NCBI GenBank assembly: GCA_050173015.1 | Contig: JBFXLE010000002.1 | Coordinates: 96,001-160,000 of the forward strand | DNA: 64,000 nucleotides | Reading direction: 5' to 3' | Origin: Calditrichaceae bacterium | GTDB taxonomy: Bacteria; Calditrichota; Calditrichia; Calditrichales; JBFXGD01 | Shown here: positions 1 to 64,000 of the stretch, piece after piece | Numbering within the stretch: the first letter of the stretch is position 1 | Layout: each line of letters opens with the position of its first letter | Program-made: the position numbers and the translations under genes | Notes under the pieces: model-generated | Database searches by the model: none | The model's input: only the letters and a program-made list of their open reading frames with translations | What the model was told of the DNA's origin: nothing

Positions 1-2
1 AT

Positions 3-1127
3 ACGGGCCTGGGCAGGGCGCCTCTTAATCCTGAATTGTTGAAAAATTTAGATCAAATCGGCCGTTATACAAACCTTGAGATCCAGTTGGAAAACGGCAG
101 AAGGGGACAGCGAAACGATCATTTATCACGATTACTCAGCATATTAACCGGGGCTGAGGATGGCCTTGCTGTTAATAATAATGCCGCCGCGGTAATGCTT
201 ATGCTCCATAGCCTGGCAAATCGTAAGGAAGTCATTCTCTCGCGCGGCGAAATGATTGAAATTGGCGGCGCTTTCCGTATGCCCGAAGTCATAAAAATGA
301 GCGGTTGTAAACTGCATGAAGTCGGCACTACAAATAAAACACATCTGGATGACTATGAAAAGGCAATTAATGAGCGCACTGCCGCCATATTAATTTGCCA
401 TCCGAGCAATTTTGAAGTGAAGGGATTCTCTCAAAAACCTGATATTAAAGAAATTATTGCAATCGGGAAAAAATATAAAATTCCTGTGATCTATGATCTT
501 GGAAGCGGATCGTTGTTAGATACCACTAAATTTGGATCTGATTCAGAACCTGTTGTTTCGGATATTATCGCCATGGATATCGATATGGTGTCCTTTTCCG
601 GTGATAAACTTCTCGGAGGCCCGCAGTCAGGCATTATTGTCGGCAAGAGACGCTGGATCCGGAAGTGTGCCAAAAATCATTTGCTGAGAGCTCTCAGGCT
701 GGATAAAATTATGATCAGCCTCCTGCAGAAAACATTAATTCAATATTTAGAGGGGGATGCTGTCCTTCAGAAATTGGATGCTCTGCAGTCCCTTACGTTA
801 AAAGCTGAAAAATTAAAAAGTCGCTGTGAAAAAATTACAGAAAAATTACCGGAATCAGTAAAGAAAAGCATAAAAATCATTCCATCCTCAGGAAAAGTCG
901 GGAGCGGGGCTTATCCCTTAATGCCGCTCCCCTCATATGTCCTGCAAATTAAATCTGAACATCTTCGCCCTGATAAACTGGCAAAGAAATTCAGAACCCG
1001 GGCGGTGCCTGTATTTGTGAGGCTTGAAGATGAATCAGTGCTGATTGATCTGAGAACTGTGAGCAGTGATGAAGAGGCGGAATTGAAATCCGCTCTGATT
1101 GATTTGATACCGCGAATAACTGAGTGA
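3..1127 (+). CDS. selA: L-seryl-tRNA(Sec) selenium transferase, 5'-truncated by the window edge
   Basis: Frame is open from nt 3 (TGLGRAPL, matching the SelA HTNLGRAP motif); NNNAAAV, SRGEMIEIGGAFR, EVGTTN and PLP-lysine motif SFSGDKLLGGPQ. Confidence 0.96.
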   Translation, partial: TGLGRAPLNPELLKNLDQIGRYTNLEIQLENGRRGQRNDHLSRLLSILTGAEDGLAVNNNAAAVMLMLHSLANRKEVILSRGEMIEIGGAFRMPEVIKMSGCKLHEVGTTNKTHLDDYEKAINERTAAILICHPSNFEVKGFSQKPDIKEIIAIGKKYKIPVIYDLGSGSLLDTTKFGSDSEPVVSDIIAMDIDMVSFSGDKLLGGPQSGIIVGKRRWIRKCAKNHLLRALRLDKIMISLLQKTLIQYLEGDAVLQKLDALQSLTLKAEKLKSRCEKITEKLPESVKKSIKIIPSSGKVGSGAYPLMPLPSYVLQIKSEHLRPDKLAKKFRTRAVPVFVRLEDESVLIDLRTVSSDEEAELKSALIDLIPRITE

Positions 1128-1577
1128 TACCTATTATTTTAATCTAATATTCCCCGGATTTGAGCAGTTCCGGTCATTCCGCGAGAAAGATAAAAAAAAT
1201 CGCCTGATTAAAAATTCAAAATTTCAATGATTTATTCATCTTAGTGATTCCCCGTTCAATTACCGCACTTTTTTTAATCGATGTTTTGTCCCTGATTCAA
1301 GTCATATAAAAACAATGGTTAACAATGCTTTATTAATCGAATTCAGATAAAAATATTCTATGCGGACAATAATGTACCGCTTATTTGTCATTGTATGAAT
1401 AATCAGAGTAAAAAGTATGTGAAAAAAAATTTAAATTATAATGGAATTAATTGCTTACAGATTTGTATATTTTGTGTATTGATCCATGTTTAATTCAATT
1501 TTCGTCTTGGGATAGAATGAAAAGAAAAATTTCAATAAACGCCATTTTATCATGCTTTAGATGAGTAGGAGGTATTA

Positions 1578-2972
1578 ATGGATTCACCATTTTTCTTGAT
1601 TGGCGTCGTAATTCTGGTACTTGCACTGGGCTTTCTTATATTTTTCATGTTTCGGCAATACCAGAAAGTAGGACCTAATGAAATCTTAATTATTTCAGGC
1701 GGACGTAAAAATGTTGTGACCTCACCCGATGGTATTCAAAATGAAATCGGATTTAAATACAGAATCGGAGGGGGCGCTTTGGTAAATCCGTTCACTCAGC
1801 GGGTAGAAAGACTGCCTATTGAGGTGATCCCTGTCGGTGCCAAAATTCCCGAAGTATTATCCAAAAACGGTATTCCTATCACGGCGGAATTTACCGCGCA
1901 GGTTAAAATTGATACCAATGATTATTCATTATATCTCGCCATTACCAACTTTTTAAGCCGTGGAACCGAGGGCATTCTGGAAGTCTCCACAACCGTTCTT
2001 GAAAGCATGGTGCGTGAAGTTATCGGTACTTTCACTGTGGAAGAGATATTTACAAAACGGAACGAATTCTCAAAAAGAGTCAACGAAGCGCTTCGCGTGG
2101 ATTTTTCGAAAATGGGATTGGTTCTTATGTCGTTTGGTTTAAAAGAAATCAGTGATTCCCAGGGATATATCGAGGCGCTGAGCAAACCGCATATCACGGC
2201 AGCCAAATATCAGGCGGAAGTTGACCGGGCCGAAAAGGACAAAGAAATAACGATAAAATCAGCCCAGGCTAAAAAAGAAGGGGAAATCGCCAGACTTGCC
2301 GCCGAAGCCGAAGTTGCCAAAGCATCATGGAACAATGAAGCAAAAAAGGCTGAATCACAGGTCGATGTGAACCAGAAAAAAGCGCGCGCGGATATGGCTT
2401 ATGAACTTGAGCGATTTAAAATTCAGCAAAATCTCAAAAAAGAAGAATATGGCGTCAAAAAAATTGAAATGGAAGAAGCAACCAAGCTCGAAGAGATGAG
2501 TATCAGGAAAAAACAAAAAGAGCTGGAAGCGAATATTTTAAAACCCGCGGAAGCCAGAAAATTTCAGGTTAAAACGGAAGCAGACGCGGAACGTTACAGG
2601 ATTGAAACCGAATCCAAAGGAAAACTCGAAGTCAGAAAACAGGAAGATGCCGCTGACGCGGACAGGATTAAAATGATCGGTAACGCGGAAGCGGAATCAA
2701 TGGCTAAGAAGTCAAAAGCTTACGAATCATACAATCAGGCGGCCATGTATGAAATGATCATGGAGAAGATGCCGGAGATAGCCAGAGCGGTTTCTGAGCC
2801 CCTGTCAAAGCTGGATAAAATTGTGATGATTCAAAATGACGGCAAGTTAGGAACATCAAAACTGACCGGACAGATAACCGATATCATTGCTCAGTTGCCA
2901 GAGGTGGTCGAGGCGCTTACCGGGGCGGATATAAAAAAAATTATAAAGAAAAAAACATCGGATGAAGGCTAA
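1578..2972 (+). CDS. Flotillin / SPFH (band 7) family membrane protein
   Basis: N-terminal TM helix, SPFH region (PNEILIISG, GGG, LKEISDSQGYIEAL), long A/E/K-rich coiled coil, flotillin C-terminus (MPEIARAVSEPLSKLDKI); RBS AGGAGG. Confidence 0.9.
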   Translation: MDSPFFLIGVVILVLALGFLIFFMFRQYQKVGPNEILIISGGRKNVVTSPDGIQNEIGFKYRIGGGALVNPFTQRVERLPIEVIPVGAKIPEVLSKNGIPITAEFTAQVKIDTNDYSLYLAITNFLSRGTEGILEVSTTVLESMVREVIGTFTVEEIFTKRNEFSKRVNEALRVDFSKMGLVLMSFGLKEISDSQGYIEALSKPHITAAKYQAEVDRAEKDKEITIKSAQAKKEGEIARLAAEAEVAKASWNNEAKKAESQVDVNQKKARADMAYELERFKIQQNLKKEEYGVKKIEMEEATKLEEMSIRKKQKELEANILKPAEARKFQVKTEADAERYRIETESKGKLEVRKQEDAADADRIKMIGNAEAESMAKKSKAYESYNQAAMYEMIMEKMPEIARAVSEPLSKLDKIVMIQNDGKLGTSKLTGQITDIIAQLPEVVEALTGADIKKIIKKKTSDEG

Positions 2973-3076
2973 AAGGGACAAAACCTTTCTTTAGGTAATT
3001 ATAATTTTTAAACGCTGGTTCCGTTTTTGATATACGGGAGCGAATTTAAGGAATAATTTTTGACAAGGGGAAAAGA

Positions 3077-5422
3077 GTGGTCTCCGAACGGATAAAGAAT
3101 ATCAACATCTCGCCTACTATAAAAATTGCGGCAAAAGCGATCGCGATGAAATCAGAGGGAATAGATGTGGTGGATTTCAGTGTCGGCGAACCTGATTTTA
3201 CCACACCGCAGTTTATTAAAGACGCCGCGAAGAAAGCAATTGATCAGGATCTGACGAAATATACCATCAACAGGGGAATTGTCCCCTTGAGGAAGGCGAT
3301 TGCAAAGAAACTAAAGGAAGACAACAACCTTGAATATGATATTTCCGAAATTATTGTATCCAATGGCGCCAAGCAGGCTCTGTATAATGCAATTCTCTCA
3401 GTTGTAAATCCGGGTGATGAAGTCATTGTTCCCGCGCCCTATTGGGTATCATATCCCGAAATGGTGCTGCTCGCTCAGGGAAAGCCGGTCATCATTTCAA
3501 CAAAGGAGGAGAACGGATTCAAAGTGACTCCTGATGAACTTCGTAAGGCCATCTCCGCGAACACAAGGGCAATTATACTCTGCAATCCGTCAAATCCAAC
3601 CGGCGCGGCATATAAACGGAGTGAACTGCAAGCCCTGGCCGAAATAGTTGAAAGTGAAGATATCTTTGTTATTGCTGATGAAATATATGAGAAACTGGTC
3701 TATGATGATTTTAAATTTATCAGTTTCGCGTCACTAAGTAATAAAATCAGACAAAAGACCATATTGATTAATGGGGTCTCAAAAGCGTATGCCATGACAG
3801 GCTGGCGGATTGGATACGCGGCCGGACCTGCTGAACTTATCAATGGCGCGGAAAAAATTCAAAGCCACAGCACTTCGAACGCTTCAACTATTTCGCAATA
3901 CGCGAGCCTGGAAGCGTTAAACGGCCCGCAATATGAAATCTCCCGGATGACCAGTGAATTTCAGAAACGGCGTAATTACATCATGTATAAACTCGGAACA
4001 ATACCCGGTGTGTCCTGCCATAATCCTGAAGGCGCGTTCTATGTGTTTCCGAATATTTCTTCTTTCTTTGGGAAAGAATATAACGGCACTTATATACGTA
4101 ATTCTTACGGACTGGCCTACTATCTTTTAAGAGAAGCAAAAGTTGCGTTAATACCGGGAGCGGCTTTCGGAGCGGATGATTATATCCGTATTTCCTACGC
4201 GACATCGATGAAAAATATTGAAAAAGGCATGGAGCGCGTTACAGAAGCTTTGATGAAGCTGAAAACACCCGCGAGTGTAAAACATACAAAACTTAATAAC
4301 ATGGTCACCAGTCTTAAAAAACAGGTTTCAGTCGACTCAACCCTGAATATTGAAAAACGTGACGCTCTTGTGGCTGAAGCGGAAGCCCAGCTCAAATATG
4401 ATCGATATTTTGAATGGAACGCCAATATAAACGGGGTAATTGTGCAGTTAAGGACGAATAACGGGCATCTTTACGATTTCTGGATGGAGAACTGGTATCC
4501 GGCGCAGCTTGAAGCCGATATCGAGCCACACGGAATTATTTATGCCGTCGAAGGAGCCGTTGGAAGGGAGCCTTACGGATTTTACAATTCGGAAACAAAA
4601 ACGGGGATCCTGTTCAATAGCGATTATTACGGTTCTTTACGGAGCCTGGCATTAGGCCTGGTAACCGATGTTGGAGAACGTTTGTTTGATTTACACGCCC
4701 TGCGCGCCATGTCGGCTGATTATTCCGGGGCAGGATTTGCTGTGATGGGTCCGAAGGGAACGCATAAGACAGAGCTCTTCTACCGGCTTCTGCAGAATGA
4801 AAACATTGCCCTTCATTCAAACGATATAGTATTTGTGCGCTATGGGGGAGGATACGCTGCGGCGGATAATCCCGAACGGAAATTATACATCCCCACAAAT
4901 TCCGCCAGCGTGTTTCAAAGACTCGGTGAATTATTTGATCGCAGTAAATGTGAAAATGTGGTAATGAGCAAAGACGATTGCAAAAATCAAAAATGCCAGG
5001 CATTAGAAGAGTGCTCTCTTGACCGCGGCTATCCGTATTGTTATGAAGCGTCAAAAACCTCCGCCGCAATGCTCGATCCATACTGGATCGGCGGTATGCG
5101 CAAACATGTGAAACGCATTGATATCAGCACGGTATTCATATTAAAAAATGATCCAATCGGAAACGCCATCTCATTAATGGATCCTGATGAAGCGGTGCAG
5201 ATTCTGGAAGCCGGTTTTTCAAGCGGCGCCGTAATGGAAGAGGGACGGGGCAATTTGCCGTTCTATAATCCGCATTTATTATTGAAGACAACAGAGCGGC
5301 TGGAATTACAGAAAAAATCATTCCGCAAATTATTTAAGTCCGCCGCGTGTTATTCAGTAAATACCGGCGCCGGGAACTTGTCGGAAATTCAAAACCGTAT
5401 GATAGAAATTTTGTCAAAATGA
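3077..5422 (+). CDS. Aspartate aminotransferase (class I/II, subgroup Ib-like) fused to a C-terminal degenerate PEPCK-like domain
   Basis: aa 1-~395: GEPDF, SNGAKQAL, CNPSNPTG, DEIY, PLP-lysine SKAYAMTGWRIG, GAFYVF, RISYA. aa ~425-781: PEPCK-like motifs in the same order as the next gene (see findings). GTG start with upstream GGGG RBS. Confidence 0.88.
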   Translation: MVSERIKNINISPTIKIAAKAIAMKSEGIDVVDFSVGEPDFTTPQFIKDAAKKAIDQDLTKYTINRGIVPLRKAIAKKLKEDNNLEYDISEIIVSNGAKQALYNAILSVVNPGDEVIVPAPYWVSYPEMVLLAQGKPVIISTKEENGFKVTPDELRKAISANTRAIILCNPSNPTGAAYKRSELQALAEIVESEDIFVIADEIYEKLVYDDFKFISFASLSNKIRQKTILINGVSKAYAMTGWRIGYAAGPAELINGAEKIQSHSTSNASTISQYASLEALNGPQYEISRMTSEFQKRRNYIMYKLGTIPGVSCHNPEGAFYVFPNISSFFGKEYNGTYIRNSYGLAYYLLREAKVALIPGAAFGADDYIRISYATSMKNIEKGMERVTEALMKLKTPASVKHTKLNNMVTSLKKQVSVDSTLNIEKRDALVAEAEAQLKYDRYFEWNANINGVIVQLRTNNGHLYDFWMENWYPAQLEADIEPHGIIYAVEGAVGREPYGFYNSETKTGILFNSDYYGSLRSLALGLVTDVGERLFDLHALRAMSADYSGAGFAVMGPKGTHKTELFYRLLQNENIALHSNDIVFVRYGGGYAAADNPERKLYIPTNSASVFQRLGELFDRSKCENVVMSKDDCKNQKCQALEECSLDRGYPYCYEASKTSAAMLDPYWIGGMRKHVKRIDISTVFILKNDPIGNAISLMDPDEAVQILEAGFSSGAVMEEGRGNLPFYNPHLLLKTTERLELQKKSFRKLFKSAACYSVNTGAGNLSEIQNRMIEILSK

Positions 5423-5478
5423 AATAGTCACAAAGAAGTATGAATCTGAAATTTTGATCATTTAACGGGAAGTCTGAT

Positions 5479-7320
5479 ATGTCAAAAGATGTATATAACG
5501 AGGCGTATTACAAAAAATTTTATAATGAGCTTATCCCAATTCTCAATGGTAAAAATATTAGAACGGTTGATATGGGCTGGCTCGAACGACAGGCCAGGAG
5601 TTTCGCGAATAAGACAAATTATGGCTCCTATGTGTGGTCATCAAAGATATCAAACCGCCTCGCGGCCAAGACTGTTTACCTCGGGAGTGAAAAGGTTCGT
5701 CTGCCAAAGCCGACCGCAGAACATCTTAAACTGATTGAAAACGCGCCGGAGCAGCTTGAAAAAGTCCTGCATCTCGTAAAAACCCTGCCATTTGTCCACG
5801 TTCGCCGTCAAATGGGCAACAATGATAAGTTTAATCCCGTATGCGATTTTTATGTCAGCACAGTTGATCCAAAGAATGTCCGGCTGGCCTATATGTGGGG
5901 CAGCACCATGTTTGATGTCTCCTCAAGACCCGGACCTAATTTTATAATGATTCATATCCCCGAAGAACACATGCTAAGATCTCAAATCCTGGCGCTTCCG
6001 GAGTATAATCTTAATATCGCCCTTGGGTCTGACTACCTCGGGGAGGATAAAAAAGGCTTTTTGAGACAGGCTATGTGGAGAGCTGATGAGCAGGGGATGC
6101 TTGGATTGCATTCCGGCAGCAAGATTGTAAAAGTACGCGATCCCAGGGAAGGAAGATTAAAAAAGTACGGTGTATTCTTGTTTGGAATGACCGCGACCGG
6201 AAAATCAACATGGTCTTGTCACCAGTTGGGACTTGATCAAGAGAGAGGTGAAACTACTGAAGTCGGTCAGGATGATATAACGTTTCTCGCTCCCGACGGC
6301 TCGGCGCTCGGTTCTGAAAATAATTTCTATGTAAAAACGGATGTCATGCCCGATCAGCAGGAAGCCATGTACAACGCGTTAATAGACAAGTCCGCGCTGA
6401 TCGAAAATGTTATGCTGGATGCTAAGGGTGATCTTGATTTTCTGGATGAGAGCCTATGTGGAAACGGTCGCGCGGTAGTGTTCAGAGAAAAATTACGTGT
6501 AAAAAGGGGCAACAAGCTCATCAACATCAGCGCTCCTACAATCAACCTGCCGACTCTTGATGAAATGGACGGATTAATTTTCGCTTTCATTACTCGCAGA
6601 AATACCATCATGCCGTTTGCTCAGGAGTTAACTCCGGAACAAGGAGTTCTTGCCTATCTTTGGGGTGAATCGACGCACAGTTATGCTTCAAGCCCGGAAA
6701 AGGCGGGTGAATCGGTCAGAATAGTAGGAACCGACCCGTTTATTATCGGATCTCGAGGCAAGAAGGTAAATCGTTTTCATGATATTATCATGATGCTTGT
6801 CGATAAATATCCCGGCAAGATCCGTTTTATGATGTATAACACCGGCGGCATGGGTGAGATTATTGAAGACATCGAAGAGAACGGAAGCATCAGGAAAAAA
6901 ATGGTTAGAAAAACAGACAGGGTACCGCTGAGTCTTATGGCTGCCATTCAACGCGGAGATTTGAGAGGCACCAATACCTATGAAGATGGAATTCTAGGCA
7001 CAAAATCAATTGTGGCAGTAGAAGGAAAGCCGATCCCCGAATATGATATCAGCAATTTTTATACGCCTGAACAGATCGATTATTATATTAAAGATCTTGT
7101 GGATGGGCGAAAAAAATACACGAATCTCATCGCATCCGAGGGATTGAAGCCGGAAATCATCAGGGCCGCGGAGAAGTCATTCCGTATTGATCCTTCTCAG
7201 CGCAAAGAGATGTTCACCGTGCCATTCTCAACCGGTAAAGAAAAAGAACCTGTTGTGCTTATAAAATCGGATGAACCCGTCTCCCGACCAAGGAAACCCG
7301 GAAGCTGGCGGTGGCGTTGA
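5479..7320 (+). CDS. pckA: Phosphoenolpyruvate carboxykinase (ATP-type fold), divergent
   Basis: DYLGEDKK (Y-x-G-E-x-K-K), GMLGLH, P-loop FGMTATGKST, QDD metal motif, ENNFYVKT, LIENV, NGRA, YNTG. Confidence 0.82.
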   Translation: MSKDVYNEAYYKKFYNELIPILNGKNIRTVDMGWLERQARSFANKTNYGSYVWSSKISNRLAAKTVYLGSEKVRLPKPTAEHLKLIENAPEQLEKVLHLVKTLPFVHVRRQMGNNDKFNPVCDFYVSTVDPKNVRLAYMWGSTMFDVSSRPGPNFIMIHIPEEHMLRSQILALPEYNLNIALGSDYLGEDKKGFLRQAMWRADEQGMLGLHSGSKIVKVRDPREGRLKKYGVFLFGMTATGKSTWSCHQLGLDQERGETTEVGQDDITFLAPDGSALGSENNFYVKTDVMPDQQEAMYNALIDKSALIENVMLDAKGDLDFLDESLCGNGRAVVFREKLRVKRGNKLINISAPTINLPTLDEMDGLIFAFITRRNTIMPFAQELTPEQGVLAYLWGESTHSYASSPEKAGESVRIVGTDPFIIGSRGKKVNRFHDIIMMLVDKYPGKIRFMMYNTGGMGEIIEDIEENGSIRKKMVRKTDRVPLSLMAAIQRGDLRGTNTYEDGILGTKSIVAVEGKPIPEYDISNFYTPEQIDYYIKDLVDGRKKYTNLIASEGLKPEIIRAAEKSFRIDPSQRKEMFTVPFSTGKEKEPVVLIKSDEPVSRPRKPGSWRWR

Positions 7321-7391
7321 TTCGTGTGATCCGGGATATAAATGATAATATCAGACAGATTATGATCAAGAAAACCATGCAGGAATGATCG

Positions 7392-7808
7392 ATGGAGAGA
7401 ACGTTAGCTATTATAAAACCTGACGGTGTCGCGGCCGGACTTATCGGTGAAATCATCAGCAGAATAGAGAAGGAAGGTATTAATATTATCGGGATGAGGC
7501 TGGAACATCTCGACCGGCGGAAAGCGGAAGGATTCTATTTTGTTCACCGCCAAAAACCTTTTTTTAATTCACTCATAGATTATATGACTTCGGGACCGTG
7601 TGTCCTGATGATACTGGAAAAAAACGATGCTGTCAAAAGCTGGAGAAGCCTGACCGGTGTGACAGACCCGGCAAAAGCGGCCAGAGGGACCATTAGGGGG
7701 GATATGGGCACCAGCATCGAAAGAAATGTGGTACACGGTTCCGATTCGCAGGAATCCGCTTCATTTGAGATTAATTACTTTTTTAAAGGAACAGAAATTT
7801 TTAAATAG
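7392..7808 (+). CDS. ndk: Nucleoside diphosphate kinase
   Basis: ERTLAIIKPDG, SGP, GTIRGD, catalytic NVVHGSDS. Confidence 0.97.
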   Translation: MERTLAIIKPDGVAAGLIGEIISRIEKEGINIIGMRLEHLDRRKAEGFYFVHRQKPFFNSLIDYMTSGPCVLMILEKNDAVKSWRSLTGVTDPAKAARGTIRGDMGTSIERNVVHGSDSQESASFEINYFFKGTEIFK

Positions 7809-7898
7809 AACATTCGCCTTGACAATTGTTTGATTTCTTTCGATTTTTAATCCATTAAAATATTCAGATAACCTTTATTTATTAACTAGTCAAATATA

Positions 7899-9809
7899 AT
7901 GAATAAACATACAATCATTGGTATGGCCGGACATATCGACCATGGCAAAACCGCTATTATCAGAGCCTTAAGCGGCATCGAAACCGATCGTCTTAAGGAA
8001 GAGATAGAACGCGGGATTACGATCGATATAGGTTTTGCTTATTGGAAGAACAATGTAACTATTATTGATGTACCCGGGCATGAACGTTTTGTAAGAAATA
8101 TGATAGCCGGCGTTAGTACAGTTAATTTGTTTTTGCTGGTCATAGCTGCAGATGACGGTATCATGCCTCAAACGATAGAGCATCTGGAAATTCTAAAATT
8201 TTTTGGGGTGGGTAACGGTGTTGTCGCCTTAAACAAGTCAGATCTGGTGGATGATGATTGGTTGTCATTGGTACGGGAAGATATAGATCAATTTCTTTCC
8301 GTACACGGATTTAATAATGTACCCGTGATCCCGGTATCCGCCGTAAAAGGCGATGGTATCAGTGAACTGGAAATGGTACTCATGCAAAAAATAGAGGGAT
8401 TAAAGCATGTTGAAAATGAGAGACCATTCAGGCTGAATGTGGATCGCAGTTTTTCCGCAAAAGGCTTCGGATCTGTTGTAACCGGTACAATCTTATCATC
8501 GGTGATTAAAACAGGAGATCGCGCTGAAATTCTGCCGGCCTTTAATGAAACGCGCATTAAGGGTATACAAGTCCATCAGCATGAAGTCGTGGAAGCGCAT
8601 TCTGGTCAGCGGGCTGCTGTTAACCTGGCCGGTGTAAACAAAGAAGAATTACCGAGAGGGGTAGTGATAACAGAACCGGGTCTGATAGCCACCGCATCAG
8701 AATTTCTTGCTGTCATTACCACAGTATCAAATCTCAAATTTAAATTAAAGAAACATATGACGGTAAGAGTGCATCTTGGAACCGCTGAATACACGGGAAA
8801 AATATTTTGGTTTGATGACCAGCGTTCACCGGGAGCCAGTGAAATGCTGCATGTCCGGATTAAAGTAAATGAGACGGCTGTCACGGCACCGGGGGATCCT
8901 GTTCTAATAAGGAGCTTCTCTCCGGTCACGACGATTGCAGGTGGTCGGGTACTGGAAATCAATCCACCAAAACTAAGACGTGATCCAAAAGTCTGGGATG
9001 CTTACTTTGGGATTCTAAAAAATGGCGGTCTGAATGACAAAATTAAGCAGATGTTCAGTTTTTCTGGATACAGATCGATCACAAACAAAGAAATTCAGCA
9101 AGCATGGTTCGAAAGACCTGAAAAAATTGATGATATTTTACAGAAGCTCGTAAAACAGAATGCGCTCATTGTTTTCGAGCAAAAAAATATCCGGCATTTT
9201 ATTTCTACAAAGAAATTAGAAGAGGGGCAGTATCAGATAATAGATATGCTCGGAAAAGAATTGTCTGAAAAAAAATATAAAAAAGGGCTGAATTTTAAAG
9301 AAGTTTTTAATCTCGCAAAGAAAATGCAAATGAGTGAAGTATTTCTTGAACGCGTATTGGGAAGAGGCGTAAATACCGAATCCATCTTTTTCAACGGAGA
9401 AGTGTATTTCACGGAAAATATAAAAAAATCGCGGGAAATGGACGTTATCAGGGAAAAAGTTGAAACCCGTTTCAGACGTGACCGGTTTACCGTGCCGGAT
9501 CTTCCGGCATTAGCAAAAGATTTCAATGTTTCCCTGCAAGACGCCAAAACAATCTCAGGTGAGTTGGTTAAAGATGGTATTCTCATCTCAATCAATGGTC
9601 AGTTTTATATACACAAAGATTCACTTGGGGACCTGATTTCTTTTCTAAAGCAACATTTCGAAAAAAACGATGAATTAGAGGTCACCGGCCTGAAAGATTT
9701 TTTAGACAGCAGCCGAAAATATGTAATTCCCCTGATCGAATATTGTGACCGGGCGGGATATACTATTAGGAAAGGAAACAACAGGGTAAAAGGCGTTTTT
9801 CCGGAATAG
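7899..9809 (+). CDS. selB: Selenocysteine-specific translation elongation factor
   Basis: [31 protein letters not shown], GTPase beta-barrel domains, C-terminal winged-helix SECIS-binding motif [11 protein letters not shown]. Confidence 0.96.
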
Positions 9810-9878
9810 CGTAATAAAACGCGTTAAAGAAATTTCAAATTTATCATGTAAAAAATGTTAATATCGGTGTGGTCGTCA

Positions 9879-10703
9879 ATGAAATCTTTGATAAAAAAAA
9901 TCAGCCTATATATTATAATTCTACTGATTTGTATCTGGATTATCGCACCATATTTATGGCAGCTGCTGACTTCTTTCACACCAACATCGGAAATTGCCAA
10001 GTTACCACCGCTGATGCCTTCACGAATCGATATCACTCATTATGCCGCTGTTCTGAATGATATTAATTTCAGACATTTTATCATAAATAGTTTTATTGTC
10101 GCCACCATAACCGCTTTGTTTTCAATCGCCTTAGGTTCCATGGCATCCTTCGCTACCGCAAAACTCAAGTTTAGATTTAAACCGCTGGTTTTAAGTATTA
10201 TCCTCGCCGTATCAATGTTCCCACCGATTGCCATTGTGAGTCCATTGTATCTGATGATCCGATACGCGCAGCTGAGAGATACATATCTTGCGCTGATTTT
10301 ACCATATACATCATTTGCATTGCCATTTATGGTCTGGACTCTCCATAACTTTTTTCGGGAGATACCTGATGAAATTCTTGACGCGGGAAAAATTGACGGA
10401 TGCAACACAGGGCAATTATATTCAAAAATAATTATTCCGCTTACGCGACCGGCCATATTTACAACGGGAATACTTGTTTTTATTTTTGCGTGGAATGAGT
10501 TTATTTTCGCGTTGACTTTCACATCCACACCATCAGCGCAAACCATACCGGTTGGGATCGCCCTGTTTCCGGGTATTTATGAGGTTCCATGGGGTGACAT
10601 CGCCGCCGCATCCATAGTAATTACGCTGCCATTGATAATCCTGGTGATGATATTGCAGAAATATATAATTTCAGGTTTGCTCTCAGGATCAGTTAAAGGA
10701 TAA
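9879..10703 (+). CDS. Carbohydrate ABC transporter permease (MalG/SugB-like)
   Basis: Six hydrophobic segments, EAA loop (IPDEILDAGKIDG), AWNEF, SGSVKG end; ATG at 9879 preferred over 9855. Confidence 0.88.
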   Translation: MKSLIKKISLYIIILLICIWIIAPYLWQLLTSFTPTSEIAKLPPLMPSRIDITHYAAVLNDINFRHFIINSFIVATITALFSIALGSMASFATAKLKFRFKPLVLSIILAVSMFPPIAIVSPLYLMIRYAQLRDTYLALILPYTSFALPFMVWTLHNFFREIPDEILDAGKIDGCNTGQLYSKIIIPLTRPAIFTTGILVFIFAWNEFIFALTFTSTPSAQTIPVGIALFPGIYEVPWGDIAAASIVITLPLIILVMILQKYIISGLLSGSVKG

Positions 10704-10913
10704 GGCCGAAAACATCACATTTGGAGTCATTGAAGCAGATTGTTAATCCGGATTCTGAATTCCCGAAATAAAACACATGAGGATATGAGGACATAATGAT
10801 AAAGGCATCACGATTGAATGACAACAAATAAATTGTTCTTATAAAATAAATTGTTTCATAATCATTTTTTTTTATATTTGTAGGACCGCAAATATTGATG
10901 AGGTAAAGTTTTT

Positions 10914-11396
10914 ATGGATTTAAAAATCGTAAAAATCGATAAACCTGAAGATATGAACTTCATATTAGGCCATTCCCATTTTATAAAAACCGTTGAAGAT
11001 ATTCACGAAGCAGTCATGAACGTTAATCCTTCCATAAAATTCGGTCTGGCGTTTTGTGAAGCTTCTCAGGAGGCGCTTGTACGATTCAGCGGGACGGATG
11101 ATGATTTAATCGAGTTAGCCAAGAAAAACGCGCTTAATTTAAGCGCCGGACACAGTTTTATACTGTTTCTCGGAAATGCTTTTCCGGTAAATGTGCTGAA
11201 TACCATCAAAATGGTGCCGGAAGTAACGAGAATATTTTGCGCGACCGCAAATCCTGTGGAAGTTATCCTGGCTGAAACCGGACAGGGGAGAGCTATTTTA
11301 GGCGTCGTTGACGGCATGAAGACAAAAGGTATTGAACAGGAAAAAGATATCAAAAAAAGAAAAGATTTCCTGCGAATGATCGGATATAAATTTTGA
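10914..11396 (+). CDS. Adenosine-specific kinase family protein (DUF355/COG1839)
   Basis: NFILGHSHFIKTVED, FGLAFCEAS, AGHSF, CATANP, GVVDG, LRMIGYK family signatures. Confidence 0.88.
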   Translation: MDLKIVKIDKPEDMNFILGHSHFIKTVEDIHEAVMNVNPSIKFGLAFCEASQEALVRFSGTDDDLIELAKKNALNLSAGHSFILFLGNAFPVNVLNTIKMVPEVTRIFCATANPVEVILAETGQGRAILGVVDGMKTKGIEQEKDIKKRKDFLRMIGYKF

Positions 11397-11425
11397 GAAC
11401 ATGGCACGGTAATTCCGGGGAGTGA

Positions 11426-12046
11426 ATGGAAAATCTCTTAGACCTATATGAATTCTACATCCAAACGCAGCCATCATCGGGTAAAGTAAAAACTGCAACG
11501 ACAATGCTTATTCATGTGTGTAAAGCTCTTGATGTAAATGCTCCTGAAGAAGTAACCGTCGATTTATTTGAAGAAATACCACGCGCTATAGGCGAATTTT
11601 ATCAGTCATCCCCGGGTAAAGCGCTGCACGATAAAAGTGTGCTTGCGGAAATGATCGGTCATTACGGTCCAAGAGACGGATGGGAAAAACCTTTTGAATA
11701 TCTGCTAAATGATCCCGATGAAAACCTGCGTCAGTTCACATTATCTGCCCTGCAGTTTTACGGAGAAACGCATAGCGAATCGATTATTCCGTATATCGAA
11801 AGGTATAAAAACTCTGAAAACCAGCTCATTAAAGATGTAACCGCCAATCTCGTGGGAAAGCTGTTATGTTCAGAACATTCCGAGCCCCTGAAAATGAGAC
11901 TAAAAGAATGGGCGGAGAACGGTGACCGGGAATTTATAGATAATGTAGGCAGATTTCTGGAGAATCAACTCAGCAGAAATGAAAACATCACTAACACGGA
12001 TATAGGCGAGTGGTTCCGGGTTATGTTTGAGGACCATACTAAATAA
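11426..12046 (+). CDS. Hypothetical protein with C-terminal HEAT-like repeats
   Basis: 206 aa ORF with GGGGAG RBS; HEAT-like LLNDPDENLRQFTLSAL segment. Confidence 0.6.
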   Translation: MENLLDLYEFYIQTQPSSGKVKTATTMLIHVCKALDVNAPEEVTVDLFEEIPRAIGEFYQSSPGKALHDKSVLAEMIGHYGPRDGWEKPFEYLLNDPDENLRQFTLSALQFYGETHSESIIPYIERYKNSENQLIKDVTANLVGKLLCSEHSEPLKMRLKEWAENGDREFIDNVGRFLENQLSRNENITNTDIGEWFRVMFEDHTK

Positions 12047-12080
12047 AACGCAATTATAATGCAGCTCAACCGGTATAACG

Positions 12081-13052
12081 ATGAATTCAATCACAAATAA
12101 AATCATATATGTCATGTCTCTGACGTTTCTGGTCTCCTGTTATCAAATGCCCGGAGAAAAAGAGCCGCCAAAAATCGAAGATACGGGCTATCAGTTTTAT
12201 TCAATGGCTTATGCTTCCTATCAGGCCGGGCAATTTGATAAGGCTTTGGAGCAAATTGATAAAGCTATCCGGTTGAACAGGTATATTGCTAAATTTTTTC
12301 ATCTTAAAGGTGATATATTCATTGCAAAAAAAGACCCGGATAAAGCGCTTACCGCCTATGAGCAGGCGGTGTCGTTAAGGTCTTTCAGCCCCGATATTTT
12401 GGAAAAGATGGCACAAATTTATATCGAAAAAGGTCAGTTTGCCGACGCGATACAGAGCAAGAAAAAAGTTCTTGTTAACCGGCCGGAAAAATATGACCAG
12501 CATCTTGATATTTCAGAGCTCTATTTAAAACTCAACCAATCAGATTTTGCCATGAATTCCGCGGGAGTTTATAAAAAAGAGATCACCGAAAAAAAATTAA
12601 TTCTAAGCGGCAGATATTTCCAGATCATGGGCCGGATATATTATGCGAAAATTGATTATGAAAATTCTATTATCTTTTATTTAAAAGCAGTTCAAACCGG
12701 ATTCAGTCTGGAGCCCGGCGATAATCAAAAATTTTTGTTTTCATATTTCGGGTTAAAACAGTATGAAAACGCGTATAATTATCTTCTGCGGTTAAAACCG
12801 GAAAACCTGCCGGAAGCGGATATTCATTTTTTCAGAGGATTATATTACTATAACAAACAGAATTATAAAGACGCTCAAACGCAGCTGGAACTTTCTCTGC
12901 AAAAAAAGACCGGTATCAATAAAGTCTATCTTTACCTCGCCAAAACCTACCTTAAAGTTGGAAAAAACACCGATTCGGATACCATGTTTGATGTTTATAA
13001 AAAAATAACCGGGTTCGATTCATGGAATGATGAATTCAGCGTTAATAATTAA
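12081..13052 (+). CDS. TPR-repeat lipoprotein
   Basis: Signal peptide with lipobox LVSC; repeated TPR patterns (A..Y..G...KA..., Y..LA..Y). Confidence 0.75.
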   Translation: MNSITNKIIYVMSLTFLVSCYQMPGEKEPPKIEDTGYQFYSMAYASYQAGQFDKALEQIDKAIRLNRYIAKFFHLKGDIFIAKKDPDKALTAYEQAVSLRSFSPDILEKMAQIYIEKGQFADAIQSKKKVLVNRPEKYDQHLDISELYLKLNQSDFAMNSAGVYKKEITEKKLILSGRYFQIMGRIYYAKIDYENSIIFYLKAVQTGFSLEPGDNQKFLFSYFGLKQYENAYNYLLRLKPENLPEADIHFFRGLYYYNKQNYKDAQTQLELSLQKKTGINKVYLYLAKTYLKVGKNTDSDTMFDVYKKITGFDSWNDEFSVNN

Positions 13053-13146
13053 TTGAGAATTTTATCATCTCTTACAATCTGACGATCCTATCCAAACCAG
13101 ATAATTTTTTCACAATTCTATCATTTTTTATTCTGTCAGGAAGTAC

Positions 13147-13175
13147 TTGGAATATTGTTTAAATATTTTTAGATT
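13147..13175 (+). promoter_or_regulatory. Putative sigma70-type promoter for the mutM operon
   Basis: TTGGAA-17 bp-TAGATT, 47 bp upstream of the ATG. Confidence 0.35.
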
Positions 13176-13222
13176 ATATTTTTATTTATCATTGATTTAA
13201 CAGAGATTATTACGATACTGAT

Positions 13223-14023
13223 ATGCCAGAATTACCAGAAGTCGAAACAGTCGCGGGTGAACTCAGATCCTTGGTTACAGGAAAAGTGATTGGCGATGTC
13301 AGGCCTTTTTGGGCTAAATCATTTCAAAACAAGTCTCAGGAACCGTTGACCGGCCAAAGGATTGAATCAATAGGACGTAAGGGAAAATACCTTATATTTC
13401 GGCTTTCGAATACGTTCTTAATTATTCATTTACGAATGACCGGCCAGCTTATTTATCAAACTAATACAAGTAGTATGTCAGAAAATCATGTTCGGGCTAA
13501 AATCAACTTTGATGACGGGAGTTCATTGAATTTTAAAGACACCCGTAAGTTCGGACGGATTTATCACGTGGATCACGATGAATCGTTTCTGGAGAAGGTG
13601 GGTTGTGATGCTCTCGATCCGAAAATGGACGTCGGTACATTTACAAAATTATTGACGCTCAGCAGGATGAGTATAAAAGCATTTCTTCTTTCTCAGAAAT
13701 ATATTTCGGGGCTCGGTAATATTTACGTTGATGAATCTCTTTTTCGGGCAGGGATCCATCCCGCGGCATCAGCGGCGGAAATTTCTGCTCAAAGCGCGGG
13801 AGAACTTTTTCGGGTTCTTCAGCAAGTTTTGAGAGCGGCTGTAAAAAATATGGGAACTACAATATCCGACTATCGGGATGCTTTTGGGAATTCAGGTAAT
13901 AATCAGCGTTTTTTGAAAGTTTACGGAAGACAAGGCTTACCCTGTAATGTATGCGGCACCCCGGTAAAGAAAATCAAATTGGCGGGAAGAGGAACTCATT
14001 TTTGTCCGATGTGTCAAACCTGA
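13223..14023 (+). CDS. mutM: Formamidopyrimidine-DNA glycosylase
   Basis: MPELPEVE N-terminus, RKGKYL, HLRMTG, GLGNIYVDE, C-terminal zinc finger CNVC..RGTHFCPMCQ. Confidence 0.97.
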   Translation: MPELPEVETVAGELRSLVTGKVIGDVRPFWAKSFQNKSQEPLTGQRIESIGRKGKYLIFRLSNTFLIIHLRMTGQLIYQTNTSSMSENHVRAKINFDDGSSLNFKDTRKFGRIYHVDHDESFLEKVGCDALDPKMDVGTFTKLLTLSRMSIKAFLLSQKYISGLGNIYVDESLFRAGIHPAASAAEISAQSAGELFRVLQQVLRAAVKNMGTTISDYRDAFGNSGNNQRFLKVYGRQGLPCNVCGTPVKKIKLAGRGTHFCPMCQT

Positions 14024-14040
14024 AAATGAGGATTAACAGA

Positions 14041-14835
14041 ATGGAAGATAGACAAATTGTAACTTTTTTGAGTGATTTTGGAACACTTGACGGCTATGCC
14101 GGCAGTGTCAAAGGCGTCATAAAATCACTCGCGCCGGCTGCTGAAATCATTGATATCACGCATGAAATTGCCGCCTTTGATATAAATGCCGCGGCATTCA
14201 CGCTGATGAATTTCTACTCTTATTACCCAAAGGATACCGTTCACCTCGCGGTGGTCGATCCCGGAGTTGGCGGGGCGCGCCGCGCTTTAATAATCCGGAC
14301 CGCCCATCATACCTTTGTCGGTCCTGATAATGGTATTTTTAAGTATATCCTGTCCAGGGAGGCATACACATCCTACGAAATAGATATCAATAAAATATCC
14401 GGTGGGGCCGAAAGTTCGACTTTTCATGCCAGGGATATCTTTGCTCCCGTTGTGGCGAAACTGTTAAAAGGCGTACCCATGCACAAACTTGGACGAAAAC
14501 TGGATAACAGGACGGAAATGCCTCATGCTTTTTTTGCAAAAGAAGGCGGAGAGTTAGCTGTTGAACCCATCGCCATCGATCGGTTCGGGAATATTATTAC
14601 CGGTTTTTCAAGAGCGGATCTGTTCAGGCTAAAAAAGGAAAAAATAACATCAATCACGACAAAAAAGTTTAAAACATCGGAGATAAACAGATATTATACT
14701 GAAAAAGAACCTGGAGAGCTTTTAGCCTTATGGAACAGTCAAAATTATCTTGAAATAGCTGTTTGCAGAGGGAGTGCCAGGGAAATACTGGATTTCAATC
14801 CTGTCAAAGACAGAATTTATTTAAAATTTGAATAG
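14041..14835 (+). CDS. SAM hydroxide adenosyltransferase (DUF62, SAM hydrolase family)
   Basis: SDFG, DITH, VVDPGVG..RR, GPDNG, TFHARDIF, DRFGN; ATG 14041 has a GAGGA RBS. Confidence 0.9.
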   Translation: MEDRQIVTFLSDFGTLDGYAGSVKGVIKSLAPAAEIIDITHEIAAFDINAAAFTLMNFYSYYPKDTVHLAVVDPGVGGARRALIIRTAHHTFVGPDNGIFKYILSREAYTSYEIDINKISGGAESSTFHARDIFAPVVAKLLKGVPMHKLGRKLDNRTEMPHAFFAKEGGELAVEPIAIDRFGNIITGFSRADLFRLKKEKITSITTKKFKTSEINRYYTEKEPGELLALWNSQNYLEIAVCRGSAREILDFNPVKDRIYLKFE

Positions 14836-14859
14836 ATAAGGATTTATCTCAATACCGCC

Positions 14860-15810
14860 ATGAATAAACTGATTAAATATTTCAGAAAAAATTATAAGAT
14901 GCTCATGTCGTCCTTTATCCTGGCTTTTATTCTTTGGTTCGCGGTCACTACGGATAAGGAATACACTTATAAAATAGAAATACCTCTGAAAATCAACCGC
15001 GTTGCAAAAGACAGAGTTTTAAAGGAACTTCCTCCGGAAAAAGCGGTTGTGGAAGTTCGGGGTAAGGGCCGGTCACTCTTCAGTCTCTATTTTTACAATC
15101 CGGAAGTGGAACTTGATCTGCCGGAGGTGAATAATTCGACAACGATTCATCTAAAGGACTATATCAATCATTTTAATTTACCAATGGAATTTGGCGTTCG
15201 CATCATTGATGTCATCGAACCCAAAAACATCGAGTTACAGGTCGACCGTTTCGCGGAAATGATCAAATATATAAGCGTCAGCAGCGTTATAAAAACACAA
15301 CCGGGCTATGTATTGATGAACACAACTCCATCACAAGATTCAGTTATCGTCTCGGGGCCCATATCACTGATCAGGGAGCTAAAGGAAATTTCGACCGATA
15401 CTTTTTCAGTCGATAATGTTAAATATCCCTTTAAACGGAAGCAGCGACTTATCTCTCCCAATCCAAATGTGATTCATCTGGAGCCGTCTGAAATCGAAGT
15501 GAATTATAACATTGAGCAATTAGTTGAAAGAAAAATCTATAATATTCCAATTCAATTTGTGGGGCTTCCCGATAACCTTCTCGCGGAATCGACACCCGCG
15601 ATGATTTCCCTGAAAGTCAAGGGTGGGGAAAGTATAATAGCAGCTATAACACCGGATGAAATTTCCGCCACTTTCAATTTTACAAAAAATTATAAAGTCG
15701 GCAAGATAAAATATCCGGTCGAAATCGAAACGCCGCTCAATGTAAGCTGGCTGGAAGCCAGTCCTCAATTTTTTGAGCTGAAGTTAAAGAAGAAAGAAAG
15801 TAACTTATGA
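14860..15810 (+). CDS. YbbR/CdaR-like domain membrane protein
   Basis: N-terminal anchor (SFILAFILWFAV) followed by repeated beta-rich YbbR-like units (V.V.G, P..V.VSGP). Confidence 0.75.
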   Translation: MNKLIKYFRKNYKMLMSSFILAFILWFAVTTDKEYTYKIEIPLKINRVAKDRVLKELPPEKAVVEVRGKGRSLFSLYFYNPEVELDLPEVNNSTTIHLKDYINHFNLPMEFGVRIIDVIEPKNIELQVDRFAEMIKYISVSSVIKTQPGYVLMNTTPSQDSVIVSGPISLIRELKEISTDTFSVDNVKYPFKRKQRLISPNPNVIHLEPSEIEVNYNIEQLVERKIYNIPIQFVGLPDNLLAESTPAMISLKVKGGESIIAAITPDEISATFNFTKNYKVGKIKYPVEIETPLNVSWLEASPQFFELKLKKKESNL

Positions 15811-16814
15811 TCGTTCTGGGTGTAGAAACATCCTGTGATGAAACATCCGCGGCGGTAATAGAAGATAACCGGGTATTATCCTCAGTGATCTCCTCTCAGG
15901 AAATACATTCTCAATTTGGCGGAGTGGTACCGGAACTTGCGTCGCGCGCGCATGTGCGTCTGATTGTTCCGATCGTCGAAAAGGCCGTAGCCGAATCCGG
16001 TTTGCCGAAAGACGAAATCGACGGATTCTCCGTGACTCACGGACCCGGACTTGTGGGGGCGCTGCTTGTAGGCGTGAATTTTGTCAAGGGATTGTCACTC
16101 GCGCTGAAGAAGCCTTTTGTAGGTGTGAACCATATCGAAGGACATATTTATGGAAATATTCTTTCGCAAAAGGAGGTCCGTTTTCCGATCATTTTTCTAA
16201 TCGTTTCGGGGGGACATACCCAAATTGTGCTTATGAAGGACCATTTGCGGTATGAGATCCTTGGCAAAACACGTGATGATGCTGTTGGGGAAGCGTTTGA
16301 CAAGGGAGCAAAAATGCTTGGGCTCGGATATCCGGGTGGTCCTCTCATTGATCAACTGGCAAAAAACGGTGATCCGCAGAAAGTTAGTTTTCCACGGGCA
16401 TTTTTAAAAAATACGGATTTTGAATTTAGTTACAGCGGTTTAAAAACATCCCTGTTGACCTATATAGAACAAAATGGTGTTGAATACATCAACGCGAACA
16501 TTCATGATATCTGCGCTTCTTATCAGGCGGCAGCAGTAGAAGTCCTTGTAAAAAAAACTATAAAGGCTGCAAAAATACATAATGCGAAACAAATTGGTAT
16601 CGCGGGCGGTGTGGCAGCGAATTCACTGTTAAGAAAATGGCTGGGTGAGGAAAGTGTGAAATCGGGTTTTGATCTTTATCTGCCGGATCTTAAATATTGC
16701 ACAGATAATGCCGCGATGATTGCCAGAGCCGGGCTGGAATATTTAAAGAGAAATATACATTCGGACCAGACTTTAAATGCTTATCCCGCGCTAAAACTAA
16801 AATCTCAATCCTGA
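15807..16814 (+). CDS. tsaD: tRNA threonylcarbamoyltransferase subunit TsaD
   Basis: LGVETSCDET, GGVVPELASRAH, HIEGH, VSGGHT, DDAVGEAFDK, TDNAAMIA; ATGA overlap with the upstream gene. Confidence 0.97.
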   Translation: MIVLGVETSCDETSAAVIEDNRVLSSVISSQEIHSQFGGVVPELASRAHVRLIVPIVEKAVAESGLPKDEIDGFSVTHGPGLVGALLVGVNFVKGLSLALKKPFVGVNHIEGHIYGNILSQKEVRFPIIFLIVSGGHTQIVLMKDHLRYEILGKTRDDAVGEAFDKGAKMLGLGYPGGPLIDQLAKNGDPQKVSFPRAFLKNTDFEFSYSGLKTSLLTYIEQNGVEYINANIHDICASYQAAAVEVLVKKTIKAAKIHNAKQIGIAGGVAANSLLRKWLGEESVKSGFDLYLPDLKYCTDNAAMIARAGLEYLKRNIHSDQTLNAYPALKLKSQS

Positions 16815-16822
16815 TAGCGAAA

Positions 16823-18958
16823 ATGCAGAATCTTTTTCCTGAACTTATCAGACTTAATATTCCCTTTATCGTCCTGATTTTTCTGCTGGCGCTTTCTGTC
16901 CTCGCGGCGGTGTGGTTGTACAGAACAACGACGCCGCCAAGCAGCTCAAAAGTAAAATTTATTCTGGGGACACTGAGAGCAGCTGTTCTGTTTATTCTTC
17001 TGTTATTGTTTTTTTCCCCCCGTCTGTTTATTCGAAATTCAGAAACCAAAACTGAAGAAATATCAATCTATGTAGATAATTCAGCTTCTATGAAGGGCTC
17101 CGAAAGTGATCCTGAACGCTGGAAACAAGTTCTGGAAACAGCGAAACATCTAAAAAACCGGTTGGGTGAACAGGCTTCACTTCACTGGTACCGGTTTGCT
17201 TCAGAGACGGAGCCGGTTCTTCCGGATACTTTATCGATTAGCAACTCCGGGACTAATTTTTCGAATTTAATGAATCAGATTAACAGATTAGGCGGCGGAC
17301 AGGTATTTGTTATCAGTGATGGGAACATGACCGAAGGAGAGTCACCGCTCTCTGAAAGCCGTAAAAGTTCAGTTACTATACATACGATCGGGATCGGCAG
17401 AGAAGATTCAGGCGAGGATGTTCTTATCTCAAACGTGATCTTTAAACCGGTTGTTTATCAGGATAGTGAGCAGCAAATTGAGGTGATAATCAGCAATAAC
17501 AGTGTCAGCGGTCAAAGCCTTAATCTGAAACTAAGTTCAAACGGAAGATTAATTTCGACCAGAAAGATTACGATTGAAAATCCTAACACTGAGCAGAATG
17601 TGATTTTTAATTATACTCCCGGGGAGAACGGGCCGCATAAGTTTGAATTGAATCTTGATGGTTTTGCAGGTGAAAAAAACTCTGTAAATAATCATTTTGT
17701 GTTCGTACAGGATGTTCTGAAGAGTAAATTGAGAATTGGTATATTTGCGGGTTCGGTAGGATATGAGAGTAAATTTATCAAGTTGTTGCTGGATCGGCTG
17801 ATCAATGTGGAAACGTATCTGTTCGTTGAAGATAATACCGGAGATTATATTCAGTCACCCAATCTCCAATTTATTGACAGTCTCGATATTATAATATTTC
17901 AGGACTATCCGGGAAGATTTACCCGCGCGTCTTCGATAGAAAGACTTTCTTCAACGATGAGAAAAAATCAGCCCGCGTTTATTGTCTTCATAGGAGAGAA
18001 TACAAGTCTCAATTCACTTGATTTGTTCTCGGATTATCTGCCCTTCATCAGCGCGCCTGACAGGATGAGTCCAATCGCGATAACCGTAGGTGAGGGTTCC
18101 GTTGATTTAAGCAACGCTCTGACAAATGTGTTTCCTGAACCGGCAAAAAACAGCCTGTTTTGGAATAAAATTCCGCCTGTTATGCTTTCAGCGTATACTT
18201 CCAAATTAAAGCCAAAGGCAAAAATTCCTATTACAGGGAGCGGTGATCAGTCAGGATACAATATTCTGACAACATTTGACGAGCCACCGGTCAAATCCGC
18301 GGTTCTGAACGGCTCCGGTTTCTGGAAATGGCATTTTCTTATTCAGGACAGAGAGGATATCAAAGTGGGTTATAAAAATTTTTTGTCACATTTAATCCGT
18401 TGGGCATCTAATAAGAAAATGATTAAGCCGGTCAATCTTGAAATTTCCGGAACCGAATTCTATCTGGGCAAAAGGATTGACATTACCGGCCATTTATACA
18501 GCCCAGAATACAGGCCAATTACAGATGGAAGTTTGACTTTAAAAATTGAATGGGAAAAGCAGAATTTTACTATCGAAACAGAAAATGACAGTTCCGGTAA
18601 CTATACGGCGCATTTTATGCCGCCTGGGGAGGGAAGATACAGGATTACCGGGAACGGATATTTAAACGGGGTGGAACTTGGCTCAGATATGACAGAAATT
18701 GAGTTGATCCCATTTGAGAAGGAGTACCTGAAAACAGGTCAAAATTCTGATTTTTTAAGAAAATTATCAAAGATGGGAAACGGAATTTATGCCCCTGCCG
18801 AGAGAGTTGACTCTCTTCTCAGCATCATTGATACGGCTCCAAAAACAGTAAAGAATGACCGCGAAATAGATTTGTGGTACAAGCCTTTTATACTCTTTCT
18901 CATTATTGGGATCATAGTGTTAGAGTGGTTATTAAGAAAGAAATATTCATTGGTATAA
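16823..18958 (+). CDS. Membrane-anchored VWA-domain protein
   Basis: Two N-terminal TM helices, MIDAS-like VDNSASM...T...SDG, Ig-like and GATase-like regions, C-terminal TM with EWLLRKK. Confidence 0.7.
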   Translation: MQNLFPELIRLNIPFIVLIFLLALSVLAAVWLYRTTTPPSSSKVKFILGTLRAAVLFILLLLFFSPRLFIRNSETKTEEISIYVDNSASMKGSESDPERWKQVLETAKHLKNRLGEQASLHWYRFASETEPVLPDTLSISNSGTNFSNLMNQINRLGGGQVFVISDGNMTEGESPLSESRKSSVTIHTIGIGREDSGEDVLISNVIFKPVVYQDSEQQIEVIISNNSVSGQSLNLKLSSNGRLISTRKITIENPNTEQNVIFNYTPGENGPHKFELNLDGFAGEKNSVNNHFVFVQDVLKSKLRIGIFAGSVGYESKFIKLLLDRLINVETYLFVEDNTGDYIQSPNLQFIDSLDIIIFQDYPGRFTRASSIERLSSTMRKNQPAFIVFIGENTSLNSLDLFSDYLPFISAPDRMSPIAITVGEGSVDLSNALTNVFPEPAKNSLFWNKIPPVMLSAYTSKLKPKAKIPITGSGDQSGYNILTTFDEPPVKSAVLNGSGFWKWHFLIQDREDIKVGYKNFLSHLIRWASNKKMIKPVNLEISGTEFYLGKRIDITGHLYSPEYRPITDGSLTLKIEWEKQNFTIETENDSSGNYTAHFMPPGEGRYRITGNGYLNGVELGSDMTEIELIPFEKEYLKTGQNSDFLRKLSKMGNGIYAPAERVDSLLSIIDTAPKTVKNDREIDLWYKPFILFLIIGIIVLEWLLRKKYSLV

Positions 18959-18974
18959 TCTGCCGGGGTAAGAG

Positions 18975-19619
18975 ATGCCGGAAAATAGTAAACGGAATAG
19001 ATTTAATGAGATTGCTACCGTCTGGGATGAGAGTCCGCGAAGGATTCAGACGGCAAACGCCGTATTTAAAGCAATTTTGAATGACGTCCCGCTTGCTAAA
19101 GAAATGAATATACTGGACTTTGGGTGTGGGACAGGACTTGTTGCCATCCCAATCCAACCATACGTAAATTCGGTTACGGCGGTGGATAACTCAGCCGGTA
19201 TGCTGAATGTTTTACGCGAAAAAATCGAGAACCGGAAAATAAAAAATATTCAAACCGTGCTGATAAACGACAATACCGTGTCCCTACCTGATGAAAAATT
19301 TGACCTTATCATGAGCAGCCTGACCCTGCACCATATACACGATTACCAAAATTTACTTTCGAAAATGTTTCATCTGTTAAATCCGGGCGCATACATCTGC
19401 ATTGCCGATCTGGAAAAAGAAGAAGGTGATTTTCATGATGAAAATACCGAGGCGGTTCATCACGGTTTCGATCCGGAAATCCTTAAAGAAAATTTAACGG
19501 AAATCGGATATCAATCGATCACTTATAAAAGAATTTACACCATTACAAAAGAGACAAAAGAAGGAAAACTGAAAAAATTTCCGCTCTTTCTAATCATCGC
19601 GCGGAATCCACTGACCTGA
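18975..19619 (+). CDS. Class I SAM-dependent methyltransferase
   Basis: Motif I LDFGCGTG, VDNSAGML, FDLI..LTLHH, LNPG. Confidence 0.9.
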   Translation: MPENSKRNRFNEIATVWDESPRRIQTANAVFKAILNDVPLAKEMNILDFGCGTGLVAIPIQPYVNSVTAVDNSAGMLNVLREKIENRKIKNIQTVLINDNTVSLPDEKFDLIMSSLTLHHIHDYQNLLSKMFHLLNPGAYICIADLEKEEGDFHDENTEAVHHGFDPEILKENLTEIGYQSITYKRIYTITKETKEGKLKKFPLFLIIARNPLT

Positions 19620-19640
19620 CAAGAGGAGAGGACCTGTTCC

Positions 19641-20516
19641 ATGGATCAACAATTGAAAAAGTCTTTGCTAAAACTTCAAAAAAATGAGTTATCAGAGTAC
19701 CTGGTCTATAAAAAACTCGCGAGCCAAATAAAAGATAACCATAACAGGGAAGTTCTTGAGCGTATTGCCAATGATGAGTTTGAACATTTTAAATTTCTAA
19801 AAAAATACACTAATGAAGATGTAAAGCCAAGGCGGTTTAAAATTTACTGGTATGTGCTTATTTCAAAAATATTTGGTCTTTCTTTCGGGTTGAAACTAAT
19901 GGAAAAAGGAGAAGATCTGGCCTCCAGAATATATGATGACCTCGCAAGCCAAATTCCTGATATCGCATCTTTAAGCGTTGAAGAACAGCGGCATGAAAAA
20001 GAGCTGCTTGATATATTATCTGAAGAGCGGCTGGAATATGCCGGCGCTATGGTGCTCGGTTTGAATGATGCCCTAGTTGAGCTGACCGGCGCGCTGGCAG
20101 GATTGACATTCGCGCTGCAAAACGCGCAGCTTGTAGCGATTACAGGCTTCGTAACCGGTATCGCGGCTTCGCTATCGATGGCGGCATCCGGGTATCTTTC
20201 ATCTAAGGAAGAAGCGGATCAGAATGAGGCAAAAAGTCCTCTGAAAGCAGCGCTTTATACCGGAGTCGCATATGTCATTACGGTATTACTGCTGATCGCG
20301 CCGTATTTCATTTTTGAAAATATTTTTGTATCTTTATGGGTAATGCTTTTGGTTGGAATTATGATCATTTTTGGCTATACTTTTTATATTACAACCGCAA
20401 AAAATTTAAAGTTCTGGAAAAGATTTCTTGAAATGGCAGCCATTTCTTTAACAGTGGCGTTAATAAGTTTCTTTGTTGGTATCATTATGAAAAAGACCTT
20501 TGGAGTGGATCTGTAA
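19641..20516 (+). CDS. Rubrerythrin/ferritin-like domain fused to a VIT1/CCC1 transporter
   Basis: N-terminal ExxH di-iron motifs (DEFEH, EEQRH); C-terminal VIT1 signature VLGLNDALVE, ASLSMAASGYLS, several TM helices. Confidence 0.88.
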   Translation: MDQQLKKSLLKLQKNELSEYLVYKKLASQIKDNHNREVLERIANDEFEHFKFLKKYTNEDVKPRRFKIYWYVLISKIFGLSFGLKLMEKGEDLASRIYDDLASQIPDIASLSVEEQRHEKELLDILSEERLEYAGAMVLGLNDALVELTGALAGLTFALQNAQLVAITGFVTGIAASLSMAASGYLSSKEEADQNEAKSPLKAALYTGVAYVITVLLLIAPYFIFENIFVSLWVMLLVGIMIIFGYTFYITTAKNLKFWKRFLEMAAISLTVALISFFVGIIMKKTFGVDL

Positions 20517-21151
20517 TGCGGGTTTTGGATTTATCTCACTTGATGTCAAATCACATGCCCGTTTTTCCCGGAACTCCTGATCCTGATTTTAGCGATATCG
20601 GTCAGTTTGAGAGTGATGGATTCAGAGAAAAATTATTGCATATTAGTTCACATACGGGAACACATCTGGATGCTCCGGCCCATATGATTAAAAACGGGAA
20701 AACACTCGATGAATTTGACATGGATAGATTTATAGGAAGCGGTGTCGTTTTGGATGTTACTAATTTTAACCAGGGAGAAATTCCTCTTTCTGCTTTTGAA
20801 AACTCCATTCGGCTCCGGAATATCGATTTTATACTGTTTTATACGGGTCATTCAAAAAAATGGGGCAGCCCCGAATACTTTGAAAAGTCTCCGTTTATAT
20901 CACCTGAATTGGCTGAGATGCTGAGTATGGAAAAGATCAAAGGAATTGGGATCGATTCCATCTCGGTTGACGAAATCTCATCGACAGAATATTTTTCTCA
21001 CCACAAAATTTTGAGCAAAAATATTATTATCGTTGAAAATCTGACAAATCTCGGATTACTTACGGATCAAACCTTCACATTCATTTGTTTACCGTTAAAA
21101 ATTGAAGGTGGTGATGGCTCTCCCGTCCGGGCGGCAGCGCTTGTTTCATAA
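20516..21151 (+). CDS. Cyclase family (kynurenine formamidase-like) metal hydrolase
   Basis: HTGTHLDAPAH, GIDSIS, VENL, GDGSPVRA. Confidence 0.9.
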   Translation: MRVLDLSHLMSNHMPVFPGTPDPDFSDIGQFESDGFREKLLHISSHTGTHLDAPAHMIKNGKTLDEFDMDRFIGSGVVLDVTNFNQGEIPLSAFENSIRLRNIDFILFYTGHSKKWGSPEYFEKSPFISPELAEMLSMEKIKGIGIDSISVDEISSTEYFSHHKILSKNIIIVENLTNLGLLTDQTFTFICLPLKIEGGDGSPVRAAALVS

Positions 21152-21169
21152 AATAAGGACATATCTCAG

Positions 21170-21745
21170 ATGAAAAAAAGATGCGGCTGGGTTCCTGAAA
21201 ATAACCGGCTTTATACGGATTATCATGATATTGAGTGGGGAGTGCCTGTACATGATGATCGAAAATTATTCGAATTTCTGATCCTGGAAGGCTTTCAGGC
21301 GGGATTAAGCTGGAGTACTATCCTGAACAAACGCGAAAATTTTAAACGGGCTTTTGACGAATTTGCCGCTGAAAAAATTGTATCTTATGATCAGCAAAAA
21401 CTGGATGAGCTAATGAATAATCCCGGGATCATAAGAAATAAACTAAAAATCAACGCCGCGGTGACAAACGCCCGGTCGTTTTTAAAAATACAGGATGAGT
21501 TTGGATCGTTCGACGCCTATATCTGGAAGTTTGTAAGTGGAAAAACGATTCAAAACCACTGGAAAACACTCAATGATATTCCCGCAATGACGGAAATATC
21601 AGACGCGATGAGTAAAGATCTAAAACAAAGAGGCTTTAAGTTTGTAGGCTCAACGGTGTGTTACGCTCATATGCAGGCGACAGGAATGGTCAATGACCAT
21701 ACTATAGACTGTTTCAGACATCATGAAGTTAAAATGATGAAATAG
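21170..21745 (+). CDS. tag: DNA-3-methyladenine glycosylase I
   Basis: RCGW, YHDIEWG, EGFQAGLSW, IIRNKLKI, NDHTIDC. Confidence 0.95.
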   Translation: MKKRCGWVPENNRLYTDYHDIEWGVPVHDDRKLFEFLILEGFQAGLSWSTILNKRENFKRAFDEFAAEKIVSYDQQKLDELMNNPGIIRNKLKINAAVTNARSFLKIQDEFGSFDAYIWKFVSGKTIQNHWKTLNDIPAMTEISDAMSKDLKQRGFKFVGSTVCYAHMQATGMVNDHTIDCFRHHEVKMMK

Positions 21746-21752
21746 GGGGAAA

Positions 21753-22676
21753 ATGAGGATCATCATTACCGGGGCAACGGGATTTATCGGGACTCACCTT
21801 ACCAAGAGATTGACCGACAGCGGTCATAAAGTTATTGCCTTGTCGCGAAATCCTAAAAATGCTCAGCGTATTTTGGGCAATGAAATTTCATGTTTGCAAT
21901 GGGCAGGGAAAGACACCACTCCCTGGTTGGATCAGCTAAATGGTGATTATGGGATTATCAATCTTGCCGGAGAAAATATTGCTGCCGGAAGATGGAGCGC
22001 GGATAGAAAACAAAAAATTCTGCGAAGCAGGGTGGATGCGGGTGAAATCATCGTAAATGCTGTTCGGCAGGCGGCAAAGAAACCTGAATTTGTGATGCAG
22101 GCCTCCGCGATCGGTATCTACGGATCATCCAGGGAGCTTATTTTTGACGAAGAAACTCTTCCGGGCAAAGGATTTTTGGCGGATGTCTGTAAACGCTGGG
22201 AAGAAAGCAGTAAAGAGATTGAGAACATGCGGATTCGCCGGATCATCATCAGAACCGGTGTGGTACTTGGGCAAAACGGCGGAATTATGAAAAAGATGTC
22301 GCTACCGTTTAAGCTCTTTATAGGCGGGCCCCCGGGGGATGGAAAACAGGGCTTCTCCTGGATTCATATGGATGATGAGGTAAGAGCAATTCAGTTTTTG
22401 CTTGAATCAAAACATCAAAAAGGGATATTCAATCTAACGGCTCCGAACCCTGTATTCATGACAGACTTTACAAAAATCTACGGGAAAGCGCTGAATCGTC
22501 CATCCTGGTTACCGGTGCCATCCTTTGTACTAAAAACATTATTTGGAGAAATGGCCGAAGAAGTGATTCTAAGCGGTCAGAAAGTCATGCCAAAGGCATT
22601 ATTGAAGGCTGGTTTTACATTTAATTTTCCTGATCTGAAGAATGCGGTGAATGATCTTACGGGATTGAACACGTAG
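21753..22676 (+). CDS. TIGR01777 family NAD-dependent epimerase/oxidoreductase (YfcH-like)
   Basis: ITGATGFIG, INLAGENI..RW, SAIGIYG, SWIH.DD, NLTAPNP. Confidence 0.9.
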   Translation: MRIIITGATGFIGTHLTKRLTDSGHKVIALSRNPKNAQRILGNEISCLQWAGKDTTPWLDQLNGDYGIINLAGENIAAGRWSADRKQKILRSRVDAGEIIVNAVRQAAKKPEFVMQASAIGIYGSSRELIFDEETLPGKGFLADVCKRWEESSKEIENMRIRRIIIRTGVVLGQNGGIMKKMSLPFKLFIGGPPGDGKQGFSWIHMDDEVRAIQFLLESKHQKGIFNLTAPNPVFMTDFTKIYGKALNRPSWLPVPSFVLKTLFGEMAEEVILSGQKVMPKALLKAGFTFNFPDLKNAVNDLTGLNT

Positions 22677-22712
22677 GGTGATAACGATTACGAAAATTAA
22701 GGCGGATAAAGA

Positions 22713-24254
22713 ATGATTTCAAAAGTGTATTCAGCTGCGTTGATGGGTATTAATGCATATCAGGTTGAAGTAGAGACACATCTGGAAGGAAATGTTCCGT
22801 ATTTTGGGATTGTTGGACTTCCGGACAATGCTGTGCGGGAAAGCCGTGAAAGAGTCGTGGCAGCGATAAAAAATTCCGGTTATAAATTTGTGCATCAAAG
22901 ACGCATTACCATCAATTTAGCTCCCGCGGATATCAAAAAGGAAGGATCTTCATATGACCTGCCGATCGCGATAGGGATTCTCAGCGCTCAGGGAGATATT
23001 GCAGTAGATCGCATCAATAAATATATGATTTTAGGGGAGCTTGCTCTTGACGGAAGTCTGCGTCCCATTCATGGTTCTCTCTCCATTGCGGTAAAGGCAA
23101 AGGAATTGGGATTTAAGGGTATGATTGTCCCGGAGGAGAATGCCAGGGAAGCCGCGATGGGAAGTCCTGAATTAGATATCTACCCCATGGGTAATTTAGT
23201 AGATGTGGTAAATTTTTTAAATAATCTGGCTCCTTTTGACCCGATTAAAGTGGATATCAGGGAATTATTTCTTCAGGAACGGAAATCTAAACTAGATTTC
23301 AGTGATGTCCGCGGGCAGGAACATGTAAAAAGAGCGCTTGAAGTCGCCGCGGCGGGCGGTCACAATATTATTATGATCGGGCCTCCGGGTTCGGGAAAAA
23401 CAATGCTGGCAAAACGATTCCCGACGATACTGCCCCTAATGACCCTTGATGAGGCGATTGAGACCACAAAAATACATTCTGTGGCCGGTTTAATTCCATC
23501 AGATCACGGGCTCGTGGCGACACGCCCCTTTCGTTCTCCGCATCACACAATTTCCGATGCCGCGCTTGTTGGTGGCGGAAAATACCCGAGACCGGGTGAA
23601 GTGAGCCTCGCGCATCATGGCGTCCTGTTCCTCGATGAACTTCCCGAATTTAAAAAAAATGTGCTTGAAGTAATGCGCCAGCCGATGGAAGACGGCCGGG
23701 TAACTATTTCAAGGGCGGCGTTATCACTCACATATCCCGCGAATTTCATGTTAACGGCGGCGATGAATCCCTGTCCATGCGGTTATTTTGGCGATCCCGG
23801 CAGATCATGTTCATGCGCGCCAGCGCAAATCCAAAAATATCTAACCCGGATTTCCGGCCCGCTTCTAGATAGAATAGATATCCACGTGGATGTTCCCGCT
23901 GTTAATTTTAAGGAACTTTCATCGGATAGAAAAGGCGAATCCAGCGCGGTGATCAGGGAAAGAGTACAGGCCGCGAGAGAAATTCAGCTTGACCGTTTTA
24001 AGTCGGAGAAACATATTTTCAGCAATGCGGGGATGCTACCTTCAGAAATTAGAAAATACTGTAAAATTGATGAAGACGGCCAGGAATTACTCAAAATTGC
24101 CATAAATCGCCTGGGGTTATCCGCGCGGGCATACGATCGAATTTTAAAAGTATCAAGAACCATCGCGGATCTTGCCGGAAGCCATTCCATTCTTCCCGAA
24201 CATATCAGCGAAGCCATCCAATACCGAAGTCTTGACCGGGAACTTTGGCAATAA
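22713..24254 (+). CDS. comM: YifB/ComM family Mg-chelatase-like AAA+ ATPase
   Basis: [65 protein letters not shown]. Confidence 0.92.
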
Positions 24255-24287
24255 ATCAGTAGAAATGTTAAAATTCCGGATTGTTAG

Positions 24288-24316
24288 TTGCTTTATAAAA
24301 TCCAGTTAGTTAAATT
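24288..24316 (+). promoter_or_regulatory. Putative sigma70-type promoter for korAB
   Basis: TTGCTT-17 bp-TAAATT, 55 bp upstream of the ATG. Confidence 0.5.
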
Positions 24317-24371
24317 TAATAAAATGTAGAACTTAATGAATTAAATCACATAACCCTTAATTTTTTATAGG

Positions 24372-26222
24372 ATGGCTAGTATGAGTACCAAAGAAGTCAA
24401 AGAACTGGAACGAGTGACTATCCGTTTTGCCGGTGATTCAGGTGATGGGATGCAGTTGACCGGTGGCCAGTTCACGGACACAACAGCGCTTGAAGGCAAT
24501 GATCTGATTACATTACCGGATTATCCGGCAGAAATCAGAGCACCGGCCGGCACACTTTTTGGTGTTTCCGGATTTCAAATACAATTCAGTAGTGCGAAGG
24601 TTCACACACCAGGCGATTCCCCTGATGTGCTCGTCGCGATGAATCCCGCCGCGCTGAAGGTCAGTCTTAGGCAATTAAAAGACAATGGTATTATTATAGT
24701 TAATACGGACGCATTTCAGGGCAGGAATCTGGAACTTGCCGGGTACGAATCAAATCCTCTTGAAGATGATACTCTGAAGGGATTTCAGGTATTCCCTGTA
24801 CCCATCACAAATCTGACACGAGAGGCTTTAACAGAATCTTCTCTCACTGTCAAAGAAAAAGACCGTTGCAAGAATTTCTTTGCTTTGGGAATAGCATACT
24901 GGATGTTTTCAAGACCCATGGATAACACCCTGAACTGGATAAATACTAAATTTAAGAAAAACCCGGAATTGATTGATGCAAATACCAAAGCGCTTAACGC
25001 CGGCTATTCCTACGCGTTGTCAACTGAAATCTTCACAACTTCATACAAAGTGTCAAAAGCTCAAAAAACTCCCGGTACTTACAGAAATATTACCGGTAAT
25101 GAGGCGATCGCGCTTGGATTTATAACCGCGGCAAAAAAAGCAAATTTGGAGCTTTTTCTCGGAAGTTATCCCATAACTCCGGCCAGCGATATCCTGCACG
25201 AACTATCAAAATATCGTAACTATGACGTGAAGACTTTTCAGGCCGAAGATGAGATCGCCGGAATTGGATCTGCTCTCGGAGCATCATTTGCGGGGGATTT
25301 GGCGATTACAACCACAAGCGGTCCCGGTGTGGCGCTTAAAACAGAGTTCATAGGGCTCGCGGTAATGCTTGAGCTCCCGTTAGTTATTGTTAATGTACAG
25401 CGCGGAGGTCCGAGTACAGGACTGCCGACAAAAACAGAGCAGGCCGATCTGCTTCAGGCTGTTTATGGCAGGAACGGTGAAGCGCCTATACCCGTTATTG
25501 CGGCAGAAAGCCCGTCTGATTGCTTTGCGGCTGCATTTGAGGCGGCAAAGATTGCTCTCGAATTCACGATTCCGGTTATGCTTTTAACTGACGGTTATAT
25601 CGCCAATGGCGCTGAGCCCTGGTTACTTCCGAATGTTGATGAAATTCCTGAGATTAAAATGGAATTCGCGACAGATCCTGAGACCTTTATGCCATACAAA
25701 CGTAATCCTGAGACACTTGCCAGAATGCTGGCGCTCCCAGGAACGCCGGGGTTAGAACATCGAATCGGCGGTCTTGAAAAAGAAGACATCACCGGAAACG
25801 TTTCATACGATCCGGCAAATCATCATAAAATGATCAGCATTAGAGCTGAAAAGGTTAACCGTGTTGGTAATTTTGTGGATGAACCGGAAATTTTCGGAGA
25901 TCCTGAAGGAGATTTACTGATTGTCAGTTGGGGCAGTACATATGGTTCCATTTTTACGGCTATGGAAGAAATCCAAAAGAGAGGTCACAAGGTTTCCTGG
26001 TATCATCTGAGATGGGTACATCCGTTCCCGAAGAAACTGGGCGAATATATAAAGAATTTTAAACAGATTCTCGTTCCGGAAATTAATATGGGACAGTTGG
26101 TAAAATTAATTCGCTCGGAATATTTGGTGGATGCGCAGGGGTTGAATATTATGAGAGGTCTGCCACTCAGAACATCGGATATCATAGAAGGAATTGAATC
26201 AAAACTGAAAGGGGTTAAATAA
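24372..26222 (+). CDS. korA: 2-oxoacid:ferredoxin oxidoreductase alpha subunit (gamma-alpha fused)
   Basis: RFAGDSGDGMQLTG, YPAEIRAP, SYPITPAS, QAEDEIA, TSGPG, QRGGPSTGLPTK; substrate specificity not determinable. Confidence 0.92.
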   Translation: MASMSTKEVKELERVTIRFAGDSGDGMQLTGGQFTDTTALEGNDLITLPDYPAEIRAPAGTLFGVSGFQIQFSSAKVHTPGDSPDVLVAMNPAALKVSLRQLKDNGIIIVNTDAFQGRNLELAGYESNPLEDDTLKGFQVFPVPITNLTREALTESSLTVKEKDRCKNFFALGIAYWMFSRPMDNTLNWINTKFKKNPELIDANTKALNAGYSYALSTEIFTTSYKVSKAQKTPGTYRNITGNEAIALGFITAAKKANLELFLGSYPITPASDILHELSKYRNYDVKTFQAEDEIAGIGSALGASFAGDLAITTTSGPGVALKTEFIGLAVMLELPLVIVNVQRGGPSTGLPTKTEQADLLQAVYGRNGEAPIPVIAAESPSDCFAAAFEAAKIALEFTIPVMLLTDGYIANGAEPWLLPNVDEIPEIKMEFATDPETFMPYKRNPETLARMLALPGTPGLEHRIGGLEKEDITGNVSYDPANHHKMISIRAEKVNRVGNFVDEPEIFGDPEGDLLIVSWGSTYGSIFTAMEEIQKRGHKVSWYHLRWVHPFPKKLGEYIKNFKQILVPEINMGQLVKLIRSEYLVDAQGLNIMRGLPLRTSDIIEGIESKLKGVK

Positions 26223-27259
26223 TGTCGGAGAATCTTTCAAAAGATATAAAACCTCTGGGTCTTACCCGTGAAGATTTTTCTTCCGATCAGGAAACACGCT
26301 GGTGTCCGGGTTGTGGTGACTATTCCATTCTGGCGCAAATGAAAAAAGTGTTGCCTGAACTTGGAATTCCCAGAGAGAAATTTGTTTTTGTTTCAGGAAT
26401 TGGTTGTTCAAGCCGGTTCCCTTATTATGTTAATACATACGGTATCCACAGTATACATGGACGCGCGCCGGTGATGGCATCGGGATTAAAACTTGCTAAC
26501 CCCGACCTGAAAGTATTTGTAGTCACGGGTGACGGCGACGCCTTAAGTATCGGCGGTAACCATTTTATCCATCTCTGCCGAAGAAATATCGATATTACGG
26601 TAATCTTGTTTAACAATCAGATATACGGTCTAACCAAGGGACAGTATTCGCCAACTTCTGAAAAAGGTAAAGTGACCAAATCTTCTCCCTACGGAACGGT
26701 CGAAAATCCGTTTAATCCTGTTCAGATGGCCCTTGCGGCCGGCGCCACCTTTGTGGCCAGATCGATTGACAGAGATCCAAAACATCTTGCGGAAATGCTT
26801 ATGAAAGCGGCAAATCATAAAGGGACCAGTTTTGTCGAAGTCTATCAGAATTGTAATATATTCAATAATGGCGCTTTTAGCGCGATGACGGACGCTAAGA
26901 CAAAAAAGGATAATGTTCTGTTGATGGAAGACGGAAAGCCTTATATCTTTGGCAATGATTCCGATAAAGCATTAAACTGGATGGGCACAAATTTTGAGAT
27001 TGTAAAGACAGGTGATCTCAAATCGCAGGAAGATTTGCTGAAACATGATGAACATGCGGGACGCGCGGCAATGGAATTTATGCTTGCCAGTCTGACGTAT
27101 GATCCCTCTTATCCGACTCCGATCGGCGTATTCAGAGATATAAAAGCCGATACCTATGATGATCTGCTAACGCGTCAGATCCAGTTCGTCAAAGATAAAA
27201 AAGGTGAGGGTGATTTGCACTCGTTATTGTATTCAGGAAGTACTTTCGAAGTTAAATAA
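26222..27259 (+). CDS. korB: 2-oxoacid:ferredoxin oxidoreductase beta subunit
   Basis: WCPGCGD, SGIGCSSR, HGR, TPP motif GDGD...NN, YGLTKGQ. Confidence 0.92.
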   Translation: MSENLSKDIKPLGLTREDFSSDQETRWCPGCGDYSILAQMKKVLPELGIPREKFVFVSGIGCSSRFPYYVNTYGIHSIHGRAPVMASGLKLANPDLKVFVVTGDGDALSIGGNHFIHLCRRNIDITVILFNNQIYGLTKGQYSPTSEKGKVTKSSPYGTVENPFNPVQMALAAGATFVARSIDRDPKHLAEMLMKAANHKGTSFVEVYQNCNIFNNGAFSAMTDAKTKKDNVLLMEDGKPYIFGNDSDKALNWMGTNFEIVKTGDLKSQEDLLKHDEHAGRAAMEFMLASLTYDPSYPTPIGVFRDIKADTYDDLLTRQIQFVKDKKGEGDLHSLLYSGSTFEVK

Positions 27260-27287
27260 CAATAACATATATTCGGGTAAGAAATAC

Positions 27288-27323
27288 AAAAAAGGCAGGA
27301 ATATTCATTCTTGCCTTTTTTTT
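27288..27323 (+). terminator. Rho-independent terminator (possibly bidirectional)
   Basis: AAAAAAGGCAGGAAT / ATTCTTGCCTTTTTT stem followed by a T-tract after korB. Confidence 0.85.
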
Positions 27324-27421
27324 AGTTTTTTTTGGTTAATAATTTTGTATTTTTTCCGATAAGTAAATATGAATTAAAAATTTAATCACACCAGGTCATA
27401 TACATTAGAAGAAAAAATATT

Positions 27422-28399
27422 ATGGATGATAATTACATCTTGGCATCAGAGGCAGGAAGACCTAAGATACTTATTGTGGATGATTCCGCAGAAAATATAG
27501 AAATCATCGAGCATATTCTGGAAGATCTTAATTATGATATCAGTGAAGCATTTAACGGAACTGAGGCGCTTGAAAAAATAAATAAAATAAATCCTGATCT
27601 GATACTTTTGGATGTAGTTATGCCGGGGATGAGCGGATTTGAAGTCGCGAAGCATATAAAAAGTCGTCCGGATACAAGATTAATACCCATCATTATGGTT
27701 ACCGCGCTGGACGGACAACAAGACCGGTTGAAGGGACTAAATGCCGGAGTTGATGATTTTATCACGAAACCGGTGAATATTTTTGAACTCAGAGCGCGTA
27801 TCAATAATTTGCTTAGACTTCGTGATTATATAAGCGAACTGGAACACGCGGAACAAGTGATTTTTAGCCTGGCCAGAACAGTTGAAGCCAAAGACCGTTA
27901 TACCGAAGGCCATTGTGAAAGGTTGTCCACGCTGGCGGAAAAATTAGGTTCAAAACTTGGTCTGTCCGAACAGGATCTGACAATCCTGAGAAGAGGCGGA
28001 ATATTGCATGACATCGGAAAAATTGCCATCAGTGATGCCATTCTGTTAAAACCGGGACCACTTACATCCGGTGAATATGATATTATCAAGCAGCACCCGG
28101 AGATTGGTGAAAGGATTTGTGCTCCGCTCAAGACACTCCGCCCGGTTTTACCGACCATACGCTATCATCAGGAACGGTTTAACGGGAGCGGCTATCCGGA
28201 CGGGCTTGCTGGCCATGATATCCCTATCCATGCCAGAATAATAGGAATTGTGGATTGTTATGATGCTTTGACGACCAAGAGAACGTACAGGGGGGCGCTG
28301 AGTCATAATGAAGCCTTTAGAATCATGCGGGATGAAACGCGGCATGGACTCTGGGATCCGGAGATTATGAATGTTTTTGACAACATGATGCATTCCTGA
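27422..28399 (+). CDS. Response regulator with HD-GYP phosphodiesterase domain (RpfG-like)
   Basis: REC domain (IVDD, LLDVVMP, T, KP) plus YTEGH, HDIGK, HQERFNGSGYPDG. Confidence 0.92.
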   Translation: MDDNYILASEAGRPKILIVDDSAENIEIIEHILEDLNYDISEAFNGTEALEKINKINPDLILLDVVMPGMSGFEVAKHIKSRPDTRLIPIIMVTALDGQQDRLKGLNAGVDDFITKPVNIFELRARINNLLRLRDYISELEHAEQVIFSLARTVEAKDRYTEGHCERLSTLAEKLGSKLGLSEQDLTILRRGGILHDIGKIAISDAILLKPGPLTSGEYDIIKQHPEIGERICAPLKTLRPVLPTIRYHQERFNGSGYPDGLAGHDIPIHARIIGIVDCYDALTTKRTYRGALSHNEAFRIMRDETRHGLWDPEIMNVFDNMMHS

Positions 28400-28653
28400 C
28401 AAATCATAAATATCCGTAAACAAATTCTTTATAAATATATATTGCGAACTCAGATTCGTGCCGATCGACCTTATTTTCGGTAAATAAAATAATATTTGAG
28501 CGCAATGATGCATTCCCTTAACTTTATCATCGTTGACGGTTTATTATTGTATTCAAAATTCTTGTAATTAAAAGTAAAAATGTTTATTTTGTATAATAAA
28601 TTTCGGTTTGCTTTAGAAAAGTCGGAATCTCAACCATTTTTATGAGGCCACAT

Positions 28654-28986
28654 ATGCGCGTTATCAGTATCTTTTTCTGGATCATATTTGGTGCAATAAT
28701 TCTTTGGTTTTTTACCCTGAATCTCGGGTCAAGGGTTGATATTTATCTGTTCAATTCTTTATATGAACAGGTGCCTGTCGTTACCGTAATTTTTATTTCA
28801 TTATTTGTCGGAGTCGTTCTGGGCGCGCTTCTGCTTTCAACCCAGCTTCTCAAGGCCAAGGGACAGGTTTCAGGTATTCGTAAGGAAAATAAACGTCTCG
28901 TTAAAGAACTGGAGGGATTAAGAAATCTTTCCATCGATGAAATTCCTGATACGGATACGAGAATCGGACCGGATAAAGATAATTAA
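28654..28986 (+). CDS. lapA: LapA family (lipopolysaccharide assembly protein A-like)
   Basis: Two TM helices flanking an N..V motif, then a coiled coil; directly upstream of lapB-like gene; start could be 28642. Confidence 0.75.
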   Translation: MRVISIFFWIIFGAIILWFFTLNLGSRVDIYLFNSLYEQVPVVTVIFISLFVGVVLGALLLSTQLLKAKGQVSGIRKENKRLVKELEGLRNLSIDEIPDTDTRIGPDKDN

Positions 28987-29003
28987 TATGGCAGGATATT
29001 GAA

Positions 29004-30155
29004 ATGAGTGAGAACTTTGTTGCTCAATTTTGGATTATTACAACCCTGCTGCTTGCCGGGGCCGCTTTAGTTTATATTTTTTATTATTGGAAACGCGATG
29101 AAGATGCTCCGCCTCATAAGGACTCTTACCTGCTCGCCTTAAAATATATGGCTGAAAATGATCATCGCAGGGCTATTGAAAAATTTAAGGAAACCGTCAG
29201 GTATAATACGGAAAATATAGACGCCTACCTAAAATTGGGCGATATTCTTCGCAAGGAAGGGCTCTTTACAAATGCCGTGCGGATCCATAAAGATCTGACC
29301 CTCAGAGGTGATATAAATTCTGCAGAACTTCCAAAAGTCTGGTATAGTCTGGCGATGGACTATTTGGATTCTAAAAAAATGGATAATGCCGAAACTTACC
29401 TTGAAAAATTGATCAAGAATGATCAATATCATGAGGAAGTTTTGCCTTACCTCGTGAAAATATATGAGAGCAAGAATGATTATGAACGCGCCTTTAATTT
29501 ATTAAAGACCGTTAAATCAGGGGATTTAAAAAAAATAAAGCGGCGGATGGCGATTTACAAGATTCTGCAGGCTATCGAGGCGGGGAATAAAGGTGAAGGG
29601 AAAAATTCAAGAATCATCTTTAAGGAAGCGATAAAGATTGATCCTTCCTGTGCGGCGGCGTTTCTTTATATTGGTGATTCATATATGCGGGAAAACCGCC
29701 CTGACGATGCTATCGATACATGGACGGATTATTGTAAAAAGCATCCCAAAGAGGCTCATATTCTTTTTTCCAGGCTCGAAAAAGCCTGGTATGAAAAAGG
29801 ACAGTTTAGCAAAATTGAAGAACTGTATGAATCAATTCTGGCAAGTGATCCTGAAAATATAAAGGCATTGTTGTCCCTTTCAAGCATTTACAGAAAGAAA
29901 GGGGATTATCAATCCGCTCTGAATCTTATTCAGGATGGAATGAAACAGGATATGAATGACAAAATCCTAAAAGCTGAAATTGTTCATATTTTAACCGAAA
30001 AAGGTCAGTTCAAAGATGCGAGTAAACAGGCCCTGGAGTTGATCGATGGATATCTTGAAACATCTTCGAGCAAGTACTCGTGTCCATATTGTGACTATAA
30101 ATCCGATGAACTATTCTGGAAATGCCCGAAATGCAGCGAATTGAATATAGATTGA
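29004..30155 (+). CDS. lapB: LapB-like TPR protein with C-terminal rubredoxin motif
   Basis: N-terminal TM, TPRs (LGDILRKEG..AVRIH), C-terminal CPYC...WKCPKC. Confidence 0.85.
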   Translation: MSENFVAQFWIITTLLLAGAALVYIFYYWKRDEDAPPHKDSYLLALKYMAENDHRRAIEKFKETVRYNTENIDAYLKLGDILRKEGLFTNAVRIHKDLTLRGDINSAELPKVWYSLAMDYLDSKKMDNAETYLEKLIKNDQYHEEVLPYLVKIYESKNDYERAFNLLKTVKSGDLKKIKRRMAIYKILQAIEAGNKGEGKNSRIIFKEAIKIDPSCAAAFLYIGDSYMRENRPDDAIDTWTDYCKKHPKEAHILFSRLEKAWYEKGQFSKIEELYESILASDPENIKALLSLSSIYRKKGDYQSALNLIQDGMKQDMNDKILKAEIVHILTEKGQFKDASKQALELIDGYLETSSSKYSCPYCDYKSDELFWKCPKCSELNID

Positions 30156-30802
30156 CAAAATTTCTTTTTATTGTTTTTTTATTGTCAGCATTCGCAAATG
30201 GCCAAGCGCAGAATAATAATGAACTTATCGAGCTTTATGAACAGCATGAATTTGCTCTGTTAAAAGGGAAAATTGAGGGGATTCAGGGTACTTACACCAC
30301 CACTCCCGAATATAGATTTTTTAAAGCGGTATTTATTGAAAACGGAGAAGAAGCACAGAAGGAGTATAAATATATATTTGATAATGGAAAAGGCCGGATA
30401 AAATATCATGCGGCATACAAGATGATGGATTATAACTTTGCGCGCGGTTATTATAATACGGCTGAAATTTATCAAAAATATGTATTGGATAATGAGCTCA
30501 GCCCGGGAGCAACTGTCGATAAAAGCAAAGATTCTACAGTCCCGGATTTACCTGAACCGGGAAAGAACGATGATGTAGTATTTATTCAGGTCGGAGCCTT
30601 TGGTTTTAGGGAAAACGCGGTTCAGCTGAGAAATATGTTAAGTACGCAGAATATTGACTCGAAGATCATAGAACGAGAAATAAACGACAAAAAATTATTT
30701 TGTGTATGGGTTGACGGTCTTGATAATTTAGATGATACGCTTAAATTTGCAAATGAAATAAAAGAAAAATATGATTTGGATTACCGTATTATCAAAAGGT
30801 AA
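30131..30802 (+). CDS. Secreted SPOR-domain protein
   Basis: Signal peptide (FLFIVFLLSAFA), C-terminal IQVGAF..RENA SPOR motif; start uncertain (30131 ATG or 30152 TTG). Confidence 0.75.
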   Translation: MQRIEYRLTKFLFIVFLLSAFANGQAQNNNELIELYEQHEFALLKGKIEGIQGTYTTTPEYRFFKAVFIENGEEAQKEYKYIFDNGKGRIKYHAAYKMMDYNFARGYYNTAEIYQKYVLDNELSPGATVDKSKDSTVPDLPEPGKNDDVVFIQVGAFGFRENAVQLRNMLSTQNIDSKIIEREINDKKLFCVWVDGLDNLDDTLKFANEIKEKYDLDYRIIKR

Positions 30803-30805
30803 AGG

Positions 30806-31489
30806 ATGCTTATGGACCTTTCAGTATTAAGGACAATTCCATTATTCTCCGAACTTAATGACGATGAATTAAATCAGATATCAAAATTTGCAGTCCGTCA
30901 GTATTATAAAAAAGACAACATGGTCCTTATCGAGGAAGAAGTGGGCTCAACCATGTTTGTTATTCTCAACGGACGGGTAAAAATATCCCGGATCAGCGAT
31001 GAAGGCAGGGAGGTAATACTCTCCATACTATGTGACGGGGATTTTTTTGGGGAGATGTCTATACTGGATGGGCAAACACGCAGCGCAAATGCAGTGACCC
31101 TGGAAGATACTGAACTGTTGATTATAAGAAGAGAAGACTTTTTAACAGTGCTTTATGATTACCCTCAGATCGCGATAAATTTATTAAAAGAACTTGCGCA
31201 CCGTCTGAGAAGAAGTGATTCACAAATAAAAAGTCTGTCCTTGCAGAATGCTTTGGGGAAAGTAGCATCTACTTTGTTACGTATCGCGGATGATTCCGGT
31301 ACCATAAAGCAGGGACAGGTTGAGATCTCACAACTTCCTCCTCAACAGGATCTGGCCAACATGGCGGGGACAAGCCGTGAGACTATTTCGCGGGTCATCA
31401 AATCGCTCAGTCAGCTCGGATATGTACGAAAAGAGGGAAGTAAGCTCATAATTATTGATTATAATCGATTCAGGCAGGATTTTTCATAA
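30806..31489 (+). CDS. Crp/Fnr family transcriptional regulator
   Basis: cNMP cassette GDFFGEM...RSA; HTH QQDLANMAGTSRETISR; no FNR-type Cys cluster. Confidence 0.93.
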   Translation: MLMDLSVLRTIPLFSELNDDELNQISKFAVRQYYKKDNMVLIEEEVGSTMFVILNGRVKISRISDEGREVILSILCDGDFFGEMSILDGQTRSANAVTLEDTELLIIRREDFLTVLYDYPQIAINLLKELAHRLRRSDSQIKSLSLQNALGKVASTLLRIADDSGTIKQGQVEISQLPPQQDLANMAGTSRETISRVIKSLSQLGYVRKEGSKLIIIDYNRFRQDFS

Positions 31490-31510
31490 TTTCAGGATTT
31501 TTAGCATTTT

Positions 31511-33622
31511 ATGAATGCTACACAAACGAATATTGGACTGGTTTCGAACGACAAAGGGCGGATAGAAAAATATAGAACCATCTTATCGGATCCAACCAAC
31601 AAATTATTTATAAATTCTCTTAAATCGGCTTTTAAAAACGCCTTGATTGAATATCCTCTCGAAGTGGTGATAGTTGACGCGTTTTCGGAACCGGATTTTG
31701 ATTTTCGCTCTATTGAGGGTTTTCGCAATCAGAAAAAACTGGCAAACATTCCATTTATATTTTTACTCTCTTCCGGTCAGCAGGCCCTAAAAAGACAAAT
31801 TTTTAAAAATACCCATAATTTAATTCTCATCGAACCGGTCGATAAGTTCGAATTTCTTTCCCTGATCACGAGTACCATTTATTTAAGCCAGATCGAACGA
31901 CGCGTTCTTTTATATAAAGATATCGTTGATGGTGAAAAACGACTTATTTCATCCATGGATGAAATCCTTGAGATCAACAGAATCATCCAGATAAAAGACG
32001 AAGAAAAGGTTTTCCATTACCTGGAGCACGATTTCGCAAAAAGAATGGAATTGGCGCTGGCCGTGGAAATCACCATGTTCGCGACTTATGACCCTAATGA
32101 AATGAACCTGACGATAAATATTTATGACGATTCCGGCAGCACTCTTCAAAAAAAATTAGCTTTATCACTTAAAAAATCTCAGATATTTAACAATCTAAGC
32201 GAAAATCACCCCCGTATTTTTGAATACGACGAATGTAATGATCCCTTTATCCAGGATTTAGAGGAATCTATTGGATTTAAAATTTCGAGTCTGATGTTTA
32301 TTCCTTTTTCGATTTTCCATGAGCCGCGCGGCGGGTTTATACTGCTGAATAAATTATACAGACGTGAATTTTCGGAAAACGATCTGGCGTTTGCTCTTGT
32401 GGCTGCAAGAAAAATCGTTTTTCACCTGGAAGAATTATATATCAATGAAGATGATCTGCACTCCATAAGAGGTATGAAATTAATTCCGGGGAGGACAGAA
32501 AAGGTCATTGCTGACTGGAAATTATACCAAACGATGCTTGGGGCTGTGCAGTTTGGAATAATCGTGTTTGACAAATCGTACAAAGTGTACTATTTAAATA
32601 AATCAGCCCGGCGTTTACTGCAAATTACCGAAGATGAAGATGCCTCCACTCTTAAAAAACTATTTGAGCCATCCGTATTCAAGCAAATTATTAGTTCAAT
32701 TCAGGAAGATTCTGTTCCTGTTATCCGTCAGGAAATTCAAATTTCCATGAATAATCTTCCGGACCTGTTTATTGGATATTCTGTATACGATCTCGATGTT
32801 TACAATAATAAAAACAGATATATACTTGTATTTTCAGAAATATCCCAGAAAAAAAAGATACAAGCAGAGATAATCCGAATGGACAGGATGGCTTCGCTAG
32901 GTATTCTCAGCTCGGGATTTGCGCATGAAGTACGTAATCCGCTTGCCGGTATTAAATCAATGGCGCAGGTACTTGAAGAAGAGATGGATGATGAACCGAC
33001 CAAACAGGAATATGTAAAAAGAATTATCCGTCAGGTTAACCGGCTCGATGATTTGTTAAAAGCATTTTTTACCTACGCAAAACCGGTTAAACCCGATCCA
33101 AAATCTTGTCCCATCAAAAAAATTGTACAGGAAGTACTGCCACTTTTTGAACGTAAAATGAGGGAACAAAATATAAACGTCCGGCAACATTATGCAAGGG
33201 ACCTGGACAATATTTTTGTGGACTCTAATCAGATTGAGCAGGTCATTTTCAATCTGATCATCAACGCTCTTGATGCCATGCCGAAGGGCGGGGAATTAAC
33301 CATTAAAGCCGAAAATGCGCGGCAGCAGCTTCCCATGATTGACAGACGGCAAAGAATCCCCGGGTTGTTTTCGGATAAATACATTCAGATAACCATTTCA
33401 GATACCGGGATTGGTCTTGATTCCGATCTGAAAGAAAAAATATTTGACCCGTTTTATACTACAAAATCAAACGGCACAGGGTTGGGATTGTCGATTGTTT
33501 ATCAGATTATCAGAGAACACAGCGGTCAGATCAGCGCGGAGGGTAAACAAGGTGAAGGATCTCAATTTATAATACTCTTGCCTGCGGTGGAACCGGAGCA
33601 AAAAGATGAAATTATTCATTAA
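31511..33622 (+). CDS. Cytoplasmic sensor histidine kinase (degenerate REC + GAF-like + PAS-like + HisKA/HATPase)
   Basis: H-box FAHEVRNPL, N-box NLIINALDA, G1 DTGIG, F-box IFDPFYTTK, G2 GTGLGL; no TM segments. Confidence 0.88.
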   Translation: MNATQTNIGLVSNDKGRIEKYRTILSDPTNKLFINSLKSAFKNALIEYPLEVVIVDAFSEPDFDFRSIEGFRNQKKLANIPFIFLLSSGQQALKRQIFKNTHNLILIEPVDKFEFLSLITSTIYLSQIERRVLLYKDIVDGEKRLISSMDEILEINRIIQIKDEEKVFHYLEHDFAKRMELALAVEITMFATYDPNEMNLTINIYDDSGSTLQKKLALSLKKSQIFNNLSENHPRIFEYDECNDPFIQDLEESIGFKISSLMFIPFSIFHEPRGGFILLNKLYRREFSENDLAFALVAARKIVFHLEELYINEDDLHSIRGMKLIPGRTEKVIADWKLYQTMLGAVQFGIIVFDKSYKVYYLNKSARRLLQITEDEDASTLKKLFEPSVFKQIISSIQEDSVPVIRQEIQISMNNLPDLFIGYSVYDLDVYNNKNRYILVFSEISQKKKIQAEIIRMDRMASLGILSSGFAHEVRNPLAGIKSMAQVLEEEMDDEPTKQEYVKRIIRQVNRLDDLLKAFFTYAKPVKPDPKSCPIKKIVQEVLPLFERKMREQNINVRQHYARDLDNIFVDSNQIEQVIFNLIINALDAMPKGGELTIKAENARQQLPMIDRRQRIPGLFSDKYIQITISDTGIGLDSDLKEKIFDPFYTTKSNGTGLGLSIVYQIIREHSGQISAEGKQGEGSQFIILLPAVEPEQKDEIIH

Positions 33623-33691
33623 CCAGATGGTTTTACTGCTGATTATCTCATCCATTCTTCAGGAAGAGATAAATATTCTTAGGGAATTTGT

Positions 33692-34474
33692 ATGATTCAG
33701 ATAGCGCTGATTTTGTTTGTCGGGGTACTGGTCGGTCTAATGAGTTCAACCCTCGGTCTCGGCGGTGGTATTATAATAGTACCGGCACTGACACTCTATT
33801 TCGGATTTTACCAGCAGGAGGCGATCGCAACAAGTTTAATGACGATCGTGCTGGTAACCATACTGAATGTTACCCGATTTCAAATCCAAAATCAGATTGA
33901 ATGGAAGGTGGTTTTGTCAATCGCGTTATTCTCATCTGTGGCATCGGCTACCGCGGGGATAATTGCTGTGTTTTTGCCTGAAAAAATTCTCATGGTCATA
34001 TTTGTCCTATTTATTTTTTCACTGGCCTACAAGACATTCAACATCCGGTCTGTTGTCAATCCGGGCAGACCCACCGGACCTAAATTCGGCACATCCGCGA
34101 AAATCGGTGTGATCAGCGGGACGATCTCGGGAGTTACAGGAATCGGCGGAGGAGGAATAACGACTCCGTTAATTTTAACAAACAATCTGGCTGATAACAC
34201 AAAAGTCGTCCCTATATCAAATGCCATCATGCTCTTTACAACCAGTTTCGGAACACTTGCATTTGCTTTTATGCATCATGAACAGGCGAGTGCATGGCAG
34301 TTGGGTTTTGTACATATAGACACGGCGCTTTTAATATTTGCCGGGGCTTTTCCGGCGGCATATCTTGGATCGTATTTTCAACATAGACTGTCATTGAAAT
34401 TAAGAAAATCACTCCTGGGGGGAATGCTGATCATTATAGGTCTGAGGCTGTTAATTAAGGTGTTGGGTTTTTAG
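33692..34474 (+). CDS. Sulfite exporter TauE/SafE family membrane protein
   Basis: Two GxGGG repeats (GLGGGIIIVP, GIGGGGITTP), A.ATSL, about eight TM helices. Confidence 0.88.
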   Translation: MIQIALILFVGVLVGLMSSTLGLGGGIIIVPALTLYFGFYQQEAIATSLMTIVLVTILNVTRFQIQNQIEWKVVLSIALFSSVASATAGIIAVFLPEKILMVIFVLFIFSLAYKTFNIRSVVNPGRPTGPKFGTSAKIGVISGTISGVTGIGGGGITTPLILTNNLADNTKVVPISNAIMLFTTSFGTLAFAFMHHEQASAWQLGFVHIDTALLIFAGAFPAAYLGSYFQHRLSLKLRKSLLGGMLIIIGLRLLIKVLGF

Positions 34475-34625
34475 GGGACTCAACATTGAAATTCAGGTTA
34501 AATCCTGATGATTTGTAACCGATTTGAAGAGGAAAAACAACTTTACTTATAACGGTGTATTGAGTATCTTAATTTTTTTGTTTTATTAAAACTGAGTTAA
34601 TCTTCATTAAAATGGGGAAGTGTGT

Positions 34626-36641
34626 ATGGATCATCAAGTATCAGGAAAAGGACTACCGGAAAATGCCTACCGGTTTCTAAAAGACGGTGAAGTGTACAAG
34701 CCTGTTGTCCCGGAAAATACTCCTCTACCCGAAGTAACAAAATATTCTCTTTTTTGGGGAATGTTTTACGCGGTTTTGTTTTCTGCCGCTGCAGCCTATT
34801 TAGGGTTGAAAATTGGTCAGGTCTTTGAAGCGGCAATTCCCATAGCGATTTTGGCGGTGGGACTTTCCTCATTGATGAAAAGGAAAAACGCGCTATCCGA
34901 GAACGTGATTGTACAATCAATAGGTTCCAGCTCCGGTGTAATTGTGGCGGGAGCGATATTTACGATTCCCGGATTATATATCCTTGGGCTGGACGCTTCC
35001 TTTTTACAGGTATTTTTAGCTTCTTTATTTGGCGGAATGCTGGGAATATTATTCTTAATTCCGTTCAGGAGATACTTTGTTAAAGATATGCATGGGGAAT
35101 TCCCATTTCCCGAAGCAACCGCGACGACTGAAATCCTTGTTGCGGGTGAAGGAGGCGGAAATCAGGCAAAAATATTACTTAAAGCTCTTGTAATCGGCGG
35201 ATTATACGATTTCTTAGTTTCCGGTTTCGGATTGTGGAAAGAGGTCGTTTCTACCCGTGTTTTTGAATGGGGACAGAAGCTGGCTGCCGCCACCCGTCTT
35301 GAATTCAACATGAATATCGGCGCAGCCGTTATGGGTTTAGGATATATTGTCGGCTTAAAATACGCGTTAATTATCGCCAGCGGCTCTTTCCTTGCGTGGT
35401 GGGTGCTAATTCCCAGCATGTTTTATGTCGGTCAGTTTAACCCTGTACCCATCCTGAACGCGACGAAGCCTATCGCGGATATGCTGCCCGGTGAAATCTT
35501 CAGTACTTATGTTAGACACATAGGAATTGGAGGTATAGCCGCGGCGGGTATTATCGGAATTATCAAATCACGAAAAATTATTTCTGCCGCTTTCAAATTG
35601 GCGATTAATGAAATTGGCGGCAAGGGAGTGGGTCATGCCTCCGAAAACAAAGTCGAGCGCACGCAGACAGATATCAGCATGAAATGGCTGGTAGTTCTTT
35701 TAGTCAGCGCTCTTTTGGGTGTTCTGGTATTCTTCCTTGTCCTTGTGGTTGACGGAAATGTCCTCCATGCGACTGTAGGGCTTGCTATTGTTACCATTGT
35801 TGCATTTTTGTTTACTACCGTCGCGGCGAGAGCGATCGCCATTGTCGGCAGCAATCCGGTTTCGGGTATGACCTTAATGACTCTGATTATTTCATCCGTT
35901 ATTCTTGTAAGTGTGGGACTTAAAGGTGAACAGGGTATGATTGCAGCGCTCATTATAGGCGGTGTGGTATGTACTGCTCTCTCAATGGCTGGCGGATTTA
36001 TAACCGACCTAAAAATTGGATACTGGCTTGGCACGACACCACGTACGCAACAGAGATATAAATTCCTTGGCACTCTCTTAGCCGCCATGTCTGTGGGCGG
36101 TGTTATTTTTATGCTGCATCAAACATACGGCTTCGGTCCCGGCGGATTAGAGGCGCCGCAGGCATCAGCAATGGCTGCAGTTCTTGAGCCGTTAATGACC
36201 GGCCAGCCTGCTCCATGGATTTTGTATCTGGCGGGAATTATCCTGGCTACAGTCCTGGAGTTTTTAGGAATACCGCCGCTGGCATTCGCATTGGGAATGT
36301 ATCTGCCTCTTTATTTGAATACCCCCGTTCTAGCGGGAGGTATTATAGCGCATCTGGTTGCCAAAAGCACATCTGATTCCGCGCTGCAATCAGCCAGAAA
36401 AGAGCGTGGAACGCTCATCGCGTCCGGATTTATCGCCGGAGGAGCAATTATGGGTGTGCTCGCTGCGTCTATGGTCTTCATTGGTCAGTATGTTACCGGA
36501 AACAGCGACTGGAATATGATGATGGCGATTGGGACAGAGCACTGGGCAGAATCAGCCCCGGCAGAGATACTGAGCTTCTTTATGTTTGCATTAATTTTGT
36601 TTTATATGTTGTGGGATGCCAAACGGGCAAAGGCTGAATAG
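34626..36641 (+). CDS. Oligopeptide transporter, OPT family
   Basis: YLGLKIGQVFEAAIP, ENVIVQ, FPEATAT, NPVSGMT, DLKIG, APQA, GMYLP. Confidence 0.93.
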   Translation: MDHQVSGKGLPENAYRFLKDGEVYKPVVPENTPLPEVTKYSLFWGMFYAVLFSAAAAYLGLKIGQVFEAAIPIAILAVGLSSLMKRKNALSENVIVQSIGSSSGVIVAGAIFTIPGLYILGLDASFLQVFLASLFGGMLGILFLIPFRRYFVKDMHGEFPFPEATATTEILVAGEGGGNQAKILLKALVIGGLYDFLVSGFGLWKEVVSTRVFEWGQKLAAATRLEFNMNIGAAVMGLGYIVGLKYALIIASGSFLAWWVLIPSMFYVGQFNPVPILNATKPIADMLPGEIFSTYVRHIGIGGIAAAGIIGIIKSRKIISAAFKLAINEIGGKGVGHASENKVERTQTDISMKWLVVLLVSALLGVLVFFLVLVVDGNVLHATVGLAIVTIVAFLFTTVAARAIAIVGSNPVSGMTLMTLIISSVILVSVGLKGEQGMIAALIIGGVVCTALSMAGGFITDLKIGYWLGTTPRTQQRYKFLGTLLAAMSVGGVIFMLHQTYGFGPGGLEAPQASAMAAVLEPLMTGQPAPWILYLAGIILATVLEFLGIPPLAFALGMYLPLYLNTPVLAGGIIAHLVAKSTSDSALQSARKERGTLIASGFIAGGAIMGVLAASMVFIGQYVTGNSDWNMMMAIGTEHWAESAPAEILSFFMFALILFYMLWDAKRAKAE

Positions 36642-36659
36642 CTACATATTAATTCATTT

Positions 36660-36702
36660 GAGAACCGGACTAAGTTATAAAATCCGGTTCTCTCTTTTTT
36701 TT
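36660..36702 (+). terminator. Rho-independent terminator
   Basis: GAGAACCGGA / TCCGGTTCTC perfect 10-bp stem followed by a T-tract. Confidence 0.85.
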
Positions 36703-36748
36703 AGACCGAATGATCATCCAGTCTCCCGTGGTGAGCGCTATATAAGTG

Positions 36749-36777
36749 TTGACTGAAAAATACCGATTGGTTAAATT
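36749..36777 (+). promoter_or_regulatory. Putative sigma70-type promoter for the small-protein/cNMP operon
   Basis: TTGACT-17 bp-TAAATT just after the OPT terminator. Confidence 0.55.
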
Positions 36778-36850
36778 GCACTTGCTTACAACAGATAATC
36801 AGGATAGTTTAAATAAATAATGAATTTAATCTTTTGCTGGTGGAGGCGGT

Positions 36851-37042
36851 TTGTTTTTTTCTCAAAAACAACACAGGACATTGGATATTGAAGGCAGATT
36901 GGCAGACCGGCAGCAGGAGGGCGGGGGAAAGAGGCGAATTAAATTCGACAGACTTCCACGTCGGAAAGTAAAGCCAATCTGGTGGATAGTTATCGTTTTT
37001 TCGATCGTGGCATACCTATTTTTTTTCTTGAAAGAATTTTGA
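36851..37042 (+). CDS. Small basic protein with a C-terminal membrane anchor
   Basis: TTG start with GGAGG RBS; Arg/Lys-rich body then hydrophobic IWWIVIVFSIVAYLFFFL. Confidence 0.65.
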   Translation: MFFSQKQHRTLDIEGRLADRQQEGGGKRRIKFDRLPRRKVKPIWWIVIVFSIVAYLFFFLKEF

Positions 37043-37065
37043 ACCGGCTGCTCTGGAGGTAAAAA

Positions 37066-38154
37066 ATGATTCAAATCAGTAAAGTGTTAAAGCAGGTTCC
37101 CATCTTTAGAATGCTGGGGAAGGAGAGCATTGATTTCATCGTAGAGCGGCTAAAGTTCAAGACGTTTGATGCTGCTGAAACGATTTGTAAAATTGGTGAT
37201 CCGGGCGATGAAATGTACATTATCATCACAGGCGAGGTGAAAATTTGTATTTATGGTGACGGAGGAAAAACAGAACAAACGGTCGCCAAATTGGGATCAG
37301 GGGATTATTTCGGTGAGATGTCACTGTTGACCGGTGATACGCGTTCCGCCTCAGTGATCGCAACCGAACCTTGTGAGATGTTTATTCTTTACAAAAATGA
37401 TTTTGATGTCATTCTTGAAAAATATCCTTCTATCTCTCTCAGCATGGGTAAAATTGTGAGTCAAAGGTTGAGAGAAACGTTGAAGAAAGCCACGCTTCCT
37501 GATATCAATAAACTTGAGGCGTCAAAGGGAGGTCCATCCGGGAGTTTGAAAGAAATTTCTCTGGTTGAATTGATCAGTTTTTGCGAGACCAATTCTTTAA
37601 CGGGCAGCATGGAATTGAAGGACAATGGACAAAAGGGATTATTCGAGTTTGAGAGCGGAGAACTTGTTAAAGTCGCGCTTGGCGACATAAAAGATGATAA
37701 AGCGCTAGATACCATGCTCTCATGGACAGAAGGGCAATTTGAAATAAGGGTGAGACCTTTAACGATAGAGAAAAAAGCTTCGCAGGTTGCTGTTAAGGAA
37801 GAAATTAAGAAAATATTGGTAGTGAACAACTCTCTCGTTGTCAGGAAGGTGATTGAGAGAGCGTTTAACGGGCTTGGATATAGTGTGAAATCATCTCAGA
37901 ATATCGGAGAGTCCATATCACTGATAGATAATGAAATTCCGGATGTGATTATTTCTGACATCAAACTACCGGATGGCGATGGATTAGGTTTTGTGGAAAA
38001 GGCGCGCAAAGATATCAACATTCCGTTTATTTTTATTGCCGATAATTCTGTCAAAGCCGAAATCGAGAAAGAAATAAGGCAATTATCGGATGTAGAATTA
38101 ACCAAGACTCATGAAGTAAGCGAGATTGTGAAATTAGTAGAGAATATGATATAG
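37066..38154 (+). CDS. Cyclic nucleotide-binding + DUF4388-like + receiver domain protein
   Basis: GDYFGEM...RSA cassette; GSLKEISLVELI...G...F..GEL...LSWTEGQF (DUF4388/PatA-N pattern); C-terminal REC fold (PDVIISDIKLPDGDG); GGAGGT RBS. Confidence 0.8.
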   Translation: MIQISKVLKQVPIFRMLGKESIDFIVERLKFKTFDAAETICKIGDPGDEMYIIITGEVKICIYGDGGKTEQTVAKLGSGDYFGEMSLLTGDTRSASVIATEPCEMFILYKNDFDVILEKYPSISLSMGKIVSQRLRETLKKATLPDINKLEASKGGPSGSLKEISLVELISFCETNSLTGSMELKDNGQKGLFEFESGELVKVALGDIKDDKALDTMLSWTEGQFEIRVRPLTIEKKASQVAVKEEIKKILVVNNSLVVRKVIERAFNGLGYSVKSSQNIGESISLIDNEIPDVIISDIKLPDGDGLGFVEKARKDINIPFIFIADNSVKAEIEKEIRQLSDVELTKTHEVSEIVKLVENMI

Positions 38155-39285
38155 ATGAAACCGGAATCATTAAAACAGTTAAAAAATATTCCACTTTTTG
38201 AAGCAATAGCTGATGAAGAAATTGGTCTGATCGCGTCAAAGATGGAAATGGAGGAATATAAGAAAGGCGATTCCATCATAAGCGCGGGTGATTCAGGGAA
38301 TTACATCTATCTCATTCAAAAAGGCAGAGTAAAGGTTATCGCCAATATTCAGAACGAGAGTGAAGAAATTGTACTCTCATATCTGGAACAAGGCGATCAT
38401 TTTGGGGAGATGGCTCTGATTACAGGTGAACCGCGCTCGGCGACAGTTATAGCCGAAACAGATCTGAGTGTTTTAAAACTTGGGAAAATGGAATTTGACA
38501 ATCTATTGCTAAAGAATCCCCGAATCTCAATCAATCTGACACATTTACTTAGTCAGCGGCTGATGAACGCCAATATTGCAAGGGAGCAGACAGAAAGATA
38601 TTATAAAAACAAGTTTATTCCAAAAGGGAGACTGCGGGATACAGGAGTGATCAGGTTACTCAAATATGCCGAGGAAAATTCTCTTTCAGGGAAAATCGTC
38701 ATAAAACACGGCGATAAAGTGGCGTTCTTTGAATTCCAGAAGGGCCAGCTTAGTAATTTGGATTTTGAGAATAAAAATGAAGATGAAGCTATGGATGTTA
38801 TTCTTGAATGGAAAGACGGTGAATATATTATTGAACCAAACATTTTTTCTGCAACGGATGAGGGCAAACAACCGTCAAAAAAAGAAACAACTACCGGAGA
38901 AAAAATGAAAACGGATGAAGTTTTTAAGACCTATGCAACTGAAAAATTCACCGAACTCATTCATTTTTCGGGTTCAAAATCCACTCAAAGCGCATTGAAC
39001 AGAAGCTATCATAAATTCGAAAGTTATTTTGATATTTCTAAAGTAATACAAATCAAAACAGAACCTGAACTTTCCGTTTCCATCTCGTCCGAAGGGGAGT
39101 GGACCGAAAAACATACGCTGTTTATGGCCATCCTTCTGCGTGATGTCATCGGCGCCATAGAAAGAGATGTGGTGGGTATGCGTTTTTGGACACCAAAATC
39201 AAAAACAAACAATATAAACAGTGAACTGGAAGCGCTTCAGTTCTTTGATTATTATGATCAGGCCACAGATTTTGTGAAAATTTAG
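38155..39285 (+). CDS. Cyclic nucleotide-binding + DUF4388-like protein with unknown C-terminal domain
   Basis: GDHFGEM...RSA cassette; GRLRDTGVIRLL...SG...F.KGQL...LEWKDGEY. Confidence 0.78.
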   Translation: MKPESLKQLKNIPLFEAIADEEIGLIASKMEMEEYKKGDSIISAGDSGNYIYLIQKGRVKVIANIQNESEEIVLSYLEQGDHFGEMALITGEPRSATVIAETDLSVLKLGKMEFDNLLLKNPRISINLTHLLSQRLMNANIAREQTERYYKNKFIPKGRLRDTGVIRLLKYAEENSLSGKIVIKHGDKVAFFEFQKGQLSNLDFENKNEDEAMDVILEWKDGEYIIEPNIFSATDEGKQPSKKETTTGEKMKTDEVFKTYATEKFTELIHFSGSKSTQSALNRSYHKFESYFDISKVIQIKTEPELSVSISSEGEWTEKHTLFMAILLRDVIGAIERDVVGMRFWTPKSKTNNINSELEALQFFDYYDQATDFVKI

Positions 39286-39331
39286 TTAAAATCCAATTCT
39301 CTTGCTATTATGATCTATTACCGGCAGCCCG

Positions 39332-40156
39332 TTATTTAAAATTAGAATGATTCAGATGTTCTGTCAGAAACCTGAATGCTTCCTCAGGCGAATTTACAAA
39401 ATTTAAAAGATCATGGTCTTCTTTCGATATAGTGCCCCATCGTACCATCGCGTCAATATCAATAATTTCTTTCCAGTAGTCCTGTCCAAACACGACAATC
39501 GGCAATGGTTTAGTGACCTTTTTTGTCTGAATCAATGTCAGAACTTCCATTAATTCATCGAGTGTGCCGAAACCGCCCGGAAAAATTACCAGGGCTTTAG
39601 CGAGATAGACAAACCAGTATTTCCTCATGAAAAAATAGTGAAATTCAAACATTAAATCTTCCGTAATATAAGGATTGGGATCCTGTTCATGAGGAATAGA
39701 GATGTTGAGTCCGATAGATTTACCACCGGCTAACTCAGCTCCTTTATTGGCTGCTTCCATAATTCCCGGGCCGCCTCCTGAACAAACATAATATTTCTGT
39801 TTTTTTGATTCCTTGTCCATTGCCCAGTCGGTCAACATTTTTGACAGCTGAACCGCATCTTCATAATATTCTGACAATCTGAGCTGTAACCTTGCGGCGG
39901 AAAGTTTTTTTTCGTTCTCCTTCGTGGGATTTTTTTCAAACTCATCCGCGAGTTCAAGTAATCCGTTTTTTGTCTTGATCTTGGGATCTATTCGCGCCGA
40001 GCCAAAAAAAACAATGGTGGACTTGACACCTTTCTCCTCAAATCGATAAAGTGGCTCATAAAACTCTGATAATATTCTAATCGATCTCGCTTTATTACTG
40101 TTTAAAAATTCCAGATTATTATATGCTTTTTCTGGTCTTTTCTTCTTGTTTGTCAT
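39332..40156 (-). CDS. LOG family nucleotide phosphoribohydrolase (TIGR00730-like)
   Basis: VFFGSAR, SGGGPGIMEAANKGA, FHYFFMRK, PGGFGTLDE; ATG 40156 with GGAG RBS. Confidence 0.92.
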   Translation of the reverse strand: MTNKKKRPEKAYNNLEFLNSNKARSIRILSEFYEPLYRFEEKGVKSTIVFFGSARIDPKIKTKNGLLELADEFEKNPTKENEKKLSAARLQLRLSEYYEDAVQLSKMLTDWAMDKESKKQKYYVCSGGGPGIMEAANKGAELAGGKSIGLNISIPHEQDPNPYITEDLMFEFHYFFMRKYWFVYLAKALVIFPGGFGTLDELMEVLTLIQTKKVTKPLPIVVFGQDYWKEIIDIDAMVRWGTISKEDHDLLNFVNSPEEAFRFLTEHLNHSNFK

Positions 40157-40245
40157 AATCACTCCATTCTAAGCGATGTCATAACCGGATTAATTACAAG
40201 CGCGATTATCTAAAAGGGTGCGCCGGTTTATCACCATCAGTGAAA

Positions 40246-42420
40246 TCAGTTCAAAATCTTCAATATCGCGCCGATTCTGGTTTCATATTCCTTAACAGTC
40301 TTTTTCATTTCAATGATAAATTCATTTTCATCAAATTTCCCAAGTACCGCTTCCATTTCCTCATCATTTCTGTATGTGATCTTTCGGAAATCATTTGTGT
40401 AGTCTTTCCTACGCGATTCAATAACCCATTCAAGTAATTTTTTGGCTGTGTTGACGGAGTTTTCGAGAATGGAACGAATAAATTGGTCATCTATTTCATC
40501 AATATCTTTTTGATGAATTTTTGATAAGCAAAAAATACCATGATTTTGTCTTTGAGACGGATAGCGATCCCATGCTTTGTTGTATCTTTTGTGCAAATCA
40601 TGCCAGGAATTGATTTTTTTGGATTTGATATCTGCAATAATGTCGAATAGTTCCGATTGGGGAATCAATTGCCCGCCAATATTATGCCATTTACGTCCGG
40701 GTTCCGAATAAGCTTGTTTAATGATCTCGGCAACAGACATAGTCCTGTTTTTTTGCAGCATGATATCATCAACGGCGCGGGCGAGCTCAACCGCCCCATA
40801 GTACTGAATCATCATATGGTACAACCGGTAACCCGATACCGGTTTGATAATATTGGCTTTGCCCTTATATACCATATTGTCGTGATGGACCTTGAGTCCT
40901 TTTTCAATGGTGTCATCGTTTAATAACTTTTCAACCGATATTTCTCTTCCTGAGGCAGTCTCTATGGCCTTCTTAAGCAAATCCATTCCTTCGAGCATTT
41001 CTTCCGCGGTGTCAGGGGCGAGAAAATCATTCTCGATAAGCTGATCTTTTATTTTTCTTTTATCACGGTTATTGAATTTCCATTTATTTCTTGCAAGAGC
41101 GTACATATTGTACTTGAACCAAAAAGCCGGAATTATGTTGATGTCCGTTGAATTATCTGTGGTGCTTATGAGAGAGAAGGGAAGAGTGATGTTCAATTCA
41201 GAAGGATAATTGCCCTTTGCCACAAGGGAAAATGATGCAAATCGCGAGTTATGCTTAAAATTGGTTACCAATCCCGGCCAGAATCCTCTTCCTGCCAAAA
41301 TTTCGCCGTCCGCTGCTCTGGAATTGTGATTTGAACCGATTGTCGCGCCCGCGGCGATGTTTGATTGTCCCAGTAAGGTGGATGCAATCAGGAATGAATT
41401 GTTGTGATGCTGCTCGTGAAACGGGAAAATAAGGTTGTTCAGTAATTCGCAGCAGGAGACGGTGGAATTAGGCCCGAGAAACGAGTTGATCAGCCGGGCG
41501 CCGTATTTGACCTGCACATTTCTACCTGTGACAAATCGGACGGCTTTAACGCCGTAAAAAATATGATTCCCGTGTCCAATAATTCCGTTTACCAATTCTA
41601 CACCTTCACCTATTTGAGTCGGTTCGGCAGCGCTGGATTGGATCGTCAGATTTTTTAGTTTATTGGCGCCTTTAATATAACAATGTGGCCCGACATTGAC
41701 ATCTTTAATGATCCGGTTGTCTTTAATAACACAATGATCTCCGATTGAACCGTAATATCCTCTTCGCGTGTCTCCGAGCTGATCTGTCATTTCCTGAAAC
41801 CTGTCCAGCAGCACCGAATCATCTCTGAATCTTGACCAGAGATAGGCATCCGCCGGAAGAATTCCCACAAATGGCAGAATTTTTCTGCCGCCGTTTTCAT
41901 TTCCTACTTCAAGCCAGATCCGGACATTTTCGTCTTCACCTTCCTTTACAATTCCATTGCCGAATTTTGCGGTATCTACAGTGAGCATCTCATCAACATT
42001 GAACAGGATACAGTTATCCCCGATGATATAATGGGAGAGATACTGCACATTTCGCATAACGACCTGATTGCCAATATCACAGGAAATTATTGTACAATTA
42101 TTTAATCCGACCGGAAGACGAAGTTTATGAAATTCAAGATACTTTCTTGACAAATCTCCAATACGGACCATTCCCCAAAACTCGCAATTTCGAACGAGGG
42201 ATGGATCAAAATTTTCCGTGACGAGTATTTTATCCCAAAGCTCAGCGGTATTGTTGTTTTTTACAAGAATTTCAATTTCTTTGGAGCTGAGCGCTCTGTA
42301 TTTGTGACTGTCAGTCTGACGGTTGCGAAAATAGTACCGGTCTTTTTTATCGGCACGCAGCTCTTTAGGTACAAAATCCTTACTGATATCTTCCAGTTTA
42401 CCCTTCGTAATCTCCCTCAT
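40246..42420 (-). CDS. DUF4954 family protein (left-handed beta-helix-like)
   Basis: YRAL...EI..L..NNN.A..W, NENGGR, hexapeptide-like repeats, GATIGSNHNSR; GGAGG RBS. Confidence 0.75.
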   Translation of the reverse strand: MREITKGKLEDISKDFVPKELRADKKDRYYFRNRQTDSHKYRALSSKEIEILVKNNNTAELWDKILVTENFDPSLVRNCEFWGMVRIGDLSRKYLEFHKLRLPVGLNNCTIISCDIGNQVVMRNVQYLSHYIIGDNCILFNVDEMLTVDTAKFGNGIVKEGEDENVRIWLEVGNENGGRKILPFVGILPADAYLWSRFRDDSVLLDRFQEMTDQLGDTRRGYYGSIGDHCVIKDNRIIKDVNVGPHCYIKGANKLKNLTIQSSAAEPTQIGEGVELVNGIIGHGNHIFYGVKAVRFVTGRNVQVKYGARLINSFLGPNSTVSCCELLNNLIFPFHEQHHNNSFLIASTLLGQSNIAAGATIGSNHNSRAADGEILAGRGFWPGLVTNFKHNSRFASFSLVAKGNYPSELNITLPFSLISTTDNSTDINIIPAFWFKYNMYALARNKWKFNNRDKRKIKDQLIENDFLAPDTAEEMLEGMDLLKKAIETASGREISVEKLLNDDTIEKGLKVHHDNMVYKGKANIIKPVSGYRLYHMMIQYYGAVELARAVDDIMLQKNRTMSVAEIIKQAYSEPGRKWHNIGGQLIPQSELFDIIADIKSKKINSWHDLHKRYNKAWDRYPSQRQNHGIFCLSKIHQKDIDEIDDQFIRSILENSVNTAKKLLEWVIESRRKDYTNDFRKITYRNDEEMEAVLGKFDENEFIIEMKKTVKEYETRIGAILKILN

Positions 42421-42596
42421 CAAACCTCCGCAGGCGATTATTTATAAATATGGAATTATAGAAAAAGAATACTAAAGAGTGAAATTTAGGTCATTTCCTC
42501 TAAAAATCATATTAAAAAAATGAATAATATAATGCAAATCCGTATGGTACATGATGAATAGTGACGGCTTTAAGTAATGATCGCTTCCTAAAGTGA

Positions 42597-43793
<1,197 letters not shown>

Positions 43794-43806
43794 AATAGGA
43801 GTTAAT

Positions 43807-44139
43807 ATGCTTGAATTTGTATTCTTAATGGCGCCCCCAAGCGGTGGTGGCGCAGAGGGCGGAAATGCTCTTCTTTCTTTTTTACCATTTATTCTCATTC
43901 TTGTAATTATGTATTTATTAATGATTCGGCCCCAGCAGAAAAAACAAAAAGAAAAACAAAAAATGCTGGAAGCGCTTAAGAAAGGCGACAATGTCGTTAC
44001 TGTCGGCGGGATTCATGGTAAAGTCGTAGGATTTGCTGACGATGAAAAAATTGTAATCGTAAAAGTTGACGACAACGTAAAACTGAATTTAGATAAATCT
44101 TCCATCACACTTGTGGCTCCTGTTGGCGGCAAGCAATAA
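43807..44139 (+). CDS. yajC: Preprotein translocase subunit YajC
   Basis: TM then IRPQQKKQK, LKKGDNVVTVGGIHG; follows tgt; AGGAG RBS. Confidence 0.95.
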   Translation: MLEFVFLMAPPSGGGAEGGNALLSFLPFILILVIMYLLMIRPQQKKQKEKQKMLEALKKGDNVVTVGGIHGKVVGFADDEKIVIVKVDDNVKLNLDKSSITLVAPVGGKQ

Positions 44140-45068
44140 TGAATATTATTTTTATGGGTACTCCGCAGTTCGCGGTTGTGTCTCTAAAAAAGTTGATTGA
44201 ATCAAAACACAAGGTTCTGGCCGTTGTAACCGTTCCCGATAAAAAGAAGGGACGGGGTCAGAAAATGGGTTCTTCCGCGGTGAAGGAGTTCGCGTTAGAA
44301 CATAATATTCCCGTGTTGCAGCCGGTTGATCTTAAATCGGCTGATTTTATCCAGGCTCTTAAAGATTTTAAATCTGATATGTTTGTTGTCGTTGCCTTCC
44401 GCATACTTCCGGGACAGGTATTCGGTATTCCACCCCAGGGAACTATAAACATTCACGCGTCGCTCTTGCCAAAATACAGAGGCGCGGCGCCGATCAATTG
44501 GTCGATTATGAACGGAGATTCTGAAACGGGTGTCACGACGATGCACATAAATGAAAAAGTTGACACCGGGGATATTTTATTACAGGAAAAAGTAAAAATT
44601 GATCCTGAAACGACTGCCGGGGAGCTTCATGATTCACTCGCGGTCAAGGGCTCTGATCTGCTTTTGAAAACTATTGAACAGATTGAGAGCGGCAACATCA
44701 GTCCAATTATACAGAATGACACGCTTGCGACAAAAGCTCCCAAAATAAAAAATGAAACTTGCCATATAGATTTTTCAAATGACGCGCGGCGTGTTCATGA
44801 TCACATTCGCGGTTTGAGTCCTTATCCGGCGGCGTTTGCTATTTATAACGGCAAAATTATGAAATTTTTTAAAAGTTTTGTAATGATGACGGAGTCCGTT
44901 ACCGGAGAAGCGGGAACAGTGATCGCAATTGATAAGGATAGTTTCGTGATTGGCTGCGGAACCGGATCAATTAAAATCGTTGAAGTTCAGCCCGAGGGAC
45001 GAAAAAGAATGTCTGTAAAAGAGTTTTTTAATGGATATAAAATGACGATTGGGTCAGCGTTTAATTGA
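44139..45068 (+). CDS. fmt: Methionyl-tRNA formyltransferase
   Basis: IFMGTPQFA, NIHASLLPKYRGAAPI, DTGD, IRGLSPYP. Confidence 0.97.
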   Translation: MNIIFMGTPQFAVVSLKKLIESKHKVLAVVTVPDKKKGRGQKMGSSAVKEFALEHNIPVLQPVDLKSADFIQALKDFKSDMFVVVAFRILPGQVFGIPPQGTINIHASLLPKYRGAAPINWSIMNGDSETGVTTMHINEKVDTGDILLQEKVKIDPETTAGELHDSLAVKGSDLLLKTIEQIESGNISPIIQNDTLATKAPKIKNETCHIDFSNDARRVHDHIRGLSPYPAAFAIYNGKIMKFFKSFVMMTESVTGEAGTVIAIDKDSFVIGCGTGSIKIVEVQPEGRKRMSVKEFFNGYKMTIGSAFN

Positions 45069-45292
45069 TAGGTTAAAAGAAATCAGGATAAATGAGTCTT
45101 GAATCACAGCAAGTTATATCTTCAAAATGATATATTTTGATAGCTTAAGGATCAGGATGTGTCGGAAAATCGTAAATGTGATCTAAAACCGGCATATTTC
45201 TTAAGTTTAGTCAATCAAATCCGAAATTATCTATTGAAGAATGAAATATGCTTGCAGATCGATTCAACATTCTGGTACATGGAGGTTGATTA

Positions 45293-46330
45293 GTGTACAT
45301 ACCGAAAATTCTAATCGTAGATGATTACCCGGAAAATATTGAACTCATAAAGAATTTCTTTAATGGTGACGGATTCCATTTTCTATCAGCCAACAATGGT
45401 GAAGAAGCGGTTCAAAAAGTGTATGATAAGATGCCTGATATCATCCTGCTCGATGTAATAATGCCGGGCATGGATGGATATAAGGTTTGTGAAATCCTTA
45501 AAAACGATCCCCAGACCCGCCTGATCCCAATCATATTAATAACAGGACTTGATGATATTGAAAGTAAAATTAAAGGCATAAAATTAGGCGGAGATGATTT
45601 TATAACCAAGCCTATTAATATGTACGAGTTGAAAGCCCGTGTTGCGTCTTTGCTGAGATTAAAAGAATATACAGATCAGCTTGAAAGCGCGGAGCGTGTC
45701 ATTTTCAGTCTGGCGCTGGTCGTGGAAGCCAAGGATGCGTATACCATTGGTCATTGCACCAGACTTGCTAATTATGGCTCACTGCTCGCGGAGAAGGTCG
45801 GATTGTCGACTGATGAGATAAAAACAATCCGCAGAGGCGGAATTCTGCATGATATCGGTAAAATTGCCATAAAGGACAATATATTACTCAAACCGGGTCC
45901 CTTAACATTTGAAGAGTATGAGATTATAAAAACACATTCTGAAATGGGGGAACGGATATGTCAGCCGCTAAAAACACTTGAGGACGTTCTTCCCATCATT
46001 CGATATCATCATGAAAGATTTGACGGGAGCGGATATCCGGATGGGCTGGCAGGAGAGCAAATTCCTATTCAGGCCAGGATTATTTCCATGGTTGACAGTT
46101 ATGATGCTCTTACAACAGAACGTCCATATAGGCGCGCGCTTACCACTGTGGAGGCTATACGGGTATTAGACAAGGAGACGGCAAAGGGATTGTGGGACAA
46201 ACAACTTTATCGAATATTTAAAGAGATACTATCTTTGAAAAATATTGAATCCATCGTAAATCAGGGCATGGATGAGCTCAATCATGGTATGCAGTATCTG
46301 TCGGTTCATGATTCTCAACATTTTATTTGA
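45293..46330 (+). CDS. Response regulator with HD-GYP phosphodiesterase domain (RpfG-like)
   Basis: REC (IVDD, LLDVIMP, T, KP) plus YTIGH, HDIGK, HHERFDGSGYPDG, RPYR; GTG start with GGAGG RBS. Confidence 0.92.
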   Translation: MYIPKILIVDDYPENIELIKNFFNGDGFHFLSANNGEEAVQKVYDKMPDIILLDVIMPGMDGYKVCEILKNDPQTRLIPIILITGLDDIESKIKGIKLGGDDFITKPINMYELKARVASLLRLKEYTDQLESAERVIFSLALVVEAKDAYTIGHCTRLANYGSLLAEKVGLSTDEIKTIRRGGILHDIGKIAIKDNILLKPGPLTFEEYEIIKTHSEMGERICQPLKTLEDVLPIIRYHHERFDGSGYPDGLAGEQIPIQARIISMVDSYDALTTERPYRRALTTVEAIRVLDKETAKGLWDKQLYRIFKEILSLKNIESIVNQGMDELNHGMQYLSVHDSQHFI

Positions 46331-46560
46331 TTTTTGTTTATACAATCCTGATCTTTCCGGGCTGTTTATTAATATATTTTTCTTCCTCGGGTATACCATC
46401 TGAATATGGAACAGAATTGCCAAAAATCCGTTTTAATAAACTATGTATTTACAGCATATTAATTTGTGAAATTTAATTTCATAAAAAGTGTTTAGAAGTT
46501 AAATTATATTTTCAATTTTATAAAAAAGTTATTATATTTAACGCTAAAAGAGGGGGAAAG

Positions 46561-46767
46561 ATGAACAGTACTTATAAACTGATTGAAGTTGTTGGAACTT
46601 CGTCCGAAAACTATGAAAAGGCCATTCGTAACGCGATTGCAAAAGCATCAGAATCGATTAAAGCAATAAGCTGGTATGAAGTCACCGAACATAGAGGCGC
46701 TGTTCATGATGGTAAAGTTACTGAATTTCAGGTAACACTTAAAGTCGGATTCAAAATTGTCGATTAA
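46561..46767 (+). CDS. Dodecin (flavin-binding)
   Basis: YKLIEVVGTS, WYEV...RG, EFQVTLKVGF; 68 aa. Confidence 0.92.
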   Translation: MNSTYKLIEVVGTSSENYEKAIRNAIAKASESIKAISWYEVTEHRGAVHDGKVTEFQVTLKVGFKIVD

Positions 46768-46823
46768 AATCATTTAACTGAATAAATTTTTAATGTTTAC
46801 TAAAAATTGCCACGGGAGGAAAA

Positions 46824-47072
46824 ATGGCTATTTTAATTAATGAAGATTGTATTGCATGTGATGCGTGTTTACCGGAATGTCCAAATGAAGCTATCACCGA
46901 AGGTGATCCTTTATACATCATCGATCCAGATAAATGTACTGAGTGTATAGGTTTTTTTGATGAACCACAGTGTGCCGCAGTATGTCCGACAGATGCCTGT
47001 CAGCCGGATCCGGATTATGTGGAAACACATGATGAATTAATGGCTAAAAAAGTTAAAATTCACGGTGAATAA
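46824..47072 (+). CDS. YfhL-family 2[4Fe-4S] ferredoxin
   Basis: CIACDACLPECPN and CTECIGFFDEPQCAAVCP. Confidence 0.95.
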   Translation: MAILINEDCIACDACLPECPNEAITEGDPLYIIDPDKCTECIGFFDEPQCAAVCPTDACQPDPDYVETHDELMAKKVKIHGE

Positions 47073-47093
47073 TTCTTCACGGTAAAAATTGCG

Positions 47094-47126
47094 AAAAGGG
47101 CAGACCACTTGGTTTGCCCTTTTTTT
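47094..47126 (+). terminator. Rho-independent terminator
   Basis: AAAAGGGCAGACCA / TGGTTTGCCCTTTT stem followed by a T-tract. Confidence 0.85.
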
Positions 47127-47166
47127 ATTTAAACCATTCCGGAATTAATTTGAACATTTATTGAGT

Positions 47167-47195
47167 TTGCTATAAAAATAGAATTATGTTATCTT
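47167..47195 (+). promoter_or_regulatory. Putative promoter for rny
   Basis: TTGCTA-17 bp-TATCTT with an extended -10 TG. Confidence 0.45.
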
Positions 47196-47254
47196 ATGGT
47201 ATATGGAAATGAATTATCTAAACAACTGAAAATCCATTGACTTGGAGAATGTAA

Positions 47255-48847
47255 ATGCCTTCTGAAATTGAAATAATGGATATTGTGATATATACAATTT
47301 TGTTTATATCAGGACTCGGAATCGGTCTGGGCATTTATCATCTTTTAATGGTTAAGGCCAAAAATACTACCAAACAGATAATTGAAAACGCTCAACGTGA
47401 AGCTGATAAAATCAATAAGGACAATTTATACAAATTCAAAATGGAAATACAGCAAAAGCGCGCCAGTTTTCAGAATGACCTTCGCCAGAAAGAGGATAAA
47501 GTTACAAAGATAGAAGCTCAGTTATTGAATAAGGAAAAGGAGCTGAGAAAAGATGAGAATCAAATTAAGATTCACGAATCAAGAATAGAATCAAAAGAGA
47601 AGAAGATCAACGAACTGGAAGAATTGCTTTACGAAAAAAATAAAAAAGTCGATACGATCCTTGAAGAACAGAATAAGATGCTTGAACGCATAGCAAACCT
47701 TTCAATCGAAGATGCAAAAAAACAATTACTGCAAAATCTTGAAGGCCGCGTCAAGCTGGAAGCTGTTCAATTGGCAAACGATATCAGATCTGAAGCTAAA
47801 GAGAGCGCGCAGCGGGAAGCAAAAGAAATTATTGCGAACGCGATTGAAAATCTGGCATATGAATTCACAATGGAGTCAACGCTGTCAACGGTTGAACTTC
47901 CTAATGAGAGATTTAAGGGAATGATCATCGGTCGCGAAGGCCGGAATATACGCGCCTTTGAAGAAGCAACCGGTGTAAAAGTGATCGTTGACGATACTCC
48001 GGAACTGGTTGTTCTGTCCGGGTATGATCCTGTCGCGAGGGAAATCGCGCGGATTGCCATGCAAACACTTATCAAAAACAAAGCGATAAATGTCAACTCT
48101 ATTCAACAGGCTGTGCAAAAAGCGACAAATGACGTAAAAAAATCTATTCAAAAAGCGGCAGATGATACTCTGCGCGAATTAAAGATACATGATGTGCATC
48201 CGTTGATGAAAGAAAATCTGGGCAGGCTGAGGTATCGTTACAGCTATGGTCAGAACATGTTGCAACATTCAAAAGAAGTCGCTTTTCTTTCCGGATCGAT
48301 GGCGGTCGAGCTCGGATTCAATGTTAAGCTGGCGCGAAGAGCGGGTTTGTTTCATGATATCGGAAAAGCGATCACAAACAATTCCGAAGGAAGTCATGTA
48401 ACATTAGGTGTTGAACTTGCCGAAAAATGCAAAGAACACGAAGTGGTTATCAATGCGATTTTGGCGCACCATGAAGAGGCAGAGCCGATTTCACCCATCT
48501 CCGTTCTGGTAACCGCCGCCGATAAAATTAGCGGGAGTCGGCCGGGCGCGAGAAGGGACACGCTTGAAGCATATGCGAAACGCATCTCAAAGCTGGAAGA
48601 AATCGCCAACTCATTCGAAGGAGTATCAAAGACATACGCCATATCGGCAGGGAGAGAGATCAGGGTTATCGTTGAACCCGATAAGATAGCAGACGCCCAG
48701 GCGGAGGTGCTTTCTTCCGATATCGCTTCAAAGATCCGCGAATCAATGGAGTTTCCGGGACAAATCAAGGTATGTGTTATCCGGCAGACCATAGCATCTA
48801 AATATACAGATGACTATGAAGAAACCTTGAATCTCGACGATAAATAG
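47255..48847 (+). CDS. rny: Ribonuclease Y
   Basis: N-terminal TM, coiled coil, KH domain (GMIIGREGRNIR), HD domain (HDIGK), SGSRPGAR, AGREIRV. Confidence 0.96.
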   Translation: MPSEIEIMDIVIYTILFISGLGIGLGIYHLLMVKAKNTTKQIIENAQREADKINKDNLYKFKMEIQQKRASFQNDLRQKEDKVTKIEAQLLNKEKELRKDENQIKIHESRIESKEKKINELEELLYEKNKKVDTILEEQNKMLERIANLSIEDAKKQLLQNLEGRVKLEAVQLANDIRSEAKESAQREAKEIIANAIENLAYEFTMESTLSTVELPNERFKGMIIGREGRNIRAFEEATGVKVIVDDTPELVVLSGYDPVAREIARIAMQTLIKNKAINVNSIQQAVQKATNDVKKSIQKAADDTLRELKIHDVHPLMKENLGRLRYRYSYGQNMLQHSKEVAFLSGSMAVELGFNVKLARRAGLFHDIGKAITNNSEGSHVTLGVELAEKCKEHEVVINAILAHHEEAEPISPISVLVTAADKISGSRPGARRDTLEAYAKRISKLEEIANSFEGVSKTYAISAGREIRVIVEPDKIADAQAEVLSSDIASKIRESMEFPGQIKVCVIRQTIASKYTDDYEETLNLDDK

Positions 48848-48870
48848 TTTTAAAAAAATATCTGTAAATC

Positions 48871-48904
48871 GAGCCTGTATCTGAGTAAGATTCAGGCTTT
48901 TTTT
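48871..48904 (+). terminator. Rho-independent terminator
   Basis: AGCCTG(TATCT) / (AGATT)CAGGCT stem followed by a T-tract. Confidence 0.75.
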
Positions 48905-48989
48905 ATTTATATAATGATTTTTTTGAAATGAAATATTAAATATTTTGGTTATAGATTGATGAATTTAACAATTAAACGGAGTTAAAAAT

Positions 48990-49313
48990 ATGATCACAGT
49001 AAGCGAACGCGCTATCCATAAATTAAAGGATGTTATTGATCAGGAACAAAAATCAGGTTGGGCTGTAAGAGTCGGTGTACGCGGTGGAGGATGTTCCGGA
49101 TTCACCTATACATTGAACCTTGATGAAAAACCGGGTGAGAATGATCAAATAATTGATCTGAGCGGGATTAAGCTTATCGTTGATGCAAAAAGTATAGTTT
49201 ATTTGGCGGGAACGGAACTGGATTATACGGACGGATTAAACGGGTCAGGTTTTGTTTTTAATAATCCCAACGCTACAAAGAGCTGCGGATGCGGCAGTTC
49301 TTTCGCTGTATGA
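48990..49313 (+). CDS. A-type Fe-S cluster carrier (HesB/IscA/ErpA family)
   Basis: GGGCSGFTY, FNNPNA..SCGCGSSF. Confidence 0.95.
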   Translation: MITVSERAIHKLKDVIDQEQKSGWAVRVGVRGGGCSGFTYTLNLDEKPGENDQIIDLSGIKLIVDAKSIVYLAGTELDYTDGLNGSGFVFNNPNATKSCGCGSSFAV

Positions 49314-49348
49314 TGTTGTTTGAATGATGCTGATGTTTAAGGGCGCGC

Positions 49349-49384
49349 AAAAAACCTCGAATGAGATCATTTGAGGTTTTTTTA
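49349..49384 (+). terminator. Rho-independent terminator
   Basis: AAAAAACCTCGAATG / CATTTGAGGTTTTTT stem. Confidence 0.8.
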
Positions 49385-49552
49385 TGTCATAATTCCCTTT
49401 AATCTGATTAGATCAGCTTATTTGTTTTAATTAACCACATCTTAATTCACTTAATTTTTAAGTAAAATTCAATTTATGTGTAAAAATTTAAGATAAGGTT
49501 TGTTTTTTATTGAAAATTAAATAAATTTTGTGTTAAAAATTGAGGATTCAAA

Positions 49553-50050
49553 ATGTACAAAATCAGGTTGATTGGCGACCCTGTCTTAAGAAAAACCACT
49601 AAAAAAGTAACCGATTTTAATGATAATATTAAACGTATAGTAAAAAATATGATTACCGTAATGCACCGTGAGGATGGTGTAGGTCTTGCCGCGCCGCAGG
49701 TTGGTCTCGATAGCAGCATTTTAGTGATTGATATATCCGGTGTGGAAGAAAATGAATTACCCAGAGCGTTCATTAATCCTGAGATTATCGAAGCATCGGG
49801 AGAGGCTGTTTTTGAAGAAGGGTGTTTATCCATTCCCGGTGTCAGGGAAGATGTGCTGCGGCCTGATAAAATTGAACTGGTGTATAATGATGAAGACGGG
49901 AATACCCACAAAGAGTTGCTTGACGGTTGGAAAGCCCGTGTTCTGCAGCATGAAATTGACCATCTGAACGGAATTTTATTTGTTGACCGGATCAGTCCCG
50001 TGAAGCGTCAACTGCTTATAAGTCAGGATATTATTCCGGAAAAATATTGA
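49553..50050 (+). CDS. def: Peptide deformylase
   Basis: GVGLAAPQ, EGCLS, QHEIDHLNG. Confidence 0.97.
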   Translation: MYKIRLIGDPVLRKTTKKVTDFNDNIKRIVKNMITVMHREDGVGLAAPQVGLDSSILVIDISGVEENELPRAFINPEIIEASGEAVFEEGCLSIPGVREDVLRPDKIELVYNDEDGNTHKELLDGWKARVLQHEIDHLNGILFVDRISPVKRQLLISQDIIPEKY

Positions 50051-50063
50051 AATAGGAAAGAAT

Positions 50064-51569
50064 ATGTTCCAGATCGCGACAATTCCTGAACAGCACAGTT
50101 TGAATACAGATCTGCTTGTTTTATTTCTAGATGAAAATTTTTGTAAAAAAAGGAAAAAAAACTTTGATATTTTTCCTGCCACAGTTGCAAAATATCTGAA
50201 AAAATATCTGTTATATAAAGATTTTAAAGGGGAATTTAAAGAAACGCGTTTATTATACCCCGAGGATCATTCAGGTATTTCCCGCATCCTGTTAGTCGGG
50301 TTGGGAGATATTTCAAAACTTGACCCGGAAAAACTCAGAACACTCGGTTTTCATATATCTTCATCACAAGAGCAGACTTCGGGCAAAAGGCATCATATTT
50401 TTTTAGGTAACGTTGAATTTTGCAGAGAAGATCTGATCCGGGCAATGGCCGAAGGCATTTTATATCAGAATTACAGATTTGAAGAATTTAAATCTGACAA
50501 GAAAAAGCAGAAAAAAGGTAATCAGTATATCTTCGTCTGCCATAAGGAAGAATATACACCTCGCTATCGAAAAGCGCTTCTTGAGACGATGGCCGCGATG
50601 AATTCTGTTGAACTCACGCGAAATCTTGCCAATCAACCGTCAAATATTCTTACCCCGGGTAAACTAAAAGATTTTATAGTCAGCCATTTTGAGCAATATG
50701 ATGATATTTCTGTCGATTACCTTGACGGAAAGCAGCTAAAAAAAGAAAAAATGAATGCTCTTCTCGCCGTAGCCAAGGGGAGTACCGAGCCACCGTATCT
50801 GATCATCATAAAATACAAACCGGCAAAAGAAAGCAAAAAAAAGCTGGCAATTGTCGGCAAAGGTGTGACTTTTGATAGCGGAGGTATAAGCATAAAACCG
50901 TCCGCCGGTATGGAAGAAATGAAATACGATATGGCCGGTGCCGCCGCAACGGTGGGGATAATGGATTTGTTTGCTCGATTAAAACCTAAATTTGAAGCGA
51001 TTGGATTGATCCCCGCCGTAGAAAATATGCCCGATGGCAACTCGCTTAAACCCGGTGATGTAATCAGGGCTTATAATCAGAAAACGATTGAAATTATCAA
51101 TACCGATGCTGAAGGACGTTTAATTCTGGCTGATACGCTCTCTTATGCCGAGAAAAATTTTAAACCCGATGCGATGATTGATTTTGCTACTCTCACCGGA
51201 GCGTGTGTCGTTGCGCTCGGAGATAAAAAGGCCGGCTTATTCGCTAATTCTGACGAAATGGCAAACATTTTGAACAGAGCGGGTGAGCAATCCGGGGATT
51301 ATTTGTGGAGAATGCCTCTATCTGATAACTACTCAGAAGATCTCAAGAGTGAAATTGCTGATATTAAAAATCTTGGCGGAAGATGGGGCGGGGCGATTAC
51401 TGCCGCAAAATTTCTGGAATCTTTTATAAAAAAAGTAAGATGGACCCATATTGACATGGCCGGAACCGCATATAATATCAAAGGATTAGATTATCTGCCG
51501 ACAGGAGCCACCGGTTTCGGACCCAAACTGATCGCTTCCGCCATGAAAGATCTTGAAAAATTCCTTTGA
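50064..51569 (+). CDS. pepA: Leucyl aminopeptidase (M17)
   Basis: GKGVTFDSGG, MKYDMAG, NTDAEGRL, ATLTGA. Confidence 0.95.
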   Translation: MFQIATIPEQHSLNTDLLVLFLDENFCKKRKKNFDIFPATVAKYLKKYLLYKDFKGEFKETRLLYPEDHSGISRILLVGLGDISKLDPEKLRTLGFHISSSQEQTSGKRHHIFLGNVEFCREDLIRAMAEGILYQNYRFEEFKSDKKKQKKGNQYIFVCHKEEYTPRYRKALLETMAAMNSVELTRNLANQPSNILTPGKLKDFIVSHFEQYDDISVDYLDGKQLKKEKMNALLAVAKGSTEPPYLIIIKYKPAKESKKKLAIVGKGVTFDSGGISIKPSAGMEEMKYDMAGAAATVGIMDLFARLKPKFEAIGLIPAVENMPDGNSLKPGDVIRAYNQKTIEIINTDAEGRLILADTLSYAEKNFKPDAMIDFATLTGACVVALGDKKAGLFANSDEMANILNRAGEQSGDYLWRMPLSDNYSEDLKSEIADIKNLGGRWGGAITAAKFLESFIKKVRWTHIDMAGTAYNIKGLDYLPTGATGFGPKLIASAMKDLEKFL

Positions 51570-51637
51570 TTGGTTGATTGAAACACCCTTCGTATTTTTT
51601 ACCTGCCGGATTTTTATCAGAACATCTAAAAAAAGAA

Positions 51638-51666
51638 TTGATTTTAAAATTCAAGTGTGATAAAAT
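51638..51666 (+). promoter_or_regulatory. Putative promoter for the Fe-S oxidoreductase gene
   Basis: TTGATT-17 bp-TAAAAT with an extended -10 TG. Confidence 0.5.
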
Positions 51667-51769
51667 TATATAATAATCTTTTGTCCATATTAAAATGCAG
51701 AAGAAAAAATGCATTTAATTATATATAAAGATATTCATTGCGTATTCGTGCAAAAATGTGAGGAACATC

Positions 51770-53776
51770 ATGCTTACTCTTGTTGAAAAAGCCTTATTCA
51801 TTGTGTTTGCATTCTTATCCGTATTCTACACCTGGAAAACCTTTTCTGTGCTGAGCAAGGTGATTATGCGGGGAGAGGGAAAACTGCATCTTGATCATTT
51901 TATGTCCCGACTGATTGAGGCAATTTCTGTTTTTACAACCCAAAAAACGGTTCTAAAAAACAGGCCTTTTGTGAGTTTTCTTCACGCGCTTCTCGCCTGG
52001 GCGTTTACCCTATACTTTTTGGTAAATGTAGGAGATGTGCTTACCGGGTATATCCCTGATTTTCATTTCATGGGCAAAGGACTCATTGGAAATATTTACA
52101 GGGTTTTTGTGGATTTCTTTAGTGTTTTTGCGCTTATTTCCGTCGCTTATTTCTTGACTCGCAGATTTGTTTTTAACTCGGCGCGTTTAACCATAAGGGA
52201 AAATGTTTTATTAACTGACGCTGCCCGAAAAGGAATGAGAAAAGATTCTCTCATTGTAGGTCTTTTTATTTTCCTGCATGTGGGCTTCCGGTTTATCGGT
52301 GAAAGTTTTACACTCCAAATGGCGGGTCCGGATACCTGGCAGCCTCTTGCCTCAGGAGTTTCTGTACTATGGAGCGGCATGAGCCCGGAATCGCTTGAAA
52401 TAATGCAGCATGTTTCCTGGTGGTTGGCACTGGGTCTGATACTCGCATTTATTCCCTACTTTCCGAGCAGCAAGCATGTCCACCTTTTCCTGGGGCCGAT
52501 CAACTTTTTGACAAAACCGCAACGCAGCGCGCCCGGAACGCTGGAACGCATTGACTTTGAGGCGGAAGATGCTGAACAGTTCGGAGTTGCAAAACTGGAG
52601 CATCTGGATAAAACCCAGATTCTTGACGCGTACGCCTGCATCATGTGTAACCGTTGTCAGGATGTCTGTCCAGCCTACATCACCGGTAAAGAACTAAGCC
52701 CGTCAGCTCTTGAAGTCAATAAACGCTATTTTATTAATCAGAATAAACATAAAATCGCCGCGGGTGAAGATACAGGCGCGGCATTGCTGGAGTATGCCAT
52801 AAGCGAATCGGCATTGTGGGCATGTACAAGCTGCGCGGCATGCGTTGAAGTTTGTCCCGTGGGCAACGAACCGATGTATGATATATTAAACATCCGCCGT
52901 GACCGGGTATTGATGGAATCCAGTTTTCCAAAAGAGCTTCAGGGTGCATACAATGGCATGGAACGGAACCAAAATCCATGGAATATAAACGAAGACAGGC
53001 TTAAATGGGCCAGTGAAGACGAGACAATCACAGTAAAAACCGTCGAAGAAAATCCGGATTATGATATATTGTACTGGGTTGGTTGTGCCGGCGCTTTTGA
53101 GCAACGAGGGCAGGAAATTGCCAGATCATTTACAAAAATTTTAAATACCGCGAATGTGAATTTCGCCGTTCTCGGGAACAAAGAGAGTTGTACCGGTGAC
53201 AGCGCCAGGAGATCGGGTAATGAATATCTGTTTTCAATGATGGCCGAGGCAAACGTTGAAACACTCAACCAGATAAAGGTCAAAAAAATTGTAACAACAT
53301 GTCCCCATTGCATGCATACATTAAAAAATGAATACCCCCAGTTTGGCGGAAATTATGAAGTTATTCATCACACTCAGTTGATCGAGGATCTTCAGAAAGA
53401 GGGCCGGTTAAACTTGAAGGATACTCCGTCAGGAAAAGTGACTTTCCATGATCCTTGTTATCTCGGACGTCATAACAAGGTTTACGATGCTCCCCGGAAA
53501 AATCTGAAAAACGCGGGTATAGCCGTGCAGGAGATGGATCGAAATCGTGAGAACAGCTTTTGTTGTGGAGCTGGAGGCGCTCAGATGTGGAAGGAAGAGG
53601 AAAACGGGGATGATGCTGTAAGAAGAAACAGATTCCGGGAAGCACAGTCTACCGGCGCCGAAGTGGTCGGAACAGCTTGTCCCTTCTGTATGACGATGAT
53701 GAGAGATGCCGGTAAGGAGCTAGAATCTACCATAAAAATTAAAGACATTGCGGAGATCATCGCAGAACGACTATAA
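51770..53776 (+). CDS. Membrane-bound Fe-S oxidoreductase (FadF/HdrD-like)
   Basis: N-terminal TM region with His residues, two CxxCxxCxxxCP motifs, two Cys-rich CCG-type domains (CTGD...CPHC; HDPC...CCGAG...CPFC). Confidence 0.88.
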   Translation: MLTLVEKALFIVFAFLSVFYTWKTFSVLSKVIMRGEGKLHLDHFMSRLIEAISVFTTQKTVLKNRPFVSFLHALLAWAFTLYFLVNVGDVLTGYIPDFHFMGKGLIGNIYRVFVDFFSVFALISVAYFLTRRFVFNSARLTIRENVLLTDAARKGMRKDSLIVGLFIFLHVGFRFIGESFTLQMAGPDTWQPLASGVSVLWSGMSPESLEIMQHVSWWLALGLILAFIPYFPSSKHVHLFLGPINFLTKPQRSAPGTLERIDFEAEDAEQFGVAKLEHLDKTQILDAYACIMCNRCQDVCPAYITGKELSPSALEVNKRYFINQNKHKIAAGEDTGAALLEYAISESALWACTSCAACVEVCPVGNEPMYDILNIRRDRVLMESSFPKELQGAYNGMERNQNPWNINEDRLKWASEDETITVKTVEENPDYDILYWVGCAGAFEQRGQEIARSFTKILNTANVNFAVLGNKESCTGDSARRSGNEYLFSMMAEANVETLNQIKVKKIVTTCPHCMHTLKNEYPQFGGNYEVIHHTQLIEDLQKEGRLNLKDTPSGKVTFHDPCYLGRHNKVYDAPRKNLKNAGIAVQEMDRNRENSFCCGAGGAQMWKEEENGDDAVRRNRFREAQSTGAEVVGTACPFCMTMMRDAGKELESTIKIKDIAEIIAERL

Positions 53777-53804
53777 AATTTATCGGAAACTTGAAATATT
53801 ATGT

Positions 53805-53837
53805 AAAATGCGCTCGCTAAAAGAGCGCATTTTTTTT
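53805..53837 (+). terminator. Rho-independent terminator
   Basis: AAAATGCGCTC / GAGCGCATTTT perfect stem followed by a T-tract. Confidence 0.88.
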
Positions 53838-53859
53838 ATTTATAAGCCGTTGTTCACTT

Positions 53860-53888
53860 TTGACTTTGAGACGGTAATTTCATAAATT
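53860..53888 (+). promoter_or_regulatory. Putative sigma70-type promoter for the tamB-bamA-lpx cluster
   Basis: TTGACT-17 bp-TAAATT immediately after the terminator. Confidence 0.55.
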
Positions 53889-53991
53889 TAAAAGCTTTAT
53901 AAAAAGATAATGTGAGGAACCGGAGATAATTAGATGCGTTTTAAGCATTAGTAATTTTTTTGAATATTTTATGCAAATCGAAAAATAATTG

Positions 53992-56900
53992 ATGAAGAAA
54001 ATAATTTTAATCCTGGCAATAATTCTTTCAGTCTTAGGGGTTTTGATTATGGCCTCGCCGACACTCCTGAGATTGACAGGTTTTGATGAGCCCATAAAAC
54101 GTTATCTTATTGGCAAAATAACCGATTCGAACGATCATCAAATAGATATCCAGAGATTGAATATCGGTCTTAATGCTATTATTATCAACGATGCCACTTT
54201 TATTTCGGGTGATGAAAAATTTAAAATTCTTATTGAAGAAATCAGGTTTGGATTTAATTTCTGGGAACTTTTTTCCCATCCGCTCCAGCCTCAAAAGACG
54301 GTGAATTCGATTACATTGTATAAACCAAGATTAATTGTCAGACAAAATGAAAAGAATATTGATGCCGGAAAAAATGATTTGCCGGACTCAATTTCTTTTG
54401 AGGAAAAACTTCTTAGAGAAATAAGCGCTCTGCATTCAATAAAGAGTATTCTGATTCGGGATGGCCGGTTGATTTGGAAAACGAAAAAGGGTGAATACAT
54501 CGCGTATGCGCAAAATCTTGACGGCTGGCTCCGGACGGAGGATTTTGAAAATATTAGAATTGACGCAACCGGAAATTTACTGTCCGCAACAGATGATAAT
54601 TTTAAGCTTTCAAGCCAGATGAACATTAGTGAAAAAAAAATACGAACCAAACTGGAATTGCTGGATTATCAAATAAACAACTCGCTGTTGCCTCATTTTA
54701 CAAATGAAATTTACGTCGCGATGGGAGTTTTGGATGGTGAACTTATTTTCGAAAACAACGGATTCTCATTGGACAATCTTGTTGTAAACGGAAATCTGAA
54801 TGTACAAAATTTAAATTTTACAGTGGATAATAATAAATTCAATGATGTCAATTTTAAGATTGATATCAAAAATAACCATCTGATTGCCGATAAGGGTAAG
54901 GGTTTATTGTTTGACGCTCCTTTTCTTTTTAAAACGGAAATTCAGAACCTGATTGATCCAACATTCAAAGGGACATTAAATATAAGTAACCTGGCCATTA
55001 AAGATTTTGAAAAATATATAGTGACCAATCAATTTAACGGATCCAGATTTAATATTAATATTGATTATAATCTGAACAAAGATGATCAAAACCTTGATGT
55101 GACAGTTGCCTCCGATTTGATTACATTTTTAAAAGCGCCGATCTCCGATTTTAAAGCGGAAATTAAAATCTCACCGGATAAGATTGAAGTCCCCGGGGCT
55201 GCATGGCATAGTGCAGATCTGGAGTTCTCTACAACGGGCAGCTATGATTTTTCACAGGAGGTGCTGAAAATCTATCTCCGCGGCCGCCATGAGCTTGGTG
55301 AACATCTGATTTTTGACCGGCTTTCAAAAAAGGAGCAGAATCTTTCGCTTGATCTTACATTGGATATCGCTCAAAAAAAAGCAATGGGAGCATGGAATTA
55401 TTCGATTGCGAGACAGGCTGATACTCTGCTGTATGTGGATGGTGATCTCGTCGGAACTGATAAAACTCTTGTTTTAAAACTATTAAAATCAAATGACGAA
55501 AACCTGAAGGCATCATTCAGAATAGATGATTATCTTTCCATCCCGGTTATCTCTGACGCTGAATTACGGAATTTCCCTTTTGAGCGTTTTACATCGGAAC
55601 CTTTTGTCCATGATCTGTTGAACAGATTTGGGACTGATATGAATTTGTCGGGATCAATCAATAATCTGAAAGGTAATATCTCCGTCGTTGATCAAAAAAA
55701 CGAAAAATCAATATTCCATTTGAATACAACTATCCATAACTTATTAAAATCACACAGACAGATTTCAGGTGATATAGAATTGCGTCAATTGAGCGGCGGA
55801 TTCGATTTTGATCTGAGCAACGATTTTCTTGGAGGTTCCTTTGAATTTCCGGAAGGGATCACGGGCGAGCTGTATCTCGATCTGGCAAAAGAGGAACAGC
55901 TATCTGGCAATATCCACATCACTGATTTTAATGTGATACAAGCCTTCACAGATTCGGCATTTAAAGATGATTTCAGATTGCAGGGAAGCATTAACGGAGA
56001 TGTTGAAGTTTCGGGAACGTTTTCTGATCCGAAAATATATGCCCATCTTTATGGTGACAAATTTGTTTTTAATGAGATCGGTTACTATCAGACAGAAGTG
56101 AATTTGTTTGCGGATAAAACTAAAATTAGTCTGGACTCCATTAATATTACTCTTAACAATGTTCCTATTCTTCAAGGCGAAGCGGGACTATCTGTTTTAA
56201 GTAATCGCATTGACGGGTATTTTTACGGGAATGAAATTGATGTTGAGCAGATGTTGGCGACTTTTGTAGATGAAAGCAGATCAATCTCAGGTACAGGTTC
56301 TTACTCCATGAGGCTAAGCGGGACTGTTTTGTCCCCTCAGATCGATGCTTCAGTCCATCTAAATGACGGTAGTATCGGGGATATTGGATTTGACAGTCTG
56401 AATGTGGTCTTAAGGGATAATGTTGTTGTCGATGGAAATGCCTATGATTACAGGGATCATCGAATTTACCTGGAAAATCTGTATCTCGCCCGACAGGGGC
56501 AATATCATCTGAACAGTGTCGGTACTTTTCCACTGAATTCAGCCGATGAAATAGATGTAGCGTTAAAATTTGACGGTGACTTGCTTGGGTTACTGCATTA
56601 CTGGCAGCCTTTCTTCGAAGATGGCGCGTCACTTTGCGATGTCAGTTTGAAAATCACCGGAACGCCTGATAATTTAAAGTTTGAGAGTGGCCGTATCCAG
56701 ATCGAACGGGGAGAACTATGGCTAAAAAATGTGGTGCGTCATATTGAAAACATAAGTGGCGCCATAGAGTTAGAAGAAGGAACTAATGAAGTCAATATTA
56801 TAAATCTTAAAGCAAGTGTTGGTCAGGACACCCTTACTTTGAATTCGGTCAGGGATATTGTCACCTCATCGAAACGAAAACTTGAAGACTGGTATTTTAA

Positions 56901-58143
56901 GGGAATTGATTTAAACTTTGGTATTTTAAAGATGGAGACCACCGGCAGAGGGGTGGAATTAAATATTCCCGGTTTGATGTACCCGGCTGATCGGGGACAG
57001 CTTAAGGTTAGCGGAAAAAATGACGGCGAATATTTTTATTTTGCCGGACCGGTTCGTCATCCTTTAGCTTATGGAAAAGTAACAGTTTACAATGCGAGGT
57101 TGACATTCCCGTTTCTTATCGAGTCCAATGAACATTCCGAACCTTCAACGGTAGTACAGTTTCTAAGCAACATGGAGTGGGACATCCACGTTAAGTCCGG
57201 TGAAGATGTTCTTTATACCCGTGACATTCCCGCATATATCGACAATGTACATGCCGAATTGTTTGTGGATGAATCAAGCGCCGGGCTTGATTTTACAGGT
57301 ATTCTCAGTAAAGATAATCTTCGCGCCGCCGGTAGCCTGACATCTACCAGAGGACGCCTCGAATATCTTGATCAGAATTTCCGTGTGGACCGGTTTACGG
57401 TGGATTTTACAAAATATGATATATTTCCTGATGTATCGGGAAGAGCTTGGACAGCCATCAGGGACACGGTGGGTGATATTCCAAAAACAATTTATTTGCA
57501 GCTATATGTTGTTGACCCTGAAACAGGACAGGAACAACAGAGAGGCAGTTGGGAAGATTTTAAATTTAAACTGGTTTCTGCTGAAAGTAATGTCGGGGAA
57601 ACTCAAGAACAAGTACTGGGTTATCTCGGTTATTCCGTTGACAATATAAAAGAAAAAGCAACCAGTGTCGGGGGAGCGGTTACCGAACGATTCCTGATCC
57701 GGCCATTGCTGCGTCCCATCGAAAGAGCTTTGGAGCGAAGTTTGGGAATGGATTTAGTGAGATTTAATTCCAGCATTGCAAGGAATCTATTCTACAGCAG
57801 TCTCGGTGCTCAAAACGATTTACAAAATGGATCATCCTATATCAATCCGTTTTCAACGAGTGCTCCGTATCTTTTCCTGATGCAGAGCTCTGAAGTAACA
57901 GTCGGTAAATATTTGACTCAAAATTTGTACCTGTCATACACGGGACAGCTCGTTTCAGTCTACGATCAATCGGAAACCGGTTTTGACATGAATCATTCTG
58001 TCGGAATCGAATACAGGTTCCTGCGGAACGTTTTACTGGAAATTGAGTATGACCGTGAGTTGATGGGTTATTATCAGGTATTAAAAGAAAGACAGTACCT
58101 GGAAGATTTTAAAATCCGATTAAGGCATTCATTTTCATTCTAA
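53992..58143 (+). CDS. AsmA/TamB-like large periplasm-spanning protein
   Basis: N-terminal anchor, ~1380 aa of beta-rich repeats (G.....P...G.L), C-terminal VGKYLTQNLYLSY typical of TamB/DUF490; abuts bamA. Confidence 0.72.
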   Translation: MKKIILILAIILSVLGVLIMASPTLLRLTGFDEPIKRYLIGKITDSNDHQIDIQRLNIGLNAIIINDATFISGDEKFKILIEEIRFGFNFWELFSHPLQPQKTVNSITLYKPRLIVRQNEKNIDAGKNDLPDSISFEEKLLREISALHSIKSILIRDGRLIWKTKKGEYIAYAQNLDGWLRTEDFENIRIDATGNLLSATDDNFKLSSQMNISEKKIRTKLELLDYQINNSLLPHFTNEIYVAMGVLDGELIFENNGFSLDNLVVNGNLNVQNLNFTVDNNKFNDVNFKIDIKNNHLIADKGKGLLFDAPFLFKTEIQNLIDPTFKGTLNISNLAIKDFEKYIVTNQFNGSRFNINIDYNLNKDDQNLDVTVASDLITFLKAPISDFKAEIKISPDKIEVPGAAWHSADLEFSTTGSYDFSQEVLKIYLRGRHELGEHLIFDRLSKKEQNLSLDLTLDIAQKKAMGAWNYSIARQADTLLYVDGDLVGTDKTLVLKLLKSNDENLKASFRIDDYLSIPVISDAELRNFPFERFTSEPFVHDLLNRFGTDMNLSGSINNLKGNISVVDQKNEKSIFHLNTTIHNLLKSHRQISGDIELRQLSGGFDFDLSNDFLGGSFEFPEGITGELYLDLAKEEQLSGNIHITDFNVIQAFTDSAFKDDFRLQGSINGDVEVSGTFSDPKIYAHLYGDKFVFNEIGYYQTEVNLFADKTKISLDSINITLNNVPILQGEAGLSVLSNRIDGYFYGNEIDVEQMLATFVDESRSISGTGSYSMRLSGTVLSPQIDASVHLNDGSIGDIGFDSLNVVLRDNVVVDGNAYDYRDHRIYLENLYLARQGQYHLNSVGTFPLNSADEIDVALKFDGDLLGLLHYWQPFFEDGASLCDVSLKITGTPDNLKFESGRIQIERGELWLKNVVRHIENISGAIELEEGTNEVNIINLKASVGQDTLTLNSVRDIVTSSKRKLEDWYFKGIDLNFGILKMETTGRGVELNIPGLMYPADRGQLKVSGKNDGEYFYFAGPVRHPLAYGKVTVYNARLTFPFLIESNEHSEPSTVVQFLSNMEWDIHVKSGEDVLYTRDIPAYIDNVHAELFVDESSAGLDFTGILSKDNLRAAGSLTSTRGRLEYLDQNFRVDRFTVDFTKYDIFPDVSGRAWTAIRDTVGDIPKTIYLQLYVVDPETGQEQQRGSWEDFKFKLVSAESNVGETQEQVLGYLGYSVDNIKEKATSVGGAVTERFLIRPLLRPIERALERSLGMDLVRFNSSIARNLFYSSLGAQNDLQNGSSYINPFSTSAPYLFLMQSSEVTVGKYLTQNLYLSYTGQLVSVYDQSETGFDMNHSVGIEYRFLRNVLLEIEYDRELMGYYQVLKERQYLEDFKIRLRHSFSF

Positions 58144-58144
58144 C

Positions 58145-60478
58145 ATGGAGGATAATGTGCGGAAATTATTTCTGTTATTTTTTCTGCTTCTGGTCGTAGT
58201 GACATTGCACGCACAAGTACAAAAAGTAAAAATTAATTCCATCGCGGTGGAAGGGAACAAGAGCGCCGATGCCAGCTCAATCCGCTTAAATTCAGGTCTG
58301 TCGGCAGGCATGGAAATCACGGGAGAGGATCTACAGCAGGCCGTCCGAAATCTCTGGGCCCTAAGGATTTTTTCAGATATTCAGATTTATGTAACAAACC
58401 AAACCATCAACGGGCTTGATCTGATTATCAAAGTTGATGAATACCCGAGACTCAATAAAGTAGAAATAAAAGGAAATAAGAAGCTCTCTACAAATGATGT
58501 AAAGGATGAGATAAATACTTATAGGGGTATGGTCGTTACCGCAAATAAGATTTTTAATATGAAGAAATCCCTTGAAAGCAAATACCGTGAAAAGGGGTAT
58601 CTGCTGGCAAAAGTAAATATTGATACAACTCACTTTGCGGAAAGCAGAGTTGATCTTGTTATCAATATTCAGGAAGGGGATGAAGTACAGGTCAAAAAAA
58701 TCCGTTTTCATAGTAATAAGAGTTTTAAGGATGGTGATCTGAGAGGCAAGATGGACGATATCAAGGAAGACCGTTGGTGGAGAGGCGCGGATTTTGATCC
58801 TAAAAAATTTGAAGAAGATAAGAAAAAAATCGTCCAGTTTTATAAGGAGCACGGTTTCCGTGATGCTGAGATCGTAAAAGATTCCTTGTCATATAATGAG
58901 AAAAAAACCGACTTGTTTATCGATATCTGGGTTTACGAAGGAAATAAATATTATTTCGGAGATATAAATTTTACCGGAAATACCATATTTTCACAAGATG
59001 AGCTTCGGTCGTCACTTGATCTGGGAAAAGGTGATATCTATGATCAGAAAAAGTATGATGAGGGGATTCGTGACCGGCTGCAGAAGATGTATTATAATCA
59101 GGGATATTTATTCGCGAGTATTCAACCGAAAGAAATACCGGTGAGCAAGGACACCCTTAATGTCGATTTTAATATTATTGAGGGCCACGTTGTTCATGTT
59201 AAAGAAATTTTGATAAACGGAAACACAAAAACAAATGAAAAAGTAATTCGGCGTGAATTTAAAATCCACCCCGGTGATGTCTTCAACAGCGCAAAATTGG
59301 AGCGTTCGATCCGTGATTTGATGATTCTAAATTATTTCGCGAACGTAAATCCCGATGTAAGACTGATTGGAAATGATGATCAGAATGTCAATCTGCAGAT
59401 TGATGTGGAAGAAAAATCGACAGATATGGCGAACATGTCGGCGGGTTACAGCCAGCGTGACGGTCTTATCGGGAGTTTAGGTTTAACATTTAATAATTTT
59501 TCTCTAAAACATCCGTTTTCCGGTGGAGATGGACAAAGGCTGTCTTTTGACTGGCAATTCGGGGATGTTTATCGTTCAGTTTCTATAAGCTTCACAGAGC
59601 CCTGGCTTTTTGATACGCCTACTTTAGCCGGTTTTTCAGTTTTTGATACACGAAGCGGTGGTAGTTACTATTCGTGGGACAGAAGAGATCAGGGTGCGAC
59701 TTTAAGAATCGGGAGAAGGTTTTTCTGGCCTGACAACTACTTCCGCGGTGACTGGATCCTGAGATATGCCGAGACGTTGATTACAGATATCACCGACCCC
59801 GATCTTATTGAAAGATATCGCCTGGACGGCACAGAGGACAGGACAACGCAATTAAGCCTGACGCAGATAATTTCGAGAGACAGCCGGAATAATCCCGAAT
59901 TCCCGACCTGGGGTTCTGTCCATTCCTTATCGACAGAATTATCAGGAGGACCGCTCGGAGGCAGTCAGGATTTCTTCAAAGCGATTTTGAACGCTGAGTG
60001 GTACATACCTTTACCGTTCGGACTTGTTCTGTACAGCAAGAACAAATACGGTATTATTGAAACTTTAAAAGGAAATGAATCATCTCTTTACGGAGAATAC
60101 TTTTATGTCGGCGGCAGCGGGCTTGGATTCTCCGAGGGGCTTCGCGGTTACGATGACGGTGAAGTCGGCCCTCTTACATCAAGTGGAAATCCGCTTGGGG
60201 GAACAGCCATGGCCGTCAATTCTATGGAGCTGCGTTTCCCGATCGCCCCGAACCCGACTATTTTTGGACTATTGTTTGCTGAAGGCGGAAATGCATGGGA
60301 GCGAACCGGACAGCTGGATCCGTTTGACTTGAAACGTTCGGTAGGCGCGGGAATTAGATTATTCATGCCTATGATTGGTATCATCGGAATCGATTTTGGT
60401 TATGGATTTGATTATATCGATGAATACGGGCACAGAACAGGTGACTGGAAAGTACATTTTCAATTTGGAAGATTTTAA
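58145..60478 (+). CDS. bamA: Outer membrane protein assembly factor BamA
   Basis: Signal peptide, POTRA repeats (GN..., GNTKTNEKVIRRE), barrel motif LRGY, terminal aromatic FQFGRF. Confidence 0.95.
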   Translation: MEDNVRKLFLLFFLLLVVVTLHAQVQKVKINSIAVEGNKSADASSIRLNSGLSAGMEITGEDLQQAVRNLWALRIFSDIQIYVTNQTINGLDLIIKVDEYPRLNKVEIKGNKKLSTNDVKDEINTYRGMVVTANKIFNMKKSLESKYREKGYLLAKVNIDTTHFAESRVDLVINIQEGDEVQVKKIRFHSNKSFKDGDLRGKMDDIKEDRWWRGADFDPKKFEEDKKKIVQFYKEHGFRDAEIVKDSLSYNEKKTDLFIDIWVYEGNKYYFGDINFTGNTIFSQDELRSSLDLGKGDIYDQKKYDEGIRDRLQKMYYNQGYLFASIQPKEIPVSKDTLNVDFNIIEGHVVHVKEILINGNTKTNEKVIRREFKIHPGDVFNSAKLERSIRDLMILNYFANVNPDVRLIGNDDQNVNLQIDVEEKSTDMANMSAGYSQRDGLIGSLGLTFNNFSLKHPFSGGDGQRLSFDWQFGDVYRSVSISFTEPWLFDTPTLAGFSVFDTRSGGSYYSWDRRDQGATLRIGRRFFWPDNYFRGDWILRYAETLITDITDPDLIERYRLDGTEDRTTQLSLTQIISRDSRNNPEFPTWGSVHSLSTELSGGPLGGSQDFFKAILNAEWYIPLPFGLVLYSKNKYGIIETLKGNESSLYGEYFYVGGSGLGFSEGLRGYDDGEVGPLTSSGNPLGGTAMAVNSMELRFPIAPNPTIFGLLFAEGGNAWERTGQLDPFDLKRSVGAGIRLFMPMIGIIGIDFGYGFDYIDEYGHRTGDWKVHFQFGRF

Positions 60479-60567
60479 CATTTTATTTAAATTAAAAAAT
60501 TATTGGAATCGGATCGGGTGAATTTACCTGTTTCAGATCAATCATCATTCGAAATTAGGAGGTTACT

Positions 60568-61110
60568 GTGAAGTTAGTAAAAATGTTAAGTGTTGTTATC
60601 TTGAGTTTGGTTCTTGCTGCTCCGGCGATGGCACAGAAATTTGCCTTTGTACAATCACAAAGAATCCTTGCAGAGTATAAAGAATATACTGATGCGCAGA
60701 ACAAACTCGATGAAATTCGTAACCGCTATGACGCTGAGTATCAGCAGATGGTTAAAGAGTACAACACAATGATTCAGGAAATTGATTCTCAGAGTCTGCT
60801 CTTAAGCCCGGAGAAAAAAGAAGAAAAAATGCGCCAGGCTCAGGAAAAAGCAGTCCAGATCGAACGTTATAAATACGAAAAATTAGGACCTGAAGGTGAA
60901 TTCTATCGCAAAAACCTCGAACTCACCAAACCGATCATTGATAAAATAAATGATCTGATCGCGAAAGTCGGTGAAGAAGACGGGTATGATTTTATTTTTG
61001 ACGCGTCTTCCGGCGCATTAGTGCATGCACTGCCGAAATTTGATATAACAGATAAGATTTTAGTGGAATTGAATAAAATAAAGAGTGCCGCAACCACAAA
61101 AGCTAAATAA
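60568..61110 (+). CDS. skp: OmpH/Skp periplasmic chaperone
   Basis: Signal peptide, KFAFV, coiled coil, GYDFIFD...DITD; located between bamA and lpxD. Confidence 0.92.
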   Translation: MKLVKMLSVVILSLVLAAPAMAQKFAFVQSQRILAEYKEYTDAQNKLDEIRNRYDAEYQQMVKEYNTMIQEIDSQSLLLSPEKKEEKMRQAQEKAVQIERYKYEKLGPEGEFYRKNLELTKPIIDKINDLIAKVGEEDGYDFIFDASSGALVHALPKFDITDKILVELNKIKSAATTKAK

Positions 61111-61126
61111 TCCCGGATCACACTAA

Positions 61127-62179
61127 ATGACATTATACGAAATCGCAGAATATTTAGGCGGTGAACTTCATGGTCCGCATGATCTTGAAATTAGCGGGCC
61201 CGCAAAGATTGAAAATGCCAAAACGGGGCATATTACATTTATCGCCAATCCTAAATATAAACAATATCTCTCGTCGACCGAGGCGAGCGCGGTAATTGTT
61301 GATGATAAAAATAAAGATGTTGAAATGCCTCATATAGTGGTTGAAGACGCCTATATTGGGTTTCTCATGCTGCTAAAATTGTACTCGCCGCCTCAGCATG
61401 AATATATTAAAGGGATATCCGGCGATGCATATATTGATAAATCTGCCAAAATATCCGCATCATCCCGTATTGCATCGATGGCATACATTGGTCCAAATGT
61501 AAAAATTGGAGATAATACGATCATTTATCCCGGCGTTGTTCTGCTGCGAGATGTAACCGTTGGTAACGATTCGGTTATTTACCCCAATGTAAGTGTACGT
61601 GAAGATTGCGTAATCGGTGACCGGGTGATTCTTCATAACGGATGCGTTATTGGAAGCGATGGCTTCGGGTTTGCGCCCGATGGTGAAAAATACAAAAAAA
61701 TACCTCAGCTGGGCCGGGTGGTGGTGGAAGACGATGTTGAGATCGGCGCCAATACGACGATTGACCGCGCAACAATGGGGGACACTTTGATTCTAAAGGG
61801 ATCAAAAATTGATAATCTGGTTCAGATTGCGCATAATGTGACGATTGGCGAGAATTCTGTCGTCGCCGCTCAGGCGGGGATTTCCGGAAGTACACATGTT
61901 GGTTCACATGTTACTATAGCAGGGCAGGTTGGAATTGTTGGGCATATTAAAATTGGTGATAATGCGATGATTGCCGCGAAAAGCGGGATTTCCAAGGATG
62001 TGCCATCCAAGGCGGTCTATTTTGGAATCCCGGCGTTACCAATTATGCAGCAAAAACGTATTGATGTAAGTCTGAAACATCTTCCTGATATGGTTAAAAA
62101 AATTCATCAGCTTGAGAATGAAATCATTCAGCTTAAGGAAGAACTCAGCAAGTTGAATAATCGGAGTGTGGATGATTAA
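61127..62179 (+). CDS. lpxD: UDP-3-O-acylglucosamine N-acyltransferase
   Basis: Hexapeptide repeats, [31 protein letters not shown]. Confidence 0.97.
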
Positions 62180-63581
62180 GAAGCAAAGAACGATTAAAAA
62201 AGAAGTTTCGTTTGAGGGCCGCGGCCTGCATACAGGCAATCTGGCAAAAATAACTTTTAAACCGGCTCCGGAAAATTACGGTCGAAGATTCGTAAGAGTG
62301 GATGTCGATAATTCACCGGAAATCCCGGCCGTACTTGATTATGTAGTACAAAATACCAGTATCGACAGCCTTAGGGGAACAACGCTGGAAATGGACGGAG
62401 TGCAGGTTCATACGGTTGAACATGTTCTCGCGGCTTTGGTAGGTCTGGAAATTGACAATATCAGGATAGAATTAAATGTAAATGAACCGCCGATCGGAGA
62501 TGGTTCCGCCATGCCCTTCGTCAACAAATTGATGGAGGCGGGAATTGAAGAGCAGGATTCTCCAAAAGAATATCTTGTGATTGACGAACCGATTTCCTAC
62601 TCCGATGAACGCAGAGGAATTGAGTTTGCCGCATTGCCAACTGATGATTACCGTGTTACAGTAATGATTGACTATAAAAATCCGGCTTTGGGAAGTCAGC
62701 ACAGCGGATTGTTTTCGCTGGAAAAGGAATTCGTCTCTGAATTTGCTCCCGCGCGTACATTTTGCTTCCTTCACGAGGTGGAGATGCTTGTAGAACAGGG
62801 GCTCATACGAGGCGGTGATCTCGAATCAGCGGTGGTAATTGTTGATCGTCAGTTGGAAGGTGACGATATAAAACGAATAAAAAAAATGTTTGATATCAGT
62901 GAAAATGTGACTCTTGGTAACAATGGCATCTTAAATAACAAGGAATTACGGTTTAAAAATGAACCATGCCGTCACAAATTAATTGATCTGATGGGTGATC
63001 TGGCTTTGGTTGGAGTTAATATCAAAGCACAGCTCCTGGCGGCAAGGCCCGGTCATCAGAGCAATATTGAATTTGCCCGCATTTTGCGTAACTACTATAA
63101 AAAACAACAATTAACCCGTAAATATCAGGATGTCAGTAAAAAAGGTGTTGTGTTTGACATAAACGCGATTAAGAAGATACTGCCGCATCGATATCCTTTT
63201 CTGCTGGTTGATTCGATTATTGAATTTGAGCCTGAAAAAAGGGCGGTTGGCATAAAAAATGTGACAGCCAATGAACCTTTCTTTCAGGGACATTTTCCGC
63301 AAAAACCCATCATGCCCGGTGTATTGATCGTTGAGGCAATGGCCCAGGTCGGTGGCGTTTTGCTGCTAAATGAACGTGAAGATGTCGAACAAAAGCTTGT
63401 CTATTTTATGGGAATCGATAATGTTCGTTTCAGGAGACCGGTTCAGCCCGGTGATCAGCTGGTAATGGAGTTGGAGATGCTGAAAAACAGAAAAACGACA
63501 TTCAAAATGATGGGCAAAACCTTTATTAAGGGCGAGTTGGTTTGTGAAGCTGAGATGATGGCGGCAGTGGTTGATCGTTGA
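62172..63581 (+). CDS. lpxC/fabZ: Bifunctional LpxC/FabZ
   Basis: Lpx[29 protein letters not shown]; Fab[31 protein letters not shown]. Confidence 0.96.
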
Positions 63582-63595
63582 GGAGAGAAAATTTA

Positions 63596-64000
63596 ATGAT
63601 AGAAATTCACCCTACAGCAATTGTTGATCCGGGAGCTGAACTCGGTGAGGAAATAGTCATAGGCCCATACAGTATTGTTGAAAAAGGCGTGACCATCGGG
63701 AATGGTACCACAATCGCTTCTCATGTCCGGATTGCAGAAGGAACCACCATTGGGAAAAGCTGCAAAATAAGTCAGGGCGCGGTACTTGGGACAGAACCAC
63801 AGGACCTGAAATTTGGAAGTGAAAAAACTTATCTGGTCATCGGCAATAATACAACTATCCGGGAATATGCCACGTTGAACCGCGCGACAACGCACAGCTA
63901 TTACACCAGGATTGGGGATAATTGTCTTATTATGTCTTACGCGCATGTCGCTCATGATTGCCAGGTTGGGAATCATGTAATACTTGCCAACTCCGTTAAC
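63596..64000 (+). CDS. lpxA: Acyl-ACP--UDP-N-acetylglucosamine O-acyltransferase, 3'-truncated by the window edge (absent from the ORF track)
   Basis: Translated by hand: MIEIHPTAIVDPGAELGEEIVIGPYSIV...PQDLKF...IREYATLNRAT...HVAHDC; AGGAG RBS. Confidence 0.95.
   Translation, partial: MIEIHPTAIVDPGAELGEEIVIGPYSIVEKGVTIGNGTTIASHVRIAEGTTIGKSCKISQGAVLGTEPQDLKFGSEKTYLVIGNNTTIREYATLNRATTHSYYTRIGDNCLIMSYAHVAHDCQVGNHVILANSVN

Follow-up and report, generated by a model that had tools for sequence, protein, structure and literature searches.

A degenerate PEPCK-fold domain on an aspartate aminotransferase and its possible tie to a divergent PEPCK clade

The window analysed here, a 64,000-nucleotide stretch of a contig of a Calditrichaceae bacterium, carries an open reading frame that begins as an aspartate aminotransferase (AspAT), runs on for nearly as many residues again, and lies just upstream of a gene for a phosphoenolpyruvate carboxykinase (PEPCK)-like protein (Table 1). 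The locus raises the question of what this second half is, where it comes from and why it should sit on an AspAT. The original prediction was of a complete AspAT of about 395 residues followed by a tail of about 385 residues that resembles the neighbouring PEPCK motif by motif, has lost the catalytic residues and is kept for docking, sensing or regulation. The architecture is as described, with AspAT residues 1-395 followed by 386 more in the same frame, and every motif string quoted is present in the translation.

Table 1. Features of the locus (positions in the window; residues of the fusion protein unless stated otherwise)
Feature	Position	Strand	Basis or remark
FloT-like flotillin gene, 464 aa	1578..2972	+	Pfam Band_7/SPFH, Flot; upstream of fusion
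Fusion ORF, AspAT + linker + dead PEPCK-fold domain	3077..5422	+	781 aa plus stop, GTG start
AspAT domain, residues 1-395, class I/II fold, subgroup Ib-like, apparently intact	3077..4261	+	PF00155, 1j32
Linker, residues 396-424	4262..4348	+	unstructured in model, poorly conserved
Putatively dead PEPCK-fold domain (D domain), residues 425-781	4349..5419	+	AF2, Foldseek, VIA, hhalign
R459, Arg fixed in both dead clades, not in intact relatives	4451..4453	+	column counts
R522-S523, PEPCK Lys-Lys position (K191-K192 of P0003)	4640..4645	+	alignment
R543, catalytic/metal-ligand His position (H211 of P0003)	4703..4705	+	alignment
Degenerate P-loop GPKGTHKT, residues 558-565	4748..4771	+	hhalign with neighbour GMTATGKS
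N582-D583, DD-pair position (D265-D266 of P0003)	4820..4825	+	alignment
Cys cluster C625, C635, C640, C646, C655	4949..5041	+	column counts
A663, Arg of N-x-R position (R331 of P0003)	5063..5065	+	alignment
Divergent ATP-PEPCK-like gene (P0003), 613 aa, catalytic set intact	5479..7320	+	56 nt downstream of fusion
PEPCK C-terminal extension, residues 566-613 of P0003, ending RPRKPGSWRWR	7174..7317	+	length comparison

A genuine fusion with an apparently intact aminotransferase

The fusion is real. The tail is found in 909 protein clusters and in 437 stretches of species-level genomes, with named hosts in Calditrichota, Ignavibacteria, Bacteroidota, Acidobacteriota/Aminicenantes and others, and contigs of two other studies (runs X2, X3) cover positions 3900-5700 across the junction with 7-9 substitutions and no indels, so that the presence beyond this genome which the original prediction had set as a test is borne out. 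Fusion homologues, annotated only 'aminotransferase', can be read through without interruption at 79 of the 80 related loci, measure 740-800 aa in 116 of the 120 listed and remain 55-70% identical across phyla. That the fusion arose from misassembly or misannotation, or is a functionless decaying remnant, is refuted by these clusters, genomes, open frames, independent contigs and cross-phylum identities and has next to no probability. Nothing speaks for it; in one related locus (L009) only 210 codons are open upstream of the tail. The 116 full-length fusions analysed below are the best 116 of 909, i.e. those closest to the window. In the alignment A1, mean column identity is 54%.

The N-terminal half passes the Pfam model PF00155 (E 1.1e-75, residues 30-387, 255.5 bits against a cut-off of 19.7), and its closest solved relative is the AspAT 1j32 (E 5.4e-115). 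The motifs NPSNPTG, DEIYEKL, SKAYAMTGWR and IRISYA align with identical or near-identical motifs of 1j32; they comprise the PLP-lysine motif and the other conserved motifs of the active site. By these matches, the half is apparently an intact class-Ib AspAT. Its scores lie below the NCBIfam cut-offs for aspartate transaminase NF004769 (460.3 bits versus 617) and NF041091 (441.7 versus 550), and the substrate specificity is thus proposed rather than assigned: Asp or, alternatively, Asp/prephenate as in 5wmh and 6f35. In the linker that follows, regular secondary structure is absent before helix 25-38 of the tail model, the first 10-residue block of which has a pLDDT of 67 (AF2), and the columns of A1 are poorly conserved.

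Fold, origin and residue losses of the D domain

The AF2 model of the tail, called here the D domain, is confident (pLDDT 89.9, pTM 0.90), and the Foldseek comparison that had been proposed returns a PEPCK fold (E 8.3e-17 to ATP-PEPCK, TM 0.74 normalised to the query). With VIA-align, the model matches the Trypanosoma cruzi ATP-PEPCK 1ii2 at Z 28.2 (rmsd 3.0, 342 residues) and 9e32 at Z 21.9. The likeness to ATP-PEPCKs (PckA, PF01293; 1ii2 of T. cruzi, 1aq2/1oen of E. coli, 1j3b of Thermus) extends over both halves of the fold, with 342 of 381 residues aligned, Foldseek E values of about 1e-16 to 1e-15 and the same motif order in hhalign. Unlike these enzymes, the D domain is about 160 residues shorter and lacks the C-terminal part, since the alignment reaches no further than residue 444 in the 514-residue chain row of 1ii2; it has an extra Cys-rich insert, and other residues stand in place of the Lys, the His, the P-loop Gly, the first Asp of the pair and the Arg of N-x-R.

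At the sequence level, the tail gives no Pfam match at E <= 1, PF01293 included, scores 17.4 bits (E 0.0014) against the NCBIfam PEPCK subfamily NF006821, the cut-off of which is 369, and reaches a best E of just 0.55 against the neighbouring PEPCK by pairwise BLASTP. The likeness to the neighbour nevertheless exceeds chance: profiles of 35 tail and 26 neighbour sequences align in hhalign with a probability of 87.6% and E 3.5e-6 over 164 columns. Four of the motif pairs originally claimed, GPKGTHKTE/GMTATGKST, HSNDIVFV/GQDDITFL, PERKLYIPTN/SENNFYVKTD and KCENVV/LIENVM, are recovered exactly; the five others are backed indirectly, through alignment with intact relatives.

The HPr kinase/phosphorylase catalytic domain (PF07475; 1jb1, 1ko7, 1knx) resembles the P-loop half (Z 10.9-11.9, ~135 residues) and gives the sole sequence-level PDB matches of the tail profile (E 0.045-0.17, ~60 residues). 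It covers model residues of about 138-381 only, whereas the N-terminal half is PEPCK-like and not HPrK-like; PF07475 and TIGR00679 are unmatched in Pfam and NCBIfam, with scores far under the family thresholds, and an assignment as HPr kinase/phosphorylase was rejected on these grounds. Pfam and NCBIfam have no model for the D domain, and neither these nor the PDB profile comparison places it in a characterised family, an outcome that would have told against the original prediction.

The nearest sequence relatives of the tail (E to 1e-94 with the tail profile) are small stand-alone PEPCK-like P-loop proteins of about 360-570 aa, such as P0245, P0248, P0253 and P0261, annotated 'hypothetical protein' and with only weak HprK_C, PEPCK_ATP or NF006821 matches. 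They share the compact architecture of the D domain, several with the Cys insert too, and differ from it in being unfused to AspAT or PEPCK and in keeping the catalytic set K-H-G-K-D-D-R in 33 of 54 rows. Two dead clades, one fused to AspAT and the other to PEPCK (see below), both nest within this family in the tree. By sequence, the D domain is a member of this unnamed family of small PEPCK-like proteins. An origin as a duplicate of the neighbouring PEPCK gene was rejected, as the domain nests in this separate family.

Against the KHGKDDR of the intact rows, the window reads RRHKNDA. The codons confirm R522, S523, R543, H563, N582-D583 and A663, so that all the substitutions originally claimed are real; one of them, Ser at the Lys213 position, is no degeneration, as 16 of 18 intact relatives have Ser there as well. 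Position 522 (Lys212 equivalent) is R in 115/116 AspAT fusions and in 85/87 PEPCK-fused N-domains and K in 16/18 intact relatives, and position 543 (His232 equivalent), which aligns with the HPrK His in the comparison of the tail profile with the PDB, is R in 116/116 and 86/87 and H in 15/18. In the P-loop, position 563 is never Gly among the 116 fusions (K86/H8/N8/Q7/R6; G in 16/18 intact relatives), and the following K564 is kept in all 116; the PEPCK-fused domains vary at this Lys (K36/R25/I17/V8 among 87). This lineage-specific decay of the P-loop, at the Gly in bacterial and at the Lys in archaeal-type proteins, counts against nucleotide-dependent catalysis. Position 582 (Asp268 equivalent) is mostly N74/T13/Y10/S7/A3 in the 116 fusions and D in 16/18 intact relatives, and position 663 (Arg333 equivalent) is mainly H38/Y26/A24/F11/V4, R in 17/18 intact relatives and H32/Y31/F20 in the 87 PEPCK-fused domains. 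The PEPCK catalytic set therefore fails in the D domain (R-S, R, H-K-T, N-D, T-x-A), with the same losses across the 116 fusions.

A further Arg, R459, is present in 100% of 32 AspAT-fused, 96% of 24 PEPCK-fused and 18% of 33 intact rows, and W447 and Q457 follow the same clade pattern; together with R522 and R543, which occupy former Lys/His positions, this makes three Arg fixed across the two dead clades. Basal AspAT-fused members read RRGKDDR or RRGRDDR, i.e. deep-branching fused members retain the canonical P-loop GK[ST], the DD pair and the Arg, which suggests that the AspAT-fused clade decayed stepwise. Because of the residue losses relative to intact relatives, this stepwise decay and the strong purifying conservation, we infer that the D domain is a pseudo-enzyme, and the prediction of an AspAT with an attached PEPCK-fold domain that has lost its catalytic set stands on fold, comparative residue loss and wide conservation. 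The loop GPxGTxK[TS] is near-invariant in the bacterial fusions (n=116), position 583 is D109/E7, E600 is found in 115/116, and R601 and K602 in 116/116; these positions leave room for residual chemistry.

Within the Cys-rich insert, C625, C635 and C646 are each conserved in 115/116 fusions, with C93/H22 at position 640 and C94/S21 at position 655; the insert is absent from 87/87 PEPCK-fused N-domains. The region is modelled with pLDDT 76-84 (AF2), and the cluster is a probable structural metal site.

The divergent PEPCK, its fusions and the gene neighbourhood

The protein encoded downstream passes PF01293 (E 8.2e-21, 74.7 bits versus a cut-off of 26.5) and stays under the NF006821 cut-off (278.2 bits versus 369). 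Its motifs GEDKK, LH, TATGKST, QDD and NGR align with those of the solved PEPCKs 1ii2 and 1ytm and are invariant in 26 homologues, and the neighbour is a putative PEPCK. The same genome also encodes a canonical PckA (742.9 bits), so that the function of the divergent protein stays putative.

Of 104 matches, 88 are proteins, mostly archaeal, in which the dead domain forms the N-terminal part, ahead of a PEPCK of the neighbour's clade. In all 88, the first 332 or so residues match the window tail (28-37% identity, E to 6e-79), and what follows matches the window PEPCK (37-45% identity). These proteins of about 800-940 aa are annotated only 'phosphoenolpyruvate carboxykinase'; 13 of the 16 with organism names are archaeal, and the archaeal hosts are Hel-, Hod-, Loki- and Freyarchaeota, Bathyarchaeia, Altiarchaeota and Hydrothermarchaeales. 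The PEPCK half of one of them, P0399, passes NF006821 (424.3 bits, cut-off 369). They resemble the window in the diagnostic Arg-Arg pair, the lost N-x-R Arg and the PEPCK clade; they differ in carrying D on PEPCK instead of AspAT and in lacking the Cys insert, the ENV motif and the C-terminal PEPCK extension (0/38). AF2 models the domains of a natural fusion of this kind with confidence (pLDDT 88), with a pTM of just 0.67, a disordered linker and no fixed packing of D on PEPCK.

In bacteria, a homologue of the neighbour lies downstream of AspAT-D in 73 of 80 loci, at a median gap of 55 nt, and in the window the gap between the two genes holds no terminator-like site. Co-occurrence of the fusion with this PEPCK clade, proposed earlier as a check, is thus seen as adjacency, and it is not obligatory either way. 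The PEPCK is lacking in 4 of 77 bacterial loci with any sequence past the tail, and a search with P0003 finds no match anywhere in those four genomes, the completeness of which may be partial; conversely, PEPCKs of the same clade occur without a D domain in the locus in 38 of 80 metagenome loci, 30 of which have at least 1 kb upstream. D and PEPCK, on one polypeptide in 88 proteins and encoded side by side here, conform to the Rosetta-stone pattern with exceptions in both directions, which suggests from sequence a functional link between D and this PEPCK clade.

All 67 bacterial neighbour PEPCKs carry a C-terminal extension of 43-57 residues, ending in W[RH][WSGL][RK] in 53 of them, and none of the 38 fused D-PEPCK and none of the 37 PEPCK-only forms has it. 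This Trp/Arg-rich extension is thus specific to the split arrangement, with D on another polypeptide (67/67 versus 0/75), a correlation confounded with phylogeny, since all split forms are bacterial.

Upstream, the flotillin matches Pfam Band_7/SPFH (E 1e-25) and Flot (E 1.6e-6) and scores 300 bits against the NCBIfam FloT model, under its cut-off of 700. Homologues of 51-97% identity lie on the same strand upstream of AspAT in 75 of 80 genome loci and end 45-267 nt before its start, so the bacterial arrangement is a three-gene unit of FloT-like flotillin (75/80), AspAT-dead domain and PEPCK (73/80). At archaeal-type D-PEPCK and PEPCK-only loci, neither an AspAT (0/80) nor a flotillin (0/80) is nearby.

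Proposed function, alternatives and precedents

The reading best favoured, to which a probability of roughly 55% is given, is that D, itself non-catalytic, assists one divergent clade of ATP-PEPCKs (NCBIfam NF006821 type) as an accessory module, a reading based on the D-PEPCK fusions, the gene linkage and the occurrence of the extension only in split forms. The module would be carried by the PEPCK N-terminus in mostly archaeal proteins and by the AspAT encoded just upstream of PEPCK in bacteria, where it would most likely tether AspAT to PEPCK. Aspartate-oxaloacetate-PEP interconversion would then run as a coupled two-step module in which labile oxaloacetate is handed over, and the former active site (R459, R522, R543 and the GPxGTxK[TS] loop) may be retained as an Arg-lined anion-binding pocket for docking or allosteric control. 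Catalytic inactivity, physical binding, ligand identity and flux direction are what we infer, and the docking, sensing and regulatory roles of the original prediction keep the same standing. The frequent occurrence of the PEPCK clade without D, the four AspAT-D loci without PEPCK and the lack of fixed D-PEPCK packing count against coupling. Deep-branching fused members with a canonical P-loop, DD pair and Arg, the near-invariant residues of the bacterial fusions and the canonical PckA of this genome are further points against the reading, as is the confounding of the extension with phylogeny.

Less probable, and on balance unlikely, is that D acts only as a cis-acting allosteric sensor, binding an oxaloacetate-node metabolite (OAA, PEP, a dicarboxylate or a nucleotide) in the Arg pocket and regulating the enzyme to which it is fused, AspAT in bacteria and PEPCK in archaea, with no AspAT-PEPCK docking. 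D is indeed covalently attached to two different oxaloacetate-handling enzymes, each partner is found without the other, R459, R522 and R543 are fixed in both dead clades, and the non-canonical loop is conserved. A direct analogue is the inactive PTA-like C-terminal domain of type I malic enzymes such as E. coli MaeB, described as dispensable for catalysis and needed for allosteric control, which its deletion abolishes (PMC8100219). Like D in the reading given here, it is an inactive enzyme homologue attached to an enzyme acting at the PEP-pyruvate-oxaloacetate node; unlike D, it has an unrelated fold and partner, and its regulatory role is experimentally shown. Sensing alone, however, leaves unexplained the PEPCK gene that follows in 73/80 loci and the PEPCK extension gained only where D is on the other polypeptide.

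A wider picture, drawn with low confidence, is a flotillin-organised, membrane-proximal metabolon with the dead paralogue as adaptor and possibly OAA/PEP sensor. D on AspAT would pass oxaloacetate on to an ATP-PEPCK of a third type, so far uncharacterised, which would dock by means of its Trp/Arg-rich C-terminus, and in the PEPCKs of Asgard archaea and Bathyarchaeia D would be an ancient 'prozyme'-like partner of the clade.

That flotillin is the real partner, with D and perhaps the Trp/Arg-rich PEPCK C-terminus recruiting AspAT and PEPCK to a flotillin microdomain, is decidedly improbable. The flotillin linkage is at least as tight as that of PEPCK and is kept in three of the four loci without PEPCK, the WRWR-type terminus is confined to the bacterial arrangement, and cationic-aromatic termini are a common membrane-interface motif. 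Yet the archaeal-type loci have no flotillin neighbour, which excludes flotillin binding as the original function of D. Adjacency by itself does not establish interaction, and a titles-level literature search found nothing linking flotillin with AspAT or PEPCK in bacteria.

Just as poorly placed is an active enzyme with altered chemistry, which might, for instance, act on the AspAT product by phosphoryl or carboxyl transfer without a metal, using Arg522/Arg543, K564, D583, E600-R601-K602 and the Cys cluster. The conservation of these residues (K564, R601 and K602 in 116/116, E600 and C625 in 115/116, D109/E7 at 583), the 54% mean column identity and the GK[ST], DD and Arg of basal members would fit it. 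However, the His and Lys of intact relatives (15/18 and 16/18) are gone in 116/116 and 115/116 fusions, and the P-loop Gly, Asp268 and Arg333 positions are held by several non-equivalent residues across lineages, a pattern of relaxed constraint rather than of newly evolved catalysis. Neither the Cys insert nor the ENV motif is found in the sister-like PEPCK-fused clade.

Another precedent is NDUEG2, a complex I subunit of Euglena gracilis (8j9h chain E2), which matches the tail model at Z 21.7 (VIA). It is described as a PEPCK homologue 'unlikely to be functional', with an incomplete C-terminal domain devoid of two ATP sites (PMC10884005), and serves as a structural part of a larger assembly; in this it is comparable with D as read here. 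Unlike D, it is a eukaryotic mitochondrial accessory subunit with neither an aminotransferase fusion nor a linkage to an active PEPCK.

New here are the origin of D in a small PEPCK-like family, the archaeal D-PEPCK fusions and the bacterial three-gene unit. Dead enzyme paralogues are well known as regulators and scaffolds in eukaryotic signalling and, to our knowledge, poorly catalogued in prokaryotic central metabolism. D sits at the oxaloacetate node, attached to one of two enzymes, AspAT or PEPCK, that produce or consume oxaloacetate, and if the docking or sensing model is true, it would represent a genetically hard-wired case in which a labile intermediate is handed over as substrate or its turnover is coupled allosterically. 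It would also draw attention to two uncharacterised groups, the divergent PEPCK clade and the intact family of small PEPCK-like proteins. Metabolic reconstructions of these uncultured lineages should meanwhile treat both the 'aminotransferase' of 781 aa and the 'PEPCK' of roughly 890 aa as two-module proteins.

The fusion gene and the fold of its second half

The fusion gene encodes, from a GTG start codon, a 781-aa product in which the open frame extends 386 residues beyond an aminotransferase half (ORF listing and translation; see table of features). Pfam Aminotran_1_2 covers residues 30-387 (E 1.1e-75), the top NCBIfam models are aspartate transaminases (460 and 442 bits, both under the equivalog cut-offs), and the nearest solved structure is the aspartate aminotransferase (AspAT) 1j32 (E 5.4e-115), followed by aspartate/prephenate aminotransferases. 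Because of these family matches and the motifs NPSNPTG, DEIYEKL, SKAYAMTGWR and IRISYA, which are kept in the alignment with 1j32, the N-terminal half is regarded as a class-Ib enzyme of the AspAT type, complete and apparently functional. Other class-I aminotransferases are present in the same genome, at no more than 36% identity, and the tail occurs there in single copy.

Used as a query, the tail retrieves 909 matches at E <= 0.001 among proteins of 429-1367 aa. Of the best 120 of these, 116 are 740-800 aa long and carry an aminotransferase domain, and tail identity among the matches listed (120 of 909) is 54-96%. The source names of the carriers include Calditrichota, Ignavibacteria, Bacteroidota, Acidobacteriota/Aminicenantes, Caldisericaceae and Zixibacteria; one carrier, P0064, comes from the cultured Caldithrix abyssi. 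A collection with one genome per species has 437 stretches that code for a tail relative, and AspAT and tail share a single open frame in 79 of the 80 loci examined. Contigs from two other studies also cover window positions 3900-5700, including the junction, unbroken, with 7-9 substitutions and no indels; together with the protein and genome matches, they dispose of the artefact that the original prediction had named as a way in which it could fail. At one locus on a long-contig MAG (L009:4806-7125), no more than 210 codons are open in frame ahead of the tail and the best match to AspAT spans residues 3-218 only, which may reflect a truly split gene, or else a frameshift or faulty assembly.

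A Pfam scan of the tail returned no match, and BLASTP found no similarity to the PEPCK encoded next to it (P0003, best E 0.55). The NCBIfam PEPCK subfamily NF006821 is matched marginally (E 0.0014), the neighbour scoring 278 bits on the same model. The AF2 model of the tail, built with 35 homologues (pLDDT 89.9, pTM 0.90), revealed the expected PEPCK fold: all top Foldseek matches are ATP-dependent PEPCKs (E 8.3e-17 to ~1e-14), followed by GTP-PEPCKs. In VIA-align, residues 3-381 of the model superpose on Trypanosoma cruzi PEPCK 1ii2 with Z 28.2 and rmsd 3.0 over 342 residues; the scores are Z 21.9 for GTP-PEPCK, 21.7 for the PEPCK-like Euglena complex-I subunit 8j9h_E2 and 14.6 for PPi-PEPCK. 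The likeness to HPr kinases (Z 10.9-11.9) is confined to the P-loop half. The tail has its fold in common with ATP-PEPCKs, but lies under the sequence thresholds and is without the catalytic residues. Between the tail family and the neighbour PEPCK family, hhalign gives 87.6% probability (E 3.5e-6), and four of the motif pairings originally proposed from the sequence alone were reproduced exactly by profile-profile alignment. The ESM Atlas clusters nearest to the tail are unnamed 'hypothetical' families, with HprK_C in a minority of members.

Features of the window
Feature	Position	Strand	Remarks
selA	3-1127	+	cut by window start
FloT-like flotillin gene	1578-2972	+	directly upstream of fusion gene
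AspAT-tail fusion gene	3077-5422	+	781 aa
Neighbour PEPCK (P0003)	5479-7320	+	613 aa, divergent ATP-PEPCK-like
C-terminal extension of neighbour PEPCK	7174-7317	+	48 residues, ends RPRKPGSWRWR
selB	7899-9809	+	
Adenosine_kin protein	10914-11396	+	160 aa; PF04008, E 2.3e-74

Catalytic sites of the tail

The functional roles of the ATP-PEPCK motif residues are established, and PDB titles record that enzymologists mutate K212, K213, K254, D269, R65 and others. In the neighbour P0003, the motifs GEDKK, LH, TATGKST, QDD and NGR pair with GEMKK, MH, SGTGKTT, DDE and NTR of solved ATP-PEPCKs. For the tail, the 116 AspAT fusions closest to the window were compared with 18 intact stand-alone relatives, small PEPCK-like proteins keeping the catalytic set.

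Residues at catalytic sites in AspAT fusions and intact relatives (E. coli equivalents where numbered)
Site	Fusions (116)	Intact relatives (18)
Lys212	R 115/116	K 16/18
His232	R 116/116	H 15/18
P-loop Gly	K86/H8/N8/Q7/R6, G never	G 16/18
Asp268	N74/T13/Y10/S7/A3...	D 16/18
N-x-Arg	H38/Y26/A24/F11/V4	R 17/18

At the seven catalytic sites, the window tail reads R-R-H-K-N-D-A; of the stand-alone relatives, 33 out of 54 retained rows read K-H-G-K-D-D-R. The substitutions of Lys, His, P-loop Gly, first Asp and N-x-Arg first noticed in the window are the same losses seen across the 116 fusions. A proposed double change of KK to RS held for the Lys to Arg step only, as Ser fills the second position in 16 of 18 intact relatives and is ancestral to the family and no loss. 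The set is RRGKDDR, RRGRDDR, KRKKDDR or similar in nine further fused sequences, either deeper or fragmentary; their His232 equivalent is Arg in eight (His in one) and their Lys212 equivalent Arg in seven. Since such sets exist, the decay in the fusions was stepwise.

The tail is under strong purifying selection. Gained and fixed in the fusions are K602 (116/116), C625 (115/116), Y669 (115/116) and W670 (116/116). In a Cys cluster, C635 and C646 are each kept in 115 of 116, position 640 is Cys in 93 and His in 22, and position 655 is Cys in 94 and Ser in 21; the alternation of Cys and His at position 640 suggests a putative structural metal site. Judged by its residues, the tail is catalytically degenerate, a PEPCK fold without the catalytic set of its family.

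A small PEPCK-like family and the D-PEPCK fusions

A deep profile search with the tail gave 328 matches at E <= 0.001, including stand-alone relatives of 360-570 aa that retain YYGQxKS, IHG, GTGKST, DD and NSR. This unnamed family, without a Pfam or NCBIfam assignment, includes P0244-P0253, P0261, P0287, P0295 and others with intact K-H-G-K-D-D-R, several of them with a 4-Cys insert, and its members may be uncharacterised enzymes. Another stand-alone relative, P0316 (754 aa), contains an intein (Intein_splicing, E 1.5e-16) within the PEPCK-like domain.

The same search returned P0254, a protein of 899 aa in which a tail-like domain (D domain) is fused to a PEPCK. With its N-terminal domain as query, 104 proteins were found, 88 of them such D-PEPCK fusions and 16 AspAT fusions. 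The D-PEPCK proteins are ~800-940 aa long (one of the 88 is a 588-aa fragment), and the 16 sources with an organism name are 13 archaeal and 3 bacterial, the archaeal carriers being Hel-, Hod-, Loki- and Freyarchaeota, Bathyarchaeia, Altiarchaeota and Hydrothermarchaeales. The full-length window tail matches residues 1 to ~332 in all 88 (E to 6e-79, 28-37% identity), and the PEPCK of the window matches the remainder (37-45% identity); the PEPCK half clears NF006821 with 424 bits. The N-domains have Arg at the Lys212 site in 85 of 87 and at the His232 site in 86 of 87, and His, Tyr or Phe at the N-x-Arg site in 83 of 87. Their P-loop decay differs, with Gly retained in 79 of 87 and Lys in just 36, and the Cys insert is absent from the 87 checked.

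In a quick ML tree (SH-aLRT only, midpoint root), the AspAT-fused tails form one clade (support 99) and the PEPCK-fused domains another (100). Both dead clades and the intact P0248 meet at an open node with support 90, and all nest among intact proteins. Both dead clades have W447, Q457, R459, R522 and R543 fixed, residues that no more than 18% of intact relatives share. The tail is thus no copy of the neighbour; it is a dead branch of another family, that of the small PEPCK-like proteins, which is uncharacterised. Tandem duplication of the neighbour PEPCK was rejected as its origin, as intact stand-alone relatives are reached at E 1e-94 and the hhalign probability against the neighbour is only 87.6%. 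Among the best 150 tail-profile matches (domains scanned in 10), none is recognisable as a PEPCK of the neighbour type standing alone. P0273, P0310, P0318, P0326, P0350, P0363 and P0378 form a separate stand-alone clade (SH-aLRT 100), degenerate at nearly all seven sites, which looks like a second, independent dead set within the family.

Gene neighbourhood and proposed role

In 73 of 80 bacterial loci, a P0003 homologue with 61-96% identity lies 15-505 nt downstream (median 55), and the window holds no terminator-like site between the two genes. Of the other seven loci, three end at most 130 nt past the tail, one has 973 nt and three have at least 2.4 kb; P0003 matches nothing in the genomes of the latter four, whose completeness is not established. 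The conservation of an upstream flotillin gene was unexpected: across phyla, 75 of 80 loci have it on the AspAT strand, ending 45-267 nt before the AspAT start. In the other five, flotillin lies at 718 nt (one), upstream room is lacking (three) or there is room without flotillin (one). The genes ndk, selA and selB were rejected as conserved members of the cluster (3/80, 4/80 and 2/80 loci); in the window, selA and selB flank the flotillin/AspAT-D/PEPCK/ndk block, and an Adenosine_kin protein is encoded beyond it. The D-PEPCK profile located 80 metagenome loci, 41 with the fusion, 1 split and 38 with PEPCK alone (at least 1 kb of upstream sequence in 30 of the 38), and neither AspAT nor flotillin is near any of these 80.

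All 67 bacterial neighbour PEPCKs have 43-57 additional C-terminal residues, with a W-R-x-R-type end in 53, and this extension, a motif that may serve in docking or at the membrane interface, is found in 0 of 38 fused D-PEPCK and 0 of 37 PEPCK-only forms. A canonical ATP-PEPCK (PckA; PF01293, 742.9 bits) is encoded on another contig of the genome (C11:8631-10025, locus L081), and the organism therefore has two very different PEPCK-type genes.

The D domain is covalently joined to either of two oxaloacetate-handling enzymes and is tightly linked to one divergent PEPCK clade. The reading that we favour, with a probability of roughly 0.55, is that it serves this clade as a non-catalytic accessory, which in bacteria would couple AspAT to PEPCK (Asp-OAA-PEP). 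The Trp/Arg-rich tail of the PEPCK may take the place of a covalent bond between the two, and anion binding may have persisted in the Arg-lined pocket, together with the conserved GPxGTxK[TS] loop. A complex prediction for tail and neighbour PEPCK scored 0.01 (mark 0.32), which counts neither for nor against docking, and AF2 of a natural D-PEPCK fusion gave confident domains with a disordered linker (pTM 0.67), leaving the packing of D and PEPCK open.

The main rival, in which D is a purely cis-acting allosteric sensor, is unlikely but worth keeping in mind, as there are exceptions both ways (AspAT-D loci without PEPCK and PEPCK loci without D) and a precedent in the PTA domain of malic enzyme. 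Residual or new catalysis by D, strongly conserved as it is, seems improbable beside the loss of the catalytic set, and an adaptor to flotillin or the membrane, which the flotillin upstream of AspAT-D could suggest and which the archaeal-type loci lack, is a similarly slim prospect.

Regulation of a node enzyme by a dead enzyme domain has a precedent in the PTA domain of malic enzyme (PMC8100219), and complex I of Euglena contains a non-functional PEPCK homologue (PMC10884005). Because of these two precedents, the kind of system is already known. Full-text searches of open articles, without supplements and subscription journals, turned up neither this family with its two fusion partners nor any account of AspAT fused to a PEPCK fold, of a dead PEPCK domain in prokaryotes or of the three-gene unit of flotillin, AspAT and PEPCK, and databases label the fusion proteins just 'aminotransferase' or 'PEPCK'. 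While the mechanism stands at the level of inference, the finding itself is solid, widespread and testable.

Follow-up and report, generated by a model that had tools for sequence, protein, structure and literature searches.

Conserved neighbouring genes for a flotillin, an aspartate aminotransferase fused to a pseudo-PEPCK domain, and a PEPCK suggest an enzyme assembly for aspartate, oxaloacetate and PEP

We find that a flotillin gene, a gene in which an aspartate aminotransferase (AspAT) is fused to a remodelled PEPCK paralogue, and a PEPCK gene form a conserved unit, and the recurrence of this arrangement in several bacterial phyla hints at a hitherto undescribed assembly of enzymes that would handle aspartate, oxaloacetate and PEP. 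The unit lies in a window of 64,000 nucleotides (the whole stretch of DNA that was analysed) from a Calditrichaceae bacterium. PEPCK and AspAT are textbook enzymes of the PEP–oxaloacetate node, where carbon is directed to gluconeogenesis, to anaplerosis or to the use of amino acids. With a conserved PEPCK paralogue that does not catalyse, this node would gain a new layer of organization or regulation in anaerobes common in sediments, namely Calditrichota, Ignavibacteria, Aminicenantes, Bathyarchaeia and Asgard archaea. It would also correct the annotation of hundreds of ‘aminotransferases’ of ~780 aa and ‘PEPCKs’ of ~900 aa, and would provide both a natural test system for the channelling of labile oxaloacetate and a tractable case of what bacterial flotillins scaffold.

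All genes of the block are on the + strand. The flotillin gene (positions 1578–2972, 464 aa) is followed after 104 bp by the fusion gene (3077–5422, 781 aa), after a further 56 bp by the PEPCK gene (5479–7320, 613 aa; product P0002) and, 71 bp beyond that, by ndk (7392–7808, 138 aa). The GTG start of the fusion gene fits its homologues, which are 776–792 aa long and open with M[LVI]SE[RK]. A sequence-only reading of this DNA had already singled out the last three genes as co-oriented, with gaps of 56 and 71 bp and no evident terminator; the ORF coordinates agree with this, as does a simple consensus scan of the + strand, which found no terminator-like site in either of these gaps or in that between flotillin and fusion. 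The sole nearby site on the + strand (7737–7756) falls within ndk, and terminator-like sites show no enrichment overall (8 found against 11.1 expected). The four genes thus share one strand, short gaps and gaps without an intrinsic terminator, and on these grounds the block from flotillin to ndk is a putative single operon. Its promoter is likely to lie within the AT-rich intergenic region of 450 bp located 5′ of the flotillin gene (1128–1577; GC 0.36–0.38), in which we found no ORF of at least 60 aa (short ones of 29–43 aa only), no Rfam family in a scan of positions 1–12000, and no sigma-70-like site on the + strand using a consensus that may not suit this lineage (34 sites overall against 27 expected). 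Short-gapped, co-oriented trios of genes are commonplace in bacteria; what goes beyond chance is that the arrangement is kept in other phyla, for PEPCK and not for NDK.

This is apparent from 80 related loci, all of AspAT-fused forms, which were kept from a search with a four-sequence alignment as query and which come from MAGs of Calditrichota, Ignavibacteria, Bacteroidota and Aminicenantes/Acidobacteriota. In 65 of 72 loci the gene directly 3′ of the fusion encodes a PEPCK. A flotillin homologue is found directly 5′ and on the same strand in all 69 loci where 1500 bp or more of sequence is available upstream; every other gene cluster is confined to 30 or fewer of the 80, and the genes flanking the triad vary between lineages. 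The conserved unit is therefore flotillin, AspAT–pseudo-PEPCK fusion and PEPCK. The sequence-only reading had proposed a metabolon of fusion, PEPCK and NDK, with conservation of the gene neighbourhood as one check, and it is partly supported: fusion and PEPCK are syntenic across phyla, and the domain concerned is a PEPCK paralogue; the flotillin gene it overlooked, and NDK drops out. NDK comes next after PEPCK in three of the 51 loci with room for it (L001, L037 and L056; L004 has it too, with too little room, and was left out of the 51) and so stands outside the module, as a lineage-specific neighbour. Its own identity is clear (PF00334, E 6e-55, 185.3 bits over the full profile; 196.9 bits for NF001908, above the equivalog cut-off of 155). 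The flotillin gene encodes a FloT-like SPFH/Band 7 protein with a hydrophobic N-terminus and both expected domains (PF01145, E 1e-25, 91.2 bits; PF15975 Flot, 28.7 bits against a threshold of 27), which aligns over its full length with the FloT model NF058507 at 300 bits, below the equivalog cut-off of 700.

The order could in principle reflect nothing more than common descent or block transfer of independent genes, that is, an AspAT with a relic domain, a PEPCK and a flotillin, without any coupling between them. The evidence for coupling consists of gene order and fusions, and some MAG taxon labels (Eubacteriales, Chromatiales) look at odds with the sequence relationships, so that judging by labels may overstate how widely the arrangement is spread among phyla. 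We nevertheless regard independence as quite improbable, given that the genes flanking the triad are not conserved between lineages, that a relic would have to retain 52–73% identity and 82 near-invariant positions, and that the same domain has been fused independently to PEPCK in archaea. Transfer of the block as a unit could partly explain the conserved order across phyla, and to that extent counts against the domain serving as a tether.

Turning to the fusion protein, AspAT and C-terminal domain are in one open frame at 78 of 80 loci. In the window, the N-terminal half (residues 1–397, positions 3077–4267, + strand) is a class I aminotransferase domain resembling subgroup Ib: Aminotran_1_2 (PF00155) matches residues 30–387 at E 1e-75, with 255.5 bits against a gathering score of 19.7 and coverage of profile positions 2–360 of 361. 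The closest solved relative is aspartate aminotransferase 1j32 (387 bits, residues 3–391, full length), whose FAKTYAMTGWR aligns with SKAYAMTGWR of the fusion, the PLP-lysine motif, in which we take the lysine to be the PLP ligand. The top NCBIfam models are aspartate transaminases, with scores below their equivalog cut-offs (NF004769, 460 against 617; NF041091, 442 against 550), and near solved relatives include bifunctional aspartate/prephenate aminotransferases (5wmh); for these reasons the assignment as an AspAT carries a substrate specificity that we infer.

The C-terminal half (residues 401–781, positions 4277–5422 including the stop codon, + strand) is a PEPCK paralogue whose homology is visible only at the level of profiles and fold. 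It had no match in Pfam at E ≤ 1, kinase models included, matched neither a PEPCK nor an HPr kinase model in NCBIfam, and retrieved nothing at E ≤ 10 from PDB sequences with phmmer; BLASTP against the adjacent PEPCK gave E 0.55 only. Alignment of its family with the neighbouring PEPCK family by hhalign extends over 245 columns (95.7%, E 9.6e-9), and the AF2 model (pLDDT 91.4, pTM 0.91) has PEPCKs as all of its listed Foldseek matches, those of the ATP type first (E 1e-17, TMq 0.68–0.75). The domain lacks about the first 110 residues of PEPCK. Profile match, predicted fold and the replaced catalytic residues described below all concur with the name ‘pseudo-PEPCK’, which the sequence-only reading had given to it.

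The replacements were counted in 35 fused sequences, with P0002 numbering for PEPCK positions and residue roles (lysine pair, His, P-loop Gly, first Asp, Arg) after E. coli PckA. K191 has become R in 34 of the 35 and K192 S in 33; H211 is R in every one; G241 is K, H, N, Q or S; D265 is N in 26; and the position of R331 holds Y, A or H. K242 (35/35) and D266 (33/35) are kept. In place of the former residues the pocket has acquired R522, S523 and R543, fixed in 33–35 of the 35 sequences. The altered P-loop, GPKGTHKT in the window (fusion residues 558–565, positions 4748–4771, + strand), has lost the second Walker-A Gly and kept Lys and Thr: G558, G561 and K564 occur in all 35 and T562 in 34, position 563 is K, H, N, Q or S and never G, and 120 fusion homologues conform to GPxGT[KHQNR]K[TS]. 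Since part of the P-loop and residues that in PEPCK bind the catalytic metal and the substrate are replaced, it is very unlikely, judging by these residues, that the domain catalyses the PEPCK reaction; and since the replacements are themselves nearly invariant, selection still acts on the pocket, which is probably a metal-free anion binder. In agreement, 82 of the 381 positions of the domain are conserved in at least 34 of the 35 sequences, its identity stays within 52–73%, and its median identity to the window is 57%, compared with 63% for AspAT and 64% for PEPCK, pointing to purifying selection. The domain also carries a Cys-rich insert, C-x4-C-x5-C-x8-C (fusion residues 635–655, positions 4979–5041, + strand), which is missing from PEPCK and is a gap in the alignment with the archaeal N-domain; C635 and C646 are invariant in the 35 sequences, position 640 is C in 29 and H in 6, and position 655 is C in 29 and S in 6. 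The insert is modelled with pLDDT 78–86 and may be a metal site.

Such a pocket could belong to a ligand sensor, with the domain binding a nucleotide, PEP, oxaloacetate or another phosphorylated or carboxylated anion and thereby tuning AspAT (in bacteria) or PEPCK (in archaea) allosterically, with neither tethering nor channelling of oxaloacetate. The pocket is not decaying (R522, S523 and R543 are fixed, and G558, G561, T562 and K564 kept), and the exchange of metal ligands for arginines, with Lys and Thr of the P-loop retained, would fit metal-free anion binding. Moreover, seven of the 72 loci have flotillin and fusion with no adjoining PEPCK (L023, L031, L052, L055, L063, L075 and L077), and the motifs of the domain are intact in all five of these that were displayed, so that the fusion can persist without a PEPCK gene beside it. 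A sensor would leave unexplained, however, the PEPCK gene that comes next in 65 of 72 loci and the 88 clusters in which the domain is fused to PEPCK, unless PEPCK is the target, in which case the explanation merges into the main one. We consider a sensor possible, if on balance doubtful. It may be added that the near-invariant pocket suits a passive tether no better than a ligand sensor.

The adjacent PEPCK is a member of a divergent ATP-type clade. It matches PEPCK_ATP (PF01293) over residues 166–400 only (E 8e-21, 74.7 bits against a gathering score of 26.5) and NF006821 over residues 41–561 with 278 bits, below the cut-off of 369, and it aligns with T. cruzi PEPCK (1ii2), catalytic motifs included. 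Across 35 orthologues there is no variation in YxGExKKG, H211, GMTATGKS, QDD or R331, and with its catalytic motifs intact the enzyme looks active. Set against known ATP-type PEPCKs (PckA; 1aq2, 1oen, 1ii2, 1yvy), the window holds two relatives: P0002, which shares PF01293 and the catalytic motifs and differs by its divergent clade, its sub-cut-off NF006821 score and a tail of ~50 residues ending in RPRKPGSWRWR, and the fusion C-domain, which shares fold (TMq 0.68–0.75) and profile-level homology and differs by its missing N-terminal ~110 residues and by replacement of the lysine pair, His, P-loop Gly, first Asp and Arg. The tail (residues 565–613, positions 7171–7317, + strand) consists of a variable linker and then, at its very end, the conserved basic-aromatic peptide (positions 7285–7317, + strand), with the consensus RPRRPGxWRWR, in which R603 and P604 are invariant. 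Of the 57 orthologues that are complete, 29 terminate in WRWR and a further 11 in FWRSR; RP[RK][RK] is found in all 15 tails displayed. The peptide may be a docking or membrane-binding element.

An independent link of the domain to PEPCK comes from archaea. Of 104 matches, 88 combine the remodelled domain with a PF01293 PEPCK in protein clusters of ~880–913 aa, mostly archaeal, the domain being joined directly to the PEPCK N-terminus. In one such protein, P0144, the N-domain is 32% identical to the window C-domain (E 8e-55) and the PEPCK part 40% identical to P0002, the alignment with which stops at residue 563 of P0002, the archaeal fused PEPCKs being devoid of the tail. This fusion is a stronger argument for functional pairing than any the sequence-only reading had. 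A single-chain AF2 model of P0144 (pLDDT 87.9, pTM 0.70) neither establishes nor excludes a fixed packing of the two halves against each other. A quick LG+G4 tree, whose branches are long and whose outgroup is distant, makes the AspAT-fused clade (support 99) sister to the PEPCK-fused clade (support 100), both nested among stand-alone forms with canonical motifs; the two fused domains would thus be of common origin, their sister relationship having an SH-aLRT of 87 only.

In these stand-alone relatives the P-loop is canonical (APTGTGKST), and HSDDW, His and Arg are likewise present; of 30 scanned, 13 weakly match the PEPCK model NF006821 and 15 weakly match HPr-kinase models, the latter far below cut-offs and over ~50 residues around the P-loop. 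Leads from the ESM Atlas are archaeal hypothetical-protein clusters, a small share of them labelled Hpr_kinase_C. HPr kinase/phosphorylases are P-loop proteins of PEPCK-like fold, and one may envisage other chemistry for the fused domain, either a kinase/phosphorylase of that kind acting on PEPCK or AspAT or a metal-independent activity on oxaloacetate; the fused form does retain one Asp as well as Lys and Thr of the P-loop. We give this little credence: in the fused form the second Walker-A Gly, the first Asp of DD, the His and the Arg aligned with R331 are replaced, archaeal P0144 has no P-loop left (GSSENDIA), and a Gly-Lys-Ser/Thr pattern occurs, by a loose regular expression, in only ~16 of 85 archaeal fused proteins. 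Further, as compared with HPr kinases and HprK-related kinases (PF07475, TIGR00679, TIGR04352), which the stand-alone relatives match weakly, the window domain matches no kinase model at E ≤ 1, and its full-length fold matches are PEPCKs rather than HprK.

We suggest, at about an even chance of being correct, that the pseudo-PEPCK domain works as a partner that joins AspAT and PEPCK. It would be the dedicated non-catalytic partner of this PEPCK clade, placed in archaea on one polypeptide with PEPCK and in bacteria on AspAT, where it would draw the two enzymes together so that Asp ↔ oxaloacetate ↔ PEP could run within one assembly. Each AspAT dimer would bring two pseudo-PEPCK domains with it. 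That the assembly may be located at the membrane is suggested by the flotillin gene together with the basic-aromatic tail, which the bacterial PEPCK has and the archaeal form lacks. The direct basis for this proposal is fold, homology, residue pattern, synteny and the archaeal fusion, from which we infer binding, coupling or channelling, membrane location and the direction of flux. A more far-reaching version would make the domain an obligatory partner subunit of the PEPCK clade in archaea and bacteria alike, grafted onto AspAT in the FCB group and Acidobacteriota, and the whole a flotillin-organized membrane metabolon docked through RPRRPGxWRWR. We think this version unlikely; if true, it would be, to our knowledge, the first bacterial flotillin with soluble central-carbon enzymes as conserved clients.

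There are precedents for parts of this proposal. HisZ, a paralogue of histidyl-tRNA synthetase, is a partner subunit of the ATP-phosphoribosyltransferase HisG, and there too a conserved paralogue devoid of catalysis accompanies an active enzyme, as a separate protein or fused; here, in contrast, the paralogue is kin to the presumed partner itself and is grafted onto the enzyme of a neighbouring step, and binding is putative. The mitochondrial malate dehydrogenase–citrate synthase–aminotransferase metabolon handles oxaloacetate, and the proposed aim, to hold this labile compound between two sequential enzymes, would be the same, although its enzymes are unfused and unrelated whereas those here are encoded together with a dedicated adaptor domain and next to a flotillin gene, and channelling is putative. 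As far as the available part of that account goes, the flotillin-associated rhodopsin (PMC10308929) likewise has a flotillin gene as partner, in a conserved place beside a specific client gene, the client being a membrane protein there and a pair of soluble enzymes of central metabolism here. The portions of the literature at hand yielded no account of the fusion, of the pseudo-PEPCK domain or of the flotillin link, and the available part of PMC3534657 merely names Pck in a figure legend.

Finally, a protein of 400 aa (P0127) at first appeared to be the closest stand-alone form of the domain and was rejected as such, as it starts like the last AspAT helix and falls inside the fused clade; most likely a fusion gene was called too short here. 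Some of the stand-alone relatives carry the label PF27840.1, which may be a very recent Pfam entry for the pseudo-PEPCK domain.

We suggest that the C-terminal domain (residues 401–781; the C-domain) of the 781-residue fusion protein encoded at 3077–5422 (+ strand, GTG start) is a non-catalytic partner of the PEPCK clade typified by the adjacent enzyme P0002 (613 aa, 5479–7320, + strand), joining AspAT and PEPCK in these bacteria, a proposal to which we give about an even chance of being correct. By BLASTP the C-domain matched P0002 only with an E value of 0.55, and it gave no PDB sequence match at E≤10 and no Pfam match at E≤1. Sensitive methods agree, nevertheless, with the label of 'pseudo-PEPCK' that the sequence-only reading had attached to it. 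Profile–profile comparison of the C-domain family (49 members) with the family of the adjacent PEPCK (35 orthologues) gave 95.7% probability and an E value of 9.6e-9 over 245 columns, aligning C-domain positions 55–324 with PEPCK positions 112–397 and leaving the C-domain without roughly the first 110 residues of PEPCK. The AlphaFold2 model built from the family alignment (mean pLDDT 91.4, pTM 0.91) retrieved PEPCKs exclusively among the Foldseek matches listed from the PDB (E about 1e-17, query-normalised TM 0.68–0.75); the ATP-dependent enzymes rank highest (among them those of E. coli, T. cruzi, A. succiniciproducens and T. thermophilus), ahead of the GTP type. An exhaustive HMMER search found 187 relatives, which include stand-alone proteins of about 355–410 aa; 30 proteins scanned gave weak matches to the PEPCK subfamily NF006821 in 13 cases and to HPr-kinase-type models in 15. 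The stand-alone family numbers at least 1008 proteins.

The other half of the fusion is readily recognized, since residues 30–387 match Aminotran_1_2 (E 1e-75) and nothing was matched past residue ~400. Its closest solved structures are subgroup-Ib AspATs (1j32, 387 bits); as it also resembles bifunctional prephenate aminotransferases and scores under the NCBIfam equivalog cut-offs, we infer rather than assign its AspAT specificity. At 4061–4102 (fusion residues 329–342) this half carries a nine-residue insertion relative to 1j32, FFGKEYNGTYIRNS against T------G---RSS, which is common to the other fusion proteins inspected.

The putative active site of the C-domain has been remodelled. We mapped PEPCK positions (P0002 numbering) through the profile alignment onto 35 AspAT-fused and 14 stand-alone sequences, taking their catalytic roles to be those of E. 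coli PckA. In the fused sequences the lysine pair K191 and K192 has become Arg (34/35) and Ser (33/35), H211 is Arg in all 35, D265 is Asn in 26 and R331 is Tyr, Ala or His; among the stand-alone proteins these positions hold Lys (9/14), Ser (8/14), His (9/14), Asp (10/14) and Arg (10/14), respectively. Within the P-loop, the second glycine (G241) is Lys, His, Asn, Gln or Ser and never Gly in the 35 fused proteins (Gly in 10/14 stand-alone), whereas the lysine K242 is kept in every one (9/14 stand-alone) and the next residue, S243, is Thr in 28 and Ser in six (Ser in seven and Thr in three of the 14); D266 is likewise kept (33/35, against 10/14). The P-loop pattern is GPxGT[KHQNR]K[TS] among the 120 fusion homologues listed, and the stand-alone relatives mostly retain the canonical states, namely APTGTGKST, HSDDW, the His and the Arg. 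Because catalytic positions are replaced in the fused form while they remain mostly canonical in stand-alone relatives, the fused C-domain is very unlikely to carry out the PEPCK reaction. It is, by the measure of conservation, under no decay: at 82 of its 381 positions no more than one of the 35 fused sequences deviates, and its median identity to the window sequence, 57%, comes close to the 63% of the AspAT half and the 64% of PEPCK.

The exchange of metal ligands for arginines, with the P-loop Lys and Thr kept, suggests that the pocket may bind an anion in a metal-free manner. This bears on an alternative in which the C-domain serves mainly as a ligand sensor, to which we assign a minority share, about one chance in four. 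Some residual catalysis of a different, HprK/P kind is a further alternative and appears improbable. At 4979–5041 (fusion residues 635–655) the C-domain also contains a Cys-rich insert, C-x4-C-x5-C-x8-C, that is missing in PEPCK and in the archaeal fused form; two of its cysteines are invariant in the 35 fused sequences, one position is Cys or His and one is Cys or Ser, so that the insert may be a metal site.

The fusion, PEPCK and nucleoside-diphosphate kinase (NDK; 7392–7808, + strand, 138 aa, full-length family match) had been described as a co-oriented trio with gaps of 56 and 71 bp and no evident terminator, and we recovered the same ORFs and gaps; a consensus scan of the + strand located no terminator-like site in either gap, the only one nearby lying at 7737–7756 inside the NDK gene, and the region as a whole shows no excess of them (eight found, 11.1 expected). 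Such an arrangement is unremarkable on its own, and the test is conservation elsewhere. A contig scan, with one genome per species, revealed 317 stretches encoding C-domain relatives, of which the best 80 were compared; by their record titles these are MAGs of Calditrichota, Ignavibacteria, Bacteroidota, Aminicenantes/Acidobacteriota and Caldisericaceae, although some titles (Eubacteriales, Chromatiales) look mislabelled. The cultured Caldithrix abyssi has homologues as well (P0066 and locus L014). AspAT and C-domain lie in a single open frame in 78 of the 80 loci. The exceptions, L037 (6806–8000) and L056 (6797–8000), have a disrupted AspAT part out of frame with the C-domain and an otherwise intact module, which could reflect a frameshift or an assembly error.

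PEPCK is the next same-strand gene in 65 of the 72 loci that leave 1000 bp or more for it, and the neighbourhood of fusion and PEPCK proposed for checking by the sequence-only reading is thus conserved. The inclusion of NDK in the module did not hold up: it follows PEPCK in only three of the 51 loci long enough to show it, and in L004 outside that count, and we therefore take it for a neighbour peculiar to a few Calditrichia-like genomes and not for a part of the module. In all 69 loci that leave 1500 bp or more upstream, the gene immediately before the fusion, on its strand, encodes a flotillin homologue; in the window this gene occupies 1578–2972 (+ strand; PF01145, PF15975), ends 104 bp before the fusion and scores 300 bits with the FloT model, under the model cut-off. 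All-ORF clustering of the 80 loci found flotillin, fusion and PEPCK to be the only genes common across lineages, the next commonest cluster occurring in 30 loci. A reading in which the C-domain is a mere neighbour of PEPCK, with no coupling, seems to us a long shot. Seven loci of an Aminicenantes-like group have no PEPCK at the next-gene position; in the six with readable order (L075 being the other) the next positions include genes found after PEPCK elsewhere, and the C-domain motifs are kept in the five inspected.

The direct fusion to PEPCK in archaea is, on sequence comparison, an independent link of the C-domain to this enzyme. The archaeal-type single chain P0144 (899 aa; predicted model with pLDDT 87.9 and pTM 0.70, compatible with packed as well as with independent halves) comprises a C-domain-type N-domain followed by a full PEPCK (NF006821, 416 bits, above cut-off). 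Identity is 32% between the window C-domain and this N-domain (E 8e-55) and 40% between P0002 and the PEPCK part of P0144 (E 2e-130). A search with P0144 residues 1–360 returned 104 proteins, of which 88 are of about 880–913 aa with PF01293 and the other 16 are AspAT fusions; the named hosts of the 88 are Hod-, Hel-, Loki- and Freyarchaeota, Bathyarchaeia, Altiarchaeota and Hydrothermarchaeales, and a few bacteria. The P0144 N-domain is remodelled too, with LRS, Arg in place of His and HSND, and its P-loop is gone. In a regex survey of 85 archaeal fused proteins about 34 showed an HS[ND]D pattern (HSND in 28) and only about 16 the canonical P-loop pattern. In a quick maximum-likelihood tree (123 sequences, with a distant outgroup and a warning for long branches), the AspAT-fused and the PEPCK-fused proteins each form one clade (SH-aLRT 99 and 100), and the two are sisters with moderate support (87), surrounded in the tree by stand-alone forms whose motifs are canonical. 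We read this as a single putative remodelling event, after which the domain would have been joined to PEPCK in one line and, in the other, to AspAT with PEPCK as the adjacent gene. Separately, the stand-alone-type protein P0225 (754 aa, outside the window) bears an intein (PF14890, TIGR01445/TIGR01443) at about residues 193–395, directly after a stretch matching C-domain residues 48–165, which ends at the P-loop. Inteins usually occupy functionally critical sites, and the position is a hint of a role for the P-loop in the unremodelled family.

As to the proposed partner, P0002 matches PEPCK_ATP over residues 166–400 only (E 8e-21) and NF006821 over residues 41–561 (278 bits, under the 369-bit cut-off). 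No variation occurs among 35 orthologues in YxGExKKG, His211, GMTATGKS, QDD or Arg331, all of which can be aligned with T. cruzi PEPCK, and the P0002-type enzyme looks active. The bacterial orthologues carry a C-terminal tail of about 50 residues (residues 565–613 in the window, 7171–7317), composed of a variable linker and a conserved basic-aromatic terminal peptide (consensus RPRRPGxWRWR) in which R603 and P604 are invariant; the last residues are WRWR in 29 of 57 complete orthologues and FWRSR in 11. This tail is a candidate docking or membrane-binding peptide. Its absence from the archaeal fused PEPCKs would fit a docking role where the partners are separate chains.

We propose that the C-domain would bring AspAT and PEPCK together for the interconversion of Asp, oxaloacetate and PEP, with flotillin and the basic-aromatic PEPCK tail pointing to a possible membrane location. 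The flux could draw on aspartate for gluconeogenesis, or could supply aspartate synthesis through PEP carboxylation that conserves ATP, the sequence giving no direction. The closest concept is a dead paralogue acting as a partner subunit, e.g. HisZ with HisG, and it is in this respect that the C-domain would resemble HisZ. Taken singly, the parts are familiar: AspAT, ATP-type PEPCK, flotillin and NDK. The titles and abstract openings returned by full-text literature searches mentioned neither a remodelled PEPCK paralogue as a conserved domain, nor its alternative fusions to AspAT or PEPCK, nor the invariant flotillin neighbour of the fusion. Where databases give names, the fusion is a 'pyridoxal phosphate-dependent aminotransferase', the archaeal form a 'phosphoenolpyruvate carboxykinase' and the stand-alone form, with two exceptions, a 'hypothetical protein'; P0469 and P0481 are called 'ATP-dependent phosphoenolpyruvate carboxykinase' in one source. 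Some of the stand-alone proteins (P0418, P0433, P0469, P0475, P0481–P0488 and P0336) bear the precomputed label PF27840.1, so that a recent Pfam entry may exist.

Upstream of the flotillin gene lies an AT-rich intergenic stretch of 450 bp (1128–1577; GC about 0.36–0.38) with no ORF of at least 60 aa and no Rfam match. Downstream, 9855–14835 encodes on the + strand an ABC-type permease (PF00528), an adenosine-specific kinase (PF04008), a 206-aa ORF without family, a TPR protein, Fpg/MutM and a SAM hydroxide adenosyltransferase-like protein, none of them kept beside the module in the ORF clustering of the 80 loci. The four-gene block of flotillin, fusion, PEPCK and NDK is flanked on the same strand by selA (3–1127; PF03841, E 3e-127) and selB (7899–9809; TIGR00475, 362 bits), and looks as if it lay within this selenocysteine-machinery gene pair; locus L001 has a selA/selB layout identical to that of the window, and in locus L048 selB lies about 1 kb 3' of PEPCK.
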